The notes beneath the pieces are model-generated. The model did no database searches. It was not told where the DNA came from and was given only the letters and a program-made list of their open reading frames with translations. The translations under genes were made by a program, and so were the position numbers. From positions 14,442-78,441 of the forward strand of contig CALLPK010000008.1 in assembly GCA_938015415.1 (NCBI GenBank): a DNA stretch of 64,000 nucleotides, given 5' to 3'. This DNA comes from an uncultured Saprospiraceae bacterium. GTDB taxonomy: Bacteria > Bacteroidota > Bacteroidia > Chitinophagales > Saprospiraceae. The number at the start of each line of letters is the position of its first letter. Position 1 is the stretch's first letter. Shown here piece by piece: positions 1-64,000 of the stretch.

Positions 1-616
1 GATAAGAACGAATTTTAGGTGCTATATGATAATCAAAATCCAAGCTGGCCAACTGAGCATCTTTGGTTATATCAATGACCACCGGACCAGGCCTCCCCGT
101 ATTTGCAATATAAAAAGCTTTCGCAAAAACAGTCGGAATTTCAGCTGCATCCGTAATCTGATAATTCCATTTAGTAACTGCCGTGGTGCAGCTGATCACA
201 TCAATTTCCTGAAAAGCATCTTTTCCTAACACCGTGCTGAATACTTGTCCCGTCACACAAACCAGCGGCGTAGAATCCATAAAAGCATCTCCAATACCGG
301 TAATCAAATTGGTGGCACCAGGCCCAGAGGTAGCCATACAAATACCAATGCGTCGGGTCACCCGCGCGTAGCCTTGAGCAGCATGGATAGCGCCTTGCTC
401 ATGTCTTGGTAAAATATGCCGCAACCGATCTTCGTAATGATATAAAGCATCATAGACTGGCATGATTGCGCCACCAGGATAACCAAAAATGGTATCCACC
501 CCTTCGGCCAGGAAACAACGTAAAATTGCTTCGGCTCCCGTGATGGTTTCCTTTTTCACTTTTCTGGCCTTGCGGACCACTCCATTCTTTCTACTTGCTG
601 CACTTATTTTTGCCAT
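1..616 (-). CDS. ilvB: Acetolactate synthase large subunit, TPP-dependent. 5' part only; the gene continues beyond the window start.
   Basis: Reverse-strand translation from the ATG at complement 614-616 reads MAKISAASRKNGVV...GAEAILRCFLAEGVDTIFGYPGGAIMPVYDAL...ATSGPGATNLITGIGDAFMDSTPLV. This is the typical ALS/TPP-enzyme N-terminal domain. It lies directly downstream of ilvD on the same strand. It is absent from the ORF track because the ORF runs off the window edge. Confidence 0.8.
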   Translation of the reverse strand, partial: MAKISAASRKNGVVRKARKVKKETITGAEAILRCFLAEGVDTIFGYPGGAIMPVYDALYHYEDRLRHILPRHEQGAIHAAQGYARVTRRIGICMATSGPGATNLITGIGDAFMDSTPLVCVTGQVFSTVLGKDAFQEIDVISCTTAVTKWNYQITDAAEIPTVFAKAFYIANTGRPGPVVIDITKDAQLASLDFDYHIAPKIRSY

Positions 617-707
617 GATCTTTTATTTTTTGCTTCTTGCCCTTTGCTTCTTGCCTTTTAAAAAACGTTTTAATACGATAGAAGAAAGCTAATAGCCAAA
701 AGCCCTC

Positions 708-2384
708 TTAATACTCATCCGTTACACAACCTTCACTGGCCGAAGAAACACAATGTGCATATTTTTTTAAAATACCCTGCGTAGCATTGATCACTACAGG
801 TTGCCAATTAGCTTTTCTTTTTGTAATCTCTGCCTCCGAAATATTAGCGTCCAAACGATTATTAATCGCGTCAATCGTAATTTCATCGCCATCTTCCAGC
901 AACGCAAGTAATCCACCTGCTTGTGCCTCCGGCGTGATGTGTCCAACCACGAATCCGTGCGTTCCACCAGAGAAGCGGCCATCTGTAATCAGGGCTACAC
1001 TAGTCCCTAAACCAGCGCCCATAATCGCCGAAGTCGGCTTAAGCATTTCGGGCATTCCAGGACCTCCTTTGGGTCCACAATAACGAATCACAATTACATT
1101 ACCCGGTTCAATTTCACCCGCAGCAATGGCCGTATTAGCAGCTTCTTCGCCGTTGAATACTTTTGCCGTACCTTTAAAAATTTCGCCTTCTTTCCCGGTA
1201 ATTTTTGCGACCGATCCACCACTGGCAACATTTCCGTACAAAATTTGCAGGTGTCCCGTTTTTTTGACTGGTTGATCAAATCCGTGAATTACATCCTGAC
1301 CTGGCGTGAGCGACTTTACCTCCGCTAAATTTTCCGCAACCGTCTTTCCGGTCACCGTCATACAATCACCGTGCAAATAACCAGCATCAAGTAACATTTT
1401 TGCAACGGCTGGAATCCCTCCTACTTTGTGTAGGTCTTCCATGACGTATTTTCCGCTCGGCTTTAGATCAGCGAGAAAAGGTGTTTTATCGCTAATACGC
1501 TGGATATCGTCAATTGTTAACGAAACATTGACAGATTTAGCCATCGCGATCAGGTGCAATACAGCATTGGTCGATCCACCTAAAACTGTGATTAAAGTAA
1601 TCGCGTTTTCAAAAGCTTTTTTTGTTAGAATATCCCGTGGTTTAATGTCGTTAACCATCAAGTTCCGAATCGCTTTTCCCAATCGCTCACACTCTGCCTG
1701 CTTATCCGGACTGATGGCGGGATTACTAGAATTATAAGGCAAACTCATACCCATCATTTCAATGGCAGAAGCCATCGTATTAGCGGTATACATTCCTCCG
1801 CAGGCACCCGCACCGGGGCAGGCTTTACGAACCACCGCCTTAAAATCTTCGTGACTTATTTGTCCGGCAATTTTTTGACCGTGCGCTTCGAACGCGGAGA
1901 CGATGTCCAGTTTTTTATCGTTATGACAACCTGGCTGAATCGTTCCACCGTAGACTAAAATAGCCGGACGATTTAAGCGACCTAATGCCATCATCGCACC
2001 TGGCATATTTTTATCGCAACCGACCACGGCAATGATGCTGTCATACCATTGTGCGGAAGCCACCGTCTCGATGGAGTCCGCGATGATATCCCGCGAAGGA
2101 AGCGAGAAACGCATCCCTGAAGTCCCCATAGAAATACCATCACTTACACCGATGGTATGAAAAATGAGGCCGATCAAATCTTCGGTAGCACTAACACTTT
2201 TTTTGATATCCTTAGCCAGATCATTTAAATGCATATTACAAGGATTACCTTCCCAGCCGGTACTGACAATTCCAACCTGTGCTTTTTTTAAATCATCTTC
2301 GTCCATACCGATCGCGTGCAACATGGCTTGCGCGGCGGGGCGGGAATCATCCTGAGTAACCTCTTTACTAAATTTATTTAACAC
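708..2384 (-). CDS. ilvD: Dihydroxy-acid dehydratase
   Basis: 558 aa. It carries the IlvD/EDD family motifs [23 protein letters not shown] and SGGS. An ilvD-ilvB operon order is plausible. Confidence 0.92.
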
Positions 2385-2644
2385 GTTTTTATTATTTTAA
2401 AGACTATTTGCTTCCTTCGAACCGTCAGGCAGGCGCCATTTTAAACAGGTAGTGAAGGCTTTGTCACACGTTTTTTATACCAGTACGGATACGGATTTAC
2501 AAAGATGGGGCTTGTCGCTAAAACAGTCTAATTTTTCGGTTTCTTCTTTTAGGGTAAAGATCAAACAATTTACAGCGTTCAAGCCTAAGTGATATTTTAT
2601 AAACACCTGATAATCAGAATATTAATTTAAATAAAACACGAATT

Positions 2645-3508
2645 TCAACTATCATACAAGGTGCCCTCCTGGTATTGTCCCAAAATTTTTATACCCGCAG
2701 TATGTGGACCTAACGCTTCTAAAATTGCGGAGAAGTTACTATATTTTTCTAAAATAAAATCAATAAAAAAAATGTAACGCCAAGCTTCGCCGATTAAAGG
2801 TACCGACTGCACCTTGGTCATATTGGCCTGATAGTCCGCTAATACCTTGAGTGCTTTATGCAAACTTCCGGCCTCGTGGGGCACGGAAAAACTGATTGAT
2901 ATCTTATTAATTTTTGACGGAAAAATAGTCGGCACTTCTTTACCTACGACTAAAAATCGCGTAAAATTTTTCTTATTGGTTTCGATCCCTTCTGCCAGTA
3001 AATCCATATCGTAACGTTCTGCCGCTAAAGTGGAAGCAATCGCACCAATTCCAGCTAATTCTCCTTCCCGGATGCGTTTGGCACTAAGGGCGGTATCTTC
3101 CATCGACACTAATTTGATGTGCTGATATTTTTTAAAAAAACGTCTACATTGTTCGATGGCTACTGGATGAGAATGAACTTCTTTCAGATCTTCAATTTTT
3201 TGACCAGGTAAAGCCATCAAGTTTTGACGAATTCTTAAAAAAACTTCCCCGGTAATCTGTAAACCAGAACTATTTAGTAGTTGATAATTTTTCAATAAAC
3301 TACCAGCAATCGTATTTTCAATTGCCATCATTCCGCCATCGGCATGGATACCTGCTTCTACGACCTCCACCAGTTCATCAAAAGTATCTGCGGGTATCAT
3401 TTCCAATGACTGCTCGGGATAATAACAGCGAGTAGCGATCTCATGAAAAGCACCAGGGTAACCTTGTATAGCAATACGCTTGGTTGTGTTCATGTCATTA
3501 TTTTTCAA
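2645..3508 (-). CDS. pheA: Prephenate dehydratase (PDT domain plus C-terminal ACT domain)
   Basis: 287 aa. The N-terminus IAIQGYPGAFHEIA and the TRF motif (TRFLVVGKE) are present, followed by a C-terminal ACT-like regulatory region. Confidence 0.8.
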   Translation of the reverse strand: MKNNDMNTTKRIAIQGYPGAFHEIATRCYYPEQSLEMIPADTFDELVEVVEAGIHADGGMMAIENTIAGSLLKNYQLLNSSGLQITGEVFLRIRQNLMALPGQKIEDLKEVHSHPVAIEQCRRFFKKYQHIKLVSMEDTALSAKRIREGELAGIGAIASTLAAERYDMDLLAEGIETNKKNFTRFLVVGKEVPTIFPSKINKISISFSVPHEAGSLHKALKVLADYQANMTKVQSVPLIGEAWRYIFFIDFILEKYSNFSAILEALGPHTAGIKILGQYQEGTLYDS

Positions 3509-3771
3509 GAAATTTCTAAAAGTTAGTCCAAAAAAAAGAGCTCCAAAAGGAACTCTATTATTTTAAATCAACATAATTATAGGTTCCAGTTACGATAGTT
3601 CGTAAATAAAAATAATAATAAAGTTGATAAAGAAATTATTTTTCATACCCCAAACATAGGATTTTAAAAAGCAGGATGCAAGCGTTTTAAAAAATATTAT
3701 TCAATTAAAATATAAATAAGGTATCCAATTTGTCTACGATGCGTAATTTAGCGCAAAAAATAATTTAGAAC

Positions 3772-4962
3772 ATGCCAGTTATTTCTGAAAGAGGAAAAAA
3801 TGCCATTCCATCCCCTATCCGTTTTCTGACACCTTACGCCGCCGCCGCCGAAGCACGCGGTGTCAAAGTACACTATATGAATATTGGTCAACCTGATATC
3901 AATACTCCTGCGGAAGCAATGGACCGGGTACGGAATACCGATATGCGCATCCTGAAATATACACCGTCAGCCGGGATCGATTCTTACCGGGAAAAACTGG
4001 TGAACTATTATAACAGATTTGAAATTGAGGTAACTAAAGAAGATATTCTGGTGACAACCGGAGCCTCGGAAGCAATTTCACTGGTGCTGAATTCCTGCCT
4101 GGATACGGGCGACGAAGTGATCGTCCCCGAACCTTTTTACGCCAACTATCTGGGCTACGCCCACGCGACCGGAGTAAAGATCAAGCCCATTCCTACTTTT
4201 ATCGAAAATAGTTTTGCTTTACCAGACATCGCAAATTTTGAACCGCTGATTAGTTCTAGAACCAAAGCCATCTTTTTGTGTAATCCCAATAATCCCACGG
4301 GAGGTATCTACGGACAAGCAGATTTAGAGGCACTCGGTCGATTGGTTAAAAAACACGACCTTTATTTAATTGTGGATGAAGTATACCGAGAATTTTGCTA
4401 CGATGAAGAATTTTATTCTGTCCTTCGACTGACCAGCTTAGAAAAACATACCGTGGTGATTGATTCAATTTCTAAACGCTTTAGTGCCTGTGGTGCGCGG
4501 ATTGGTTCCATTGTTTCCCAAAATAAAGATTTGATTAAGGCCTGTTTGACTTTTGCACAACTACGATTAAGTGCTCCGGGATTTGGTCAGTTATTGGGTG
4601 AAGCAACGCTGGACTTACCGCCCATTTATCTGGAAGGAATTCGCGACGAATACGATTTACGACGACGTACATTAATTAATCGTTTAAAAAAAATATCTGG
4701 TGTGCTTTGTTATTTACCGAAAGGTGCCTTTTATGCTTTTGTCAGGTTACCGGTTCCGGATACAGGAAAATTTTGTCAGTGGATGCTGGAATCTTTTCAA
4801 TATAATAATGAAACGGTTATGTTGGCTCCGGGTGCGGGATTTTACGCTACGAAGGGTCGTGGGTTGGATGAGGTACGGATTGCTTATATTTTGAATACGG
4901 GTGATATTGAAAAGGCGATGGATTGTTTGGAGGCGGGGTTGAAACGATTTGCAGATGTGTAA
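3772..4962 (+). CDS. PLP-dependent class I/II aminotransferase, probably aromatic/aspartate type
   Basis: 396 aa. It has the SKRFSACGARIG Lys-containing PLP motif and an NPNNPTG motif. It is divergent from pheA, which suggests aromatic amino-acid metabolism. Confidence 0.75.
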   Translation: MPVISERGKNAIPSPIRFLTPYAAAAEARGVKVHYMNIGQPDINTPAEAMDRVRNTDMRILKYTPSAGIDSYREKLVNYYNRFEIEVTKEDILVTTGASEAISLVLNSCLDTGDEVIVPEPFYANYLGYAHATGVKIKPIPTFIENSFALPDIANFEPLISSRTKAIFLCNPNNPTGGIYGQADLEALGRLVKKHDLYLIVDEVYREFCYDEEFYSVLRLTSLEKHTVVIDSISKRFSACGARIGSIVSQNKDLIKACLTFAQLRLSAPGFGQLLGEATLDLPPIYLEGIRDEYDLRRRTLINRLKKISGVLCYLPKGAFYAFVRLPVPDTGKFCQWMLESFQYNNETVMLAPGAGFYATKGRGLDEVRIAYILNTGDIEKAMDCLEAGLKRFADV

Positions 4963-5109
4963 ATTTCTTGATGTGCGGATTCTATCATCTATTAAAAGGA
5001 AAAAGATAACTGAATCTCACTTCAGGGTTGGGGTAAAATTCAGTCATCTTTTTCCAACTTCAGTGAACTAATGAATATCAGTGTAGTTCTAAAATATAAA
5101 AATTAAAAA

Positions 5110-6216
5110 ATGTCTACAACCAAAACTTATCAGGCCCTTGGTCTTATGTCGGGCTCTTCCCTGGATGGATTGGATGTGGTGCATTGTTCGTTAGAAATTA
5201 CGCGAGATCCGGTGGCGGTTTCCTGGAAACTATTGGTGGGAGAAACGCTCCCATTTTCGGATTTGTGGACGCGACGATTGGCCAATTTGCCAACTCAGTC
5301 CGCGATGAGTTTTGCGCAGACAAATGTTTATTTTAGTTATTATATGGCGGAGTTGGTCAACGACTTTATTAAACGTCATAAGCTTCAACCTGATTTTATT
5401 GCCTCACACGGTCATACGATTTTCCACTATCCGGACAAGCGATTTACGACGCAGATTGGCGACGGTGGTGCCCTGGCAGCGGCAACTGGATTTCCGGTGG
5501 TTTGTAATTTCAGGACTCAAGATATCGCTCTGAACGGAGAAGGAACTCCCCTCGCTCCTGCGGCGGATCGCTATTTATTTCCGGGATACGATTTTTATTT
5601 AAACCTTGGTGGCATCGCGAATGTTACGGCGAATATTGCCGGTAAATATATCGCCTTTGATACCGCTCCGGCCAATCAGATTTTTAATGCGTTGGCGCAA
5701 TTGAGCGGAGCAGATTATGATTTGAATGGTCAACTGGCAGCGGCCGGAAAGGTATTACCCGATTTGGCGAAAGCCCTTTCCGAAAATGATTATTATAAAA
5801 AATCGTATCCTAAATCACTGGATAATCAATGGATACGGCAACGGGTTTTACCTTTGTATTATGAATATCCGGGTAGCGTGGAAGATCGAATGTGCACGGC
5901 CGTGTACCAATTAGTGGACGAAACGTTTCGTTCTATCAAAACTATTTTGCAAAAAGAAGCTTTTAATAAAGAGAACTATCGAATGCTGGTGACGGGCGGT
6001 GGTGCTTTTAATCTTTTTTTGATAAAAATTCTACAAGAAAAGGCGTCAGCAGAATTGAACCTTGAGGTCATTTTGCCAAAAAAAGAGATCATTGATTTCA
6101 AGGAAGCTATTCTGATGGTTTTATTAGGTGCCTTGCGGTTAGAAAACTTACCGAACTGTTTTGCGTCGGTGACGGGGGCGAAGCGGGATACGGTTGGTGG
6201 GGCGGTTTATTTTTAG
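5110..6216 (+). CDS. anmK: Anhydro-N-acetylmuramic acid kinase
   Basis: 368 aa. The N-terminus GLMSGSSLDGLDV matches the AnmK signature (GLMSGTSxDGID). Confidence 0.8.
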   Translation: MSTTKTYQALGLMSGSSLDGLDVVHCSLEITRDPVAVSWKLLVGETLPFSDLWTRRLANLPTQSAMSFAQTNVYFSYYMAELVNDFIKRHKLQPDFIASHGHTIFHYPDKRFTTQIGDGGALAAATGFPVVCNFRTQDIALNGEGTPLAPAADRYLFPGYDFYLNLGGIANVTANIAGKYIAFDTAPANQIFNALAQLSGADYDLNGQLAAAGKVLPDLAKALSENDYYKKSYPKSLDNQWIRQRVLPLYYEYPGSVEDRMCTAVYQLVDETFRSIKTILQKEAFNKENYRMLVTGGGAFNLFLIKILQEKASAELNLEVILPKKEIIDFKEAILMVLLGALRLENLPNCFASVTGAKRDTVGGAVYF

Positions 6217-6218
6217 AT

Positions 6219-6256
6219 GTTGAATCGTTGAATCGTTGATTTGTTGAATCGTTTAA
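6219..6256. repeat. Post-stop intergenic repeat with three copies of GTTGAATCG. Member of a family that recurs at 11327, 51675 and 59745.
   Basis: tgttgaatcgttgaatcgttgatttgttgaatcgtt begins 3 nt after the anmK stop codon. Confidence 0.6.
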
Positions 6257-6392
6257 AGTACTAATTTACAAAAGTGAAAAGTACTTTTAAAAACACTCCG
6301 CCCCCCTTCATCGATAAGCCGATCTAACACTTAATATTTTAAACGATCAAACACCTAAACACCTAAACACCTAAAATAATTCAGCAGAAAAA

Positions 6393-7412
6393 ATGACAGA
6401 TTCAAATAAACAAATTTTCATAACGGGAGCAACAGGATTAGTAGGCTCTTACTTGGCGCGGCTTTTACTGAAAAAAGGATACCGGGTACGGGCGTTGAAG
6501 CGGGCGAAAAGCAAGATGGATTTGTTAGGTCCCGATGCTGAGCGGATCGAATGGGTTACGGGAGATGTGCTGGACATTCCGGCGTTGGAAGATGCGATGG
6601 AAGATGTAGATCAGGTTTTTCACTGCGCGGCCATGGTATCTTATGATCCTAAATACCTGAAAGAGATGATGGCAATCAACGTCGATGGAACGGCCAATGT
6701 CATCAACGTAGCACTGTACCGCGAGGTTAAAAAACTGGTGCATATCAGTTCTATTGCCGCACTGGGAAAGTCGAAACACGGCGAGCCCGTTTCCGAACAA
6801 ACGAAATGGGAACGAGATAAAAAAAACACCAACTATAGCGTTAGCAAATATCTTTCCGAGCAGGAAGTCTGGCGGGGATACGCGGAAGGACTACCCGTGG
6901 CGATTATCAATCCGTCGGTGGTGTTGGGTGCGGGGCGTTGGCGGCAGTCGAGTACTGGATTGTTTAAACAAGTTTACGATGGATTGAAATTTTATCCGTT
7001 GGGTGGCAATGGTTTTGTGGATGTCCGGGACGTGGCGCAAATGGCACTACAACTGATGGAAAGTGATATTGAAGGAGAGCGGTTTCTTGCTAATGGAGAG
7101 AACTTGAAATTTCGGGACTTATTTAATCAGATGGCAGAAGGACTTGACAAACCAGTACCGACAATAAAAGTAACACCATTGTTGGGAGCGTTAGCCTGGC
7201 GGACAATGTGGCTGAAATCTAAATTGACAGGACGTTCACCGCTGATCACGCGGGAGACGGTTCGCTCGGCGACGGGTACGGTGGCGTACGATGCGTCGAA
7301 GTCGGAGAAGCTGTTGGATTTTAAGTATACGCCGATTCCAGAAACGGTACGGGAGACGACGGCCGTGTTGCGGGAGACGGGGGTTGGGGTGACGGGGTTA
7401 TTGGCGGTTTAG
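6393..7412 (+). CDS. NAD(P)-dependent epimerase/dehydratase of the SDR family
   Basis: 339 aa. It has an N-terminal Rossmann motif ITGATGLVGSYLARLL and the extended-SDR layout. Confidence 0.7.
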   Translation: MTDSNKQIFITGATGLVGSYLARLLLKKGYRVRALKRAKSKMDLLGPDAERIEWVTGDVLDIPALEDAMEDVDQVFHCAAMVSYDPKYLKEMMAINVDGTANVINVALYREVKKLVHISSIAALGKSKHGEPVSEQTKWERDKKNTNYSVSKYLSEQEVWRGYAEGLPVAIINPSVVLGAGRWRQSSTGLFKQVYDGLKFYPLGGNGFVDVRDVAQMALQLMESDIEGERFLANGENLKFRDLFNQMAEGLDKPVPTIKVTPLLGALAWRTMWLKSKLTGRSPLITRETVRSATGTVAYDASKSEKLLDFKYTPIPETVRETTAVLRETGVGVTGLLAV

Positions 7413-7473
7413 AAAAAATGAAAAAACGGATAACATCTCTTCTAACGTACAATACCTTCACAAAATTTTCTTA

Positions 7474-7899
7474 TTACTTACTCATCCCCAATTCCGGCAA
7501 CTCCTTCACCACATGATAACGCAAAGCAGCCCCAATACATTGTTTCAGCGCTTCCTCCGGAACGGTATCCTCCAATTTAAAAACAATGGCCCGATTATTT
7601 TCGTAATTAAAGGTGTCACCAAAAACCGCTCTGAAAGTCTTTACCAGTTTACTCGTACATTTAAAGTAGATGGCGTATTGATCCGGCTTTTTGGGTTTCC
7701 AGTCAATGCGAATGGTACTGCCTTTTTTTGCTAAGTAGGCAGGTTCGTTCCATTTCAGGGTTTCTTCCAATGCCTTTATTTCCGGAATTTCTTTGGCCGT
7801 GGCGAGGATAAGTTTTCGTAAATGTTCCAACTTCTTTTTATAAGGAACAGGATAGGTTTTTAATCTGGCGGCAACGGCGGGGTTAGAGTTTAACTGCAA
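7474..7899 (-). CDS. DUF1801-like (YdhG-type) small protein
   Basis: 141 aa. The pattern LRKLILATAKEIPE...LKWNEPAY...GSTI...AIYF resembles DUF1801 family proteins. The assignment was made from memory. Confidence 0.45.
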   Translation of the reverse strand: MQLNSNPAVAARLKTYPVPYKKKLEHLRKLILATAKEIPEIKALEETLKWNEPAYLAKKGSTIRIDWKPKKPDQYAIYFKCTSKLVKTFRAVFGDTFNYENNRAIVFKLEDTVPEEALKQCIGAALRYHVVKELPELGMSK

Positions 7900-7997
7900 A
7901 ATATATATTTTTTATTGTGTGAATAATTATGCTTTTACACTTGGCTTATTGGCTTATCTGCAACGGAGAGAAATCAACAAGCAATCTTTCCCCTTAT

Positions 7998-8879
7998 TTA
8001 TTTCGGATTGAATTTAATTACTCTTTTGGGTATCTCTTCCGTTTCCATCAAGTCGACAAGTGACGTAAAAAACACAACCGTATTCCCGTCAATTTTAGCA
8101 TCGGGATCGTTGGTAAATTCGATCTTTCCGGGAAGATGGTAGGTTTGACGCATACCTGAACTACCAAACATCATAGCCATCATCGCTTTGGCCGCTTCGT
8201 CGTCTTCGTCTTCAATGGCCGCTTCCGCTTCGTCGTCGTCCGATTTCAAATCCATTGCCGGAATAATGATTAGGCCTTTATTAAAATCGATTTGTTCCAT
8301 CTCGCCCAACATATTTTCACTCATGCCGAGATTGTTCGAGTCGTTGTCCGGATCGTCCTCGTCGTCTGAGTCTTTCATATATTTGGGCATTTCTTCCCTG
8401 ATTTTCCGGCGTTCTTCCTGGTCTTTGAATTGTAGATTAAAGGCAATTTTCATTTCATCATTAATACTATCGCTTTGCATACTAATCCTTACTTTTTTCA
8501 TCAGGTAGGCATTTGCAGTTCCTTTTAAAGAATCATTCATCACTTCGTAAATGGTAAAGGAAGTATCTTGTTGAGGCAAACTGGTTGGATCGGTAAATAT
8601 TTTGGAAAGATCAAATTCCCCATCTTCGGGATCAGCTTCCAGCATTTCTTCCAGCGCCTCCTGATCGATATGATCTTCCATATTTTCGCCTAGCTTCTCT
8701 TTGTCCATTTCTTCCCCTTCGGTGGTTCCTTCAAACATCGCTGCCAATTGACCGATACCACTCATATCCATTTCAAAACGTTCTTCTCCAGAGCCATCCT
8801 TATTCAAAGTCGTCTCATAATCCATGCTACAGGAGGTTAACAAAAATCCTGTTAATATAATAAGCATTAAAAATCTCAT
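7998..8879 (-). CDS. Highly acidic lipoprotein of unknown function
   Basis: 293 aa. It has a signal peptide with lipobox (LLTSCS) and long Asp/Glu-rich tracts such as DDDEAEAAIEDEDDEAAKA and DSDDEDDPDND. Confidence 0.6.
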   Translation of the reverse strand: MRFLMLIILTGFLLTSCSMDYETTLNKDGSGEERFEMDMSGIGQLAAMFEGTTEGEEMDKEKLGENMEDHIDQEALEEMLEADPEDGEFDLSKIFTDPTSLPQQDTSFTIYEVMNDSLKGTANAYLMKKVRISMQSDSINDEMKIAFNLQFKDQEERRKIREEMPKYMKDSDDEDDPDNDSNNLGMSENMLGEMEQIDFNKGLIIIPAMDLKSDDDEAEAAIEDEDDEAAKAMMAMMFGSSGMRQTYHLPGKIEFTNDPDAKIDGNTVVFFTSLVDLMETEEIPKRVIKFNPK

Positions 8880-9199
8880 AATTTAATTTTTTAGCAAAAA
8901 TAAAGATTAATTAAAACATAAAAGGAAAAAAAACTCCTATTATTCAGGTTTCCTCTATTTACCCATTTCCTAGACAACTTACCATTCGGAATGGTTTAAC
9001 AAATACTACCCTTCTTAATATTCATATAAGATAATCACCTTCCCCAGCTATTATATTCAATTAAAACATAACATTTTATAAATTTTAAATAAAATCACAA
9101 ATTCACTATAAAGTTTCAAATAAATGACTTAACTTAAAATTTAATTCTTAAAATATAGTCTATCACCACTCATTTATTAACCTTTAAATCTTCAAAATC

Positions 9200-11326
9200 A
9201 TGGGTTATACAACAAAAAATATCCGAAATGTCGTCCTCCTGGGGCATTCCGGATCCGGAAAAACCACCCTGGCCGAAGCCATGCTCTTCGAAGCAAAAGC
9301 GATCACTCGACGGGGAAACATTACGGATGGCACCACGGCCTCCGATTACACAAATATCGAGCAGGAACGGGGCAACTCGCTCTTCAGTACCTTGCTCCAC
9401 GCCAAGTGGAAAAATTCTAAAATCAACCTTATCGACACGCCCGGATCAGACGATTTTGTGGGCGAAGTTATCTCCTCGATGAAGGTTGCTGATACGGCCG
9501 TCATGGTGCTCAACGCCTGTAGCGGAGTGGAAGTTGGAACCGAGATTCTCTGGGAGTACGTTGATCGTTTTAAAACGCCCGCACTCTTCGTCGTCAATCA
9601 TCTGGACAATGATAAGGCAAATTTTGACCATACGCTCGAACAAGCAAAAGCTCGTTTTGGGAATAAGGTGATTCCTTTTCAATTTCCAGTTACGTCCGGA
9701 GTTGGGTTCCACCGGATCATAGATTGTCTCCGAATGATTATGTACGTTTTTGAGGATGAAGGTGGTAAGCCGAGAAAAGAAGAAATTCCGGACGATCATA
9801 AATCCCGCGCGCAAGCCATTCACAATCAACTGGTCGAAGCCGCCGCTGAGAACGATGAGACGCTGATGGAAAAGTTTTTCGAAGAAGGTTCTTTGAGTGA
9901 ATCTGAACTGGCGGATGGATTGCGAATTGCGCTCGCCAACCAGGAAATTTATCCGGTCTTTGCCGCTTCCGCTCAACGCAATATGGGTAGTGGCCGCATC
10001 ATGAGTTTTATCAATGATATTTGTCCTTCTCCGGCCGACCGACCGGATGCGATACTCCAAAATGGAGGAACCATAAAAGCGGACAGCAACGGAGAAAATG
10101 CTATTTTTATTTATAAAACTTTATCCGAACCACGGGTAGGCATGCTCTCTTATTTTAAAATTTATAGTGGGAAATTAAATTCCGGCGTAGAACTCAACAA
10201 TAAACGCACGAGAACGACCGAACGCATCAGTCAACTCTTCGAAGCCAACGGAAAAGACCGGCATCCGGTAAACGAACTGGTGGCCGGAGACATCGGCGTG
10301 ACCGTCAAATTAAAAGAAACCAAAACCAACGATACCCTCAGTCCCAAAGGCACCGATCTGGAAATCGAACAAATTCATTTTCCCTCTTCCCGTATCCGGC
10401 GAGCAGTCGAGCCACCCGGAAAAAACGAAATGGAAAAAATGATGAAAGCCCTTTATCAGATTCAAGAGGAAGATCCGACCTTGAAAATTGAGCAGTCCAA
10501 AGCACTTAAACAAACAATTCTCCACGGTCAGGGCGAGCTACATCTGGATCTCATCAAATACCGGATTGAAAAAGTGAATAATATTTTGATGACTTATATT
10601 CAACCTAAAATTGAATACCGGGAAACCATTACTCAAATGGCGAACGGATCTTATCGTCACAAAAAACAAAGTGGTGGCTCTGGTCAGTTTGGCGAGGTAC
10701 ATATGCGCATCGAACCTTACTACGAAGACATGCCCCTACCCGCTAGTCTGACGGTCCGGAAAGAAGAACTCGAAGATCTTCCCTGGGGTGGAAAGCTTTC
10801 TTTTCTATGGTGTATTGTGGGTGGATCAATTGACGCTAAGTACGCTAATGCCATTAAAAAAGGAGTGATGCAAAAAATGGAAGAAGGACCATTGACGGGT
10901 TCCTACTGCCGGGATATTCGCGTCTGTATTTATGATGGAAAAATGCACGCCGTGGATTCCAATGATATGGCATTCATGATTGCGGCGTCGCAGGTTTTTA
11001 AAGATAATTTCCAACAGGCCAATCCGCAATTGATGGAGCCCATCTATTTATTGGAAATTCTTTGCTCCGACGATGTAACGGGCGATATCATGAGCGATTT
11101 GCAGACTCGCCGCGCCATTATTCAGGGAATGGGTGCCGACGGTCATTACCAAAAAATTACGGCAAAAGTACCGCTCTCCGAATTGTACCAATATTCTTCT
11201 TCACTACGAGCCATGACGCAGGGACGTGCTAAATTCACTCGTAAATTTGTTGAGTTTATGCCGGTGCCAAATGATATCCAACGTCGATTAATAAATAAAT
11301 ATCAGTCGCTGGAACAGGAGGCTTGA
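9200..11326 (+). CDS. Elongation factor G family translational GTPase, an EF-G paralog
   Basis: 708 aa. It has a P-loop GHSGSGKTTLAEAML, the DTPG motif, NHLD (an NKxD variant), and EF-G domains II-V. Confidence 0.8.
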   Translation: MGYTTKNIRNVVLLGHSGSGKTTLAEAMLFEAKAITRRGNITDGTTASDYTNIEQERGNSLFSTLLHAKWKNSKINLIDTPGSDDFVGEVISSMKVADTAVMVLNACSGVEVGTEILWEYVDRFKTPALFVVNHLDNDKANFDHTLEQAKARFGNKVIPFQFPVTSGVGFHRIIDCLRMIMYVFEDEGGKPRKEEIPDDHKSRAQAIHNQLVEAAAENDETLMEKFFEEGSLSESELADGLRIALANQEIYPVFAASAQRNMGSGRIMSFINDICPSPADRPDAILQNGGTIKADSNGENAIFIYKTLSEPRVGMLSYFKIYSGKLNSGVELNNKRTRTTERISQLFEANGKDRHPVNELVAGDIGVTVKLKETKTNDTLSPKGTDLEIEQIHFPSSRIRRAVEPPGKNEMEKMMKALYQIQEEDPTLKIEQSKALKQTILHGQGELHLDLIKYRIEKVNNILMTYIQPKIEYRETITQMANGSYRHKKQSGGSGQFGEVHMRIEPYYEDMPLPASLTVRKEELEDLPWGGKLSFLWCIVGGSIDAKYANAIKKGVMQKMEEGPLTGSYCRDIRVCIYDGKMHAVDSNDMAFMIAASQVFKDNFQQANPQLMEPIYLLEILCSDDVTGDIMSDLQTRRAIIQGMGADGHYQKITAKVPLSELYQYSSSLRAMTQGRAKFTRKFVEFMPVPNDIQRRLINKYQSLEQEA

Positions 11327-11393
11327 GTTGTTGAATCGTTGAATCGTTGAGAACAAATGGGTTCTCAACGATTCAACATTTCAACATCATATA
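11327..11393. repeat. Post-stop repeat of the GTTGAATCG family that forms a perfect 14-bp stem hairpin, probably a terminator
   Basis: gttgttgaatcgttgaatcgttgagaacaaatgggttctcaacgattcaacatttcaac. The arms gaatcgttgagaac and gttctcaacgattc are complementary. It starts 1 nt after the EF-G-like stop codon. Confidence 0.65.
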
Positions 11394-11571
11394 AAAATTG
11401 GTCCATTTCTTGCAAAGCAAAAAGTATCGGAATGATACACACAAAATTCTACTTATAACGATCCCCTTGTTATAATCCATTGTTGAGCGTCTATTCAACA
11501 ATGCTATTGAACCAACCTAACCTTTCCCCCACACAGTACAACCATTTTTAATTTCTTTAAAAAGTTTAGTC

Positions 11572-14500
11572 ATGAAACACTCTTTCATCTGGCTCATCCT
11601 GTGTATCATAGGTAGCCCATGTGTTTCCCCCATTTTAGGTCAGGATTGTCAACCAATAACCGGAACATCAAACCTCGCACGAACCTCCAATACAATCAAC
11701 CAAACCATCGGTATCAATGCCGGATTTGACATTGAGCGATTTTTTGGAAACATCCCCGGTTACTCCTATAATCAGGATTCCATTCTTTTGAGTGACGTCA
11801 TGGAAACAAGCCCGATTATTCGTTTTTTTTACAGTCAAAATAAGGACTACGATAATCGTAGTGTCCCTAAAGATTATGAAGATCTCGGTCCTCTTAATTT
11901 TAATGAATTGATCAATGTAAATGATCGTTCTACCCATCTTACCGAAAACTACGTTAGAATTCTTCCATTGTTTGAGGCAGGTTTTGAAATACAGGTTGCC
12001 ATAGAAATATCACACGGAAAAGTTTTTCCGGATAAATGGTGGACCCTGGAAGAACTTTCCGAGGAAGCCGACAACAACTCAAATCCAAATATGAGTCGTG
12101 TCGTCACCGAAATTACCGCAGAAGGTAAAGATTGGGCTACTGCTTTTTTGAAAGTCTATGATCCCAAAAGTACCAATGGGAATTTTGCCCCCAAACCAGT
12201 GGTCACGGTACTCGAACTGGGGAACGAACCCTGGGGCGACGACTTAGGGATTGAAGGATTCCGTGCATACATCAACGGGATGTACGAAGCTTTTGTAGAT
12301 TATTATGAAAATGACCGCGAATTTAGAATCAAACTGGCCGGTGCGGCTTTTCAAGGACACGCAGCCATTGGTTCTGATTTTTATAATGGCAGACTACTCG
12401 ATTATGCGGGTGTGATGATTGGGGATGAAGGCAACTCGCTAGTCGATCTGGGTCCGTTGCGAAACGCAATGACCGAAGGCGTGGGCGTTCATAATTATAG
12501 TTTTACCGACTATTGTGATATTGATGCTAATACGTTGATCAACCATCCGGAAAGAACCAATAATGGTTTTATGGCTTATAAAAATATTTCAGAATGGGTC
12601 ACTAATAATATGCCAGCGGGTTCACAAAAAGTAAATGCGACTGAGTACGGCTGGAATTCAGATTATGAACCGAGATTATATTTTCCTTGTGCCGAAGGAA
12701 AGGTTAACGAATGGGGTGGTTGCGATGAAGTAGCGACCTACGACGAAGTAGTTGCTATTAGTCTGGACGGAAGAAAATACGATTATAATGAGGAAGACTT
12801 TACAGATCGAATCAGCCAGCAAATTGTCGGTCGTACCGCTCAGGCGGCGTATATCGTTCGATCTACTTTGATCATGAACCGCTGGGGTGTTAACAAAGCG
12901 ATGCTCTATGGATTACTGGACGACTGGGCCAATCCACTTTATTTTTCCAATGGATTAATTGATACAGATCGAGCACAATCAGCCGATATTACCTTAGACG
13001 AATTAAAGGATATTCAACCCAATCCATCCGGTAAAAAAGAATCCTGGTACGCCGTAAAAAGACTAAAAGAGATATTAGGTGATAAATATTTTATTGAACA
13101 ATATGGATCAGAAACAGACGGTGGAACTTATACCTATACTTTTGGTGATCATGAAAATGGGCCGCCAACGCATCTGGTCACCTGGACGGCTACGAATATT
13201 AACGAACTGGAAGATGGCGCGTTCGTCAACGTGGTTAATGACAATAATAATATCAATGCTATTCAAAACCTCACGAATACGTTGGATTTGACAACCCTGA
13301 ATTTACCCGCTGGAACCAACATTAACCTTTCTCAACCAGCTATTTATTTAAATGGAAAAATAAATAATGATTGGAAAAATACGCAAGAGTTATTGGTCAA
13401 TAATAATCCAACCATGATTCGGGTTTCTCCCATTCCGGTGGTTATCCCATTACAGTTTGAAGCTACCTCTTGTGACAACTTGAGATTAAACAAGGAAGAA
13501 GAAACTACTGTAATTATCACCAACGACATCGCACCGGCTCGAATTACTTACGTTGATAATAATGACCCCAGCGCACCACCAGCAGTCAATATGGTTTGTG
13601 AGGGCGACTGTGAAAGATCAGAGACGGTTCGTTTACCGATTGGTAGTTTTGATTTTTCCGTAAGGGTAGAAAATAATGGAGACGTTTGTAATAGAACCTT
13701 ATCCGTGCAAATTAGCGAACCTGATCCTTGTGATGATATTATGATTACCGAAGAAGACGGATTTGTTTCAATCAATAGCATCAACAATGAGAATATAGCT
13801 ATTCAAATTATGGATTTATCCAACAATAATTTCATGCTTGATAATCAAAACCTGACTGCTTCCGAGCAACTAACACTAGACCCGGGAAATTATCAAATAG
13901 TAATTTCAGGAGAAAATTGTCAACAAATTTCTATCACCGAAGGGTCCGTAGATGATCCACCTGCGAATACGTTCCAATGTCAGGGCGCTACCATAAATTA
14001 CGGAGAAGGGCAAATATCGGTGGTAATGAATGATGGACAAAATGCCGGTATTCAAATTCATGATTTAGATAACGGTTGGATCGTGGTTGCTACTAATAAT
14101 TACGGATCTAATCAACTCCAGACTGAATTACCAGGTGGCGAGTATCTCATAAAAATTAACAGCGAAAGTTGCGAAGCCATAGAATTATCAGATGCACCTG
14201 TAACTCCTCCGACGGAGGATGAATTCGAATGCCAGGGTGCCACGATCACCTACGGAGCAGGACAAATTTCCGTCGTAATGGACGATGAGCAAAATGCCGG
14301 TATCAAAATACACGACCTTCTAAATAGCTGGGTAATTGTCGGTAATAATAATTACCAGTCTGATAACTTAGTAGTCGATTTACCAGAAGGAGAATATCTT
14401 GTTAAGATCAATAGTAACGAATGCGAAGCAATTTATCTGGAGCCTGCTCCCGAAACAGGTGGAGCAATTTGTTCGGAAGCCACCATTGAGTTTTACGAAG

Positions 14501-14979
14501 GGACGATTGACGTGCTGATGCACGACCGACAGCTGGCAACGATTGAAATTTTAGACGAAGCAGGCGAATCCATGGTCAGAAATACCGTTCCCAGAATGCA
14601 ATTGATTGTTGAGGAGTTACTTCCGGGAGAATATACCGTTGTCATTAATGGCACTATCTGTCAGGAGATTATGATCAGTCCGGTAGAAACCAATTCATTC
14701 GGTAGTGATGACCACGACCCTGGCGCATCCGTTACCCTTTTTCCCAACCCCGCCCACGATTACATTCAGGTACATCTACCTAAATTAGCAGGCCGCGCCG
14801 GAACTATTCAAGTCTACGATGCCTACGGACAAATAATTACCGAACATACATCCGAAAGACTCAATAATTACGAGCGACTGGATTTAAGCAGGGCCAGAAA
14901 CGGACTTTATTATATGACAATCAAAGCAAAAGACAAACGCCGGATTGGAAAACGGTTTGTGGTGGAGGATGGTAAGTAA
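11572..14979 (+). CDS. Secreted multidomain protein. It has a probable clan GH-A glycoside-hydrolase-like N-terminal domain, four ~80-aa tandem beta-rich repeats and a T9SS C-terminal sorting domain.
   Basis: 1135 aa with a signal peptide. LELGNEPWGDD carries an NEP catalytic-acid-type motif typical of clan GH-A. Four repeats of CQGATI.YGEGQISVVM.D.QNAGI.IHDL...GEYL.KIN...CEAI lie at about nt 13730-14700. The C-terminus TLFPNPAHDYIQVHL...YYMTIKAKD is a T9SS CTD. Confidence 0.6.
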   Translation: MKHSFIWLILCIIGSPCVSPILGQDCQPITGTSNLARTSNTINQTIGINAGFDIERFFGNIPGYSYNQDSILLSDVMETSPIIRFFYSQNKDYDNRSVPKDYEDLGPLNFNELINVNDRSTHLTENYVRILPLFEAGFEIQVAIEISHGKVFPDKWWTLEELSEEADNNSNPNMSRVVTEITAEGKDWATAFLKVYDPKSTNGNFAPKPVVTVLELGNEPWGDDLGIEGFRAYINGMYEAFVDYYENDREFRIKLAGAAFQGHAAIGSDFYNGRLLDYAGVMIGDEGNSLVDLGPLRNAMTEGVGVHNYSFTDYCDIDANTLINHPERTNNGFMAYKNISEWVTNNMPAGSQKVNATEYGWNSDYEPRLYFPCAEGKVNEWGGCDEVATYDEVVAISLDGRKYDYNEEDFTDRISQQIVGRTAQAAYIVRSTLIMNRWGVNKAMLYGLLDDWANPLYFSNGLIDTDRAQSADITLDELKDIQPNPSGKKESWYAVKRLKEILGDKYFIEQYGSETDGGTYTYTFGDHENGPPTHLVTWTATNINELEDGAFVNVVNDNNNINAIQNLTNTLDLTTLNLPAGTNINLSQPAIYLNGKINNDWKNTQELLVNNNPTMIRVSPIPVVIPLQFEATSCDNLRLNKEEETTVIITNDIAPARITYVDNNDPSAPPAVNMVCEGDCERSETVRLPIGSFDFSVRVENNGDVCNRTLSVQISEPDPCDDIMITEEDGFVSINSINNENIAIQIMDLSNNNFMLDNQNLTASEQLTLDPGNYQIVISGENCQQISITEGSVDDPPANTFQCQGATINYGEGQISVVMNDGQNAGIQIHDLDNGWIVVATNNYGSNQLQTELPGGEYLIKINSESCEAIELSDAPVTPPTEDEFECQGATITYGAGQISVVMDDEQNAGIKIHDLLNSWVIVGNNNYQSDNLVVDLPEGEYLVKINSNECEAIYLEPAPETGGAICSEATIEFYEGTIDVLMHDRQLATIEILDEAGESMVRNTVPRMQLIVEELLPGEYTVVINGTICQEIMISPVETNSFGSDDHDPGASVTLFPNPAHDYIQVHLPKLAGRAGTIQVYDAYGQIITEHTSERLNNYERLDLSRARNGLYYMTIKAKDKRRIGKRFVVEDGK

Positions 14980-15013
14980 GGGCACTTAAGCATTTTTACA
15001 AAAATTTTTAAAT

Positions 15014-15048
15014 GGTCTGAATCGCATAATGTGATTCAGACCGTTTTC
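15014..15048 (+). terminator. Rho-independent terminator
   Basis: The hairpin ggtctgaatc-gcataatgt-gattcagacc is followed by gtttt, downstream of the 11572-14979 gene. Confidence 0.7.
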
Positions 15049-15197
15049 TATTTGGCAAAAATCTATATTCTTTCTTCTCAACATATACGCTATTATTACA
15101 ATAAAGGGAGGCTTTAAGGCGGCCCATTTCCTTGATTTTTCGTACCTTTGCGTGTCTTTTTATAAAAAATTCATTAAATCATATAAATTATTTAGAT

Positions 15198-16511
15198 ATG
15201 CAAAATGTAGAATCCAGCGTCCGTTACAAAGTGAAGGACATCTCTCTGGCCGATTGGGGTCGTAAAGAAATGGACTTAGCGGAAGCAGAAATGCCCGGAC
15301 TAATGGCATTACGGGAACAATACGGCGAATCCAAGCCCCTCAAAGGTGCCAGAATCGCAGGTTGTTTACACATGACCATCCAGACGGCAGTACTCATCGA
15401 AACCCTCGTAGCCATGGGTGCAGAAGTTACCTGGTCTTCTTGTAACGTATTCTCTACGCAGGATCACGCCGCCGCGGCTATTGCTGCTGCTGGAATTCCT
15501 GTTTACGCCTGGAAAGGAATGACGGAAGAAGAATTCAACTGGTGTATCGAGCAAACGCTGACCGCCTTTGAAGGCAACAAGCCATTGAATATGATTCTGG
15601 ACGATGGTGGTGATCTGACCAACATGGTTTTTGACGAATATCCTGAGTTAGTAAAAGGTATCAAAGGATTAAGTGAAGAAACGACTACGGGTGTTCACCG
15701 TCTTTACGAAAGAGAAAGAAACGGAACCCTGGTACTTCCTGCCATCAACGTAAATGATTCTGTTACCAAATCTAAATTTGATAATAAATACGGTTGTAAA
15801 GAATCTTGTGTAGATGCGATTCGTCGTGCGACGGATACCATGATCGCTGGTAAAGTAGCCGTAGTGGCTGGTTACGGTGATGTAGGTAAAGGTTCTGCAG
15901 CTTCTCTGGCGGGTGCCGGAGCACGAGTCATTGTTACAGAAATTGACCCGATTTGTGCGCTGCAAGCAGCCATGGACGGATTCGCTGTAAAGAGAATGGA
16001 AAATGCACTAAAAGAAGCCAGCATCGTGGTTACTGCTACGGGTAACAAGGACATTATCAACGCAAAGTATTTCGGAATGATGAAGGACAAAACCATCGTT
16101 TGTAATATCGGTCACTTTGATAACGAAATCGACATGGCGTGGTTAAACAAAACACACGGTGATAGCAAAGTAGAAATCAAACCTCAGGTGGATAAGTATA
16201 CCATCGACGGTAAAGATATTATCGTCCTGGCAGAAGGACGTTTGGTCAACCTCGGTTGTGCTACGGGTCACCCTTCTTTCGTCATGTCCAACTCTTTCAC
16301 CAATCAGTCTCTGGCACAATTGGAGCTTTGGGAAAACAGCGATAAGTACGAAAATAAAGTATATATGCTACCTAAGCACCTGGATGAGAAAGTAGCGCGT
16401 CTGCACTTGTCTAAGATCGGCGTAGAACTGGAAGAATTGTCCAAAGATCAGGCGGATTATATCGGCGTGAAACCAGAAGGACCGTTTAAGCCGGAATATT
16501 ACCGTTACTAA
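15198..16511 (+). CDS. ahcY: Adenosylhomocysteinase (S-adenosyl-L-homocysteine hydrolase)
   Basis: The sequence reads [40 protein letters not shown]...[25 protein letters not shown]... with an NAD-binding GYGDVGKG motif. The ORF track extends it to 15132, but the conserved protein begins at the ATG at 15198. Confidence 0.9.
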
Positions 16512-16582
16512 GAGAGCTATTGGCCGTTAGCTTTTAGCTATTGGCTTCTCTTCTATCGTAATAATCGCTTCAGAAAAGATTA

Positions 16583-16622
16583 AATTCCCTGTACCGTTTG
16601 AAACGATGCGGGGAATTTTTTA
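16583..16622 (+). terminator. Rho-independent terminator after ahcY
   Basis: aaattccc-tgtaccgtttgaaacgatgc-ggggaatt followed by ttttta. Confidence 0.6.
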
Positions 16623-16940
16623 TAATAAAAAATACCTCTTCGCAAGTCTCCTTTAAAAGGAGAATCATCTCAACAAACAAGGTCAGAGCTCAACGAGCAA
16701 AAAAAGAAAAAGAAAAAAGTATTCCTTATCAGAGCGCGGGAGCAACCACTCCTTCAGGAGGTTGGGAGGTGAGAAGAGCAAAAACCAATAAATAATTCTG
16801 CCCTAATCCCTATCACAGTTAAAGTATACATTACCTCTGCGGAAACGCACAGAGGACCATCCATCACTCATCACAAAAAACCGATACCATGTGACGTTAA
16901 AGAGACGCCAACTGGCTAATAACTAATAGCCAACCAGCCC

Positions 16941-17657
16941 CTAAAACCGATAACTCACGCCCGCCTGCGCCAAATGCACATTACTAAATCCACCCTCTCC
17001 AAAAATTGCCCAATTTTCGTTGATAAAATAACGGCCTCCCACAGAAACATAATAAACAAAAGTAGGAACATTAACGTCGTTAGTGACCAACTCGTCCAGC
17101 GCAATATCTCCTAACTGCTCAATGATGGTTTTACGGCGATTAAAACTATAGCCCGCCGTGATGGAAGTATAAAAATCAAGCTCTGGAATGATCGCTAACT
17201 GCCGGTGGTAAACCAGCTTTCCCGCGAGGGTATAAACGTTTACTTTTTCTTTAACGATGGGTGCATCGCAATTACAGTTTGATCCAATTCCGATGGGTAC
17301 TAAACACTCAACCGCGCATTGTGGATCATCCAGAAATTCGGTAATATCGTTCAGACTCAAATCTTCCTGTGCGTTGACTCGGTAATACCCAAAGAGCCCA
17401 CCTAGACTTATATTATCAGTAATACTGTATTCGTAATGTAAATTAATCCCTGGCGTTGGATTACCAGATCCAGTTCCTCCACTAAAAAGATCCAGCGCAA
17501 AATCGGAAGGATTAGATAAAAATGAAACGCCAAGGCTCAATAGCTGATCGCCTTTTTCAACGTGGCGACGGTGCATCTCTTTGGTCGCTTCCTGCCCGGA
17601 TATACCAGAAATAATGATCGTAGAAAAGAAAAATAGCAGCGTAAGAATTCTTTGCAT
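16941..17657 (-). CDS. Outer-membrane beta-barrel protein, porin-like
   Basis: 238 aa. It has a signal peptide, alternating amphipathic beta strands and a C-terminal ...VSYRF aromatic residue typical of OMPs. Confidence 0.5.
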   Translation of the reverse strand: MQRILTLLFFFSTIIISGISGQEATKEMHRRHVEKGDQLLSLGVSFLSNPSDFALDLFSGGTGSGNPTPGINLHYEYSITDNISLGGLFGYYRVNAQEDLSLNDITEFLDDPQCAVECLVPIGIGSNCNCDAPIVKEKVNVYTLAGKLVYHRQLAIIPELDFYTSITAGYSFNRRKTIIEQLGDIALDELVTNDVNVPTFVYYVSVGGRYFINENWAIFGEGGFSNVHLAQAGVSYRF

Positions 17658-17887
17658 AATGTATCGTTTTTGTGATTGGGTTGTTTAAATTTGTGCTTAC
17701 CGCTTACTTATGACGGTGTTATTGAAAAATAGGAACAAAAATTTAGTATACAGGAGATTTTTTGGCTCATTATCACTAGCTCTTTTTTAAAATTTCACGT
17801 TAAAGAGAAGCCAACTGACCAAATAGCTAACTGGCCAACAGGCTTTAATTAAAACCATTCATCACTCTTTATATTCAACGCTATATT

Positions 17888-19390
17888 TTGAAAATCAAAT
17901 CCAACCTCGTCAAACCCTTCGCTCATTTAGTGGCTCGCCAGATAGAGCGTTGGTCGCAAACGGCGGTGCAGGATCAGGAGCAGATCAGACAGTATTTGGT
18001 CAAACGGGCACAACACACCGCTTTCGGGAAAGACCATGATTTTTCAAAAATAGGGAGTTACAAAAATTATAGGCAAAATATTCCGATCAATGACTATGAG
18101 GGTTTAAAATCCTATTTTGATCGGGTAAAAACGGGCGAAGCCGATGTACTCTGGCCCGGTCTGCCCCGCTATTTTGCCAAGACTTCCGGAACGACCTCCG
18201 GGGCAAAATATATTCCACTCACCAAAGAAAGTATGCCCAATCATTTTGGGACGGCCCGTAATGCGCTTTTTAATTATTATGCGCGTTCTGGCAAAGGCAA
18301 CTGGCTGGATGGGAAAATGATTTTTCTTTCCGGTAGCCCGGTACTAACCGAAACGGGTGGCATCAAAACCGGGCGGCTTTCCGGTATCGTCAATCACGAA
18401 ATTCCCGCCTGGCTCCGGACCAGTCAATTGCCTTCCTACGCCACCAATTGTATCGACAGCTGGGAGGAAAAACTGGAAAACATTGTTACCGAAACCCATA
18501 ACCAGGACATGCGGCTCATCAGCGGTATTCCGCCGTGGGTACAAATGTATTACGAACAACTCCTCGACCGTACCGGCAAAAAACATGTTAAAGACATTTT
18601 TCCCAATTATAATATTTTCGTTTACGGTGGTGTCAATTTTGAACCTTACCGAGACGTCCTCGAAAACCTCGTAGGCGCACGGATCGACAGCTTAGAAACT
18701 TATCCGGCTTCCGAAGGCTTTATCGCTTTTCAGGATGACCAAAACGAAAAAGGATTATTACTCAATACCAAATCAGGAATCTTTTTTGAATTTATTCCGG
18801 CCTCCGAAATTTTTAATAAAAATCCTACTCGGCTTTCGCTTGCTGACGTTGAACTCGGTGTTAATTACGCAATCATCCTGAATACCAACGCCGGACTTTG
18901 GGGATACAACATCGGGGATACGGTGGAGTTTGTTTCCAAAAACCCTTACCGCATTTTAGTAACGGGTAGAATCAAACACTTTATTTCCGCTTTTGGCGAA
19001 CACGTCATTGGTAAAGAAGTGGAATCAGCGATTTTAGCAGCTACGGCTGGTGAAAATATTCGTTTTACGGAATTTACCGTCGCGCCGCAGATCACGCCTC
19101 CCGAAGGCGGCCTCCCCTATCACGAATGGCTGATTGAGTTCGAAAACCCGCCCGCCGACCCGACTGCTTTTGCGCAAAAGATTGATCATTTTATGTGTCA
19201 ACAAAATATCTATTATCAGGATTTGATCGCAGGGAAGGTTTTACAACCGTTGAAAATCGTCGCCTTACCCAAAGACAGTTTTAGAAACTTGATGAAAACC
19301 CGGGGTAAACTCGGTGGACAAAATAAGCCGCCTCGCTTGAGTAATGATCGATCGATGGCGGAGGCGTTGGCAGGTCAGCCCCGTCCGTGA
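17888..19390 (+). CDS. GH3 family (auxin-responsive GH3-like) acyl-acid-amido synthetase homolog
   Basis: 500 aa. The length and the N-terminal and central motifs, including the adenylate-forming-like FAKTSGTTSGAKYIP, resemble the bacterial GH3 family. Assigned from memory. Confidence 0.6.
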   Translation: MKIKSNLVKPFAHLVARQIERWSQTAVQDQEQIRQYLVKRAQHTAFGKDHDFSKIGSYKNYRQNIPINDYEGLKSYFDRVKTGEADVLWPGLPRYFAKTSGTTSGAKYIPLTKESMPNHFGTARNALFNYYARSGKGNWLDGKMIFLSGSPVLTETGGIKTGRLSGIVNHEIPAWLRTSQLPSYATNCIDSWEEKLENIVTETHNQDMRLISGIPPWVQMYYEQLLDRTGKKHVKDIFPNYNIFVYGGVNFEPYRDVLENLVGARIDSLETYPASEGFIAFQDDQNEKGLLLNTKSGIFFEFIPASEIFNKNPTRLSLADVELGVNYAIILNTNAGLWGYNIGDTVEFVSKNPYRILVTGRIKHFISAFGEHVIGKEVESAILAATAGENIRFTEFTVAPQITPPEGGLPYHEWLIEFENPPADPTAFAQKIDHFMCQQNIYYQDLIAGKVLQPLKIVALPKDSFRNLMKTRGKLGGQNKPPRLSNDRSMAEALAGQPRP

Positions 19391-19466
19391 TGCGGTTTTG
19401 GCGGTTTTGCACAAAACCGCCTGTCTATCCTACACACCATTATCGAAAACCACAACCCTTTGCTAC

Positions 19467-20312
19467 ATGAAAAATCCCGCCACCTACCAACATAAAATTC
19501 TAAAAAATAAAAACGGAATATTCACCCCACTAACCGATCAACTCGCCATCGAAGAACCTTTGGAAATTCAGTTACTCTTCGGTCCACCAGATCAGCGTCA
19601 ACGAAAAAGTATTGCCGTTACCATGCGGACACCCGGCTACGACTTTGATCTCGCCGCTGGTTTTTTGTTGACCGAAGGGATTATTCAATCCACCGCAGCC
19701 ATTCAAAAAATTGCCTACGCACATTCTTTGGATCCGGAAAATTTCGAAAACACCGTCGTCGTCGTACTCCAAAACACCATAGCCGTCGACCTCGAACAAC
19801 TCGAGCGACATTTCTACACTTCTTCCAGTTGTGGCGTCTGTGGCAAAGCGTCCATTGCTGCGATTACCGTAAAATCTAATTTTAAATTACCGCTGGCCAC
19901 ACCCAAAATTTCAGCAGCGCTGCTACACCAATTACCCGATAATTTACGGGAAGTCCAGGCAGTCTTCGATAAAACGGGTGGCTTACACGCCGCGGCATTA
20001 TTTGATTGGAAAGGAAATATACTCAGCTGGCGGGAAGATGTCGGCCGACACAACGCGGTAGATAAGTTGATCGGCGAACAGGTTTTAAAAAATAAGCTGC
20101 CCTTATCGGAATCGCTCATTTTAGTCAGCGGTCGCGCCAGTTTTGAACTCATACAAAAATCACTGACCGCAGGGATTCCCATGCTGGCCGCCGTAGGTGC
20201 GCCCTCTAGTCTGGCCGTTCAACTGGCCGAACAACACGGGATGACCTTGATTGGTTTTTTAAGGAATGAGCAGTATAACGTTTATTGTGGCGAGGAAAGG
20301 TTATCCCGGTAG
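19467..20312 (+). CDS. fdhD: Formate dehydrogenase accessory sulfurtransferase FdhD
   Basis: The SSCGVCGKASI cysteine motif and a length of about 281 aa from the internal ATG at 19467 fit FdhD. The ORF-track start at 19344 would overlap the GH3 gene and adds a non-conserved extension. It sits immediately upstream of the YdeP-type molybdoenzyme. Confidence 0.75.
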   Translation: MKNPATYQHKILKNKNGIFTPLTDQLAIEEPLEIQLLFGPPDQRQRKSIAVTMRTPGYDFDLAAGFLLTEGIIQSTAAIQKIAYAHSLDPENFENTVVVVLQNTIAVDLEQLERHFYTSSSCGVCGKASIAAITVKSNFKLPLATPKISAALLHQLPDNLREVQAVFDKTGGLHAAALFDWKGNILSWREDVGRHNAVDKLIGEQVLKNKLPLSESLILVSGRASFELIQKSLTAGIPMLAAVGAPSSLAVQLAEQHGMTLIGFLRNEQYNVYCGEERLSR

Positions 20313-20343
20313 CGTAGGGGCGTATTGCAATACGCCCCTACGC
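20312..20343. terminator. Perfect palindrome, bidirectional terminator between convergent genes
   Basis: gcgtaggggcgtatt-gcaa-tacgcccctacgc has a 14-bp stem and is followed by partial repeat copies. Confidence 0.65.
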
Positions 20344-20368
20344 AATACGCCCTACCACGTAATACCCC

Positions 20369-20788
20369 CTAGATAACCTGATTTTTGATAAATGTCAGAT
20401 AGCCAGTTTTGCCTTCTTTTTTCCAAAAACGTACAGAATCTCTGATTTTTTTGATCGCCGCGGCGTACAACATCGCGTGTGAACTGTACACTGCTTCTCC
20501 CTGTCGATAATCCGGATTATTAATCAGTTCACTGTCCATACCTTCCGCTTCCCGCCCCTCCAATGTATTTAGTAATTCATCCATTAAATCCTGTTTTCGC
20601 TGAATCGGAGATTCCGGATCTTCCAGCTCTTTTCCCTGTGCCGTTTTTTTATAATAATCGTGTAGTTTTTCACAACACCATAGCACATCCGCATCTACCA
20701 TTCTGGGAAATTCTTCGTAAAGCGCAAGTATGGTCTTTTCTATGTCATATAAAACGGGAAGTAAATAATCTGGTGGTCTGGTACTCAT
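20369..20788 (-). CDS. Hypothetical protein
   Basis: 139-aa ORF with coding-like composition and no recognisable motif. Confidence 0.4.
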   Translation of the reverse strand: MSTRPPDYLLPVLYDIEKTILALYEEFPRMVDADVLWCCEKLHDYYKKTAQGKELEDPESPIQRKQDLMDELLNTLEGREAEGMDSELINNPDYRQGEAVYSSHAMLYAAAIKKIRDSVRFWKKEGKTGYLTFIKNQVI

Positions 20789-21022
20789 AGTTTCTGATAT
20801 TTAATTTAAAAAATAATTTTTTCATTACAATAATAAAAAATAATGTTCAAATTTTTATAACTTGAACAAGCTTACTAAAAAAACGTATTGCTAACATACG
20901 AAGTTGTTTAAAACGAACCAGCTTCTATTCTAAAAATTGCCAGAAGTTAGCTATTTGCTGCTCTTGATCAAACACAATCAAGGGAAACAAATAGCCAAAA
21001 GCAAACGGCCAAAAGCAAGAAA

Positions 21023-23338
21023 ATGTCCAACCCTAAAGATAAATTACACGCCGTACCTCCTCCGCACGAAGAAGAGATCAATGTTTCTAAACCCGAAAAT
21101 TACGCGGCCGGTCCGCCGGCCCTCACGGCCGTCGCACGACACGTAGGTGCGGAGATGACCGCAAAAAAATGTGGAATCACGCTTTTTACGGTCAATCAAA
21201 TGGAAGGCTACGACTGCCCGGGTTGCGCCTGGCCTGATCCGGATGACCACCGTTCTCCCGTCGGAGAATACTGCGAAAACGGCGTTAAAGCCATCGTAGA
21301 AGAAGCCACCGAAAAAAGGGTAACGCCCGATTTTTTCAAAAAATATTCTATTCAGGAAATGTCTACGTGGACCGATTATAAGATTGGTAAAAGTGGTCGT
21401 ATCACCGAACCCGTTATCCGCAAAGCGGGTAGCGATTTCTACGAGCCCATCACCTGGAACGATGCTTATCAACAGATTGCGGAACATCTCAACGGTTTAG
21501 AAAATCCGGATCAAGCAGTTTTTTATACCTCCGGGAAAGCCAGTAACGAAGCTGCTTTTTTATACCAATTATTTGTCCGGCAGTACGGTACCAACAACTT
21601 ACCGGACTGCTCCAACATGTGCCACGAATCGACGGGCGTAGCTTTATCCGAAACCATCGGGATCGGAAAAGGAACCGTAAAACTAGAAGATTTTTATATC
21701 GCAGATCTGGTGATCGTCATGGGACAAAATCCCGGAACCAATCATCCACGGATGTTATCCGCCCTGGAAATCACCAAGAAGAAAGGTGGAAAAATCATGG
21801 GTGTTAACCCACTCAAAGAAGCTGGTCTCCAACGTTTTAAAAATCCACAAAAAATAAAAGGATATTTACGGGGTACCAGCCTGATGGATTTATATCTGCC
21901 CGTAGCCGTTAACGGAGATTTGGCGTTGATCAAAGCAATCATGTACTTGTTATTACAAGAAGAAGACAAAGCACCCGGAACCGTTTTTGATCAGGAATTT
22001 ATTGCCAACAATACCAGCTATTACGAAGAATTTATCAACGACTTGCGGTTAAAAGACTTTGATGAACTGGTGAAATTTTCTGGGGTTTCCGGAACTAAAA
22101 TCAGAGAGGCTACGCAGATGATTAAAGAAAATAAAAAGATCATCATCTGCTGGGCTATGGGAATCACCCAACACGAAAATAGCGTCAACACCATCCGGGA
22201 AATCATAAACCTTTTATTACTCAAAGGTAGTATCGGAAAACCCGGTGCGGGCGCCTGTCCCGTACGAGGACATAGCAATGTACAGGGAGATCGTACCGTC
22301 GGCGTTTGGGAAAAACTAAAACCGGAACTACGCGATGCACTCGAAAAAAACTTTGATTTTAAACCACCGACCGAAAATGGATTTCACGTCGTGGATTCTA
22401 TTCGCGCGATGGCCGAAGGAAAGGTAAAGTTTTATATGGGCCTTGGCGGCAATTTGCTTTCCGCCGGACCGGATACCGAATTTACGGCAACTGCTTTTCA
22501 GAAATGTGAACTCACCGTACAGATTTCAACCAAACTAAATCGCAATCATTTAATTGCCGGAGCAACCTCCATCATTCTTCCGTGCATCGGACGAACGGAA
22601 ATTATTCCAACTTCTGCCGGAGACCAGATTATCAGTTGCGAAAATTCAACGGGCGTCGTCCAGGCATCCCGTGGTAAAGTCGATCCTATTTCCGAACATC
22701 TAAAAGCCGAACCCACCATCATTGCGGAGTTGGCAAATGTCGTGGTAGGGAACAAATACGCAAAACCAAACTGGGAAATGCTGGCCGCAGATTACGACGT
22801 AGTTCGTGACCTCATTGAAGCCACCATTCCCGGATTCGATAACTTCAACGAACGGGTTCGCAATCACGGGGGTTTCTATTTGCCCAACTCTGCCCGCGAA
22901 GGCAACTTTGAGACGGAAACGGGTAAGGCTTTATTTTCCGTCAACCCTGTACTTAATTTAACCGTCAAAGCCGACGAATATATTATGATGACGATCCGTA
23001 GTCACGATCAATTTAACACCACTATTTATGGAAACAATGATCGCTATCGGGGTATCGAAAATGGACGTCGGGTCGTTTTCATGAACGCAGCAGATATCAA
23101 AAAAGCAGGCTTTAATTCAGGAGATAAAGTTGACTTATTTAGTTATTTTGAAAAGAAAAAAAGAATCGCCAGAGATTTTCAAATCATTGAATATGATATT
23201 CCCGTAAATACGGTGGCTACTTATTTTCCGGAAGCGAACGTCCTGGTTCCCATCAATAGCTTTGCGCATCGTAGTTATACACCGGCTTATAAGTCAGTGA
23301 TTATTAAAATGAAAAAGGTGGTAGACCCGATGGCTTAG
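21023..23338 (+). CDS. FdhF/YdeP family molybdopterin oxidoreductase (formate-dehydrogenase-alpha-like)
   Basis: 771 aa. It has the N-terminal Cys cluster region CPGCAW, a molybdopterin-oxidoreductase-like body and an adjacent fdhD. Confidence 0.75.
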   Translation: MSNPKDKLHAVPPPHEEEINVSKPENYAAGPPALTAVARHVGAEMTAKKCGITLFTVNQMEGYDCPGCAWPDPDDHRSPVGEYCENGVKAIVEEATEKRVTPDFFKKYSIQEMSTWTDYKIGKSGRITEPVIRKAGSDFYEPITWNDAYQQIAEHLNGLENPDQAVFYTSGKASNEAAFLYQLFVRQYGTNNLPDCSNMCHESTGVALSETIGIGKGTVKLEDFYIADLVIVMGQNPGTNHPRMLSALEITKKKGGKIMGVNPLKEAGLQRFKNPQKIKGYLRGTSLMDLYLPVAVNGDLALIKAIMYLLLQEEDKAPGTVFDQEFIANNTSYYEEFINDLRLKDFDELVKFSGVSGTKIREATQMIKENKKIIICWAMGITQHENSVNTIREIINLLLLKGSIGKPGAGACPVRGHSNVQGDRTVGVWEKLKPELRDALEKNFDFKPPTENGFHVVDSIRAMAEGKVKFYMGLGGNLLSAGPDTEFTATAFQKCELTVQISTKLNRNHLIAGATSIILPCIGRTEIIPTSAGDQIISCENSTGVVQASRGKVDPISEHLKAEPTIIAELANVVVGNKYAKPNWEMLAADYDVVRDLIEATIPGFDNFNERVRNHGGFYLPNSAREGNFETETGKALFSVNPVLNLTVKADEYIMMTIRSHDQFNTTIYGNNDRYRGIENGRRVVFMNAADIKKAGFNSGDKVDLFSYFEKKKRIARDFQIIEYDIPVNTVATYFPEANVLVPINSFAHRSYTPAYKSVIIKMKKVVDPMA

Positions 23339-23357
23339 TTTTTTCATTAAACCTTCA

Positions 23358-24821
23358 TTAATTTTTCCACTCCTTCTCCTCCTGTCGGATATGGTCGAGG
23401 ATCACTGTGACGCCATACTTCCGTCGCAGGTGCGCCGCCAGCATATCCGCCGCGTAGACCGAGCGATGCTGACCTCCCGTACAACCGAAGCTGACCATTA
23501 AATTCGTAAAACTTCGTTCGAGGTAGTTTTCCACCGCCTCATCCACAATCTGATAAATATTATTGAGATAATCCGCCATATTGCTATTTTCTTTTAGAAA
23601 GTCGATCACGGGTTGATCGCGCCCCGTTAGTTTTTTATAAGGTTCATAACGTCCTGGATTGTGAACAAACCGACAATCAAAAATGAAACCACCGCCGTTG
23701 CCCGAAGGATCTACCGGGTGACCAAATTTATAAGAAAAGCTGTTGACACGAACGGTTAAAGATTCGTTGTTAGGTTGTGCGCCGGTGGGTTGAAATCGAG
23801 GGTCCGCAATAGCAAGCCGGAGGACTCGTAATAATTCAGGAATTTTGATTGGAATTTTTTTATTATCCAATACCCATTTAATATCCTGCAGCGCGATTGG
23901 TAAGCCATTCATAAAATAGGCTCGACGTTCGTGCAAGCCGCGTTGTCCGTAAGTACCGAAAGCCTGTATTCTGCGAATCAATACATACCCGTAAAAGTGA
24001 TCCATAAATTCTTTTCGGTCTACGGGAATCATCTCTGCAATAACGTCTAAATAATACGCTACTAGTTCTTCCCGAATAGCAAAAGGAATCCCGGCTTTTG
24101 GCTGAAACAATAAAGAGGCTGGATCATAATGTAAGGCACCTCTGCGTCCTCCCTGATAATCGATAAAATAAGGTTCCCCCTTTTTCAACATAATATTCCG
24201 AGACTGAAAATCACGGTACATAAAATATTTCCGATCGGCCGAAAGCAGAAACTCAATTAACGTATTAAAATCATGCTCCAGCGCTTGTTCATCAAAAGTA
24301 ATTCCAGCTAGTTTTAAGAAAAAATATTTGAAACCATTCAAATCCCATTGCATAGATTGGCGGTCAAAATCGGGTCGAGGATACGCTACTGAATAATCTA
24401 AATCTTTGGTACCTTCCACCTGCATCCGGGCGAGTCCCGCCAGGACTTTTTTGTACATTCCCATTAAAGGTTCAGAAAAACCTTCTTGATTTTCTAATAA
24501 AAAACTATACAAAGTCGTCGCGCCCAAATCTTCCTGCAGGTAAATCTGCGCTGATAAATCCTCGGCGTACAATTCGGGGACGGGCAAACCCTTTTGATAG
24601 AAATTTTTAGTAAATGCCACAAAAGCCTCGTTTTCTTTTGGATCCGGACCGTATGCGCCAATCGCCTTTTTAGTCGCACTGGTAATTCGAAAATAACTTC
24701 GATTGGAAGCGGTCCGGGTCAGCGGTAGTATACTCTTTACTGATTCGCCTGCCCAGGATTCGTAGAGCGCGGTAATTTTTTGTTGAAGGGTATTTTCTTT
24801 CATAATTAAACTAAAGTGCAA
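23358..24821 (-). CDS. Bifunctional protein with an N-terminal phosphotransferase (APH/AmgK-like kinase) domain fused to a RapZ-like C-terminal domain
   Basis: 487 aa. The first ~350 aa look like a kinase/phosphotransferase. The C-terminal ~120 aa, GCTGGQHRSVYAADMLAAHLRRKYGVTVILDHIRQEE, matches the conserved CTGGxHRSV motif of the RapZ/YhbJ C-terminal domain. Confidence 0.6.
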   Translation of the reverse strand: MHFSLIMKENTLQQKITALYESWAGESVKSILPLTRTASNRSYFRITSATKKAIGAYGPDPKENEAFVAFTKNFYQKGLPVPELYAEDLSAQIYLQEDLGATTLYSFLLENQEGFSEPLMGMYKKVLAGLARMQVEGTKDLDYSVAYPRPDFDRQSMQWDLNGFKYFFLKLAGITFDEQALEHDFNTLIEFLLSADRKYFMYRDFQSRNIMLKKGEPYFIDYQGGRRGALHYDPASLLFQPKAGIPFAIREELVAYYLDVIAEMIPVDRKEFMDHFYGYVLIRRIQAFGTYGQRGLHERRAYFMNGLPIALQDIKWVLDNKKIPIKIPELLRVLRLAIADPRFQPTGAQPNNESLTVRVNSFSYKFGHPVDPSGNGGGFIFDCRFVHNPGRYEPYKKLTGRDQPVIDFLKENSNMADYLNNIYQIVDEAVENYLERSFTNLMVSFGCTGGQHRSVYAADMLAAHLRRKYGVTVILDHIRQEEKEWKN

Positions 24822-24916
24822 AAAAATTGACCGTAAGAAAAAGAAGCATAGTCCTAGAAGTTACCACGCTTAAACAAATTCAATCCTTATCATTCCAGCA
24901 ACCTAGACTTCGTTCG

Positions 24917-25918
24917 TTATCCTTCGTCCGAAGTTAATCGTTGCCAGATTTCGTCTTTTAATTCTGTTAAACCCGTCTGGGCAACCGAAGAAATAAAAAG
25001 GTGGTCAATATCTTTAGGGATGGTGGGTAATAACAATTCCTTTAGTTCTTCGTCGATCAAATCAGATTTAGTGATGGCGAGCAAACGAGGCTTGTCGAGC
25101 ATTTCCTCGTTGTACTGTTTGAGTTCGTTTAATAGGATTTCGTATTCTTTTTGAATGTTATCGGTATCGGCCGGAATCATAAACAGGAGAAGTGCGTTCC
25201 GTTCGATGTGTCGCAGGAAACGGTGCCCTAACCCTTTACCTTCGTGCGCATTTTCGATGATACCGGGGATATCCGCCATGATAAAAGAACGATTATCTCG
25301 ATACTGAACGATTCCCAGATTAGGGGTGAGGGTGGTAAATGCGTAGGCACCAATTTTGGGTTTGGCAGCGGTGACGACCGAAAGTAACGTAGATTTTCCA
25401 GCATTTGGAAATCCCACCAGGCCGACATCAGCCAGCACTTTCAGTTCCAGTATTTTCCATTCTTTTTTACCTTCTTCACCTGGTTGGGCAAAATGAGGAG
25501 ACTGCATGGTAGCAGATTTAAAGTGAGAATTTCCTTTTCCACCTCGCCCACCAGAAACGATAATTTGAGTTTCTCCATCCTCAGTGATTTCAAAAAGCGT
25601 CTCTCCTGTTTCTACGTCTTTAGCTACCGTTCCCAAAGGAACATCCAGTATTACGTCGTCTCCTTCTGCACCAGAACTATTACTTTCACCTCCGTTTTCA
25701 CCTGGTTTGGCGATTACGTGTTTTTGGTATTTCAAACTTAGTAAGGTCCACAATTGCTTATTCCCACGTAAAATAATATGTCCGCCACGACCACCATCAC
25801 CCCCATCCGGACCACCTTTTGCGGTCAGTCGATCCCGACGAAAGTGCATAGAACCAGCACCGCCAGCACCGGAACGACAACAGATTTTTACGTAGTCAAC
25901 AAAATTTCGATCAGACAT
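24917..25918 (-). CDS. obg: GTPase Obg
   Basis: The Gly-rich Obg fold GGAGGAGS...[16 protein letters not shown] is followed by a G domain ([15 protein letters not shown]). Confidence 0.92.
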
Positions 25919-26069
25919 AAGTAGGTTTGTTTTATTTGCTCCAAAGGCACAAAGAACACGAAGTTCTTCTTTCGCTTTTCCTTGTGGCTCTTGTTTTATT
26001 TGCCACTAAGACGTAAAGACACTAAGTTTTTTACGCGATTTTTCTTTATGCATTTGTGACCTAATTATC

Positions 26070-26642
26070 TTATGCCTCTTTGATTTCCAGGCATAATCGC
26101 TTATAAATCATTTCCATATCTCCTACTCCCCAGACCTTAATGGACTTTCCTTTTTTAATGTAATGCGTAAAAACCGGAATAGTTTCCTCCTTATAAGTCG
26201 CCAGTCGATGAAGAATAATTTTTTTACTTTTATCATCCGCCCGACCAGAAGTTTTTCCCCTTTCTTTGAGACGGCGTACCAGTTCATCATCTGGCACATC
26301 CAGCATAATTAGTTTAGTTACTTCCGAGTCCATCCCTTTCAGAAATCGGTCAAGTGCCGTTGCCTGTTTTTTGGTACGTGGAAAACCGTCAAAAATAAAT
26401 CCTTTGGCTTTTGGGTTTTCTGCGACCTTGGCTTTCAACATATTGATCGTTACTTTATCTGGTACCAAAGCTCCTTTATCAATATATTTTTTGGCTTCTA
26501 ATCCAAGTGGTGTATTATTTTTCAGGTTAAACCTGAATAAATCACCCGTTGAGATATGAACAAGTTTAAATTTTTTGACGAGTTTCAACGCCTGGGTTCC
26601 CTTCCCCGAGCCCGGAGGGCCGAATAAAATTAAGTTAATCAT
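26070..26642 (-). CDS. adk: Adenylate kinase
   Basis: 190 aa with the P-loop ILFGPPGSGKGTQA. Confidence 0.92.
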   Translation of the reverse strand: MINLILFGPPGSGKGTQALKLVKKFKLVHISTGDLFRFNLKNNTPLGLEAKKYIDKGALVPDKVTINMLKAKVAENPKAKGFIFDGFPRTKKQATALDRFLKGMDSEVTKLIMLDVPDDELVRRLKERGKTSGRADDKSKKIILHRLATYKEETIPVFTHYIKKGKSIKVWGVGDMEMIYKRLCLEIKEA

Positions 26643-26665
26643 CTTGTGGACTATTTTTCGGTAAC

Positions 26666-26734
26666 GAGATTACTTAGTAATATAAATAGCATAGCGTAAA
26701 AGCTATGCGCTTATCAATATTACTAAGTAATCTC
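26666..26734. promoter_or_regulatory. Long compound hairpin (18-bp outer arms plus a 7-bp inner stem) between NlpC/P60 and adk
   Basis: gagattacttagtaatat ... agcatagc-gtaaaa-gctatgc ... atattactaagtaatctc. Confidence 0.5.
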
Positions 26735-26800
26735 GACACGGTTATGATAGTGGTCTAGTTTGGAAAAAAGCAATTGCGAAGATACTCATTTTTTTATTCT

Positions 26801-27352
26801 TCAGTCCAGCATTTTACGCGCAAATAACAAGCGGGATTGCCAGTACTCAGAATGGGTAATATTTTGTTCGATGACGCCCTTGGAAGAGGTGCTGTGGATA
26901 ACCTTCAGACCATCAGCATCATTTTGAGTAATGATCGCAACGTGGGAGACCTTGCCTCTTGATCCGAAAAAAATAAGATCACCTGGTTGTGCGGCTGCTA
27001 CTCTTATTTTTTTTCCCTGCTTGGCCTGCGCCCCCGAAGTACGGTGTAAATCCACCCTGTTTTTTATTAAAACGTAGGAAGTAAAACCAGAACAATCAAA
27101 TCCTTTGGGTGTTGTTCCTCCATATTTGTACTTGCTGCCTTTATATTTACGGGCGGTGTTTATGATATCCGTTCGAAGAGACGAAACATTACTGGAAGAA
27201 GTAGTCCTACGCGGTTTGCGAGGGATAGGCGTACTGCTGTCAGCGGGACGCAGCGCCGTACAAGCACTGAAAAAAAACAGGATAGCAGCGCCAAATAGCA
27301 GCCAGGGGTTACCCAAAATTTTCATTAACATGTAATCAGTTTTTATAGACAA
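26801..27352 (-). CDS. NlpC/P60 (C40) family cell-wall peptidase, secreted
   Basis: 183 aa. It has a signal peptide, and FDCSGFTSYV...SHVAII carries the catalytic Cys/His. Confidence 0.8.
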   Translation of the reverse strand: MSIKTDYMLMKILGNPWLLFGAAILFFFSACTALRPADSSTPIPRKPRRTTSSSNVSSLRTDIINTARKYKGSKYKYGGTTPKGFDCSGFTSYVLIKNRVDLHRTSGAQAKQGKKIRVAAAQPGDLIFFGSRGKVSHVAIITQNDADGLKVIHSTSSKGVIEQNITHSEYWQSRLLFARKMLD

Positions 27353-27682
27353 GAATCAAACGTCCTATTACTTAAAAATATTGGCGAAGGGTCTGATCAG
27401 TAACACATTTAAATATAGAAGTTGTTTAAGAATAAAGCAGAATAGTTACGAACAAGTCATTGATTGCCAACACTGCACAAATTTATCGGTCTCGTAGCTT
27501 TGGCTACGAACCTCAAAATTTGCATCGTTTTGACAATCAAGCACTTATTCTCACTTTCTCTGGACATTCTTAAACAACTTCTTATAGTCTATCTATTATC
27601 CCAATCCACTTGGATAAGCGAATCAGAATTTTAAAATAATGCCGCATTTACACTTTATGTTAGTTTAACCTCTAGTTTAGAT

Positions 27683-28444
27683 TTAAGATTCAAAACCATC
27701 CTGATCCGCTAGAAAAGGAAGCTTATTCATAAAAGCCTGTCGTTCTGATAGGAATATTTTGGCGGTAAATTCTCCTTCTATTTTTTGCGCTTCTAATAAT
27801 GGCTTGCCCGCAAAATCAACCAGCGTAGAATCTCCGGCATAGCTCAATTTTGCACCATCCTCCCCTACTCGGTTGACGCCAATGGTATAACACTGATTTT
27901 CGATGGCTCGTGCTTTAAGTAAGGTTCGCCACGCTTCGCGCCGTCGGTCGGGCCAGCTGGCTACGTAAATCAGCAAGTCATAATTCCCCTTATTTCTGGA
28001 CCATTCTGGAAAACGTAAATCGTAACAAATCAATGGGCATATTTTCCAACCCATATAATCAATCAGTATCCGCTCGGTGCCCGGTGTAAAATATTTGTGT
28101 TCACCCGCGAGGGTAAAAAGATGTTTTTTATCATAAAAAATAACCTCTCCTGTGGGCGTCACCCATAGCAATCGGTTAAAAAATTGATCTTCTTTCTGGA
28201 TAATCATACTACCCGTAATTACCGCCCCGATTTTTGTAGCTTCCTCCCGTAGCCACGCGACCGTAGGACCATTCATGGTTTCGGCAAGTTCTCTGGATCG
28301 CATACTAAAGCCAGTCGTAAACATTTCCGGAATGACTACGAGATCTGTTTTCCCGATTAAACTGGCAAATTTTGCGCTAAACATTTTTCGATTAGTGGCA
28401 GGATTTTCCCAGTGAAGATTGGTTTGCAGGAGCGTAATTCGCAT
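27683..28444 (-). CDS. Carbon-nitrogen hydrolase family amidohydrolase (omega-amidase-like)
   Basis: 253 aa. MRITLLQTNLHWENP... has the CN-hydrolase layout, including the catalytic Cys region LICYD. Confidence 0.75.
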   Translation of the reverse strand: MRITLLQTNLHWENPATNRKMFSAKFASLIGKTDLVVIPEMFTTGFSMRSRELAETMNGPTVAWLREEATKIGAVITGSMIIQKEDQFFNRLLWVTPTGEVIFYDKKHLFTLAGEHKYFTPGTERILIDYMGWKICPLICYDLRFPEWSRNKGNYDLLIYVASWPDRRREAWRTLLKARAIENQCYTIGVNRVGEDGAKLSYAGDSTLVDFAGKPLLEAQKIEGEFTAKIFLSERQAFMNKLPFLADQDGFES

Positions 28445-28533
28445 ATTTTTGATTTTATAAATCCGCTAAAACGAAAAAGAGATATTGGGATGACCAATAT
28501 CTCTCTTCTCTACTTTTAATAAACCTATTTGAT

Positions 28534-29166
28534 TTATTCCGCTGCTGCTTCTGCACCTTCCGCTTCTGCACCTTCTGCTGCTGCTTCCTCTTCCTCTTCT
28601 TCTGCTGTTGCGCTACGCAATGCACGTGGTGTTTCGACCGATGCTACGGGAATATTCATGGAAGTCATCACCTCCATTTTATCCGTCACTTCAATATCAC
28701 TCACCCGAACCGATTCGTTCAATTTTAATTTTGAAATATCAACAAATAATTCTGGAACAAGACTATCTGGCGTTGTTTTTATTTTCACTCTACGCACCTT
28801 TTGGTTTAGACGACCACCCGTCTTTACACCAGGAGCAACTCCTTTAAAACGAATTGGAATCATTACTTTTAAAGGCTGACCTTCTACTAATTCTAAAAAG
28901 TCGATGTGTACGATATCGCCCGTTACTGGATGAAAAGTAATATCCTGTAAAACACATTTATATACTTTACCATCTACCGTTAATTCAGCAAGCTTAAAGG
29001 CAGGAGTGTAAATTAAATCCCGAAAAGCCAAAGCAGGTCCGCTACAGTGGATTACCTTTTCACCACCATAAATGACACAGGGCACTAATCCTTCCTTACG
29101 AGTTGCTTTTGTTGCTTTTTTTCCAATCCCTGGGCGGGCATTAGCACTAATTACTACTGATTCCAT
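28534..29166 (-). CDS. rplY: 50S ribosomal protein L25 / general stress protein Ctc
   Basis: N-terminus ...NARPGIGKKATKATRKEGLVPCVIYG. It has an Ala/Glu-rich C-terminal tail and sits downstream of prs. Confidence 0.88.
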   Translation of the reverse strand: MESVVISANARPGIGKKATKATRKEGLVPCVIYGGEKVIHCSGPALAFRDLIYTPAFKLAELTVDGKVYKCVLQDITFHPVTGDIVHIDFLELVEGQPLKVMIPIRFKGVAPGVKTGGRLNQKVRRVKIKTTPDSLVPELFVDISKLKLNESVRVSDIEVTDKMEVMTSMNIPVASVETPRALRSATAEEEEEEAAAEGAEAEGAEAAAE

Positions 29167-29325
29167 TATATATCTATTTGAAATTTTAGACCAAACTTGA
29201 GGGTTTTCCCCAAAATGATTGCAAAGATAACAGTTTTGAGGGAAATTGCCTAGTATTTTAAAGCAAAAGTGTAAATTTAAAGACTATGAGGGTTTCTTTG
29301 TCTGAGCTAACTGAATAACCCGTTC

Positions 29326-30258
29326 CTACCCATCTACAAATAAAGCCGAAATTGAGCGATGTTCGTGGGTATTTCGGATAGCCCGGGCAAAGAGTTTAGC
29401 GGTAGAAAGCACCTTAATTTTCGGAGAAGTTTGCGCCAAGGGAATGGTATCACAAACAATCACCTCCTGAATGCTGGATGCTTCAATATTTTTGTAAGCA
29501 TCACCCGATAAAACCGGATGGGTGCAAAGCGCTCTGACACTTTTCGCTCCTTTATCCATAATGATATCGGCCGCCCGGCAAAGTGTACCAGCTGTATCTA
29601 CTAAATCATCCACCAAAATAATATCTGCATCCTTTACGTCACCGATAACGGTCATGCCTGCCACCACGTTGGCTTTTTTTCGATATTTATCACAAATAAC
29701 CAAGTCCCGCTGAAAATATTGTGCGTAGGTACGTGCACGCTTGACACCTCCCACATCCGGAGAAGCAAAGGTAACGTTAGACAAATCTGTTTTTTTCAAA
29801 TATGGGATAAAAATTGCTTCACTTTTAAGGTGATCCACGGGAATATCAAAAAAGCCTTGAAGCTGATCGGAGTGAAAATCAATGGTCATAATTCGATTAG
29901 CCCCCGCCGCTTGCAGTAAGTTGGCAATCAACTTAGCTGAAATAGGCACTCGCGGTTTGTCTTTTCGATCTTGTCTTGCATACCCAAAATAAGGAATGAC
30001 CGCAATAATATATTCGGCGGAAGCTCGCTTAGCTGTATCAATCATCAGCAACAACTCCATCAGATTATCCGTAGGAGCAAAAGTAGATTGAATAAAAAAG
30101 GTATAACATCCGCGGACTGATTCATTAATAATTGGCTGCATTTCTCCGTCCGAAAACTTCAGCAGCGTTTTATTACCCAATGAATAACCATAATAATCGG
30201 CGATCTTTTCGGCGAGATATTTTGAATTGATTCCAGAAAACAGTTTTACCGTACCCAT
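29326..30258 (-). CDS. prs: Ribose-phosphate pyrophosphokinase
   Basis: 310 aa. It has the PRPP synthetase N-terminus KLFSGINSKYLAEKIA and the PRPP-binding motif. Confidence 0.9.
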   Translation of the reverse strand: MGTVKLFSGINSKYLAEKIADYYGYSLGNKTLLKFSDGEMQPIINESVRGCYTFFIQSTFAPTDNLMELLLMIDTAKRASAEYIIAVIPYFGYARQDRKDKPRVPISAKLIANLLQAAGANRIMTIDFHSDQLQGFFDIPVDHLKSEAIFIPYLKKTDLSNVTFASPDVGGVKRARTYAQYFQRDLVICDKYRKKANVVAGMTVIGDVKDADIILVDDLVDTAGTLCRAADIIMDKGAKSVRALCTHPVLSGDAYKNIEASSIQEVIVCDTIPLAQTSPKIKVLSTAKLFARAIRNTHEHRSISALFVDG

Positions 30259-30613
30259 AAGTTTAGCTGTTACTAAGAAGTTAAACTGTCAAAATTATTC
30301 TCATCTTTTAAGAATGATTGCAACAGCAAATGTTGGTTTAAAAAAAAAGAAAACTTTTAGGATGAAGAGCGGTTTTCATAGTAGCTATTTCTCCTGGCCC
30401 AAAGTTACAAGAATTTATTGGTTGCCAGAGCGTCTGACTCAAATTATCAGTATCCCTATTTTAGATTCAATAGATTAGTCGAATATTGCTACCAATCAAG
30501 TGAACAAAAAATTCAGGAGATTTGATCTTTAGGCGAAGAAACGAGGCCATTAGTCGAATAGAATGGTAAAAAACTAATTTTTATCCTTATTTTTAGAAAA
30601 AAAGAAACCAGTT

Positions 30614-31207
30614 ATGTTATTAAGTATTTCAAATGGTTGGTGGGAAGGATTAACCGGAGCTGGACAGGCTTTCTGGGGCATTTCGATCGTTTTCAGTGTA
30701 TTATTCGTCATTCAATTTGTGCTCAGTTTGATTGGGGTAGATTTTGATCTGGATATGGACGGAGATGTAGATACAGATTTTGGAATGGACGCCGATTTTA
30801 GTCTATTCTCGATTCGTTCGATTATTGCGTTTTTCACCTTTTTTGGTTGGACCGGCGTACTGATGCTCGATGCAGGTTTTGGTGTTTGGGTCGCGATTAT
30901 AACGTCGCTGATCTCAGGATTTCTGGCAATGGCAATTGTTGGATATATGATGTATAAATTTACCCAATTCGATGAGTCGGGTACTTTTAATCCCAACTCG
31001 GCCATCAATCATACGGGTGAAGTATATCTCTTTATTCCCGCCGCAAAATCAGGATATGGAAAAATTCATTTAAAATTAAAAGGTGCTTTGAAAGAAATGG
31101 ACGCAGTAACGGACGAAAACCTCGAAATTCCGACTGGAACGAAAGTAAAAGTCGTAGAGGTATTGGATGATAATTTACTATTAGTTGAAAAAATTAAAAG
31201 AAAATAA
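30614..31207 (+). CDS. NfeD/YqiJ-like membrane protein, partner of the downstream flotillin
   Basis: 197 aa. It has two or three transmembrane helices and a C-terminal OB-like domain. It lies immediately upstream of an SPFH/flotillin gene, the conserved NfeD-flotillin pairing. Confidence 0.55.
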   Translation: MLLSISNGWWEGLTGAGQAFWGISIVFSVLFVIQFVLSLIGVDFDLDMDGDVDTDFGMDADFSLFSIRSIIAFFTFFGWTGVLMLDAGFGVWVAIITSLISGFLAMAIVGYMMYKFTQFDESGTFNPNSAINHTGEVYLFIPAAKSGYGKIHLKLKGALKEMDAVTDENLEIPTGTKVKVVEVLDDNLLLVEKIKRK

Positions 31208-31262
31208 ACCCCATTTTAATAATGGTCAAATAATAAATTAACGAAACTTAAAAACCTATATT

Positions 31263-32738
31263 ATGGAAAATTTAATTGTATTTGGATTAGCTGGATTTAT
31301 TGGTCTGATCGTATTGGTATTTCTAGTTTTTGTCTCCCGCTATAAGAGATGTCCTTCGGATAAGATTCTGGTGATTTATGGTAAAACCGGTGGAGGAACT
31401 TCCGCAAAAACGCTCGCTGGGGGTGCGGCTTTTGTCTGGCCCGTCATTCAAGACTATGAATATCTGGATTTAACACCTATTTCCATTGATGTAAATTTGG
31501 TAAATGCTTTAAGTAAGCAGAATATCCGGGTAAACGTACCTTCTCGTTTTACAGTAGGTATTTCTAATAAAGCGGACACCATGCTCAACGCAGCAGAACG
31601 TCTACTAGGAAAGACCACTGATCAAATCAGAGAAATTGCCAAAGATATTTTATTTGGACAGCTTCGGCTAGTAGTCGCTACGATGGACATTGAAGAAATT
31701 AACTCTGACCGTGATAAATTTCTTAGCAACGTAGCCACCAACGTAGACTCGGAGTTGCGTAAAATTGGATTGTCGCTGATCAACGTAAACGTGACCGATA
31801 TCCAGGACGAATCCGGTTATATCGAAGCATTAGGTAAGGAAGCCGCAGCCAAAGCAGTAAACGACGCAAAAATGAGCGTTGCCGAAAAAACCAGAGATGG
31901 TAGTATTGGAGAAGCTAACGCTCGCAGAGATCAGCGAATCAAAGTATCCGATGCCGAAGCGGGCGCTAAAATCGGGGAAGCCGAATCCAACGCTAAAGCC
32001 ATTAACGGAGAAAACGAATCCGCCATTTTGATCGCCCAGTCCAACGCCGAACGTCAAGTAGCCGAAGCCGAGTCTTTACGGAAAGCAACCGCCGCCGAAA
32101 AAATTCAGAAAGCAAAGTCTTTGGAGGATGCTTACGTGGCAGAAAAAGAAGCGGAAATGGCGCGTGCCGACAGAGAGCGTGCGACCCGGGAAGCAGACGA
32201 AATTGTTGAGGCAGAAATTGCAAAACGTAAACTAGAAATCGAAGCGGGCGCCGAAGCTGAGCGGATCAGATTACTTGCCAAAGGAGAAGCAGATGCGGTA
32301 TTATTACAGAAGCAGGCCGAAGCAAAAGGTTTGTACGAAGTAATGAGCAAGCAGGCACAGGGTTTTGATCAACTGGTTAAAGCTTCGGGCGGAAACAGCA
32401 GAGATGCCATCTTAATGCTGATTGCGGATAAATTAGAAACACTAGTCGCAACGCAGGTAGAAGCGATTAAGAATATCAAGATTGATAAAGTGACCGTCTG
32501 GGATGGTGGCAACGGCAACGAAGGAGAAGGGAACTCCACTTCCAAGTTCGTCTCCGGATTGTATAAATCCGTACCGCCACTGAGCGACTTGTTCAACATG
32601 GCAGGAATGGATTTACCTCAATATCTTGGCAAACAAGTGCCAACGGTCAACGGAAAATCTGCCCCACATTTATTGAACGAGCACGAGGCGGAAACGGTAG
32701 AGGTAGAAACCGGAGAAGTGAATGGTAAGAATCAGTAA
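31263..32738 (+). CDS. Flotillin-like SPFH/band-7 protein
   Basis: 491 aa. It has an N-terminal TM helix, an SPFH domain, and a long Ala/Glu-rich coiled coil (EAESNAKA..., AEAERIRLLAKGEA). Confidence 0.8.
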   Translation: MENLIVFGLAGFIGLIVLVFLVFVSRYKRCPSDKILVIYGKTGGGTSAKTLAGGAAFVWPVIQDYEYLDLTPISIDVNLVNALSKQNIRVNVPSRFTVGISNKADTMLNAAERLLGKTTDQIREIAKDILFGQLRLVVATMDIEEINSDRDKFLSNVATNVDSELRKIGLSLINVNVTDIQDESGYIEALGKEAAAKAVNDAKMSVAEKTRDGSIGEANARRDQRIKVSDAEAGAKIGEAESNAKAINGENESAILIAQSNAERQVAEAESLRKATAAEKIQKAKSLEDAYVAEKEAEMARADRERATREADEIVEAEIAKRKLEIEAGAEAERIRLLAKGEADAVLLQKQAEAKGLYEVMSKQAQGFDQLVKASGGNSRDAILMLIADKLETLVATQVEAIKNIKIDKVTVWDGGNGNEGEGNSTSKFVSGLYKSVPPLSDLFNMAGMDLPQYLGKQVPTVNGKSAPHLLNEHEAETVEVETGEVNGKNQ

Positions 32739-33001
32739 TTTGATTTAAATACTCAACAAAAATATAAAGTTAACCCCAATTGACCACTTTTTAAAAGCGT
32801 CTGTTTCTTCGAAACGGGCGCTTTTTTTGTAGTGAAGTTTCAATGGCAAACTCAATTTTCTCGTCAACCTTAGAACACAAAAGAAGAAAGCCAACTCTTA
32901 GCCAATCGTCCGCCTACCGAAAGCCAAACACAATAGAAGAGAAAAAAGCCAAACCCATCAGAAGAGAAAAAGCCCACCGAAAGCCAAACACGCCAGAAGA
33001 G

Positions 33002-33667
33002 TCAAGGCTCCAACCTCACCTTCCCCCACTCCGTTCCATCTTTTTTATAAAAAATCCGATCGTGTAAACGACTCGTACGCCCCTGCCAGAATTCATAATT
33101 TTTGGGAATAATCCGAAAACCTCCCCAATTTTCTGGCAGTGGTAGTTGTTCTACATCTTTAAAGCGCTCCTTTAATTCAATCTCTCTGGCTTCGATTTCA
33201 GAACGATCTCCTTTTGTAATTTGGCTTTGATTGCTTACCCAGGCGCCGATCTGACTGGATCTGGGGCGACTCTGAAAATAAGCCTGTGATTCTATTTTAG
33301 ACAAAAGTTCTACCTCACCTTCTATTCTGATCTGCCGCTGTAAATCCAGCCAGCAAAATACCAATGCTGCTTTCGGGTTGAGCAAAAGTTCCTGGCCTTT
33401 ACGACTACCGTAATTGGTATAAAACACAAATCCTTCCGCATCGTATTTCTTTAATAGTACAACCCTGGCCGAGGGAATACCATCCGGTGTAGCGGTGGCC
33501 AGTGTCATCGCATTCGGTTCTGGAACTTCCGCTTTTAGCGCTTCGTTAAACCAAATTCTAAACTGCTCCAACGGGTCATTTTTAGTATCTCCCATCTCCA
33601 GGGTACTGGCCCGGTAGTCTTCGCGCAGGTTTTGAATCAGATTAGTTGCATTTGTATCTTTTTTCAT
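33002..33667 (-). CDS. pdxH: Pyridoxamine 5'-phosphate oxidase
   Basis: 221 aa. It has the RVVLLK..DAEGFVFYTNYGSRKGQEL and FWQGR...RLHDR..Y motifs. Confidence 0.88.
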   Translation of the reverse strand: MKKDTNATNLIQNLREDYRASTLEMGDTKNDPLEQFRIWFNEALKAEVPEPNAMTLATATPDGIPSARVVLLKKYDAEGFVFYTNYGSRKGQELLLNPKAALVFCWLDLQRQIRIEGEVELLSKIESQAYFQSRPRSSQIGAWVSNQSQITKGDRSEIEAREIELKERFKDVEQLPLPENWGGFRIIPKNYEFWQGRTSRLHDRIFYKKDGTEWGKVRLEP

Positions 33668-33793
33668 TTCTTATCGTATTTCAATTTATAGTATACATGT
33701 TATACTTAATGTATATTTCACGCTAACCAGCCTAAGTTATTCGTTGTTCTACAAAGGTAATCAACTTCGATGATTTAGGGTCAAATCACAATT

Positions 33794-35083
33794 ATGTCCA
33801 ATAAAACTATCTGCCTCATCCTCGGAGGTGGTGTTGGAAGTAGACTTTATCCACTCACACAACATCGTTCTAAACCTGCCGTTCCAATTGGTGGCAAGTA
33901 CAAATTAATTGATATTCCGATTGCCAATTGTCTGCACTCGAATTTCGACCAAATTTTTGTTCTGACACAATACAACGCAGCCTCGCTGAATCAACACTTG
34001 AAAAACACTTACAACTTTGACGCCTTTAGCAATCGTAACGTAGAGATCCTGGCGGCGGAGCAAAGGCAAAACGACATGAACTGGTACCGCGGTACTGCGG
34101 ATGCCGTACGACAATCGCTGAGCTACATCAACCAACTGGATTATGACCATTTGCTGGTCCTGTCTGGAGATCAGCTTTACGAAATGAATTTACAAGACGT
34201 GCTATCCGAGCACATCAACAATAATGCGGAGATCACCATTGCCACCAAACCAGTGACCGCTAAGGAAGCTACCAGATTTGGGATTATGAAGACGAATAGC
34301 CAGCAGCGTATTTTATCTTTTATTGAAAAACCGACAACAGAAGTAGTCGAAGAATGGAAGTCAGATTTAGATATGCCACAAATCCTAAAGGGTAAAAACT
34401 ACCTTGCATCGATGGGTATTTATTTTTTCCGTAAAGATGCGATCCATCAATTATTTTCCGACTTGCCAGACGCGCTGGATTTTGGAAAGGAAATTATTCC
34501 ACACGCCATCAAAAATAATTATCAAGTTTACTCTTCTCTATTCGATGAATACTGGGAAGACATTGGAACGATCCGTTCTTATTTTGATACCAATATGAAA
34601 CTGGCTACCGGAGATGCTAGTTATAAATTTGGTCTGAATAAAAAGGTATTTACACTCCCAACTATGCATCCTCCAAGTCAGATAAAAGGTACCCAAATGC
34701 AGGATGTACTATTTGGAGAAGGTGGAAAAATAGCGGCAAAAGAATTGAGTACTTCCGTTGTAGGAAATCTGGCCCGAATCGGATCAGGAGCGGTCATTCG
34801 TCGCACGGTAATTTTAGGAAATGATCTTTGGGATGAAGATGGAACACCAGAAATGCCTGCTATCGGTATCGGTGAGCACGCCCAAATTGAGAATGCTATT
34901 ATTGATAAAAATGCCAGAATTGGCAATCACGTAAAAATCCTGGGTACTCAGGATTTACCCGATGCTCGACACGAATATTTTACCATCAGCGGTGGCATCG
35001 TGATTATTCACCGCAACGCCATTATACCAGATCATAGTTTAATTGGGGTAGAAGCAAAGAAAGAAGAGGCAGTCTGTTTCTAG
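33794..35083 (+). CDS. glgC: Glucose-1-phosphate adenylyltransferase
   Basis: 429 aa. The N-terminus LGGGVGSRLYPLT..RSKPAVPIGGKYKLIDIPI is the GlgC signature. Confidence 0.88.
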   Translation: MSNKTICLILGGGVGSRLYPLTQHRSKPAVPIGGKYKLIDIPIANCLHSNFDQIFVLTQYNAASLNQHLKNTYNFDAFSNRNVEILAAEQRQNDMNWYRGTADAVRQSLSYINQLDYDHLLVLSGDQLYEMNLQDVLSEHINNNAEITIATKPVTAKEATRFGIMKTNSQQRILSFIEKPTTEVVEEWKSDLDMPQILKGKNYLASMGIYFFRKDAIHQLFSDLPDALDFGKEIIPHAIKNNYQVYSSLFDEYWEDIGTIRSYFDTNMKLATGDASYKFGLNKKVFTLPTMHPPSQIKGTQMQDVLFGEGGKIAAKELSTSVVGNLARIGSGAVIRRTVILGNDLWDEDGTPEMPAIGIGEHAQIENAIIDKNARIGNHVKILGTQDLPDARHEYFTISGGIVIIHRNAIIPDHSLIGVEAKKEEAVCF

Positions 35084-35132
35084 TATATGGCGTAATAGTA
35101 TCTTGAGATAAAAAATAACTCGGTGTCTTGTT

Positions 35133-35163
35133 TAAAAAAAAGCTCCCGGTAACAAGCCGGGAG
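35133..35163 (-). terminator. Rho-independent terminator on the minus strand, copy 1 of a duplicated module
   Basis: Minus strand reads gtctcccggcttgttaccgggag followed by cttttttttaaac. The module and its 3' flank (gccgggagacaaaacaaaaaacaaa) are repeated at 35411-35465. Confidence 0.55.
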
Positions 35164-35344
35164 ACAAAACAAAAAACAAACACTATTTTTAGAAACGAAT
35201 CCTATACTCGTTTCTAAACTGCCAAAGGCAGAATTATTAAAAGAGACAGTATTTAAGAATGAGGACGATCTTGCCGGTAAGCAACCACATTAGTTACAGC
35301 TAAGGCTTAATAACGTGGGTCTTCTTAAACAACTTCAGACAATT

Positions 35345-35381
35345 AATCCATTCGTTAACATACGGATGGATTGTTTTTTTT
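35345..35381 (+). terminator. Plus-strand rho-independent terminator inside the glgC-HK intergenic region
   Basis: aatccattcg-ttaacata-cggatggatt followed by gttttttttg. Confidence 0.6.
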
Positions 35382-35410
35382 GTTGGAAATAGAAAAAAGG
35401 AAAAAGAAAG

Positions 35411-35440
35411 GAAAAAAATTCTCCCGGCAAATGCCGGGAG
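35411..35440 (-). terminator. Minus-strand terminator of the histidine kinase gene, copy 2 of the module
   Basis: Minus strand reads gtctcccggcatttgccgggag followed by aatttttttcc. Confidence 0.55.
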
Positions 35441-35654
35441 ACAAAACAAAAAACAAAAACTATGAACAAACACTCACCCAAAAGTGAGTATATTTTATAT
35501 TTATTTTTAATATATATGTATTACGTACAATTCTTCCTTTGGTTACAATCAGAAAATAAAACTATTTTAAAAATGTATCATCAAATCAGCTTATTATCAA
35601 TAGTCAAAATGTGTACCAACTACCAGCACACTGTGTATAAAATTACTGGACACT

Positions 35655-37745
35655 TTATAAAAGATGCAGTTCCTGGCTTACAGCTTCGGATTGATGGTAA
35701 TCTTTCGTAGCAATTACAGGTAAAACAACCGTAAAATGACTACCCTCACCAAGATCACTCTCTAGTAAAATATTCCCACCGAGTCGATTAATTATTTTTT
35801 TACAAATAGCAAGTCCCAAGCCAGAACCCTGATATTCTTTTCGATTATGAAGTCTTTTAAACATACCAAAAATCTGATCGTGATAACAAGCTTCAATCCC
35901 AATCCCATTGTCTGAGATGAAGAGGTGATGTGTATTTTCAACCAATTGATAGTTGATAGAAACCCTTGGATTCAGTTTATCATTATATTTAATGCCATTT
36001 TCAATCAAATTTTTGAGTAAAATTCTTAATTGAGCTTTATTGGTACAAATGAGTGGGATCTCCCCTAAGTCTATACTTGCTTCTTTTTCTTTTATTAAGG
36101 CAGCCAACCCAATCTTTGTCTCTTCCACGAGTTCTGCGACGGAGACTTGAGATACCTCTATATTTTGAGAAGAAATTTTAGAAAATGACAACACATCATT
36201 AATCAATTGTTGCATCTGACTAACATTCCGCAGAATAAAACCAAAGTATTCATCTTCTGCCTCAGATCTTTTAGATTTGCCTTCTTCCCGTTGTAATAAC
36301 TTTACGAATCCATTAATATTCCGCAGGGGTTCTTTCAGATCGTGAGAGGTGATGTAAGCAAATCTTTCCAATTCTTCGTTGCTTACCTTCAGTCGTTCGT
36401 TTACCTCTTCTAGTTCTACCGTTCTCGATTTTACCCGTTCCTCCAGCATCCGGTTATTTTTTTCTCTGCGCTGCTTACCCCGGTAAAGGGTAAGCGCAAT
36501 CAGAGTCATCAACCCGAATAATGAAAGTACTGCGACTCCACCATAGGTATGTTGGCGGATCAAGGCCTGATTTTGAGCCTGCTCTGCTTTCAGCACCTGG
36601 TTTTCTGCGTCCTTTTGCGTGAGCTGATGCTGGTAGTCGAGATCGCGGATATTTCGTTCGAGTGTTAACTTTGTCAGACTATCACTAACATTATGATACT
36701 CGGTTTTCATCAAAAAAGCATTTTCGTAGTCTTTAATTGCCTCATACGCACTCGTTAATAATTGATAATTCTTTTTCTGATCATTGAGTGCTTCACTTTC
36801 GATGGATAGTTTGAGTGCTTCATTAGCTGCGGCAATCGTCTGAGAAAATTCATTTTGCGCCAAATAAATCTTCGCAGAGGTAGTTAAACTTTTACTGATT
36901 AGATCTGAAAAACCCTTTTCCCTCGCGATTTTTCCTGCATTTCCAGCCATCACTAAAGCTAATTCTTTTTTGCCTTGCACCTCTAAAAGTCTGGCTTTCA
37001 GGTTGTAAAATGAACTAAGCACATAACCATAATTATCTCCCTCATATTTTTCTAATCTTTGGAATCCTTCTTCCAACAATTCGTCCGCTTTATTATAGTC
37101 TTCTAAGTATAGATAACTATTCGTACTTAAAACAATATTCATGTTTATCAGATAATCATGATTTACATACTCTGATAAAACTTTTGATTCCATTAACACC
37201 TCTATCGCTCGAAGATGCTGATTATCCGCCGCAAGATCTTCTCCCATGCTGCAGAGATTAATCGCAATACCAAGGGTATCCTTTTTTGATCTGGCAACTT
37301 CGCAGGCACCCTGATGATAAATATATGCCCTGGTATAATCTCCTCTGGAATAATAATTTACCCCAATATTATTCATCATAGTACTTTCCAGTTTCCAGAG
37401 GCCATAATCCTTGGCCACTTTACAGGCGGCTTCAAAAATTTCTAAAGAAGCATCTGTTTTACCTTGCATTTGCATACTGAAACCCATAGAATTCATTCCT
37501 TTAACAATTCCGTAGGGGAAATCAATCTTTTCTGACAGTAGTTTTGCTTGTTGGCCATAAGAAAACATAAGGTTCATATCCGTATTCATCATCTCTCTGG
37601 ACAACTCAATTAGAGTTATCACCTTAACCGAATCATCCGGCAAGGTCTGTAATACCTGTAAAAGACTATCTGTCGTACTGGATTTCAATTGAGAAAATAC
37701 CGTAAAAGACAGCGATAGAATTATTATGAGTTTGTAGAACTTCAT
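35655..37745 (-). CDS. TPR-repeat sensor histidine kinase
   Basis: 696 aa. It has a signal peptide, TPR-like repeats, a TM helix (VAVLSLFGLMTLIALTLY), HisKA (ITSHDLKEPLRNI) and HATPase_c (G-boxes DNGIGI, GSGLGL). Confidence 0.85.
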   Translation of the reverse strand: MKFYKLIIILSLSFTVFSQLKSSTTDSLLQVLQTLPDDSVKVITLIELSREMMNTDMNLMFSYGQQAKLLSEKIDFPYGIVKGMNSMGFSMQMQGKTDASLEIFEAACKVAKDYGLWKLESTMMNNIGVNYYSRGDYTRAYIYHQGACEVARSKKDTLGIAINLCSMGEDLAADNQHLRAIEVLMESKVLSEYVNHDYLINMNIVLSTNSYLYLEDYNKADELLEEGFQRLEKYEGDNYGYVLSSFYNLKARLLEVQGKKELALVMAGNAGKIAREKGFSDLISKSLTTSAKIYLAQNEFSQTIAAANEALKLSIESEALNDQKKNYQLLTSAYEAIKDYENAFLMKTEYHNVSDSLTKLTLERNIRDLDYQHQLTQKDAENQVLKAEQAQNQALIRQHTYGGVAVLSLFGLMTLIALTLYRGKQRREKNNRMLEERVKSRTVELEEVNERLKVSNEELERFAYITSHDLKEPLRNINGFVKLLQREEGKSKRSEAEDEYFGFILRNVSQMQQLINDVLSFSKISSQNIEVSQVSVAELVEETKIGLAALIKEKEASIDLGEIPLICTNKAQLRILLKNLIENGIKYNDKLNPRVSINYQLVENTHHLFISDNGIGIEACYHDQIFGMFKRLHNRKEYQGSGLGLAICKKIINRLGGNILLESDLGEGSHFTVVLPVIATKDYHQSEAVSQELHLL

Positions 37746-37897
37746 AAATTCAGTTAGATAGTAGACTTTATTCTAAAATATCTCTACAAAACACTTCAGT
37801 TTAAAGTCTAATTATTTTTAAATATAATTTTCAGTACACGTTGGTCGAATGAAGAAGAGTTGGACTTGGTTTGGACGATTAACTTAATCTTCAAAAA

Positions 37898-39841
37898 TTA
37901 GTCCAGAAGTTGTTCAAGAATGACCGGATCTTTTATTTGTTGATCGGCAGCTAACAACAGTGCTTTACTAACGATAATAGAAAGGAGTTGATCACCTTCA
38001 AAAGGAAGGAATAATTTGTCCAGTTTTTGGTCTTTTCGGTTGGGTACAATACAGAGATACTGGTCGTTGGGTTCCATCAGGATATTTCCGCTTCCGAGGT
38101 GAATTTTATAGGTTCGACGACTGCCTTTTACGACCAGAAAACGATCTTCAAAATGACATTTTGACGCTATTTTCAGCCGGGGAATAAGCTTTTCGAGTGC
38201 CGTTTTCCGGACTTTGGCAGAAGCAGATAATTCACTAAAGGAATAGTTTCGCCAGTAGTCATTATGCTCGGTGTTATTATCCTGCCAGCCCGGATCATTT
38301 CCGATACTGGTAACACCCACAAAGAGATCAACATCCCGCATAATTTCCGAAAAAACAATGGCTGGCACGTCGTCCATTTCCAGTTGTTCGTCGTCTTTAT
38401 AAAACCGTACCTGATCGGTAAAAATCAGATGAAAAGCCCCTTTTTCTGTCGCCTCTCCCTCCCAGTCAATTTCCACCCAAAACTCGGCGGTCATATCCCA
38501 GGCGGGAATTGCAATGGTAGGAATACTGTCGTTGGCCCATTGCCCCTTTAGTTTGTATTGCCAGTTGCGAATTTTACAGAGTGCGGCAAATTGGTGCTGC
38601 CGCAGAATGTGGGCCGCAAAGCGATTCGAATAATTGCCCGTATTCCGTTCCGCATCCGTTAGCAAGTAAATTTCCCGATAAGCTTGCTTAAAAGGTTGCC
38701 GGACCTGGTGTTCCTCCAGCCAGGTACGCCACTGCAGGACGTCAGGAGCGGAGGTATGGAAAGGATGCCAAAGCGCTACGGTTGTTCCCGCATTAATCCA
38801 GTCAATGACTTTTCCATCAACAGTTTGCCAGTACCCTTCCCAAAATACAGCCGCTACGCTTTTTTCATCCTGCGTAAATTGCCAGATAAGCCGATGGCTG
38901 AGATGGCGAACGAGTGGATGGAGATGGTAATATTTTTCCCAGATTTCATAAAGCCACAGTCTGCGGCGTAAAAAAACATCTTCTATTCTTCGACGCTGTA
39001 CACTGAGGTAGTTTTTTAGTTTTTTCGCCTCATTTTTAAAATCCTTAACCGCTACCGGATCCACATACTTAGGAGCATTTTTTAGTAATTTATCTTTTCC
39101 AGCAAACCAGTTAGTCACCACTTTTCCATCTTTTTCAATAGCAATCACACCAGTATGCGTTCCAAATGAGGTTACTATTTTATAATCCGCCGAAAGTTTA
39201 AAATCTGATACGGCCATCTCCTCCAGTTGATCTGTAGTTATTTTGTATTCTTTGGCAATGAGACGGAGGTGCTTATCTACGTTGCGACGTACGGAAGGGT
39301 AAATAATTTTATTACGAAAATGTAAGAGTTGTTCGATACCGCCAAGATCTGGCAAATTGGCTAAACTATAGAGACAAGCATTACCAATTTTTACCGAAAT
39401 GGCACCGTGCGTAGGGATTTTTTTAAAGCAAATTAAACCAATATTTTCGATCAAACCAGTAAGATGATCGTCATTTACAAAGGGAGCGGCCCAGATCATT
39501 CCTTTGAATAGTTCCTGAAATTGTTCGTGTAAAAAATAAAGCTCATTTCCGGTCTTTGTCTGTTGAATTAAATACACCAAATCATAGAGTTTGCGGAGAA
39601 ATCCAGTGGTATATTTTTGGTAAATGGGTAAGCTGATCAACTCGATCAACTCCTGTGTTTTCCGGTTCCAGCCTTTAGTAGGTCGTCCGGTTTTTTTTGT
39701 AAAAAAATGATCAAAGATTAATTGCCAGGCACGGCCTTTATCCTCATCCGTAGAATGATTGTAAAAAAAACTCAGGTCATCCTGAAATTTTTTAATACGA
39801 GTAATAATAATTTGTCGATTGGCTTTAAGCTGAGGAGACAT
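37898..39841 (-). CDS. Large Trp-rich cytoplasmic hypothetical protein, possibly DUF4132-like
   Basis: 647-aa ORF with coding-like composition and no catalytic motif recognised. The family guess is from memory only. Confidence 0.4.
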   Translation of the reverse strand: MSPQLKANRQIIITRIKKFQDDLSFFYNHSTDEDKGRAWQLIFDHFFTKKTGRPTKGWNRKTQELIELISLPIYQKYTTGFLRKLYDLVYLIQQTKTGNELYFLHEQFQELFKGMIWAAPFVNDDHLTGLIENIGLICFKKIPTHGAISVKIGNACLYSLANLPDLGGIEQLLHFRNKIIYPSVRRNVDKHLRLIAKEYKITTDQLEEMAVSDFKLSADYKIVTSFGTHTGVIAIEKDGKVVTNWFAGKDKLLKNAPKYVDPVAVKDFKNEAKKLKNYLSVQRRRIEDVFLRRRLWLYEIWEKYYHLHPLVRHLSHRLIWQFTQDEKSVAAVFWEGYWQTVDGKVIDWINAGTTVALWHPFHTSAPDVLQWRTWLEEHQVRQPFKQAYREIYLLTDAERNTGNYSNRFAAHILRQHQFAALCKIRNWQYKLKGQWANDSIPTIAIPAWDMTAEFWVEIDWEGEATEKGAFHLIFTDQVRFYKDDEQLEMDDVPAIVFSEIMRDVDLFVGVTSIGNDPGWQDNNTEHNDYWRNYSFSELSASAKVRKTALEKLIPRLKIASKCHFEDRFLVVKGSRRTYKIHLGSGNILMEPNDQYLCIVPNRKDQKLDKLFLPFEGDQLLSIIVSKALLLAADQQIKDPVILEQLLD

Positions 39842-39975
39842 TCTAAGGATCTATTAAAATAATATTGAATAACGCTTCTACAGTAAAAAATATGGTGCCT
39901 TTATGATAAACAAAGTATCTCGCTAACTACTTTAAAAATTCAATATTCATTTAATCAATATTCAGTATTCCTAAA

Positions 39976-40368
39976 TCAGCCTCCTACCAGCGGTGTAAGA
40001 CGGACAAAGCTGACCTTGGTGTGTTTATCAACAAGAATTTCTTCGTGCAAATCACCTACCTGATAATCATTTATCAATACAAAAAATCCATTTTTTTGAA
40101 AAGCATCCAAAGCTACGTAAGTCTGCTTTTCAGCGTCAATCGTTGCACCTTTTTTCATTTTATAACCATTGAGCACTCGTTCGGCAGCAGCAGGCTGTAC
40201 CAGGCCGAAATAATGAGGATGTGTATTTTGGTTAAACTGCTCCACTTCGGCGTGCACGCGTGCCTTGATTAAATCAGCTACCGTAAGTGTTTCGTCGTCA
40301 ATTTGCAACAGCAACTCATTGAGCAACTTTCCGGTCATGGACTCGTCCTGAATAGTGATATTTTTCAT
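39976..40368 (-). CDS. Hypothetical small protein
   Basis: MKNITIQDES.... The ORF-track start at 40404 is a GTG. The ATG at complement 40366-40368 is the more plausible start. Confidence 0.4.
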   Translation of the reverse strand: MKNITIQDESMTGKLLNELLLQIDDETLTVADLIKARVHAEVEQFNQNTHPHYFGLVQPAAAERVLNGYKMKKGATIDAEKQTYVALDAFQKNGFFVLINDYQVGDLHEEILVDKHTKVSFVRLTPLVGG

Positions 40369-40755
40369 AAAACAAAAATAAACAATTTCATAGTGAATAT
40401 TCACATATTATCAACAACGCAATTCAATCCTTTAGTTAAGGATTGAAAAACGAAATTAAAGTTAAGAAATTACAGCGCCATGAATGAATGTAACAATACT
40501 TATTTTTATATAAAAAATATAATTAATATCACCAAAAAATTACACTTCCTACCTAAAAAAAAACGCTAAATTTAAATTTTAAAAAACGATGCTAAGATTT
40601 GTTATTTTTTTTTTACTTTTACCATCAATCCAAATATAAACCTCAACCTGAATTTCTCAAATTTGTTACTGTGACTAATTCGCTAATCTAGGGTCTTAAT
40701 ATCAGAACGAATTTTCTTATCTATATTTTTTTAACTAAAAACAAAACATACAACT

Positions 40756-41994
40756 ATGCGACACCCCCTCACTTGGTTTATTATCCTACTTTTTTGGGTT
40801 ATAGGTGGAGCTTTGATTGCTAAGACATTTTGCTGTGGTATCGGTGCTGCTGCGACCAGCGGTCTGCTAATCAAAGACGGAGCAACCACCGTTGCGGCGA
40901 CAAATGCCGGTAACTTACTATTTGGTATTAACGGAGCAGCTCCCATCATCGAATCCACTAACGTTAAAACAGAATTTAACGACCTAGCTACTTATCTAAA
41001 AGAAAATCCAACCAAGTCTGTTACCCTCAATGGTCATTACATGGCCTCGGAGGAAAACAATACCAGCTTTGACAACCTTGGACTGGCACGAGGAGATGCT
41101 ATGAAGGGCTATCTGATTGGATTAGGTGTTCCAGCAGCACAACTATTAACCGGTTCAATGGTCAAAGAAAATCTCGAAATGAATGACGAGCGAATTGTAG
41201 GAGGTATGTCTTATGTATTCGGTACCGTTGCTGGTGGTCGCAATCTGAATATTCAGGACGCTGCTGCTTTTGGTACTACCGCAGATGGCAATTTAATCTT
41301 TCCAATGTCCTCTTACGAATATATTGATCCAGTAGCAGCCGAGGTGACCGCATCTTTTCAAAAAACGGCTGATTATCTAAAAGCCAATCCAAAGCGGTCA
41401 ATAAAAATTACTGGATTATATACCGATCAGGAAACCAACAGCAGTGTACTACCTTCTCTCGGAATGGCCAGAGCTAATAAGATTAAAGGTATGCTGACTG
41501 CAATGGGTGTTCCTTCCAATCAGATCGACATAGATGCTCGAATGGAAAATACACTCGCTTTTGTCAACGAAGAAACCATTGGCGGTGCTACTTACGCATT
41601 CTTCGACGGCGCAGAGAGTGGTGATAAACTCGCCGAAGTTGAAAAACGCTTACGCGCCAAACCGATTGTCCTTTATTTCAAAACTAATTCAGAAACCTTA
41701 ACACTGAGTCCTGAACAACGGAACCAATTCGCTGATCTGATTTATTATCTGGACAATAAAGAAGGAGGACGTCTAAATGCAGTAGGACATACCGACGACC
41801 GGGGCGCCGAAAAAATCAATCGCCGACTAAGCCGTAAACGGGCAGAATTTGTTCGGGACTACATCAGTAAAAATGGCGGAATCAATCAAAATCTTGTTTC
41901 CGCTACCGGCCAGGGACCCGATCAACCAATCGCAGACAACGGCACCGAAGGCGGAAGAGCTAAAAACAGACGGGTGGAAATCACCATTAAATAA
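40756..41994 (+). CDS. Membrane-anchored OmpA/MotB-family protein with three tandem OmpA-like peptidoglycan-binding domains
   Basis: 412 aa. The N-terminal TM helix has positive residues before it, so it is N-in with a periplasmic body. There are three repeats of the OmpA-like pattern (..YLKxNP..S..L.GH.....N..L...RA.....L...GV....I). The C-terminus NRRVEITIK is the canonical OmpA_C ending. Confidence 0.75.
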   Translation: MRHPLTWFIILLFWVIGGALIAKTFCCGIGAAATSGLLIKDGATTVAATNAGNLLFGINGAAPIIESTNVKTEFNDLATYLKENPTKSVTLNGHYMASEENNTSFDNLGLARGDAMKGYLIGLGVPAAQLLTGSMVKENLEMNDERIVGGMSYVFGTVAGGRNLNIQDAAAFGTTADGNLIFPMSSYEYIDPVAAEVTASFQKTADYLKANPKRSIKITGLYTDQETNSSVLPSLGMARANKIKGMLTAMGVPSNQIDIDARMENTLAFVNEETIGGATYAFFDGAESGDKLAEVEKRLRAKPIVLYFKTNSETLTLSPEQRNQFADLIYYLDNKEGGRLNAVGHTDDRGAEKINRRLSRKRAEFVRDYISKNGGINQNLVSATGQGPDQPIADNGTEGGRAKNRRVEITIK

Positions 41995-42040
41995 AATTTG
42001 AGAACAATCATTAACCAATAACTTAAAAAAATATAAAAAT

Positions 42041-44497
42041 ATGTTTTGCAGTATACCAATAGCACTATTATGGGGATTAGGGGCAGCTTTGATTGGAGGA
42101 GTAATCGGATGGTTATTAAGAAATAGCCGGATCAAAGAACTTCAGGGACTTTATGAAAGTCAACAACAAAAAACCTTACAAATTCAGGGAGATTACGATT
42201 CTTCCGTGAGCAGCCTTGGTTTGCTACAGGGTCGCTATAATGACATGGAAACAGATTTCACCAACTGGAAATCCCGTTACCAAACCCTGGAAGGTCAGCA
42301 CCAGGATCTGGACCGCAGATACAAGGAGCTAGAGCTGAAATACCAAAACATGAGCACGACGCACAGCAACCTGCAGGCGGAGTACGATGCTTATAAGACT
42401 AAATCTGCTCAAGAGCTTTCTGAAGCAAGAAGTGCTTACAGCAGCCTGGAGGCTAAATATAATACCGCGAATAAAGAACGTGATGAGGCAAATGCTCGTA
42501 TCGCGCAACTAGAACGAACCATCGCAGAATGGGAAGCAAAATTCAATACATTGGATGCACAGTTTGCGACTTACCGTACTGAGCAAACAAACATTATAAC
42601 CTCCTGGGAATCTAAATACAATGTCCTGAACATGAGCATCTCCGGTGGTGATAGCAGTGCCGTTGGTTTTGCCAGCATGGGTGGTGATGGTGGCGCAGCA
42701 GTCGCTGGATGGGAAGTGAAGTATAACTTATTACTAGAACAGTACGATAACTTCCGTAACGAACACGAAGATCTGATCTTCGAATGGAATAGTAAGTACG
42801 ACAATTTGAAAGCAGAATACGATGCATACCGATTACAGTATGATAGTAGTATGAAAGAATGGGAAGCCAAATATAACTTATTGGTAATTGAATTAGGTAA
42901 TTACAAGCACCAACACGAAAGTGTGGTGTCAGATTGGAATCTAAGATATTCTGATCTGCAATCCGAATGGACGTTGAAATATGATGACTTAAATTCTAAG
43001 TATCAGGAGAAACCAAAAGAAGTAGAAGTCATCAAAGAGGTAGAAGTGATTAAAGAAGTTCAGGTACCGGTGGAGGTCATCAAAGAAGTCCCCGTCGAAG
43101 TCATCAAAGAAGTAGAAGTGATTAAGGAAGTACAGGTACCCGTCGAAGTAATTAAAGAAGTACCTGTTGAGGTCATCAAAGAGGTAGAGGTCATCAAGGA
43201 AGTGCCCGTTGAGGTAATCAAGGAAGTAGAAGTCATCAAGCAGGTGCAGGTGCCTGTTGAGACCGTTGTTGAAGTGCCCGTAGAAGTCATTAAAGAAGTC
43301 GAGGTCATCAAAGAGGTACCTGTCGAGGTCATTAAAGAGGTAGAAGTCATCAAGCAGGTGCAAGTGCCCGTTGAGACCGTCGTTGAAGTGCCCGTCGAAG
43401 TGATCAAAGAAGTACCTGTAGAAGTAATCAAGGAAGTCGAAGTCATTAAAGAAGTCGAAGTCATCAAGCAGGTACAAGTGCCCGTAGAGACCGTCGTCGA
43501 AGTGCCCGTCGAAGTGATCAAAGAAGTAGAGGTGATTAAAGAAGTACAAGTGCCTGTCGAGGTGATCAAGGAAGTCGAAGTCATTAAAGAAGTCGAAGTC
43601 ATCAAGCAGGTGCAAGTGCCCGTAGAGACCGTCGTCGAAGTACCCGTTGAAGTGATCAAAGAAGTAGAGGTCATCAAAGAAGTACCCGTTGAGGTAATCA
43701 AGGAAGTCGAAGTCATCAAACAGGTGCAAGTACCCGTTGAAACCGTCGTCGAAGTTCCCGTTGAAGTGATCAAGGAAGTCGAAGTCATCAAAGAAGTAGA
43801 GGTAGAAGTCATTAAAGAAGTAAAAGTACCGGTGGAGGTCATCAAAGAAGTACCCGTTGAAGTAATTAAGGAAGTCGAAGTCATCAAAGAGATTATCAAT
43901 GAGGTCGAAATCATCAAAGAGGTGCCAATCGAGATTATTAAGGAAGTAGAGGTCATCAAAGAGGTAGAGGTAGAAGTAATTAAAGAAGTAGAAGTTACCA
44001 GAGGTCTTGACTTTAGCAACCTGGAAGAATTAATGGCGCAGTTGGGTACCGTTGAAGTTTCTCGAACCATGAAAGAGACAGAAGAAAAACGACCAGCAAA
44101 AGCGAAAGCAATTACCAAAAAGGCAAAAGGTGCTACCAAAGCGAAAGTTACTGCCAAGGGAAAGAGTACTGCCAAAGGAAAAGCCAAATCAACCAGCAAA
44201 GCTGCAACTAAAAAAGCAACTACCGGAACGCGTCGTACTAAAAAGGACGACCTGAAAAAGATCGAAGGAATTGGACCAAAGATCGAACAACTCCTGCACA
44301 AAGCGAAAATCACGACTTTTAAAGAACTGTCCACCACTAAGGTCGGCATTCTGCGTGAGATTCTGCAAAAGGCCGGATCCAGATTCACCATGCACGATCC
44401 TAGTACCTGGGCGCGTCAGGCAAAATTAGCTGCCGCCGATAAATGGGATCAACTAAAGAAATTACAAGACGAACTCGACGGTGGTCGTAAAAAGTAA
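42041..44497 (+). CDS. Membrane-anchored modular repeat protein. It has an N-terminal TM helix, a Trp-periodic coiled coil, a ~320-aa PEVK-like octapeptide array (EVEVIKEV / PVEVIKEV / QVPVETVV), a Lys/Ala/Thr-rich H1-like tract and a C-terminal HhH-like domain.
   Basis: 818 aa. The TM helix is MFCSIPIALLWGLGAALIGGVIGWLL followed by RNSRIK, so by the positive-inside rule the body is cytoplasmic. There are about 8 repeats of W(E/N)xKY(N/D)xL. Nt 43016-43990 hold 24-nt tandem units. KAKAITKKAKGATKAKVTAKGK... is followed by KKDDLKKIEGIGPKIEQLLHKAKITTFKEL, which has a GIGxK helix-hairpin-helix signature. Confidence 0.7.
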   Translation: MFCSIPIALLWGLGAALIGGVIGWLLRNSRIKELQGLYESQQQKTLQIQGDYDSSVSSLGLLQGRYNDMETDFTNWKSRYQTLEGQHQDLDRRYKELELKYQNMSTTHSNLQAEYDAYKTKSAQELSEARSAYSSLEAKYNTANKERDEANARIAQLERTIAEWEAKFNTLDAQFATYRTEQTNIITSWESKYNVLNMSISGGDSSAVGFASMGGDGGAAVAGWEVKYNLLLEQYDNFRNEHEDLIFEWNSKYDNLKAEYDAYRLQYDSSMKEWEAKYNLLVIELGNYKHQHESVVSDWNLRYSDLQSEWTLKYDDLNSKYQEKPKEVEVIKEVEVIKEVQVPVEVIKEVPVEVIKEVEVIKEVQVPVEVIKEVPVEVIKEVEVIKEVPVEVIKEVEVIKQVQVPVETVVEVPVEVIKEVEVIKEVPVEVIKEVEVIKQVQVPVETVVEVPVEVIKEVPVEVIKEVEVIKEVEVIKQVQVPVETVVEVPVEVIKEVEVIKEVQVPVEVIKEVEVIKEVEVIKQVQVPVETVVEVPVEVIKEVEVIKEVPVEVIKEVEVIKQVQVPVETVVEVPVEVIKEVEVIKEVEVEVIKEVKVPVEVIKEVPVEVIKEVEVIKEIINEVEIIKEVPIEIIKEVEVIKEVEVEVIKEVEVTRGLDFSNLEELMAQLGTVEVSRTMKETEEKRPAKAKAITKKAKGATKAKVTAKGKSTAKGKAKSTSKAATKKATTGTRRTKKDDLKKIEGIGPKIEQLLHKAKITTFKELSTTKVGILREILQKAGSRFTMHDPSTWARQAKLAAADKWDQLKKLQDELDGGRKK
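43016..43990 (+). repeat. In-frame 24-nt tandem repeat array with a ~114-nt higher-order unit, encoding the PEVK-like octapeptides
   Basis: Units such as gaagtagaagtcatcaaagaggta repeat about 40 times with synonymous variation. The superunit PVEVIKEVEVIKEVPVEVIKEVEVIKQVQVPVETVVEV repeats about 5 times. Confidence 0.9.
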
Positions 44498-44509
44498 ACA
44501 TCAACAATT

Positions 44510-44545
44510 AGGGAGTGCGTATCTCACGCAGTCCCTATATTTTTC
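44510..44545 (+). terminator. Rho-independent terminator between the two repeat-protein genes
   Basis: agggagtgcgt-atc-tcacgcagtccct followed by atatttttct. Confidence 0.55.
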
Positions 44546-44587
44546 TAATCTTCAAAGCATAATTTTATCACTTAACATCATTGAATA

Positions 44588-45913
44588 ATGAAAAAGGACA
44601 AGCAAACAACTAAAAGAAAACCGCGAGCTACTAGCAAAAAAGCCAGCTCGAGTAAAAAAGGGTCGACCACTAAAAAATCGACCGCCTCCAGCAAAAAATC
44701 CACCACTGGAAAACTAATTGCAAAAGATAAACTAATCGCTATGGTTAGTAAATCAGCTGGTATCTCCATCGCTAAAGCTACCTCAGCTTACGAAACTATC
44801 CTGAAAGAAACACCATCTTTCCGACAGCAGTCTCTAAAAACGGTAAAGGCGAAACACGAAGTAGCGGTAAAAGCTAAATCAAAGCCAACGATTAAAACGG
44901 TGAAGGTTTCTAAAGATAAATTGGTAAAAACTAAGAATACCGTAGAAAAAATCAAGAAGGTTGAGGTGATCAAAGAAGTGATCGTCGAAAAAATCGTCGA
45001 AGTAGAAAAAATCAAAGAGGTAGAGGTCATCAAAAAAGTAAACGTACCGGTGATCAAAAAAGTAGAGGTCATTAAAAAAGTCGAGGTCATTAAAGAAGTA
45101 CCCGTTGAGGTCATTAAAGAAGTAGAAGTGATCAAAGAAGTAGAAGTGATCAAAGAAGTACCCGTCGAAGTGATCAACGAAGTAATCGTCGAAGTGGAAG
45201 TTTTCCGCGATGTACCCGTCGAAGTAATCAAAGAAATTACCATGATCCGTGAGGTCGAAGTAATTAAAGAAATTCCTGTCACCATCGTCAAAGAGGTCGA
45301 AATCATCAAAGAAGTACCCGTCGAAGTCGTCCGCGAAGTGGAAGTAGTAAAATCAATTGATTTTGACTCCCTCAAGAAAATGATGGCTAAAATGGGAACG
45401 GTAGAGGTTTCTAAAAAAGTAGTAGGTGAAACTCGTACTGCTCAAAAAGCTACCATCGTAGACCGGCGAGAAGTAGGAACCACTTCTACTCGTGGTAAAG
45501 CAACCATCACCCGTGGTAAAACAACCTTGTTAACTGGTAAGGCTGCCGAAGAATCCAAGAAAAAAGCTTCTAAATCAGCTTCCAGATCTACCGCTACTTC
45601 CTCAAAAAGTAAGGGAAAAGCAAAAGTTACTAAAAAGACGACTAGCAAAGCAAAAGCTAGCAAGAAAGATGATTTGAAAAAAATCGAAGGTATCGGACCA
45701 AAAATTGAGCAATTGCTCAACAAAGACGGTATCCACACCTGGAAGCAACTTGCAGCAGCTAAGGTAAGCCGTATTCAGAAAGTTCTGACCGCAGCGGGAC
45801 CTCGCTATAAAATGCACAATCCAGGTAGCTGGCCAAAACAATCCAACCTCGCCGCTAAAGGTAAGTGGAAAGAATTGGAAAAATTACAAGACGAATTAAA
45901 CGGTGGACGTTAA
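44588..45913 (+). CDS. Soluble paralog of the upstream repeat protein. It has a Lys/Ser/Thr-rich N-terminus, a short HU-like helix segment, a PEVK-like EVIKEV array, an H1-like basic tract and the same C-terminal HhH-like domain.
   Basis: 441 aa. MKKDKQTTKRKPRATSKKASSSKKGSTTKK...; LIAMVSKSAGISIAKATSAYETI resembles an HU/IHF N-terminal helix; EVIKEV-type repeats at nt 44950-45360; MMAKMGTVEVS matches LMAQLGTVEVS in the paralog; the C-terminus KKDDLKKIEGIGPKIEQLLNKDGIHTWKQL is 18/18 identical at the start to the paralog. Confidence 0.7.
   Translation: MKKDKQTTKRKPRATSKKASSSKKGSTTKKSTASSKKSTTGKLIAKDKLIAMVSKSAGISIAKATSAYETILKETPSFRQQSLKTVKAKHEVAVKAKSKPTIKTVKVSKDKLVKTKNTVEKIKKVEVIKEVIVEKIVEVEKIKEVEVIKKVNVPVIKKVEVIKKVEVIKEVPVEVIKEVEVIKEVEVIKEVPVEVINEVIVEVEVFRDVPVEVIKEITMIREVEVIKEIPVTIVKEVEIIKEVPVEVVREVEVVKSIDFDSLKKMMAKMGTVEVSKKVVGETRTAQKATIVDRREVGTTSTRGKATITRGKTTLLTGKAAEESKKKASKSASRSTATSSKSKGKAKVTKKTTSKAKASKKDDLKKIEGIGPKIEQLLNKDGIHTWKQLAAAKVSRIQKVLTAAGPRYKMHNPGSWPKQSNLAAKGKWKELEKLQDELNGGR
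44950..45360 (+). repeat. In-frame 24-nt tandem repeat array, the EVIKEV/PVEVIKEV type, in the second paralog
   Basis: gaggtcatcaaagaagta-type units, about 17 copies. Confidence 0.85.
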
Positions 45914-46162
45914 TTCAAAGAATATAACAGACTTTCTGTTTAACACAATAAAGAAGATGGTGACTCCGGTTGCTGTCTTTTTTTTGTTCTTTTCTAAAAT
46001 TTATTCCCTTACGGAAAATAAGCTAGCACCCCAGGCCTACCCACTTGCGTAGCGTACCCCTTTTTTATTCAAAATATTTTTTATCCTAAATAATAGGAGT
46101 TAGGCTACGCCACATAAAGTAGAAATATCCTATATTTGATCTGCTCAAGTCTAATAATAACA

Positions 46163-46516
46163 ATGTCCGACGTAGAAGAATTCATCCTCCAGTTTTCCGG
46201 CCACCAACGGGCCGTACTCGAATATTTCCACCAGCTCTTTACCCAAGAACTCCAACTAACCGATAAACTCCGTTACAAAATTCCTTTCTACGACGGCAAA
46301 ACCTGGATTTGCTACCTCAATCCCACCAAAGGAGAAAAGATAGAACTCGTCTTCCTCCGGGGACGCGAACTTTCCAACGCACAAGGCCTCCTCAATCACA
46401 AAGGGCGAAAGATGGTCAGCGGCATCGAATTTGCCTCCGTAGCAGAAATCCCAAAGGAATTAATAAACGAAATAATTCAGGAGGCCATCTATCTCGACGA
46501 AATTGGTAAAACCTGA
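46163..46516 (+). CDS. DUF1801-like small protein
   Basis: MSDVEEFILQFSGHQRAVLEYFHQL...KIPFYDGKTWICYL...ELVFLRGRELS has the same pattern as the 7474-7899 protein. The start was moved to the internal ATG at 46163. Confidence 0.45.
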   Translation: MSDVEEFILQFSGHQRAVLEYFHQLFTQELQLTDKLRYKIPFYDGKTWICYLNPTKGEKIELVFLRGRELSNAQGLLNHKGRKMVSGIEFASVAEIPKELINEIIQEAIYLDEIGKT

Positions 46517-46915
46517 AATATTCTCCTCCTCGATCCCCCTACCCTTTCTCATTTTTGCTTATCTTTGGGGGACAGACAACTAGAGAAAAATTACACATCT
46601 TTCGTGGTATCATTTGCCTTTTTCAGGTCCATGAACTCTACATGAATGTCAATTTTACTGACGATACTTTTACCGCTTAAAGAGACGCTATTGGTTACCA
46701 AATTCCAGGACAAAACTTGTATTTAAGTTATGACTTGGGCAGTTTTGGTAATTGGTTTTCCCAGCTGTTATAGATTATTTTCGCCCAAATTAATTGTGTA
46801 AATAACTGAGTTACATGCAAGCAGAGAATTAAAGCAAGAAATAACATGGAAATGAGCAGGTTAATAATAAATAAGCAACGACTAGCAGATTTTGGGATGT
46901 TAAAAAAATCAATGG

Positions 46916-47887
46916 ATGAGTGAAATAGTCATATATCAAGATTCAAATAAGCAAATTAAGCTAAGTGTTCAATTAGAAGGAGAAACCGTATGGCTAACCC
47001 AGAAACAAATGTCAGAATTATTTGACACTACCCCTCAGAACATAACGATGCATCTAAAATCAGTCTTCTTAGAAGGTGAATTAGATGAAATTTCAACTTG
47101 TAAGGATTTCTTACATGTTCGTCAAGAAGGAAATAGGAAAGTCAAAAGGAACCAAAGACACTACAATTTGGATGCGATCATATCCGTTGGATACAGGGTA
47201 AAGTCACACAGAGCAACACAATTTAGAATATGGGCAACCTCTAAGTTAAGAGAACTTTTGGTTCAAGGCTATGTCGTCAATCAACAACGTCTCGAACAGA
47301 AGAAACAAGAAGTAAAAATTCTAAAATCAGGCATTCAAATATTAGGCAGAGCGATAGAAAAAAAGGCCGAAGATGAAGGTTATAGTTGGTTAGATACTTT
47401 CTCTAAGGGACTAAGTCTATTAGATGACTATGATCATGAATCATTAGATAAATCGGGAATCACTAACAAAAAGGCTAATTACCCCAAACTAAAGGACTAT
47501 TACAACGTGGTAGAGGCCATGAAATCCGAATTTGATTCTGATGTTTTTGGAAAAGAAAAAGATGAAAATTTTCAAAGTTCAGTCTCGCAAATATTGAAAG
47601 GTATAGGAGATGATGACTTTTATCCCACAATAGAAGAGAAAGCCGCAATGCTTCTATATCTTATAACAAAGAATCATTCATTTGTAGATGGAAATAAGAG
47701 AATAGCAGCTGCTTGTTTTCTCTTGTTTCTTGAAAATAACAACTTATTGCATACTGTCAATGACTCAACTATAATGAGCAATGAAGCATTAGCAGCGTTG
47801 ACCTTATATATTGCAAGTAGTAAACCTGAAGAAATGGAAACAGTAAAAAGGCTAACTATAAGTGTACTCAATCGAAATCAAGAATAA
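46916..47887 (+). CDS. RhuM-family N-terminal domain fused to a Fic/Doc domain
   Basis: 323 aa. The N-terminus MSEIVIYQDSNKQIKLSVQLEGETVWLTQKQMSELFDTTPQNITMHLKSVF is the RhuM-type conserved opening. The C-terminus HSFVDGNKRIAAACFLLFL matches the Fic/Doc motif HxFx(D/E)GNKR. The gene lies in an AT-rich stretch at 46520-48100. Confidence 0.7.
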   Translation: MSEIVIYQDSNKQIKLSVQLEGETVWLTQKQMSELFDTTPQNITMHLKSVFLEGELDEISTCKDFLHVRQEGNRKVKRNQRHYNLDAIISVGYRVKSHRATQFRIWATSKLRELLVQGYVVNQQRLEQKKQEVKILKSGIQILGRAIEKKAEDEGYSWLDTFSKGLSLLDDYDHESLDKSGITNKKANYPKLKDYYNVVEAMKSEFDSDVFGKEKDENFQSSVSQILKGIGDDDFYPTIEEKAAMLLYLITKNHSFVDGNKRIAAACFLLFLENNNLLHTVNDSTIMSNEALAALTLYIASSKPEEMETVKRLTISVLNRNQE

Positions 47888-48151
47888 TATATTCAACTAT
47901 AGTGAGCCAAGGAGTGCCAGCACACACACTATTATAATACGATCATATCTGTTCGTGCCTCACAGAGACGACGCTTATAATTATCTGTTTAGATATAAGC
48001 AAATTTTAAAGCCCTCAAAATAAAGTTCCTCGTTGAGAGGAATTTTTAAATTTTCCTTCCGGATTTACGACTGAGTAAGCGACCGAAGGAAGCGCACGAA
48101 AGAGTAATATCCGGAAGTTAAAAAAATTTTAAAAACCTCGAAACAAAAACA

Positions 48152-51100
48152 ATGGAATTCGTACACCTCCACTGCCATACCCAATACTCCCTCCTGGACG
48201 GAGCCAGCGATATTGCCACCATGATGGATAAAGCCGTTGCCGACGGACAAAAAGGCGTCGCACTCACCGATCACGGAAATATGTTTGGGGCCTTTAAATT
48301 TGTAGCCGAGGCAGCTAAAAGAAATATCAAACCCATCATTGGTTGTGAATTTTATCTGGTAAAAGACCGCCATATCAAGTCTTTTTCCCGCGCCAAAGGA
48401 GAAGCCGACAAACGGTACCATCAGCTTATGCTCGCCAAAAACCGGAAAGGCTACGAAAATCTCTGTAAACTCTGTTCCCTCGGTTTTATCGAAGGACAAT
48501 ACGGTAAATTCCCGCGGATTGATAAAGAGCTCGTACTACAATACCACGAAGGCATTATCGCAACCAGCTGCTGCCTGGGAGCCGAAATTCCTCAACTCAT
48601 CCTGCGCGGAAAACTGGAAGAAGCCGAAACGGCCCTCAAATGGTGGCTGGATATTTTTGGCGAAGATTATTATATCGAATTACAACGACACAGCGGCCTC
48701 GAAAATATCGATCAAACGGGTGTTAGCCAGGAAGATATCAATCAGGAATTGATCAAACTCGCTCGTAAACACAACGTGAAAATTATCGCCACCAACGATT
48801 CCCACTACGTCGAAGAAGAAGATTCGGCACCCCACGATATTTTACTTTGTGTCAACACCAACAGTTTACTGGAAGAAGAAAAACGGTTTAGATTTCCCAG
48901 CTCTGATTTTTATTTTAAAACGCAAAATCAGATGTCTATCCTCTTCAAAGATATCCCGGAATCTATGGATACCACCATGGAAATTTATGATAAAATTGAT
49001 ACCCTCAAACTAGAACGCGACGTACTTCTACCCGCTTACCCATTACCCGAAGGGATCAAAACCCAGGACGAATATCTCCGACAATTAACTTACGCCGGTG
49101 CTAAAAAAAGATACGGCGTCATTACCGAAAAAATCAGAGAACGGCTCGATTTCGAATTAAAAGTGATTGCGGCGAGTGGATATCCGGGCTATTTTCTGAT
49201 TGTCCAGGATTTTACCAGTACGGCCCGGCAAATGGGCGTCGCCGTAGGCCCGGGACGAGGATCTGCCGCCGGTTCTGCGGTGGCCTACTGCACCGGAATT
49301 ACCAACGTAGATCCGATCAAATACGATTTACTTTTTGAGCGATTCCTGAATCCGGAACGGGTTTCCATGCCCGATATTGATATTGATTTTGATGATGTTG
49401 GTCGACAAAAAGTAATCGACTACGTGATTGATAAATACGGCCAAAATCAAGTGGCTCAGATTATTACCTACGGTACGATGGCCGCCAAATCTTCCTTGCG
49501 GGATGTCGGACGAGTAATGGATGTACCACTTTCGGATGTGGATCGCGTCGCAAAAACATTTCCATTACAGCTCGGTGCGACTTTAAAAGATGTACTGGCA
49601 GAAGGTGATATTGCACCCAAGCTAAAAGCAAAATTAAACTCCGAGGATATGGACAAGGCCCACCAGTTTCGGGCGTTGGCGGAAGGTCAGGATGATATCG
49701 GACGAGTAATTCGGCAGGCCAAAAAACTGGAAGGCTCCATTCGAAATACGGGGATTCACGCCTGTGGCGTCATCATTACCCCGGATGATATTACCAATTA
49801 CGTTCCGGTTACCACGGCCAAGGATTCTGACTTGCTGGTGTCTCAATTTGATAATAGCGTTGCGGAAGATGCGGGGTTATTGAAAATGGATTTCCTGGGT
49901 TTAAAGACGCTGACCATCATCAAAGATGCCATTACCATTATTAAAGAAACCAAAGGCATTGATATTGATCCGGATGAAATCCCACTGACCGACGAAGCGA
50001 CTTACGCACTTTTCCAACGGGGAGAAACCATCGGAATTTTCCAGTATGAGAGTGGCGGGATGCAAAAACACATGAAGGAATTGCGGCCCACGGAATTTGC
50101 GGATTTGATTGCGATGAACGCCCTTTACCGACCGGGACCGCTGGAATATATTCCGAATTTTATTGCCAGAAAACACGGACGGGAAAAGATCGTTTATGAT
50201 TTACCCGCCATGGAAGAGTATCTTTCGGAAACCTACGGTATCACGGTCTATCAGGAGCAGGTAATGTTGCTGTCGCAAAAACTAGCCAACTTTACCAAGG
50301 GGGAAGCTGATATGCTGCGAAAAGCAATGGGTAAGAAAAAGAAAGCCCTGATTGATAAAATGTTTCCACAATTCGTAGAAGGCTGTAAAGCCAATGGACA
50401 CGAGGGAGAAGCCGTCGCAAAAATCTGGAAAGACTGGGAAGCCTTTGCCTCTTACGCTTTTAACAAATCACACTCAACTTGTTACGCATTTATTGCTTTT
50501 CAGACGGCTTATCTGAAAGCCCACCATCCGGCTGCTTTTATGGCGTCGGTACTAACGCATAACAAGAGTGATATCACCAAAATGACTTTTTTCCTACGGG
50601 AATGCAAACGCATGGGACTTGAAGTCTTGGGCCCCAACGTCAACGAATCGGTGGATAATTTTACCGTTAACAAAGCGGGACAAATTCGTTTCGGACTAAC
50701 CGCCCTGAAAGGGGTGGGAGAAGGCCCAGTGATGGACATTGTCAAGGGCCGGGAAGATGGTCCTTATAAGGATGTCTACGATTTTCTACAGCGAATCAAT
50801 TTTGGGTCATTTAATAAACGAGCGATGGAAAGTTTGGTGCTGGGGGGCGCATTTGACTTTTACGAGGAGCTGGAACGTTCTACTTATTTTGCGCCCAGCG
50901 GAAAGTACGATACGTATATGGAACACCTGCTGCGCTACGGTGCCGCCTACCAAAGTCAAAAAGCAAACGCGGCAAATTCGCTGTTTGGCGCCAGCGAAGG
51001 AGCATTGATTCCCAAACCAACCGTACCGGAAGGCAGAAAATGGAGTCTGGTAGAAAAATTGACAAAAGAGAAAGAAGTAGCAGGGATTTTCATCTCCGGT

Positions 51101-51673
51101 CACCCACTGGACGATTATTTATTGGAAGCGCAATTGGCGTCCTGCTCTCTGGATAAAATTGATAGTTTTAAAGGACGCGAAGTAAAGCTCGCCGTCATCG
51201 TCATCGGTGCTCAACACCGGATCAGTCGAAAAGGAACAGGCTGGGGACTATTTATCATTCAGGATTTTAATACGAGTTTAGAGTTTCCATTATTCAGTGA
51301 AGACTACGCAAAATTTAAGCATCTGATGCAGGTCGGAGAAGTGCTATTTATCACGGGCCTCTACCAAAAACGCTACAACAGCGAGGAGTACCAACTAAAA
51401 TTGACCAAAGTGCAGCAACTGGATAGCGTTGGAAAAAATACTTCTCACTCAATTGTCCTCAAACTTTACATTGAGCAGATTGACGAAAAACTGATGTTTG
51501 GACTGGAAAAAATTTGTAAAGAATTTAAAGGAAAACACAAACTGAAATTTTCCTTATTAGACAAAGCCCACGAAACGAAATTACATCTGGTCAGCGGAGA
51601 AAGAAAAGTGAATATTGATAATCGTTTTGTGAAGGAGTTGGAGAAATTAGGGGTAGAATATAAGGTGGTTTAG
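48152..51673 (+). CDS. dnaE: DNA polymerase III alpha subunit
   Basis: 1173 aa. The PHP N-terminus MEFVHLHCHTQYSLLDGAS, the polymerase core (GRGSAAGS, PDIDIDF) and the OB domain are present. Confidence 0.95.
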   Translation: MEFVHLHCHTQYSLLDGASDIATMMDKAVADGQKGVALTDHGNMFGAFKFVAEAAKRNIKPIIGCEFYLVKDRHIKSFSRAKGEADKRYHQLMLAKNRKGYENLCKLCSLGFIEGQYGKFPRIDKELVLQYHEGIIATSCCLGAEIPQLILRGKLEEAETALKWWLDIFGEDYYIELQRHSGLENIDQTGVSQEDINQELIKLARKHNVKIIATNDSHYVEEEDSAPHDILLCVNTNSLLEEEKRFRFPSSDFYFKTQNQMSILFKDIPESMDTTMEIYDKIDTLKLERDVLLPAYPLPEGIKTQDEYLRQLTYAGAKKRYGVITEKIRERLDFELKVIAASGYPGYFLIVQDFTSTARQMGVAVGPGRGSAAGSAVAYCTGITNVDPIKYDLLFERFLNPERVSMPDIDIDFDDVGRQKVIDYVIDKYGQNQVAQIITYGTMAAKSSLRDVGRVMDVPLSDVDRVAKTFPLQLGATLKDVLAEGDIAPKLKAKLNSEDMDKAHQFRALAEGQDDIGRVIRQAKKLEGSIRNTGIHACGVIITPDDITNYVPVTTAKDSDLLVSQFDNSVAEDAGLLKMDFLGLKTLTIIKDAITIIKETKGIDIDPDEIPLTDEATYALFQRGETIGIFQYESGGMQKHMKELRPTEFADLIAMNALYRPGPLEYIPNFIARKHGREKIVYDLPAMEEYLSETYGITVYQEQVMLLSQKLANFTKGEADMLRKAMGKKKKALIDKMFPQFVEGCKANGHEGEAVAKIWKDWEAFASYAFNKSHSTCYAFIAFQTAYLKAHHPAAFMASVLTHNKSDITKMTFFLRECKRMGLEVLGPNVNESVDNFTVNKAGQIRFGLTALKGVGEGPVMDIVKGREDGPYKDVYDFLQRINFGSFNKRAMESLVLGGAFDFYEELERSTYFAPSGKYDTYMEHLLRYGAAYQSQKANAANSLFGASEGALIPKPTVPEGRKWSLVEKLTKEKEVAGIFISGHPLDDYLLEAQLASCSLDKIDSFKGREVKLAVIVIGAQHRISRKGTGWGLFIIQDFNTSLEFPLFSEDYAKFKHLMQVGEVLFITGLYQKRYNSEEYQLKLTKVQQLDSVGKNTSHSIVLKLYIEQIDEKLMFGLEKICKEFKGKHKLKFSLLDKAHETKLHLVSGERKVNIDNRFVKELEKLGVEYKVV

Positions 51674-51674
51674 G

Positions 51675-51735
51675 AAGTTGAATCGTTGAATCGCTGCGCT
51701 TGTTGAACCTGCCTTTCTCCGGCGGCAAGTAGGTA
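51675..51735. repeat. Post-stop GTTGAATCG-family repeat after dnaE
   Basis: gaagttgaatcgttgaatcgctgcgcttgttgaacctgcc... begins 2 nt after the dnaE stop codon. Confidence 0.6.
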
Positions 51736-51745
51736 TTTGAAAATG

Positions 51746-51788
51746 AAAACCGTAGATGTAAGGCATGTCTTGTATCTACGGTTTTTGA
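51746..51788 (+). terminator. Rho-independent terminator of dnaE
   Basis: aaaaccgtagat-gtaaggcatgtcttgt-atctacggtttt followed by tga. Confidence 0.75.
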
Positions 51789-52026
51789 TTTTCAAACAGC
51801 AGTCGTAGTGCTTCTCCTGTAATCCAAGTATGGATCAAATATTTATATTCCCAGACAACAGGAAAGGAACCCGATCCAGTATGGATCGAATATAAGATAT
51901 CGCCTGGTAAAAATTCATTAATTCATTAATTCAAACTTATTCTAAAAAAAACAGACCAAAGAAGTGTGCACTCCATATTGTATCGGTCCTCGAATAGCAT
52001 GATTTTTTAAGAATATATAGTCCCTC

Positions 52027-53517
52027 CTATAATAAAGAAACCAGCTCCGTCACGACCTTCCCATCTTTCAGCTCCAAAGACAAGATATAATTCCCTGCGG
52101 GGAACTCCGCTACAGAAATTTCTATATTCGACTGGCCACCACTCGGCAGGTCAAGATCTACCAGCGTTTGCCCACTAAAATCATATAATTTAGCTCCTTG
52201 AATCGGACGATCCGCCGCCGAAGTAATCCGCAAAATATCCGTCGCTGGATTGGGGAATATTTTTATATCTAATAAGGAAAGATCAATATCTGTTTCTACA
52301 CTGGTTACGAGATCATCGCAGGTAGCCGTGCCGAAGCAGCCGTGCTCGTTGACGCGCATGAACCAGGCATTGATACTACCCTCGCTTTCGATCATCCCCA
52401 TTAATAGTAAATCTCCGTTATCCAACTCTACCAAATTTCGAATAGTCCTAAAATCGTCCAACGTCGGATAATCCGGATGGTAATATTGCTTGGTCCAAAT
52501 CGTATCGCCCTGGTTATCAAACTTGGTTACTACGCCGTATCGTTCTACTGGTATGTCGTTATCACTATGACTTCCGGTTACAAAAAAATAATCTCCCTTT
52601 CCTGTGGTCACATCGCCTCGTACAAACTGTTCCGTACTAGGATACTCAATATATTTATAAAATAAAAAATTGCCATTTGCATCATACCAATCCATCCGCA
52701 CCGGAAAAGGATTATAAACAATACGGTAAGCAAAATCATCAAATTTATCTACTTCGTATAATTGGACGAGGTTTCCGTTTGAGAGTTCGACTAAATCTGC
52801 TCTTACTGCCCCATTCGGAATTTTTTCTACCCCTGATACCTCCCAAATAATATTACCAAGGTCGTTAATTTTTGTCAATTGACTTTTGGGAGACCCAACA
52901 AAAATTTGCTGTTGCACTATTGCAGATAGTAGTATATTATTATCAGAAGAAACAATAGATTGAGTAGTATAAGCATAATAACTAGTATTATTGTAATTCC
53001 TAGACCATATTTCTTGACCTAGTGTATCTACTTTCTTAACATTGATTCGACGATGATAGGGTTCTGTTCTTTCATTAACCGATGTTATGTATAAATAATT
53101 ATTCATATTTAGTATATCAATCGGAAAAGAAAAATCTAAACTGTTTCGAAAATCTTCTCGCCAAACCGTTTGATTCACCATGTCCGTTTTTATAACTTGT
53201 AGATCGTTTTGAATTGCGTTGTTCTTACCATAAAAATAATTACCCCCCCCCATTTGTGTAAAGGAGTATTTAGGTAACAAAAAAGCAGGAATTTCAAAAT
53301 CTAAGCGACTGTTTCCCTCAGAATCAATCGTAATTATTGTCGACGTATCTCCGGGAGGATAAATTACGGGAATGTATGCTCGATTATTAGAAGAATCGAA
53401 AAATATTCCTGAGACATTTAGATTTTCATCTCCAACTTCAAAGATTTTATGGCCGTAAAATTGACCATAAAGTCCTTGTGAAAAGATTAAAAACAAAAAA
53501 ATGAGCACTTTTTGCAT
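52027..53517 (-). CDS. T9SS-sorted secreted protein of unknown function, beta-propeller-like
   Basis: 496 aa. It has the signal peptide MQKVLIFLFLIFSQGLYG and the C-terminus KIFPNPATDILRITS...YILSLELKDGKVVTELVSLL, a T9SS CTD. Confidence 0.65.
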   Translation of the reverse strand: MQKVLIFLFLIFSQGLYGQFYGHKIFEVGDENLNVSGIFFDSSNNRAYIPVIYPPGDTSTIITIDSEGNSRLDFEIPAFLLPKYSFTQMGGGNYFYGKNNAIQNDLQVIKTDMVNQTVWREDFRNSLDFSFPIDILNMNNYLYITSVNERTEPYHRRINVKKVDTLGQEIWSRNYNNTSYYAYTTQSIVSSDNNILLSAIVQQQIFVGSPKSQLTKINDLGNIIWEVSGVEKIPNGAVRADLVELSNGNLVQLYEVDKFDDFAYRIVYNPFPVRMDWYDANGNFLFYKYIEYPSTEQFVRGDVTTGKGDYFFVTGSHSDNDIPVERYGVVTKFDNQGDTIWTKQYYHPDYPTLDDFRTIRNLVELDNGDLLLMGMIESEGSINAWFMRVNEHGCFGTATCDDLVTSVETDIDLSLLDIKIFPNPATDILRITSAADRPIQGAKLYDFSGQTLVDLDLPSGGQSNIEISVAEFPAGNYILSLELKDGKVVTELVSLL

Positions 53518-55837
53518 AACTGTACTTTTTATATAATATAACTTAGTCTTTTAATCCTAAAAAAACACCAAATTCATTAAAAGAGTCTCTTAGTTATCAA
53601 TAATAATCTTTTGACTAATCAGTTCTCCATTTTCCAATTGAATCTGGATTAAATAAATACCCGTATTAAGTCCAGTTGTTTCTACTCTGGTGGAAAGATA
53701 GTTCCCTCTTTTTTTGAGGACTCCTTTTCCGTAAATATCTGATAAGAGTATTTGGGTAATTACGTCAGATTCACTTTTAATTTGAATATAATCTCTAGCC
53801 GGATTAGGGAAGATAGCAATAGTTTCGTTAACTGGTATTATTGAATTTTCAACTTCTTCCTTTTCTTGAGCCTGATCTTTGTTGATAAATTCTTTCAATT
53901 CAGGAATCGAGGTTGGAAGCATTTCTCCCGTCAATAAAAGTAATAAAGTCCTGGCGTATCCACTAGATAGTTTATAAGATAAACCGATGTCTTTTAGGGT
54001 TTCGACATCCTCTTTCGTTATTTCGCTTTCTGTTCCTGACGCTTTGGCCGTTAGATATTTTAAGTTAATTTCCTGAGTACTTTTAAATGCCGCCTGGTTA
54101 CTGTTTACGTTTGGAAGTGCCGCTAATCGATTAGCTGCTTCTGAAAAATCTTCTTTCTGCAAGCTTAATCCGTAATATCTGGCTTTCCATTTCCAATCGT
54201 TTAAAGGAGATAAGATATTTTCAGCAAAATCATAATCCTTCTTTTCGTCGGCAACATATAATCCAAAGTTAATCCATTGTTCAAATAGCTGTTCTTTTTT
54301 TACCAAATCAGTCGTAGGCGTTTCCACACTCACATAACCGGTTTCAGGATTATTTCCACCATTGGCAACGATTTGGCCTTTATGATATTCAATCCTATCT
54401 AAGACACAAGATTTACAGACGAATTCTGCATTAAAATTGTTTATATCTACTTGTCCGCCGTTTCCATTACCGGGGTCTATGAAATTGAAAGGGCCTATTC
54501 CATTTAAGCAATTATTTCCAGGTTCGTTTGCCACCAACTTCAAAACACTACTCAAATCATTAGGCTCCTGTTCTTGACATTCATTAGTGTTTTTATAATA
54601 ATACGTAAAATTGTTACTGGAAACAGATCTAATATCAGGATTTATACCAACGTCATCATTAAAGCAGTTAGATGCAGATAAAGCCTCAGACCCCATATCG
54701 GGTAGTGTTGCACTCCATGCTAAATTTTTATAGGAAGCATTTGGACTGTTGTAATCGTTTTCCAAAAACTGGGTGCTCGTATTTATACCATATAAAATGA
54801 TATCAACTTTCTCGGATTGTGTGAAGGTATTGCATTGAATCCGGTTGCTCATACTACCGCTCTCTGTGACGAATACTCCTTCACCACTATTATTAAATGA
54901 ATTATTTGCTACTGTAAAACTACTTTCGCCGATCATTTGAACAGCGCTTCCCTCAATATTACTAAATGTATTATTGATAATAGATACCCCCAATGGCCCC
55001 CCTACTCCCATTATTACAATAGCTTGTCTCATATCTGTAAACGTATTCCCACTGTTAGAGGAAGGACGTCCTATAATAATATTAGAGGTTATAGGATCAG
55101 TAGAACCGGCTACAATCCCTGCTCTTCCTCCAGTAAATGTATTTTCAGAGTCAATTCTTAGAGAAGAATTAAATGCAACAATCCCAAACTCATTATCTAT
55201 AAATTCAGAATAAATTATTTTTAAGTGCTCTACTTCTTCTCCTGCATTAGATAATCTAATACCAAACTCATTATTAATAAAATGACAATGATTAAATTGA
55301 CTTAGATCATTACTAAGAGAATTAACTCCAATATTATTATCAATAAACCATGCATTATTTAGTGCAACAGTGGGAGAATTTAATCCGTTACCATCTCGAA
55401 ATTGAGCACCAAGTAAGAGTCCAGTTTCTGCATTTCTTATAATGGTTTCTTGAGTCAGAGCTACTGTAATATCAGAATCACTATTAGGAGCGTAGATTCC
55501 CCGCCATTTAAGACCTTCCAGTGCTTGTGGGCATACATCAAGGGTAGCACCACTGGTTAATAATTGGCCTCCCTCTTCTATAACAATCCCAGCTCCTGGT
55601 TTAAAGAGTACTGTCCGATCAGTAATTCTTAAATCTCCACCATCTTTAATTATAATATCACCTACAACTGCATCTTCGGGCAAATCCCAGGTTACGGTTT
55701 CGTCAATTGTTATCATTCCTCCACCTGGAATTATTTCGTCTTCTACCCCATCACAAGATTGCGGAAAGTAAGGATTATATTCTATTGAAACAGGCCATAT
55801 AGTACTTGATGGATTCCATATACTTGATGAAAAACAG

Positions 55838-56891
<1,054 letters not shown>

Positions 56892-57040
56892 GGTGAGAGA
56901 TTTTAGGGTTAGCAACTATAGTTAAAACAATAAAACGTTGATGTAATGTAGGAAATATATCTCATAATACAAAACAATAATATCTTATTCCAAAAAATAT
57001 TTTAAAAATAAGTGAAGGTTTTGCATTCCATGACACTCCC

Positions 57041-57478
57041 CTACTCCCCATTCACCTCAATCCAATACCCATTCGGATCCTGCAGATATACCTGGCGAAT
57101 TCCATCGGGTCGGGTATTGGTCCTGCCCGGTAGGCCAAACCAGTTTTTAAAAAAAATCTGATGATCGGATAATTTTTTCATAAAGGCGTTCAGATCAGAG
57201 ACGCGCAATGCGAGGTGTACACCGATCACATCGGAGACCTTAAAATCTTTTTGCTCAATGAGGTGTAACTCCGTTTTCCCACCCATCGAAAACCAGCGGA
57301 TATGATCCAGTTGGGTCTGGTCTTCTATTTCTTTCAATCCTAAAATTTCCTGATAGAAATTGACCGTAGAATCCAAATCCCGGACCAGCAACGCGTAATG
57401 GTCAAAATGGATATCGATTTCCTGGGCGGATAAATGTATTGAGGTAATCAGCAGAAGAAAGGTTATTATTTTTTTCAT
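57041..57478 (-). CDS. Secreted VOC/glyoxalase-family protein
   Basis: 145 aa. It has a signal peptide, and HFDHYALLVRDLDSTVNFYQEILGL is a glyoxalase/bleomycin-resistance fold motif. Confidence 0.65.
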   Translation of the reverse strand: MKKIITFLLLITSIHLSAQEIDIHFDHYALLVRDLDSTVNFYQEILGLKEIEDQTQLDHIRWFSMGGKTELHLIEQKDFKVSDVIGVHLALRVSDLNAFMKKLSDHQIFFKNWFGLPGRTNTRPDGIRQVYLQDPNGYWIEVNGE

Positions 57479-57633
57479 TGGGTAAATTTACGTTATTTTT
57501 AAATTTGCTGGTTTTGGAATAATGGCTTTTTGCTCCTTGCCTTCCTTAACCTCATTCGATACGCGATAAAAAAGGCAAAAGCAAACAGCAAGAGACAAGC
57601 AGCAGCAAAACATTTATCAAAAAACAAATTTTC

Positions 57634-58164
57634 ATGATTTTTAGAATACTCCTCTTTACCTTTCTCAGTTTTCCCTTGTTCCTAAGTGCGCAAAACAATG
57701 AAAGAGATATTATCAAACTCGGTTATACCCAGGTCTATCTGGCCAAACAAAATAGCTTTGTACCAGGTCTTTTTGTGGAATACAACCGTACTTTTTATCC
57801 TCCGATTACCATTGGCGTAAGCGGCGGCCTCGCTACGACTAAAGGAGTCAAGGATGCACGGGACACTTACGATCTATTAACTTTTAATCTGGATTTTAAT
57901 TTCCTTTACGGTATTTTAGATAATGATAAAAATCAATTCCAGTTGGGACTGGGGATTTCGGCGCGTTCCTTTCAGCTGGAAGGCGTGGAAAGAGCGACCA
58001 ACATTGCGATTAAAACCAATAGTTTAAAAGCGGGTATCAGCGCACTAATTAACTATCATTATATTTTTGATCCATTGGTACTGGGATTCCGGGGGGCGGT
58101 ACAGAATTACTCAGAGGAAGGGGCGGTTTATTTTTTTGGAGGATTTTTGGGACTCCGATTTTAG
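57634..58164 (+). CDS. Small outer-membrane beta-barrel protein
   Basis: 176 aa. It has a signal peptide, amphipathic beta strands and a C-terminal ...FLGLRF. Confidence 0.5.
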   Translation: MIFRILLFTFLSFPLFLSAQNNERDIIKLGYTQVYLAKQNSFVPGLFVEYNRTFYPPITIGVSGGLATTKGVKDARDTYDLLTFNLDFNFLYGILDNDKNQFQLGLGISARSFQLEGVERATNIAIKTNSLKAGISALINYHYIFDPLVLGFRGAVQNYSEEGAVYFFGGFLGLRF

Positions 58165-58341
58165 GGCGATTAGTAATAGTACAAAAATAATAGCATCACA
58201 TTTTAGAGAGAAAATTCTCATAAGCTTAATTTTTCATTTTAATAATCCAACGCAACTACCTCTAAAAAGTAAAACTGTTTGAACTTTCTACCATCCTGAT
58301 AAAACCAAACCAGGCAAAATGACGTTAATACCAAAAAAACT

Positions 58342-58872
58342 ATGATCAGATTACTTTCATTATTTTCCCTTGTGCTCTTAGTAGCTTGTAATACCACCAC
58401 TCCACCGGAAGTTAAAACAGACAAACAGGTAGAGACCGTAGCACCGGACGCTACCCAAATTCCCGTCGTGGATTTCGCTGGCCTGAAGCCGATTTTTACA
58501 CAAAAGTCCGATACAACTTATATCATCAACTTTTGGGCGACTTGGTGTAAGCCCTGCGTAGCCGAATTGCCTTACTTCATTGAACTGCAAAAAAAGTATG
58601 AAGGGCAAAAATATAAATTTATCTTCGTTAGCCTGGATTTTCCCAAGCAGATTCAAAAAAAGCTCCTTCCATTTCTGGAAAAAAATCCCTTGCCAGGTGA
58701 GGTGGTGGTCCTAGACGATTCGGATTCTAATACCTGGATTCCAGCCGTAGACCCCGAATGGTCAGGAGCAATTCCTGCTACCATGGTCTATCATGGTGAT
58801 GATAAAATATTTGCCGAGAAATCCTTCCATGATTTCCCCGAGTTATCCGATTGGGTAGAAACCCTGAAATAA
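58342..58872 (+). CDS. TlpA-like thiol-disulfide oxidoreductase (thioredoxin fold) lipoprotein
   Basis: 176 aa. It has the lipobox LLVAC and the active site WATWCKPC. Confidence 0.8.
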   Translation: MIRLLSLFSLVLLVACNTTTPPEVKTDKQVETVAPDATQIPVVDFAGLKPIFTQKSDTTYIINFWATWCKPCVAELPYFIELQKKYEGQKYKFIFVSLDFPKQIQKKLLPFLEKNPLPGEVVVLDDSDSNTWIPAVDPEWSGAIPATMVYHGDDKIFAEKSFHDFPELSDWVETLK

Positions 58873-59023
58873 GCTGGAATACACTGAATTTCTACCGTTT
58901 CTATAGAAATCATGGAGATTCTATCGTTCTAATCCACAAATACTGTTTACTTTTAAATCATATTAAAATAACACGACTCCTGAAAATAGCTTTCTATTTT
59001 CTCGGGTCAAAAACTAAACATCC

Positions 59024-59743
59024 ATGAAAAATTTATTTTCCCTCGTATTGCTTTTAGCAATCTCCACACTTATGTTTACTGCTTGCAGTGATACTAGTAA
59101 AGTTGCAGAAAACGCCGCTGAATCTGTTGAGGAAACTGCCAAAAAATCCATCAACGTTGTCAAAGATCAAACTGCCCAGGCAGTAACCGTTGTCAACAAA
59201 GATGGTAAAGGTTATCAGGTTGGGGACAAAGCGGCTGATTTCAAATTAAAAAATGTTGATGGTACGGTCATGTCACTTGGGGACATGAAAGATGCCAAGG
59301 GTTATATCGTCACCTTCACTTGTAACCACTGTCCTTATTCCGTATTGTACGAAGATCGTCTGATTGACCTGCACAATAAAATGGCCGCAAAAGGTTATCC
59401 CGTCGTTGCCATCAACCCGAATGATCCAGTTGTACAACCAGAAGATTCTTTCGAAGGAATGCAAGCACGCGCCAAGGAAAAGAAATTCCCTTTCGTTTAT
59501 TTATTTGATGACAACCAGCAGGTATATCCGTTATTTGGTGCGACTCGTACCCCACACGTGTTCCTACTGGATAAAGACATGGTCGTACAGTACATTGGTG
59601 CCATCGATAACAATGCTAAAAATCCGGAGGCTGTCACGATCAACTACGTAGAAGATGCGATCATGGCATTGGAAAAAGGAACGAAGCCAGATCCTAATTT
59701 TACGAAAGCGATCGGTTGTTCCATTAAGACGAAGAAAATCTAA
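59024..59743 (+). CDS. Thioredoxin-fold redoxin-family lipoprotein
   Basis: 239 aa. It has the lipobox MFTACS and the motif TFTCNHCPYS (CxxC), and is redoxin/AhpC-TSA-like. Confidence 0.7.
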   Translation: MKNLFSLVLLLAISTLMFTACSDTSKVAENAAESVEETAKKSINVVKDQTAQAVTVVNKDGKGYQVGDKAADFKLKNVDGTVMSLGDMKDAKGYIVTFTCNHCPYSVLYEDRLIDLHNKMAAKGYPVVAINPNDPVVQPEDSFEGMQARAKEKKFPFVYLFDDNQQVYPLFGATRTPHVFLLDKDMVVQYIGAIDNNAKNPEAVTINYVEDAIMALEKGTKPDPNFTKAIGCSIKTKKI

Positions 59744-59744
59744 A

Positions 59745-59790
59745 GAATCGTTGAACCTGCCTGACTGCGCCACGCAGGCAGGTCGTTGAA
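59745..59790. repeat. Post-stop GTTGAATCG-family repeat with a cctgcctg/caggcagg hairpin
   Basis: gaatcgttgaacctgcctgactgcgccacgcaggcaggtcgttgaa begins 2 nt after the stop codon. Confidence 0.6.
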
Positions 59791-59856
59791 TAAAGTAATT
59801 TTCTAAAATTATTGACACCTCTGATTCTAAATAAAAATATCGCATAACACCCATCG

Positions 59857-59897
59857 AAGAGGTATGATTTCAGCTTGAAATCATGCCTCTTTTTTTA
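59857..59897 (+). terminator. Rho-independent terminator
   Basis: aagaggtatgatttca-gct-tgaaatcatgcctctt followed by ttttttt. Confidence 0.65.
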
Positions 59898-60087
59898 GTA
59901 TTTTCTAGAAATTGGCAAACGGCGAACAACTACTAATTATCATAAGTACTTGGACAAAATTATGTTTAGCTAAAATTTGGCGGATTTTTTAATTTAACTT
60001 GTCCAGGTACTTAAAATCACGTTAATTTCACTTTCTCCTTTCAAATACAAGCAACAATCCTTTTACTCAAGGCGTTTTTATACCGAT

Positions 60088-61590
60088 ATGAATATAAGAG
60101 TACTATTTATTTTAATGCTGGGTTTTATTTGGAACTCAGGCAGTCAGGCGGAAACGACTCCCTATTTTACGTTTACCGACGAGGTACGGCTGGCTTATCA
60201 GCGGGCACTCGAGCTACGAGTCCAGGAATCGAGCCTCTTGCTCTCTTCTGAAAAAACGGAACATCCCAATAATTACATGGTCTACTTCGTAGAAAATTAT
60301 TTGGATTTTATGCGGGTTTTTATAGACGAAGATGAAGAGGCTTTTGAGTTACTCACCAAAAATAAAGATCGCCGCCTGGAACTGATCGAGGCAGGTGATC
60401 CCAATTCTCCTTATTATTTATATACCCAAGCTGAAATAAAATTACAGTGGGCATTACTACACCTAAAATTTGACGAATACTTGCCCGCCCTATCTAATAT
60501 TCGTTCTGCTTATAAAATGTTGAATAAAAACCTGGAACAACATCCGGATTTTATCGCTAGCAAAAAGAGTCTGGGATTGCTGCACGCACTCGTGGGTACC
60601 GTACCGGACAACTATAAGTGGGCCGTTAAATTACTTGCGGGCATGGATGGTACCATCGAACAAGGAAAACGAGAAATGGAAGAAGTGATTCAATTTCACC
60701 GCAAAAACGGGGATAAACTATTCGAAACGGAAACGCTCGTTTTCTACGCTTTTCTAATGTTACACCTGAATAACAGCAGCAACGACCATGCCTGGAATAT
60801 TCTCAACAGTGGTGAATTGAATCCTAAAACGAGTGCTTTAGCCTGCTTTGTTTTATCGAACATGGCCATGCGGATTGGCAAAAACGATCTGGCGATTCAA
60901 ATGCTGGAAGATCGTCCACGGGGTAACAAATTTTATAAAATGCCCTATCTTGATTTTATGCTTGGACTAGCTCGGTTTCGACGATTAGATCAGGACGCAC
61001 CCCAGTATTTACAAAATTATATTAACAGTATGGGCAATGGCAATTATGTCAAAGAAGCCTACCAAAAAATAGCTTGGTTCCATCTGTTAAACGATAATGA
61101 ACTCAAGTACCGACAGTTCATGGATTTTTGTGAAAACTACGGTCGCGAATCCGTCGGCAGCGATAAAAGTGCACAGACCGAAGCAGAAAGTCGCGAACAA
61201 CCTAATCCTGTATTACTGAAAGCACGGGTCTTGTTTGACGGTGGATATTACGACCGGGCCGAAGCTTCGTTGCTTAGCTATCAACCGGAAGATTTTGCGG
61301 ATGCGGGTCTTCAGTTAGAATACGTTTATCGGCTCGGAAGAATTTTCCACGAAAGTGGTAATACCCAAAAAGCCATCGAGTACTACCAAAAAACCATCGA
61401 TCAGGGTCGCTCCCAAAAATATTATTACGCTTGTAACGCAGCGCTAAAAATGGGACTACTTTACGAAACAGCGGGTGAAAAAGCTAAGGCAAAATCGGCC
61501 TACAACATCTGCCTGGACATGTCGCCTCATCAATACAAACAAAGTCTGCACGGAAAAGCAAAAGCGGGATTGAACCGACTCGAAGGCTAA
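60088..61590 (+). CDS. Secreted TPR-repeat protein
   Basis: 500 aa. It has a signal peptide and helical TPR-like repeats (YYQKTIDQG, AKSAYNICLDM). Confidence 0.5.
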   Translation: MNIRVLFILMLGFIWNSGSQAETTPYFTFTDEVRLAYQRALELRVQESSLLLSSEKTEHPNNYMVYFVENYLDFMRVFIDEDEEAFELLTKNKDRRLELIEAGDPNSPYYLYTQAEIKLQWALLHLKFDEYLPALSNIRSAYKMLNKNLEQHPDFIASKKSLGLLHALVGTVPDNYKWAVKLLAGMDGTIEQGKREMEEVIQFHRKNGDKLFETETLVFYAFLMLHLNNSSNDHAWNILNSGELNPKTSALACFVLSNMAMRIGKNDLAIQMLEDRPRGNKFYKMPYLDFMLGLARFRRLDQDAPQYLQNYINSMGNGNYVKEAYQKIAWFHLLNDNELKYRQFMDFCENYGRESVGSDKSAQTEAESREQPNPVLLKARVLFDGGYYDRAEASLLSYQPEDFADAGLQLEYVYRLGRIFHESGNTQKAIEYYQKTIDQGRSQKYYYACNAALKMGLLYETAGEKAKAKSAYNICLDMSPHQYKQSLHGKAKAGLNRLEG

Positions 61591-61712
61591 ACCTTAAAAT
61601 ACTTTTTCTCTGTTTAGGTAAAAAATGCTACGTGATATGTCTCTTACTGCAAGACTGCTTTTTTTGTATCTTCTCCAAATTTTCACGTTAAGCAATAAAC
61701 GACCTTCGTCCT

Positions 61713-62825
61713 ATGCTGGCAAAAACTTTCCAATTTCTATGGTTTGAAATCATCTTTTTATTTCCATTTTTGGCTTTTGGCCAAACAACGGCTGGCACGA
61801 TAATATCTTCCGAGGTATTGGTACAAGAAGTAGTTTATTTTGATTTTGGTAAAGACGATCTCCGACCCGACGATGTCCAAAAACTAGAAGCCATAATTGC
61901 GGAACTAAGAGACAACGAATACGTAAAAATCCGTATCACTGCACATACCGATTCTATTGGTAGCGCCCAAAACAACCAGCGACTTTCCGAACGTCGTGGC
62001 ATCTCCGTAAAAACTTTTTTAATCACCAGTGGTATTCCGGATTCATTACTCGAAATAGGATTGTTTGGTGAATATAATCCCGTCGCAGAAAACGATACTG
62101 AAAATGGTCGACAACAGAACCGCCGCGCCACGGTCGAATTAATCAAATACAAACTCGACCCGCCAACCGCACCAAAACCCAAAGTACCAATGGAACTCAT
62201 CGAAGGTACGGTCGTCGACAAAGTTACGGGCACGCCGATACAAGCCACGGTAATTATTCGCAGCAAAACATTTAGAGATTCTATCGCCACGGATTCGACG
62301 GGCTATTTCAGTAAAGAAGTTCCCATCAATACCATAGTAGGCATCGACGTATTTGCCCCGGGTTATTTTTTTGAAACACAAATGCTAAAGGTGACCTCCA
62401 AATTAAAAGACGCTCCTACTCTTTCGTTCGAATTACCACCCGCTACCCCCGGCGAAATTGCGGCGATTAGAGATTTATTTTTTGTCGGAAACAAAGCCGT
62501 ACTACTTGCTAAGTCAGCACCCGTTTTACCCAAAGTACTACGATTTATGCAGGTCAATGGAAATTTAAAAGTAGAAATTGCGGGGCATATCAATCTTCCT
62601 TATCGCAAGGGCTCTTATTTTATTCAACCCAGTAAAAAACAACAAATCTTATCAGAAAATCGGGCGAAACTCGTTTACAATTATTTGCTTAAAAATAATA
62701 TTAATCCCGACCGAATTACGTGGAAAGGATACGGTAATTCGGAAATGAAATTTCCTTACGCTACCAAAGAAACGGAGATGAGTCAAAATCGTCGGGTAGA
62801 AATTAAAGTGATAGAAAATCAATAA
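61713..62825 (+). CDS. OmpA-family protein with two OmpA-like domains and a carboxypeptidase-regulatory-like beta domain
   Basis: 370 aa with a signal peptide. The first OmpA-like domain runs FDFGKDDLRPD...ITAHTDSIGS...NQRLSERR and ends RRATVELI. The second ends NRRVEIKV. The central GTVVDKVTGTPIQATVII is CarbopepD_reg-like. Confidence 0.75.
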   Translation: MLAKTFQFLWFEIIFLFPFLAFGQTTAGTIISSEVLVQEVVYFDFGKDDLRPDDVQKLEAIIAELRDNEYVKIRITAHTDSIGSAQNNQRLSERRGISVKTFLITSGIPDSLLEIGLFGEYNPVAENDTENGRQQNRRATVELIKYKLDPPTAPKPKVPMELIEGTVVDKVTGTPIQATVIIRSKTFRDSIATDSTGYFSKEVPINTIVGIDVFAPGYFFETQMLKVTSKLKDAPTLSFELPPATPGEIAAIRDLFFVGNKAVLLAKSAPVLPKVLRFMQVNGNLKVEIAGHINLPYRKGSYFIQPSKKQQILSENRAKLVYNYLLKNNINPDRITWKGYGNSEMKFPYATKETEMSQNRRVEIKVIENQ

Positions 62826-62866
62826 AACGAACAATAATTTAAGTAGGATTTTGGTATCATTGTCTT

Positions 62867-63985
62867 ATGAAAGAATTCCATTCCATCTCCGAGTTGAACG
62901 ATATTTTAACCGGTAGAAACATAAACGATATTGCGGTACAGTCGCTCGACCTTACCACCCTGGAAGACAAAATGCTACGTAGCCATTTTCAGTGTTGTCT
63001 TTTTTTAGGCTGTAAAATGAGTGAGCATCTTTTGAATTATCTACAAAAAGATAATTTTATTTTCCCCATCCTCGATGCTCCTTTTGAGGTGTATCCCAAT
63101 AAATTATACACCAAAGAGACACTTTATAATAATTATGATTTCCGGGAACCAGCTGGCTATGATCAGACTTATGATAAATTGGTCTACGACCATTATATAA
63201 AAACTGGCAAGCAAGCTAATTCGATCAGAGAAACCCTCACTCGTAGATTACATGACCATTCGATCACCGATGCCATCGAAGATTTTTTAAAAGATTTTAA
63301 TCCCAAAAGTATCGTAGCCATCATGGGTGGACATAACATCAGCCGCAAAGATGCCTCCTACCAACAAGTAGCTGAAATTGCGCGGGAGCTCACCGAAAAG
63401 GGATACCTGATGGTGTCAGGCGGCGGACCGGGAGCCATGGAAGCTACGCATGTCGGCGCCTGGATGGCGGGACGACCTGAAGATGAATTATACCAAGCAA
63501 TTGAGCTTCTAGGTAGTGCACCTCTTTACAATGATAAAAACTGGCTCCCAACGGCCTTTGAAGTTTTAGAAAAATATCCTACCTCAAAATATTACAGCCT
63601 GGGGATTCCTACTTGGCTGTACGGTCACGAACCGCCGACTCCTTTTGCGTCGCATATTGCAAAATATTTTGCCAACAGTGTACGGGAAGATGGATTGCTG
63701 ACTATTGCCAAAGGTGGTGTCATCTTTTCACCCGGCAATGCGGGTACCATTCAGGAAATATTTCAGGATTTAACCCAAAATCATTATCGCTCCTTTGGCT
63801 TCGCCAGTCCCATGGTTTTCATGAACAAAGAATACTGGTCGTATCAACGTCCCATCTATCCCATGATAGAACTCATGTCCCTGCGAGGCGACCTAAAAAA
63901 TCTGGATCTTGGATTGTATGATTCCAAAGAGGAAGTGATTGCGCATATTGAGCGGTTTGGAAAAATGGAGGGGGAGAATTGTTGA
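62867..63985 (+). CDS. LOG-family (Rossmann-fold nucleotide-binding, TIGR00730-like) protein
   Basis: 372 aa. VSGGGPGAMEATHVGAWMAG and PGNAGTIQE resemble the LOG/YvdD PGGxGTxxE motifs. Confidence 0.55.
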   Translation: MKEFHSISELNDILTGRNINDIAVQSLDLTTLEDKMLRSHFQCCLFLGCKMSEHLLNYLQKDNFIFPILDAPFEVYPNKLYTKETLYNNYDFREPAGYDQTYDKLVYDHYIKTGKQANSIRETLTRRLHDHSITDAIEDFLKDFNPKSIVAIMGGHNISRKDASYQQVAEIARELTEKGYLMVSGGGPGAMEATHVGAWMAGRPEDELYQAIELLGSAPLYNDKNWLPTAFEVLEKYPTSKYYSLGIPTWLYGHEPPTPFASHIAKYFANSVREDGLLTIAKGGVIFSPGNAGTIQEIFQDLTQNHYRSFGFASPMVFMNKEYWSYQRPIYPMIELMSLRGDLKNLDLGLYDSKEEVIAHIERFGKMEGENC

Positions 63986-64000
63986 TCCGTGGCGGTAAGG

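What the first reader, a model, noticed from the sequence alone, without database searches (positions are those of the whole stretch)
43016..43990. About 975 nt of in-frame 24-nt tandem repeats with a 114-nt higher-order unit. This is a length-variable, hypermutable coding array under amino-acid-level selection.
Roughly 40 consecutive octapeptide units (EVEVIKEV, PVEVIKEV, QVPVETVV) are arranged in a ~38-aa super-repeat. Copies differ mostly at synonymous positions (gaagtc/gaggtc/gaagta, atcaaa/attaaa/atcaag). That is the pattern expected when selection maintains the peptide while recombination shuffles units. A shorter array of the same type lies in the paralog at 44950-45360. Such arrays commonly expand and contract between strains and frequently collapse in short-read assemblies, so the true copy number may differ from what is shown. 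The composition of only P, E, V, K and I predicts an intrinsically disordered, highly charged, PEVK-like elastic segment.
Basis: seen in the sequence. Interest (0 to 1): 0.6.

Follow-up and report, generated by a model that had tools for sequence, protein, structure and literature searches.

The report
Length-variable valine-rich repeat stalk protein
A real 981-base in-frame repeat encodes a 327-residue valine/glutamate-rich stalk in a membrane-anchored Saprospiraceae protein; its length differs between near-identical strains while its peptide is tightly conserved, and it resembles protist membrane-skeleton (alveolin/articulin) repeats more than muscle PEVK.

Summary
The array is real: window 43016-43996 (+), in frame within an 818-aa ORF (42041-44497). 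It is not a uniform 24-nt repeat. It is a mosaic of 18-, 24- and 30-nt units (VEVIKE, VPVEVIKE, VQVPVE...) with a dominant 114-nt super-repeat present five times.

Selection on the peptide is confirmed. Units with identical protein sequence differ at about 75% of synonymous sites. Orthologous array ends are 100% identical in protein at pS 0.63.

Length variability is confirmed. Syntenic relatives carry arrays of 157 to 411 aa. Contigs whose flanks are identical at every base, or differ by one SNP, differ inside the array by 36-nt or 252-nt indels plus a clustered, conversion-like patch of substitutions.

The PEVK-like disordered reading is not supported. Proline is 7% and V+I is 50%. A strict (V/K)-(E/I/P/Q) two-residue register runs through all 327 residues. 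No Pfam family matches the array. The nearest sequence relatives are alveolin/articulin-type repeats. The actual structure is unresolved, because both AlphaFold models are low-confidence.

The protein reads: membrane anchor, coiled coil, array, Lys-rich tract, helix-hairpin-helix-type (COG3743) domain. It sits in a conserved OmpA-like/A/B cassette of Bacteroidota. The most likely role of the array is a modular, length-adjustable stalk.

The parts
40756..41994 (+). Upstream gene for an OmpA-family protein (412 aa). It has an N-terminal hydrophobic anchor and three OmpA-like stretches. It is the conserved partner placed immediately upstream of gene A.
   Evidence: Pfam OmpA, E 2.1e-30, 3 stretches. 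tblastn finds an OmpA-like gene directly upstream of the H3TH-domain gene in many Bacteroidota loci.
42041..44497 (+). Gene A, 818 aa: membrane anchor, coiled coil, repeat array, junction, Lys-rich tract, C-terminal HhH-type domain.
   Evidence: ORF. Domain hits. Orthologues in syntenic contigs.
42050..42121 (+). N-terminal hydrophobic segment (SIPIALLWGLGAALIGGVIGWLLR), followed by RNSRIK. It is read as a membrane anchor with the rest of the protein in the cytoplasm (inferred from the positive-inside rule).
   Evidence: Sequence. The same anchor is present in the orthologues and in P0009.
42122..43009 (+). Helical coiled-coil-type region of about 300 aa with recurring W-x-x-K-Y-N motifs.
   Evidence: Weak matches to coiled-coil families (SMC, GAS, SHE3). 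Homologues carry the same W..KY repeats.
43016..43996 (+). The repeat array: 327 codons in 44 units of 6, 8 or 10 residues, preceded by a KP dipeptide (with the array's first two residues this is the family's conserved KPKE lead-in). It keeps a strict two-residue register. Odd positions are V116, K38, T5, I4, N1. Even positions are E84, I38, P22, Q13, V5, K1.
43157..43750 (+). Block of five super-repeat copies, each ending in QVQVPVETVV (114 nt / 38 aa each; one interval is 138 nt / 46 aa). This is the part that expands and contracts between lineages.
   Evidence: Marker positions. Marker counts are 0, 1, 3, 3, 5, 7 and 8 in relatives. Copies within a lineage are more alike than copies between lineages.
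43997..44080 (+). Conserved junction (TRGLDFSNLEELMAQLGTVEVS...) that always follows the last repeat in this family.
   Evidence: Alignment A1. AlphaFold places a short strand plus a helix here in the paralogue, at low to moderate confidence.
44081..44245 (+). Lys/Ala/Thr-rich basic tract (net charge +0.35 per residue). Its length varies between lineages.
   Evidence: The whole post-array region (junction, basic tract and C-terminal domain) is 158-182 aa in relatives, and the variation lies in this tract.
44246..44494 (+). C-terminal helix-hairpin-helix-type domain (COG3743 / 'H3TH', DDLKKIEGIGPKI...). It is the same domain as the C-terminal extensions of alphaproteobacterial NuoE, L21 and S2 and of RC-LH1 protein-O.
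   Evidence: Pfam HHH_5 (weak in A; 27.0 bits, equal to the curated cut-off, in the paralogue). NCBIfam sub-threshold regional matches. PDB sequence hits 8yy9_O at E 1.4e-9 and 9wqv_a at E 8e-6. AlphaFold pLDDT is above 90 in the paralogue.
44588..45913 (+). Gene B (441 aa), a paralogue without the membrane anchor. It has a Lys/Ser/Thr-rich N-terminus, a conserved two-helix element, a shorter degenerate array, and the same junction, basic tract and C-terminal domain.
44954..45352 (+). Array of the paralogue (about 133 aa), in the same two-residue register. Its length is constant within lineages and ranges from 83 to 133 aa between lineages.
45950..45983 (+). Terminator-like hairpin with a T-run after gene B. 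It is the only such site on the + strand in 40300-46300, consistent with an OmpA-A-B transcription unit (a consensus match only).
   Evidence: The intergenic gaps are 46 nt and 90 nt.

Best explanation
The array is a genuine, translated coding repeat. It forms the central stalk of a membrane-anchored, cytoplasm-facing protein of an uncultured Saprospiraceae bacterium.

The protein reads: N-terminal membrane anchor, about 300-aa coiled coil, 327-aa array, short conserved junction, Lys-rich tract, C-terminal helix-hairpin-helix-type (COG3743) domain. The array separates the membrane-proximal part from the C-terminal binding module and sets the distance between them.

Its peptide is not free to drift. 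A strict alternation of V/K positions with E/I/P/Q positions is kept over all 327 residues, and every unit and every indel is an even number of residues. That is the signature of articulin/alveolin-type, beta-prone valine repeats, not of proline-rich PEVK.

Length evolves by gain, loss and gene conversion of 114-126-nt super-repeats, through homologous recombination between copies. The short 18-30-nt units are old and scrambled at synonymous sites, so they are not slippage-prone.

Shown: the array, the reading frame, selection on the peptide, the register, the length polymorphism, the domain order and the conserved cassette.

Inferred: cytoplasmic topology, the spacer role, nucleic-acid or polyanion binding by the Lys-rich/HhH end, the recombination mechanism, and the physical conformation.
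For: - Array and frame.
- Purifying selection. Protein-identical units have pS 0.74-0.77. Two super-repeat copies differ at 17/114 nt and 0 aa. Core pN/pS is 0.135. For the last 60 array residues, window versus L004, protein identity is 100%, pS is 0.63 and pN is 0. The N-terminal domain has pN 0.068 and pS 0.545.
- Register. The same register is found in family members and in a eukaryotic protein that Pfam assigns to IMCp.
- Length change. Arrays are 157-411 aa in syntenic orthologues. L002 and L004 differ by 2 SNPs and a 252-nt indel of two super-repeats. L089 and L090 have identical flanks (0/1545 nt) but a 36-nt indel plus 10 substitutions clustered within 85 nt. Two independent assemblies, L092 and L093, give the same 411-aa array with 1 difference in 1233 nt. 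Expansions are lineage-specific. The longest exact repeats are 47-59 nt, shorter than the k=141 implied by the 'k141_' names of the ENA contigs, so collapse is unlikely.
- Spacer role. In Siphonobacter the same OmpA-like / anchor / COG3743-domain genes have only about 60-aa Pro/Ala-rich linkers where the array sits. D. shibae protein-O is a transmembrane domain, a long flexible loop and the same C-terminal domain. Family members carry from 2 to about 49 units.
- Cassette conservation.
Against: - No experimental data exist for any member, and no paper with these motifs was found.
- The conformation is unresolved. AlphaFold with a 13-sequence alignment gives no secondary structure and pLDDT of about 30 for the paralogue's array. 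The single-sequence model of A gives long beta strands, but at pLDDT 35-60.
- The published view of the C-terminal domain is that its function is obscure (PMC12079452). Structural matches to DNA-binding HhH modules are all non-significant, so the binding partner is a guess.
- Some family members (L009, P0003) carry Ig-like beta domains between arrays. These are more usual outside the cell and cast some doubt on the topology.
- All length comparisons rest on metagenome assemblies.
Confidence: 0.6

Rival explanations
1. One reading: the array is an intrinsically disordered, highly charged, PEVK-like entropic spring. Only composition and length matter.
For: - AlphaFold pLDDT is about 30 with no secondary structure for the paralogue's array.
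- Homologous proteins have clearly low-complexity Pro/Ala linkers at the same position.
- Protein-O has a flexible loop there.
- Large length differences are tolerated.
- 38% of residues are charged.
Against: - P is only 6.7%, and V+I, which are beta-branched and hydrophobic, make up 50%.
- Mean hydropathy is 0.556 against a disorder boundary of 0.463.
- A strict two-residue register is kept, and all units and indels are even-numbered.
- The exact peptide is conserved with pN 0 at pS 0.63, whereas linkers constrained only in composition usually drift.
- No Pfam match, including PPAK, at E<=10.
- The nearest sequence relatives are filament-forming alveolin/articulin-type repeats (PMC2120578).
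Confidence: 0.22
2. The arrays are self-assembling, articulin/alveolin-like modules. Anchored A and soluble B co-polymerise through their V-x repeats into beta-rich filaments or a sheet beneath the inner membrane, forming a bacterial membrane skeleton tied to the wall by the OmpA-like partner.
For: - The array aligns at 54% identity over 325 residues (BLASTP E 4e-22) with a protein whose repeats Pfam calls IMCp, and shares its register.
- It is 71% identical over about 177 aa to a gregarine protein.
- An articulin with the VPVP--V-V-V- consensus has 30% beta sheet and forms filaments in vitro (PMC2120578).
- Two paralogues with the same repeat type sit in one conserved cassette.
- Sequence constraint is very strong.
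- The single-sequence AlphaFold model stacks long strands at the super-repeat spacing, at low confidence.
Against: - The Pfam IMCp model does not match the array even at E<=10.
- The periodicity is 6/8/10 and 38 aa, not 12.
- Large length differences between near-identical strains are unexpected for a lattice-forming unit.
- Cytophagales homologues in the same cassette lack arrays altogether.
- Similarity between low-complexity sequences cannot separate homology from convergence.
Confidence: 0.13
3. The array is the stalk of an exported or surface fibril, whose length variation serves antigenic or adhesive diversification, as in many Gram-positive surface-protein repeats.
For: - Very similar repeats occur in a Streptococcus uberis G5-domain surface protein and in a Mycoplasma family.
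- Some family members contain Ig-like domains.
- The neighbouring gene is OmpA-like.
- Length is polymorphic.
Against: - There is no signal peptide. The N-terminus has no positive n-region, and the positive charges follow the hydrophobic segment.
- The C-terminal domain is otherwise fused to cytoplasmic proteins (NuoE, L21, S2, L27).
- Lys-rich tracts flank it.
- Peptide variation is almost nil. Only length varies, the opposite of antigenic diversification.
Confidence: 0.04
4. The array, or its length, is an assembly artefact of short-read metagenomics.
For: - Several contigs end inside the array or gene A.
- Two contigs from one sample overlap by about 490 nt inside the array but were not merged.
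Against: - The same gene with the same architecture was recovered in more than 10 independent contigs from different projects and assemblers.
- Two independent assemblies give the same 411-aa array.
- The longest exact repeat is 47 nt in the window and 59 nt in L004, shorter than reads or the final k-mer.
- Saturated synonymous variation with intact protein sequence cannot arise from misassembly.
Confidence: 0.02

Closest known systems
Alveolins (Pfam IMCp, PF12314), articulins and plateins: membrane-skeleton proteins of alveolates and euglenids
   Same: They are valine-rich tandem repeats with V at every second position, with Pro and alternating charges in register (articulin consensus VPVP--V-V-V-, PMC2120578; alveolin repeats, PMC4303705). 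The window array aligns at 54% identity with an IMCp-annotated protein and shares its odd/even residue partition. They are membrane-associated proteins in which the repeats form the core.
   Different: The Pfam IMCp model does not match the array at E<=10. Units are 6, 8 or 10 residues with a 38-aa super-repeat, not 12 residues. The host is a bacterium. The repeats lie between a transmembrane anchor plus coiled coil and a Lys-rich/HhH module, an architecture unknown in alveolins. Filament formation is untested. Homology cannot be told from convergence for sequences this simple.
Titin PEVK segment
   Same: It is a long repetitive segment dominated by a few residues including P, E, V and K. It has super-repeat organisation and variable length, and is proposed to act as a mechanical spacer.
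   Different: PEVK is proline-rich and built from roughly 28-residue PPAK motifs and poly-E stretches (my own knowledge). Here P is 6.7%, V+I is 50%, and there is a strict dipeptide register. No Pfam repeat family matches. PEVK length varies by splicing; here it varies by genomic recombination.
Anchor / long linker / COG3743 ('H3TH', HhH-type) domain proteins, e.g. Dinoroseobacter shibae RC-LH1 protein-O and the C-terminal extensions of alphaproteobacterial NuoE, L21 and S2
   Same: They share the C-terminal domain (PDB sequence hit 8yy9_O at E 1.4e-9; 9wqv_a at E 8e-6; regional NCBIfam matches). They share the layout of membrane or complex anchor, long low-complexity linker, then the domain (PMC12079452). 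Small versions sit in the same OmpA-linked cassette in Cytophagales.
   Different: Their linkers are short, Pro/Ala/Lys-rich and unstructured in cryo-EM. None is reported with a coiled coil plus a valine-repeat array hundreds of residues long. The authors call the function of the domain obscure.
Coding minisatellites (VNTR-type in-frame repeats) of bacterial proteins
   Same: In-frame units. Copy number differs between near-identical genomes. There is evidence for unequal recombination and gene conversion. Assemblies break there.
   Different: This is not a phase-variation switch, because all changes are multiples of 6 nt. The short units are synonymously scrambled and only the 114-126-nt super-repeats are recombinogenic. 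The protein appears cytoplasm-facing rather than surface-exposed (inferred).

Membership tests
Titin-type PEVK segment | Match to the PPAK/PEVK repeat model (Pfam PPAK motif) | tested here: not met
   hmmscan of the 327-aa array against Pfam-A at E<=10 returned no family.
Titin-type PEVK segment | Proline-rich composition dominated by P, E, V and K, on the disordered side of the charge-hydropathy plot | tested here: not met
   P is 6.7%, V 37%, I 12.8%. Mean hydropathy is 0.556 against a boundary of 0.463.
Alveolin (IMCp, PF12314) | Match to the IMCp profile | tested here: not met
   No hit at E<=10 for the array. The positive control P0089 scores E 5.2e-16.
Alveolin / articulin / platein superfamily | Tandem repeats with a 12-residue consensus periodicity | tested here: not met
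   Units are 6, 8 and 10 residues. The super-repeat is 38 aa (114 nt).
Alveolin / articulin / platein superfamily | Valine at alternate positions, with Pro and charged residues in register | tested here: met
   Odd positions are V116, K38, T5, I4, N1. Even positions are E84, I38, P22, Q13, V5, K1. The same partition is seen in the IMCp-annotated P0089. BLASTP gives 54% identity, E 4e-22.
Alveolin / articulin / platein superfamily | Assembly into beta-containing filaments of a cortical membrane skeleton | not testable with these tools
   AlphaFold models are low-confidence and contradict each other. This needs CD/FTIR, EM and localisation experiments.
COG3743 / H3TH helix-hairpin-helix-type domain proteins | C-terminal DDL-K-IEGIGPKI...W..Q..LAA.G.W..L domain | tested here: met
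   Pfam HHH_5 scores 27.0 bits in the paralogue, equal to the curated cut-off; the match in A is weak. Regional NCBIfam matches to the NuoE, L21 and S2 extensions. PDB 8yy9_O at E 1.4e-9. pLDDT above 90.
COG3743 / H3TH helix-hairpin-helix-type domain proteins | Nucleic-acid binding or nuclease activity, as implied by the COG name | not testable with these tools
   Foldseek gives only non-significant HhH matches (E>0.6). The literature calls the domain's function obscure.
Coding VNTR / minisatellite | Copy number differs between otherwise near-identical genomes | tested here: met
   L002 versus L004: 2 SNPs and a 252-nt indel. L089 versus L090: 0/1545 flank differences and a 36-nt indel. Caveat: these are metagenome assemblies.
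Phase-variable contingency locus | Repeat changes that shift the reading frame or switch expression | tested here: not met
   Units are 12-30 nt and every length difference seen is a multiple of 6 nt. The ORF is intact in all full-length copies.

The most novel reading that the evidence does not exclude
Saprospiraceae, and perhaps other bacteria carrying the roughly 400 related repeat proteins, possess a bacterial counterpart of the protist alveolin/articulin membrane skeleton. The anchored protein A and the soluble paralogue B would zip together through their strictly registered V-x arrays into a beta-rich cortical lattice. The OmpA-like partner would couple this lattice to peptidoglycan, and the Lys-rich/HhH ends would couple it to the nucleoid. 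Such near-perfect repeats would also give a tractable model for the still unsolved structure of alveolin-type repeats.
Probability: 0.13. Interest if true: 0.8.

Novelty: new variant of a known kind. Interest (0 to 1): 0.45.

Why it matters
In-frame, length-variable repeats are common, so the bare observation is ordinary. Three things here are less so.

1. The case is unusually clean. The protein sequence of a repeat is frozen (pN 0) while synonymous sites are near saturation, and length changes between populations whose flanks are identical at every base. Selection on the peptide and recombination on the DNA can therefore be separated quantitatively.

2. The repeat type is a strict V/K-E/I/P/Q dipeptide register with no Pfam model. 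Only about 390 cluster representatives among 1.84 billion proteins match it. It is nearly indistinguishable from alveolin/articulin repeats, whose structure remains unsolved. A bacterial, near-perfect version would be a convenient object for structural work.

3. The array sits in an uncharacterised, conserved Bacteroidota cassette: an OmpA-like protein followed by membrane-anchored proteins ending in a COG3743 domain. The literature calls the function of that domain obscure. The variable stalk suggests that the reach of this domain from the membrane is a tuned parameter.

Tried and rejected
- Exact-sequence look-ups of protein A and the OmpA-like protein found no encoding contig. Relatives were reached through the neighbouring genes instead.
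- Literature searches for the motif strings (EVIKEV, EVPVEV, VEVIKE and others), COG3743 and MAG3090 found nothing relevant.
- A Pfam scan of the array at E<=10 found nothing. phmmer of the array against PDB sequences gave only spurious designed-repeat matches.
- A Foldseek search of the paralogue model against PDB gave only non-significant HhH hits.
- My impression that the N-terminus of B resembles the first helices of HU was tested by phmmer against PDB and is not supported. It is reported only as a conserved two-helix element.
- A metagenome scan with the 3' junction pattern returned only two contigs, one already known.
- AlphaFold (two jobs) did not settle whether the array is ordered.
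- The long reverse-strand ORFs across the array (42989-43729 and 43060-44391, minus strand) were rejected as genes. They are stop-free only because the repeat is simple, and the plus-strand frame is the one with conserved flanking domains.
- A Chou-Fasman-type propensity estimate done by hand was about equal for helix and strand, so I did not use it.


Full report

Tandem Repeats Finder reports overlapping arrays from 43016 to 43995 and nothing comparable in the flanks. The highest-scoring rows have periods of 114, 138, 168, 228 and 252 nt. The region lies inside one ORF, 42041..44497 (+), of 818 aa.

I tokenised the translation. It gives 327 residues (43016..43996) in 44 units:
- 17 six-residue units (VEVIKE, VEVIKQ, VEIIKE)
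- 16 eight-residue units, of which 13 are VP[VI]E[VI]IKE
- 9 ten-residue units (VQVPVEVIKE, VQVPVETVVE, VKVPVEVIKE)

Base-by-base self-similarity is highest at a lag of 114 nt (0.636). It is 0.46 at both 18 and 24 nt. The maximum at any lag in the non-repeat 5' part of the same gene is 0.34.

Five copies of a marker (QVQVPVETVV) lie 38, 38, 46 and 38 residues apart. The paralogue's array is at 44954..45352. The observation therefore stands, with the unit length corrected.

**2. Selection on the peptide**

- The 12 VPVEVIKE units occur in 11 different DNA versions. Their pairwise synonymous difference is 0.74 per synonymous site, and for the 11 VEVIKE units it is 0.77. These values are close to saturation.
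- Over all core hexapeptides pS is 0.806 and pN is 0.108.
- Two 38-aa super-repeat copies differ at 17 of 114 nt and at no amino acid.
- Between orthologues, the last 60 array residues of the window and of L004 are 100% identical in protein at pS 0.63. The N-terminal domain of the same gene has pN 0.068 at pS 0.545.

The array is thus the most constrained part of the protein at the amino-acid level.

**3. A strict register**

Odd positions of the array are V116, K38, T5, I4, N1. Even positions are E84, I38, P22, Q13, V5, K1. The register never slips in 327 residues. All units and all length differences between orthologues are even numbers of residues. The same partition holds in the paralogue, in other family members, and in a eukaryotic protein whose repeats Pfam assigns to IMCp/alveolin.

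**4. Source organism and relatives**

The exact protein is not indexed, but the neighbouring genes are, on an 80,890-bp NCBI/ENA contig. The nearest named genomes are uncultured Saprospiraceae (Bacteroidota) MAGs.

Using the neighbouring DUF4132 and dnaE genes as handles, I recovered syntenic contigs with the gene order OmpA-like, A, B, DUF1801, dnaE.

Array lengths in orthologues of A:

| Contig | Array length (aa) |
|---|---|
| L007 | 157 |
| L096 (nearest relative of the window) | 197 |
| L002 | 209 |
| L004 | 293 |
| window | 327 |
| L089 | 383 |
| L090 | 395 |
| L092, L093 | 411 |

The array edges are collinear, and the middle, which bears the markers, varies.

- L002 and L004 differ by 2 SNPs in 2079 nt plus one 252-nt indel, which is exactly two 126-nt super-repeats.
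- L089 and L090 have no difference in 1545 nt of flanks. Inside the array they differ by a 36-nt indel and 10 substitutions, nine of them clustered within 85 nt, a pattern suggesting gene conversion.
- L092 (ENA, MEGAHIT-style contig name) and L093 (JGI) are independent assemblies. They give the same 411-aa array with 1 difference in 1233 nt.
- Marker regions are nearly identical within the L004 lineage (0-2 differences in 72 nt). They differ by 10-18 of 72 nt from the window copies, and the window's own copies differ by 1-20 of 72 nt. Expansions are therefore lineage-specific and of different ages.

The longest exact DNA repeat is 47 nt in the window and 59 nt in L004. Shuffling synonymous codons gives an expectation of 26 ± 4 nt. 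That is enough for recombination, but shorter than reads and shorter than the k=141 implied by the 'k141_' names of the ENA contigs, so collapse is unlikely.

Contigs nevertheless break inside the array or gene A (L003, L088, L091, L096). Two contigs from one sample overlap by about 490 nt inside the array without being merged.

The paralogue's array is constant within lineages and ranges from 83 to 133 aa between them.

**5. What the protein is**

- Residues 4-27 are hydrophobic and are followed by RNSRIK. The N-terminus has no positive charge. I infer a membrane anchor with the bulk of the protein in the cytoplasm.
- Residues 28-323 give weak coiled-coil-type matches and carry W-x-x-K-Y motifs shared with homologues.
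- After the array comes a junction that is conserved across the family (…EVEVVK-x-IDF-x-SLK-x-MM…VVGETRT…, alignment A1).
- Next is a Lys/Ala/Thr-rich tract (net charge +0.35 per residue).
- Last is a C-terminal domain that matches Pfam HHH_5, the C-terminal extensions of alphaproteobacterial NuoE, L21 and S2, and two PDB entries by sequence: RC-LH1 protein-O of Dinoroseobacter shibae (E 1.4e-9) and a complex I 41-kDa subunit.

AlphaFold models this domain at pLDDT above 90 in the paralogue. Foldseek finds only non-significant helix-hairpin-helix matches. The protein-O paper describes a transmembrane domain, a long flexible loop and this domain, and calls the domain's function obscure (PMC12079452).

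The family has two types. Type A has an anchor and a coiled coil. Type B has a Lys-rich N-terminus and a conserved two-helix element. Members carry anywhere from 2 to about 49 repeat units, and some have several arrays separated by coiled-coil segments, each starting with KPKE.

An OmpA-like gene lies immediately upstream of the anchored protein in many Bacteroidota. In Siphonobacter the cassette is OmpA-like plus two small proteins, each an anchor, a Pro/Ala linker of about 60 aa and the same domain, with no array. The array therefore occupies the position of a linker between anchor and C-terminal domain.

**6. Disordered PEVK or structured repeat?**

Against PEVK and disorder:
- P is 6.7% and V+I is 50%.
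- The segment lies on the folded side of the charge-hydropathy plot.
- The register is strict, and the exact peptide is conserved.
- No Pfam family matches, even at E<=10.

For disorder:
- AlphaFold with a 13-sequence alignment gives pLDDT of about 30 and no secondary structure for the paralogue's array.
- Homologues have obviously flexible linkers at this position.

The single-sequence model of A places long strands at the super-repeat spacing, but at pLDDT 35-60. I treat the conformation as unresolved, with sequence evidence favouring a defined, beta-prone or otherwise specific conformation or interaction.

It is not triggered, because no solved structure or Pfam repeat matches.

**7. Closest known**

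The array aligns at 54% identity over 325 residues (BLASTP E 4e-22) with P0089, whose repeats Pfam assigns to IMCp. It is 71% identical over about 177 residues to a protein of the gregarine Blabericola.

Articulins have the 12-residue consensus VPVP--V-V-V- with charges in register, 30% beta sheet, and form filaments in vitro (PMC2120578). Alveolins have 12-residue repeats and are grouped with articulins and plateins (PMC4303705).

The window array shares the register and composition. It fails the IMCp profile and the 12-residue period. Homology cannot be told from convergence at this level of sequence simplicity.

Similar arrays occur in unrelated bacterial proteins: hybrid kinases/response regulators, PadR regulators, a Mycoplasma family and a Streptococcus uberis G5 protein. 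Only 390 of 1.84 billion cluster representatives match the array at E<=1e-3. I found no paper describing these bacterial repeats.

**8. Verdict**

The array is real and translated. Its peptide is under strong purifying selection, and its length changes by recombination between super-repeats.

'24-nt octapeptide units' and 'PEVK-like disordered by composition' are not supported. 'Hypermutable' applies to super-repeat copy number, not to the short units.

The most likely role is a modular, length-adjustable stalk between a membrane anchor and a Lys-rich/HhH-type end, in a conserved OmpA-linked cassette. A self-assembling, alveolin-like scaffold is the more novel possibility that the data do not exclude.

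Noticed in passing
L024 6344-7849 (Saprospiraceae MAG CALGAW010000010.1): A 501-aa ORF starts as ribosomal protein L27 (MAHKKGVGSSDNGRDS...). It continues through an Ala/Lys/Asp-rich repeat into three tandem copies of the same COG3743 HhH-type domain. This is another cytoplasmic protein fused to that domain.
   Followed up: no
L035 3755-7855 (Siphonobacter aquaeclarae DSM 21668): The gene order is rho, an OmpA-like gene, then two small genes. Each small gene encodes a membrane anchor, a short Pro/Ala-rich linker and the COG3743 domain. This looks like a minimal version of the window's cassette, without any valine repeat, in a cultured strain.
   Followed up: partly
L009 4073-7594 and protein P0003: Some family members carry three copies of a roughly 90-aa beta-type module (…GGDYEYSLD…PGQ.DG.FENLPAGTYTVSA.G…) between valine-repeat arrays. 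The motif looks like extracellular Ig/SprB-type repeats and is hard to reconcile with a cytoplasmic location.
   Followed up: no
window 46916-47887 (+): A RhuM-family plus Fic/DOC gene lies between the DUF1801 gene and dnaE in the window. It is absent from the same interval in L002, L004 and L089-L093, where the two genes are 367-612 nt apart. It looks like a lineage-specific insertion.
   Followed up: partly
window 44081-44245 and the same region in relatives: The Lys/Ala/Thr-rich tract after the junction also changes length between lineages. The region from the junction to the C-terminus is 158, 161, 163, 166 and 182 aa. This is a second low-complexity indel hot spot in the same gene.
   Followed up: partly
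L001 and L006 position 1 (both from ERZ6863811); window 40756-41994: Two contigs of one assembly end at the same point inside the OmpA-like gene, after residue 287. That gene has three OmpA-like stretches, so it may itself be an assembly breakpoint because of internal duplication.
   Followed up: no
window 42989-43729 (-) and 43060-44391 (-): Long stop-free reverse-strand ORFs (246 and 443 aa, e.g. TSTSLMTSTGTS...) run across the array. They are a by-product of the simple repeat, not genes. A gene caller could mis-annotate them.
   Followed up: yes
window 44714-44830 (gene B, residues about 43-81): There is a conserved element (LIAKDKLIAMVSKSAGISIAKATSAYETILKE) at the N-terminus of all type-B proteins. 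AlphaFold models it as two helices (pLDDT 67-77). It has no sequence relative in the PDB, and its resemblance to the HU N-terminus was not supported.
   Followed up: partly
window 42632-42700 (gene A, residues about 198-220): A Gly/Ser/Ala-rich insert (SGGDSSAVGFASMGGDGGAAVAG) interrupts the coiled-coil region. It is conserved in the L002/L004 lineage and shortened in L007.
   Followed up: no
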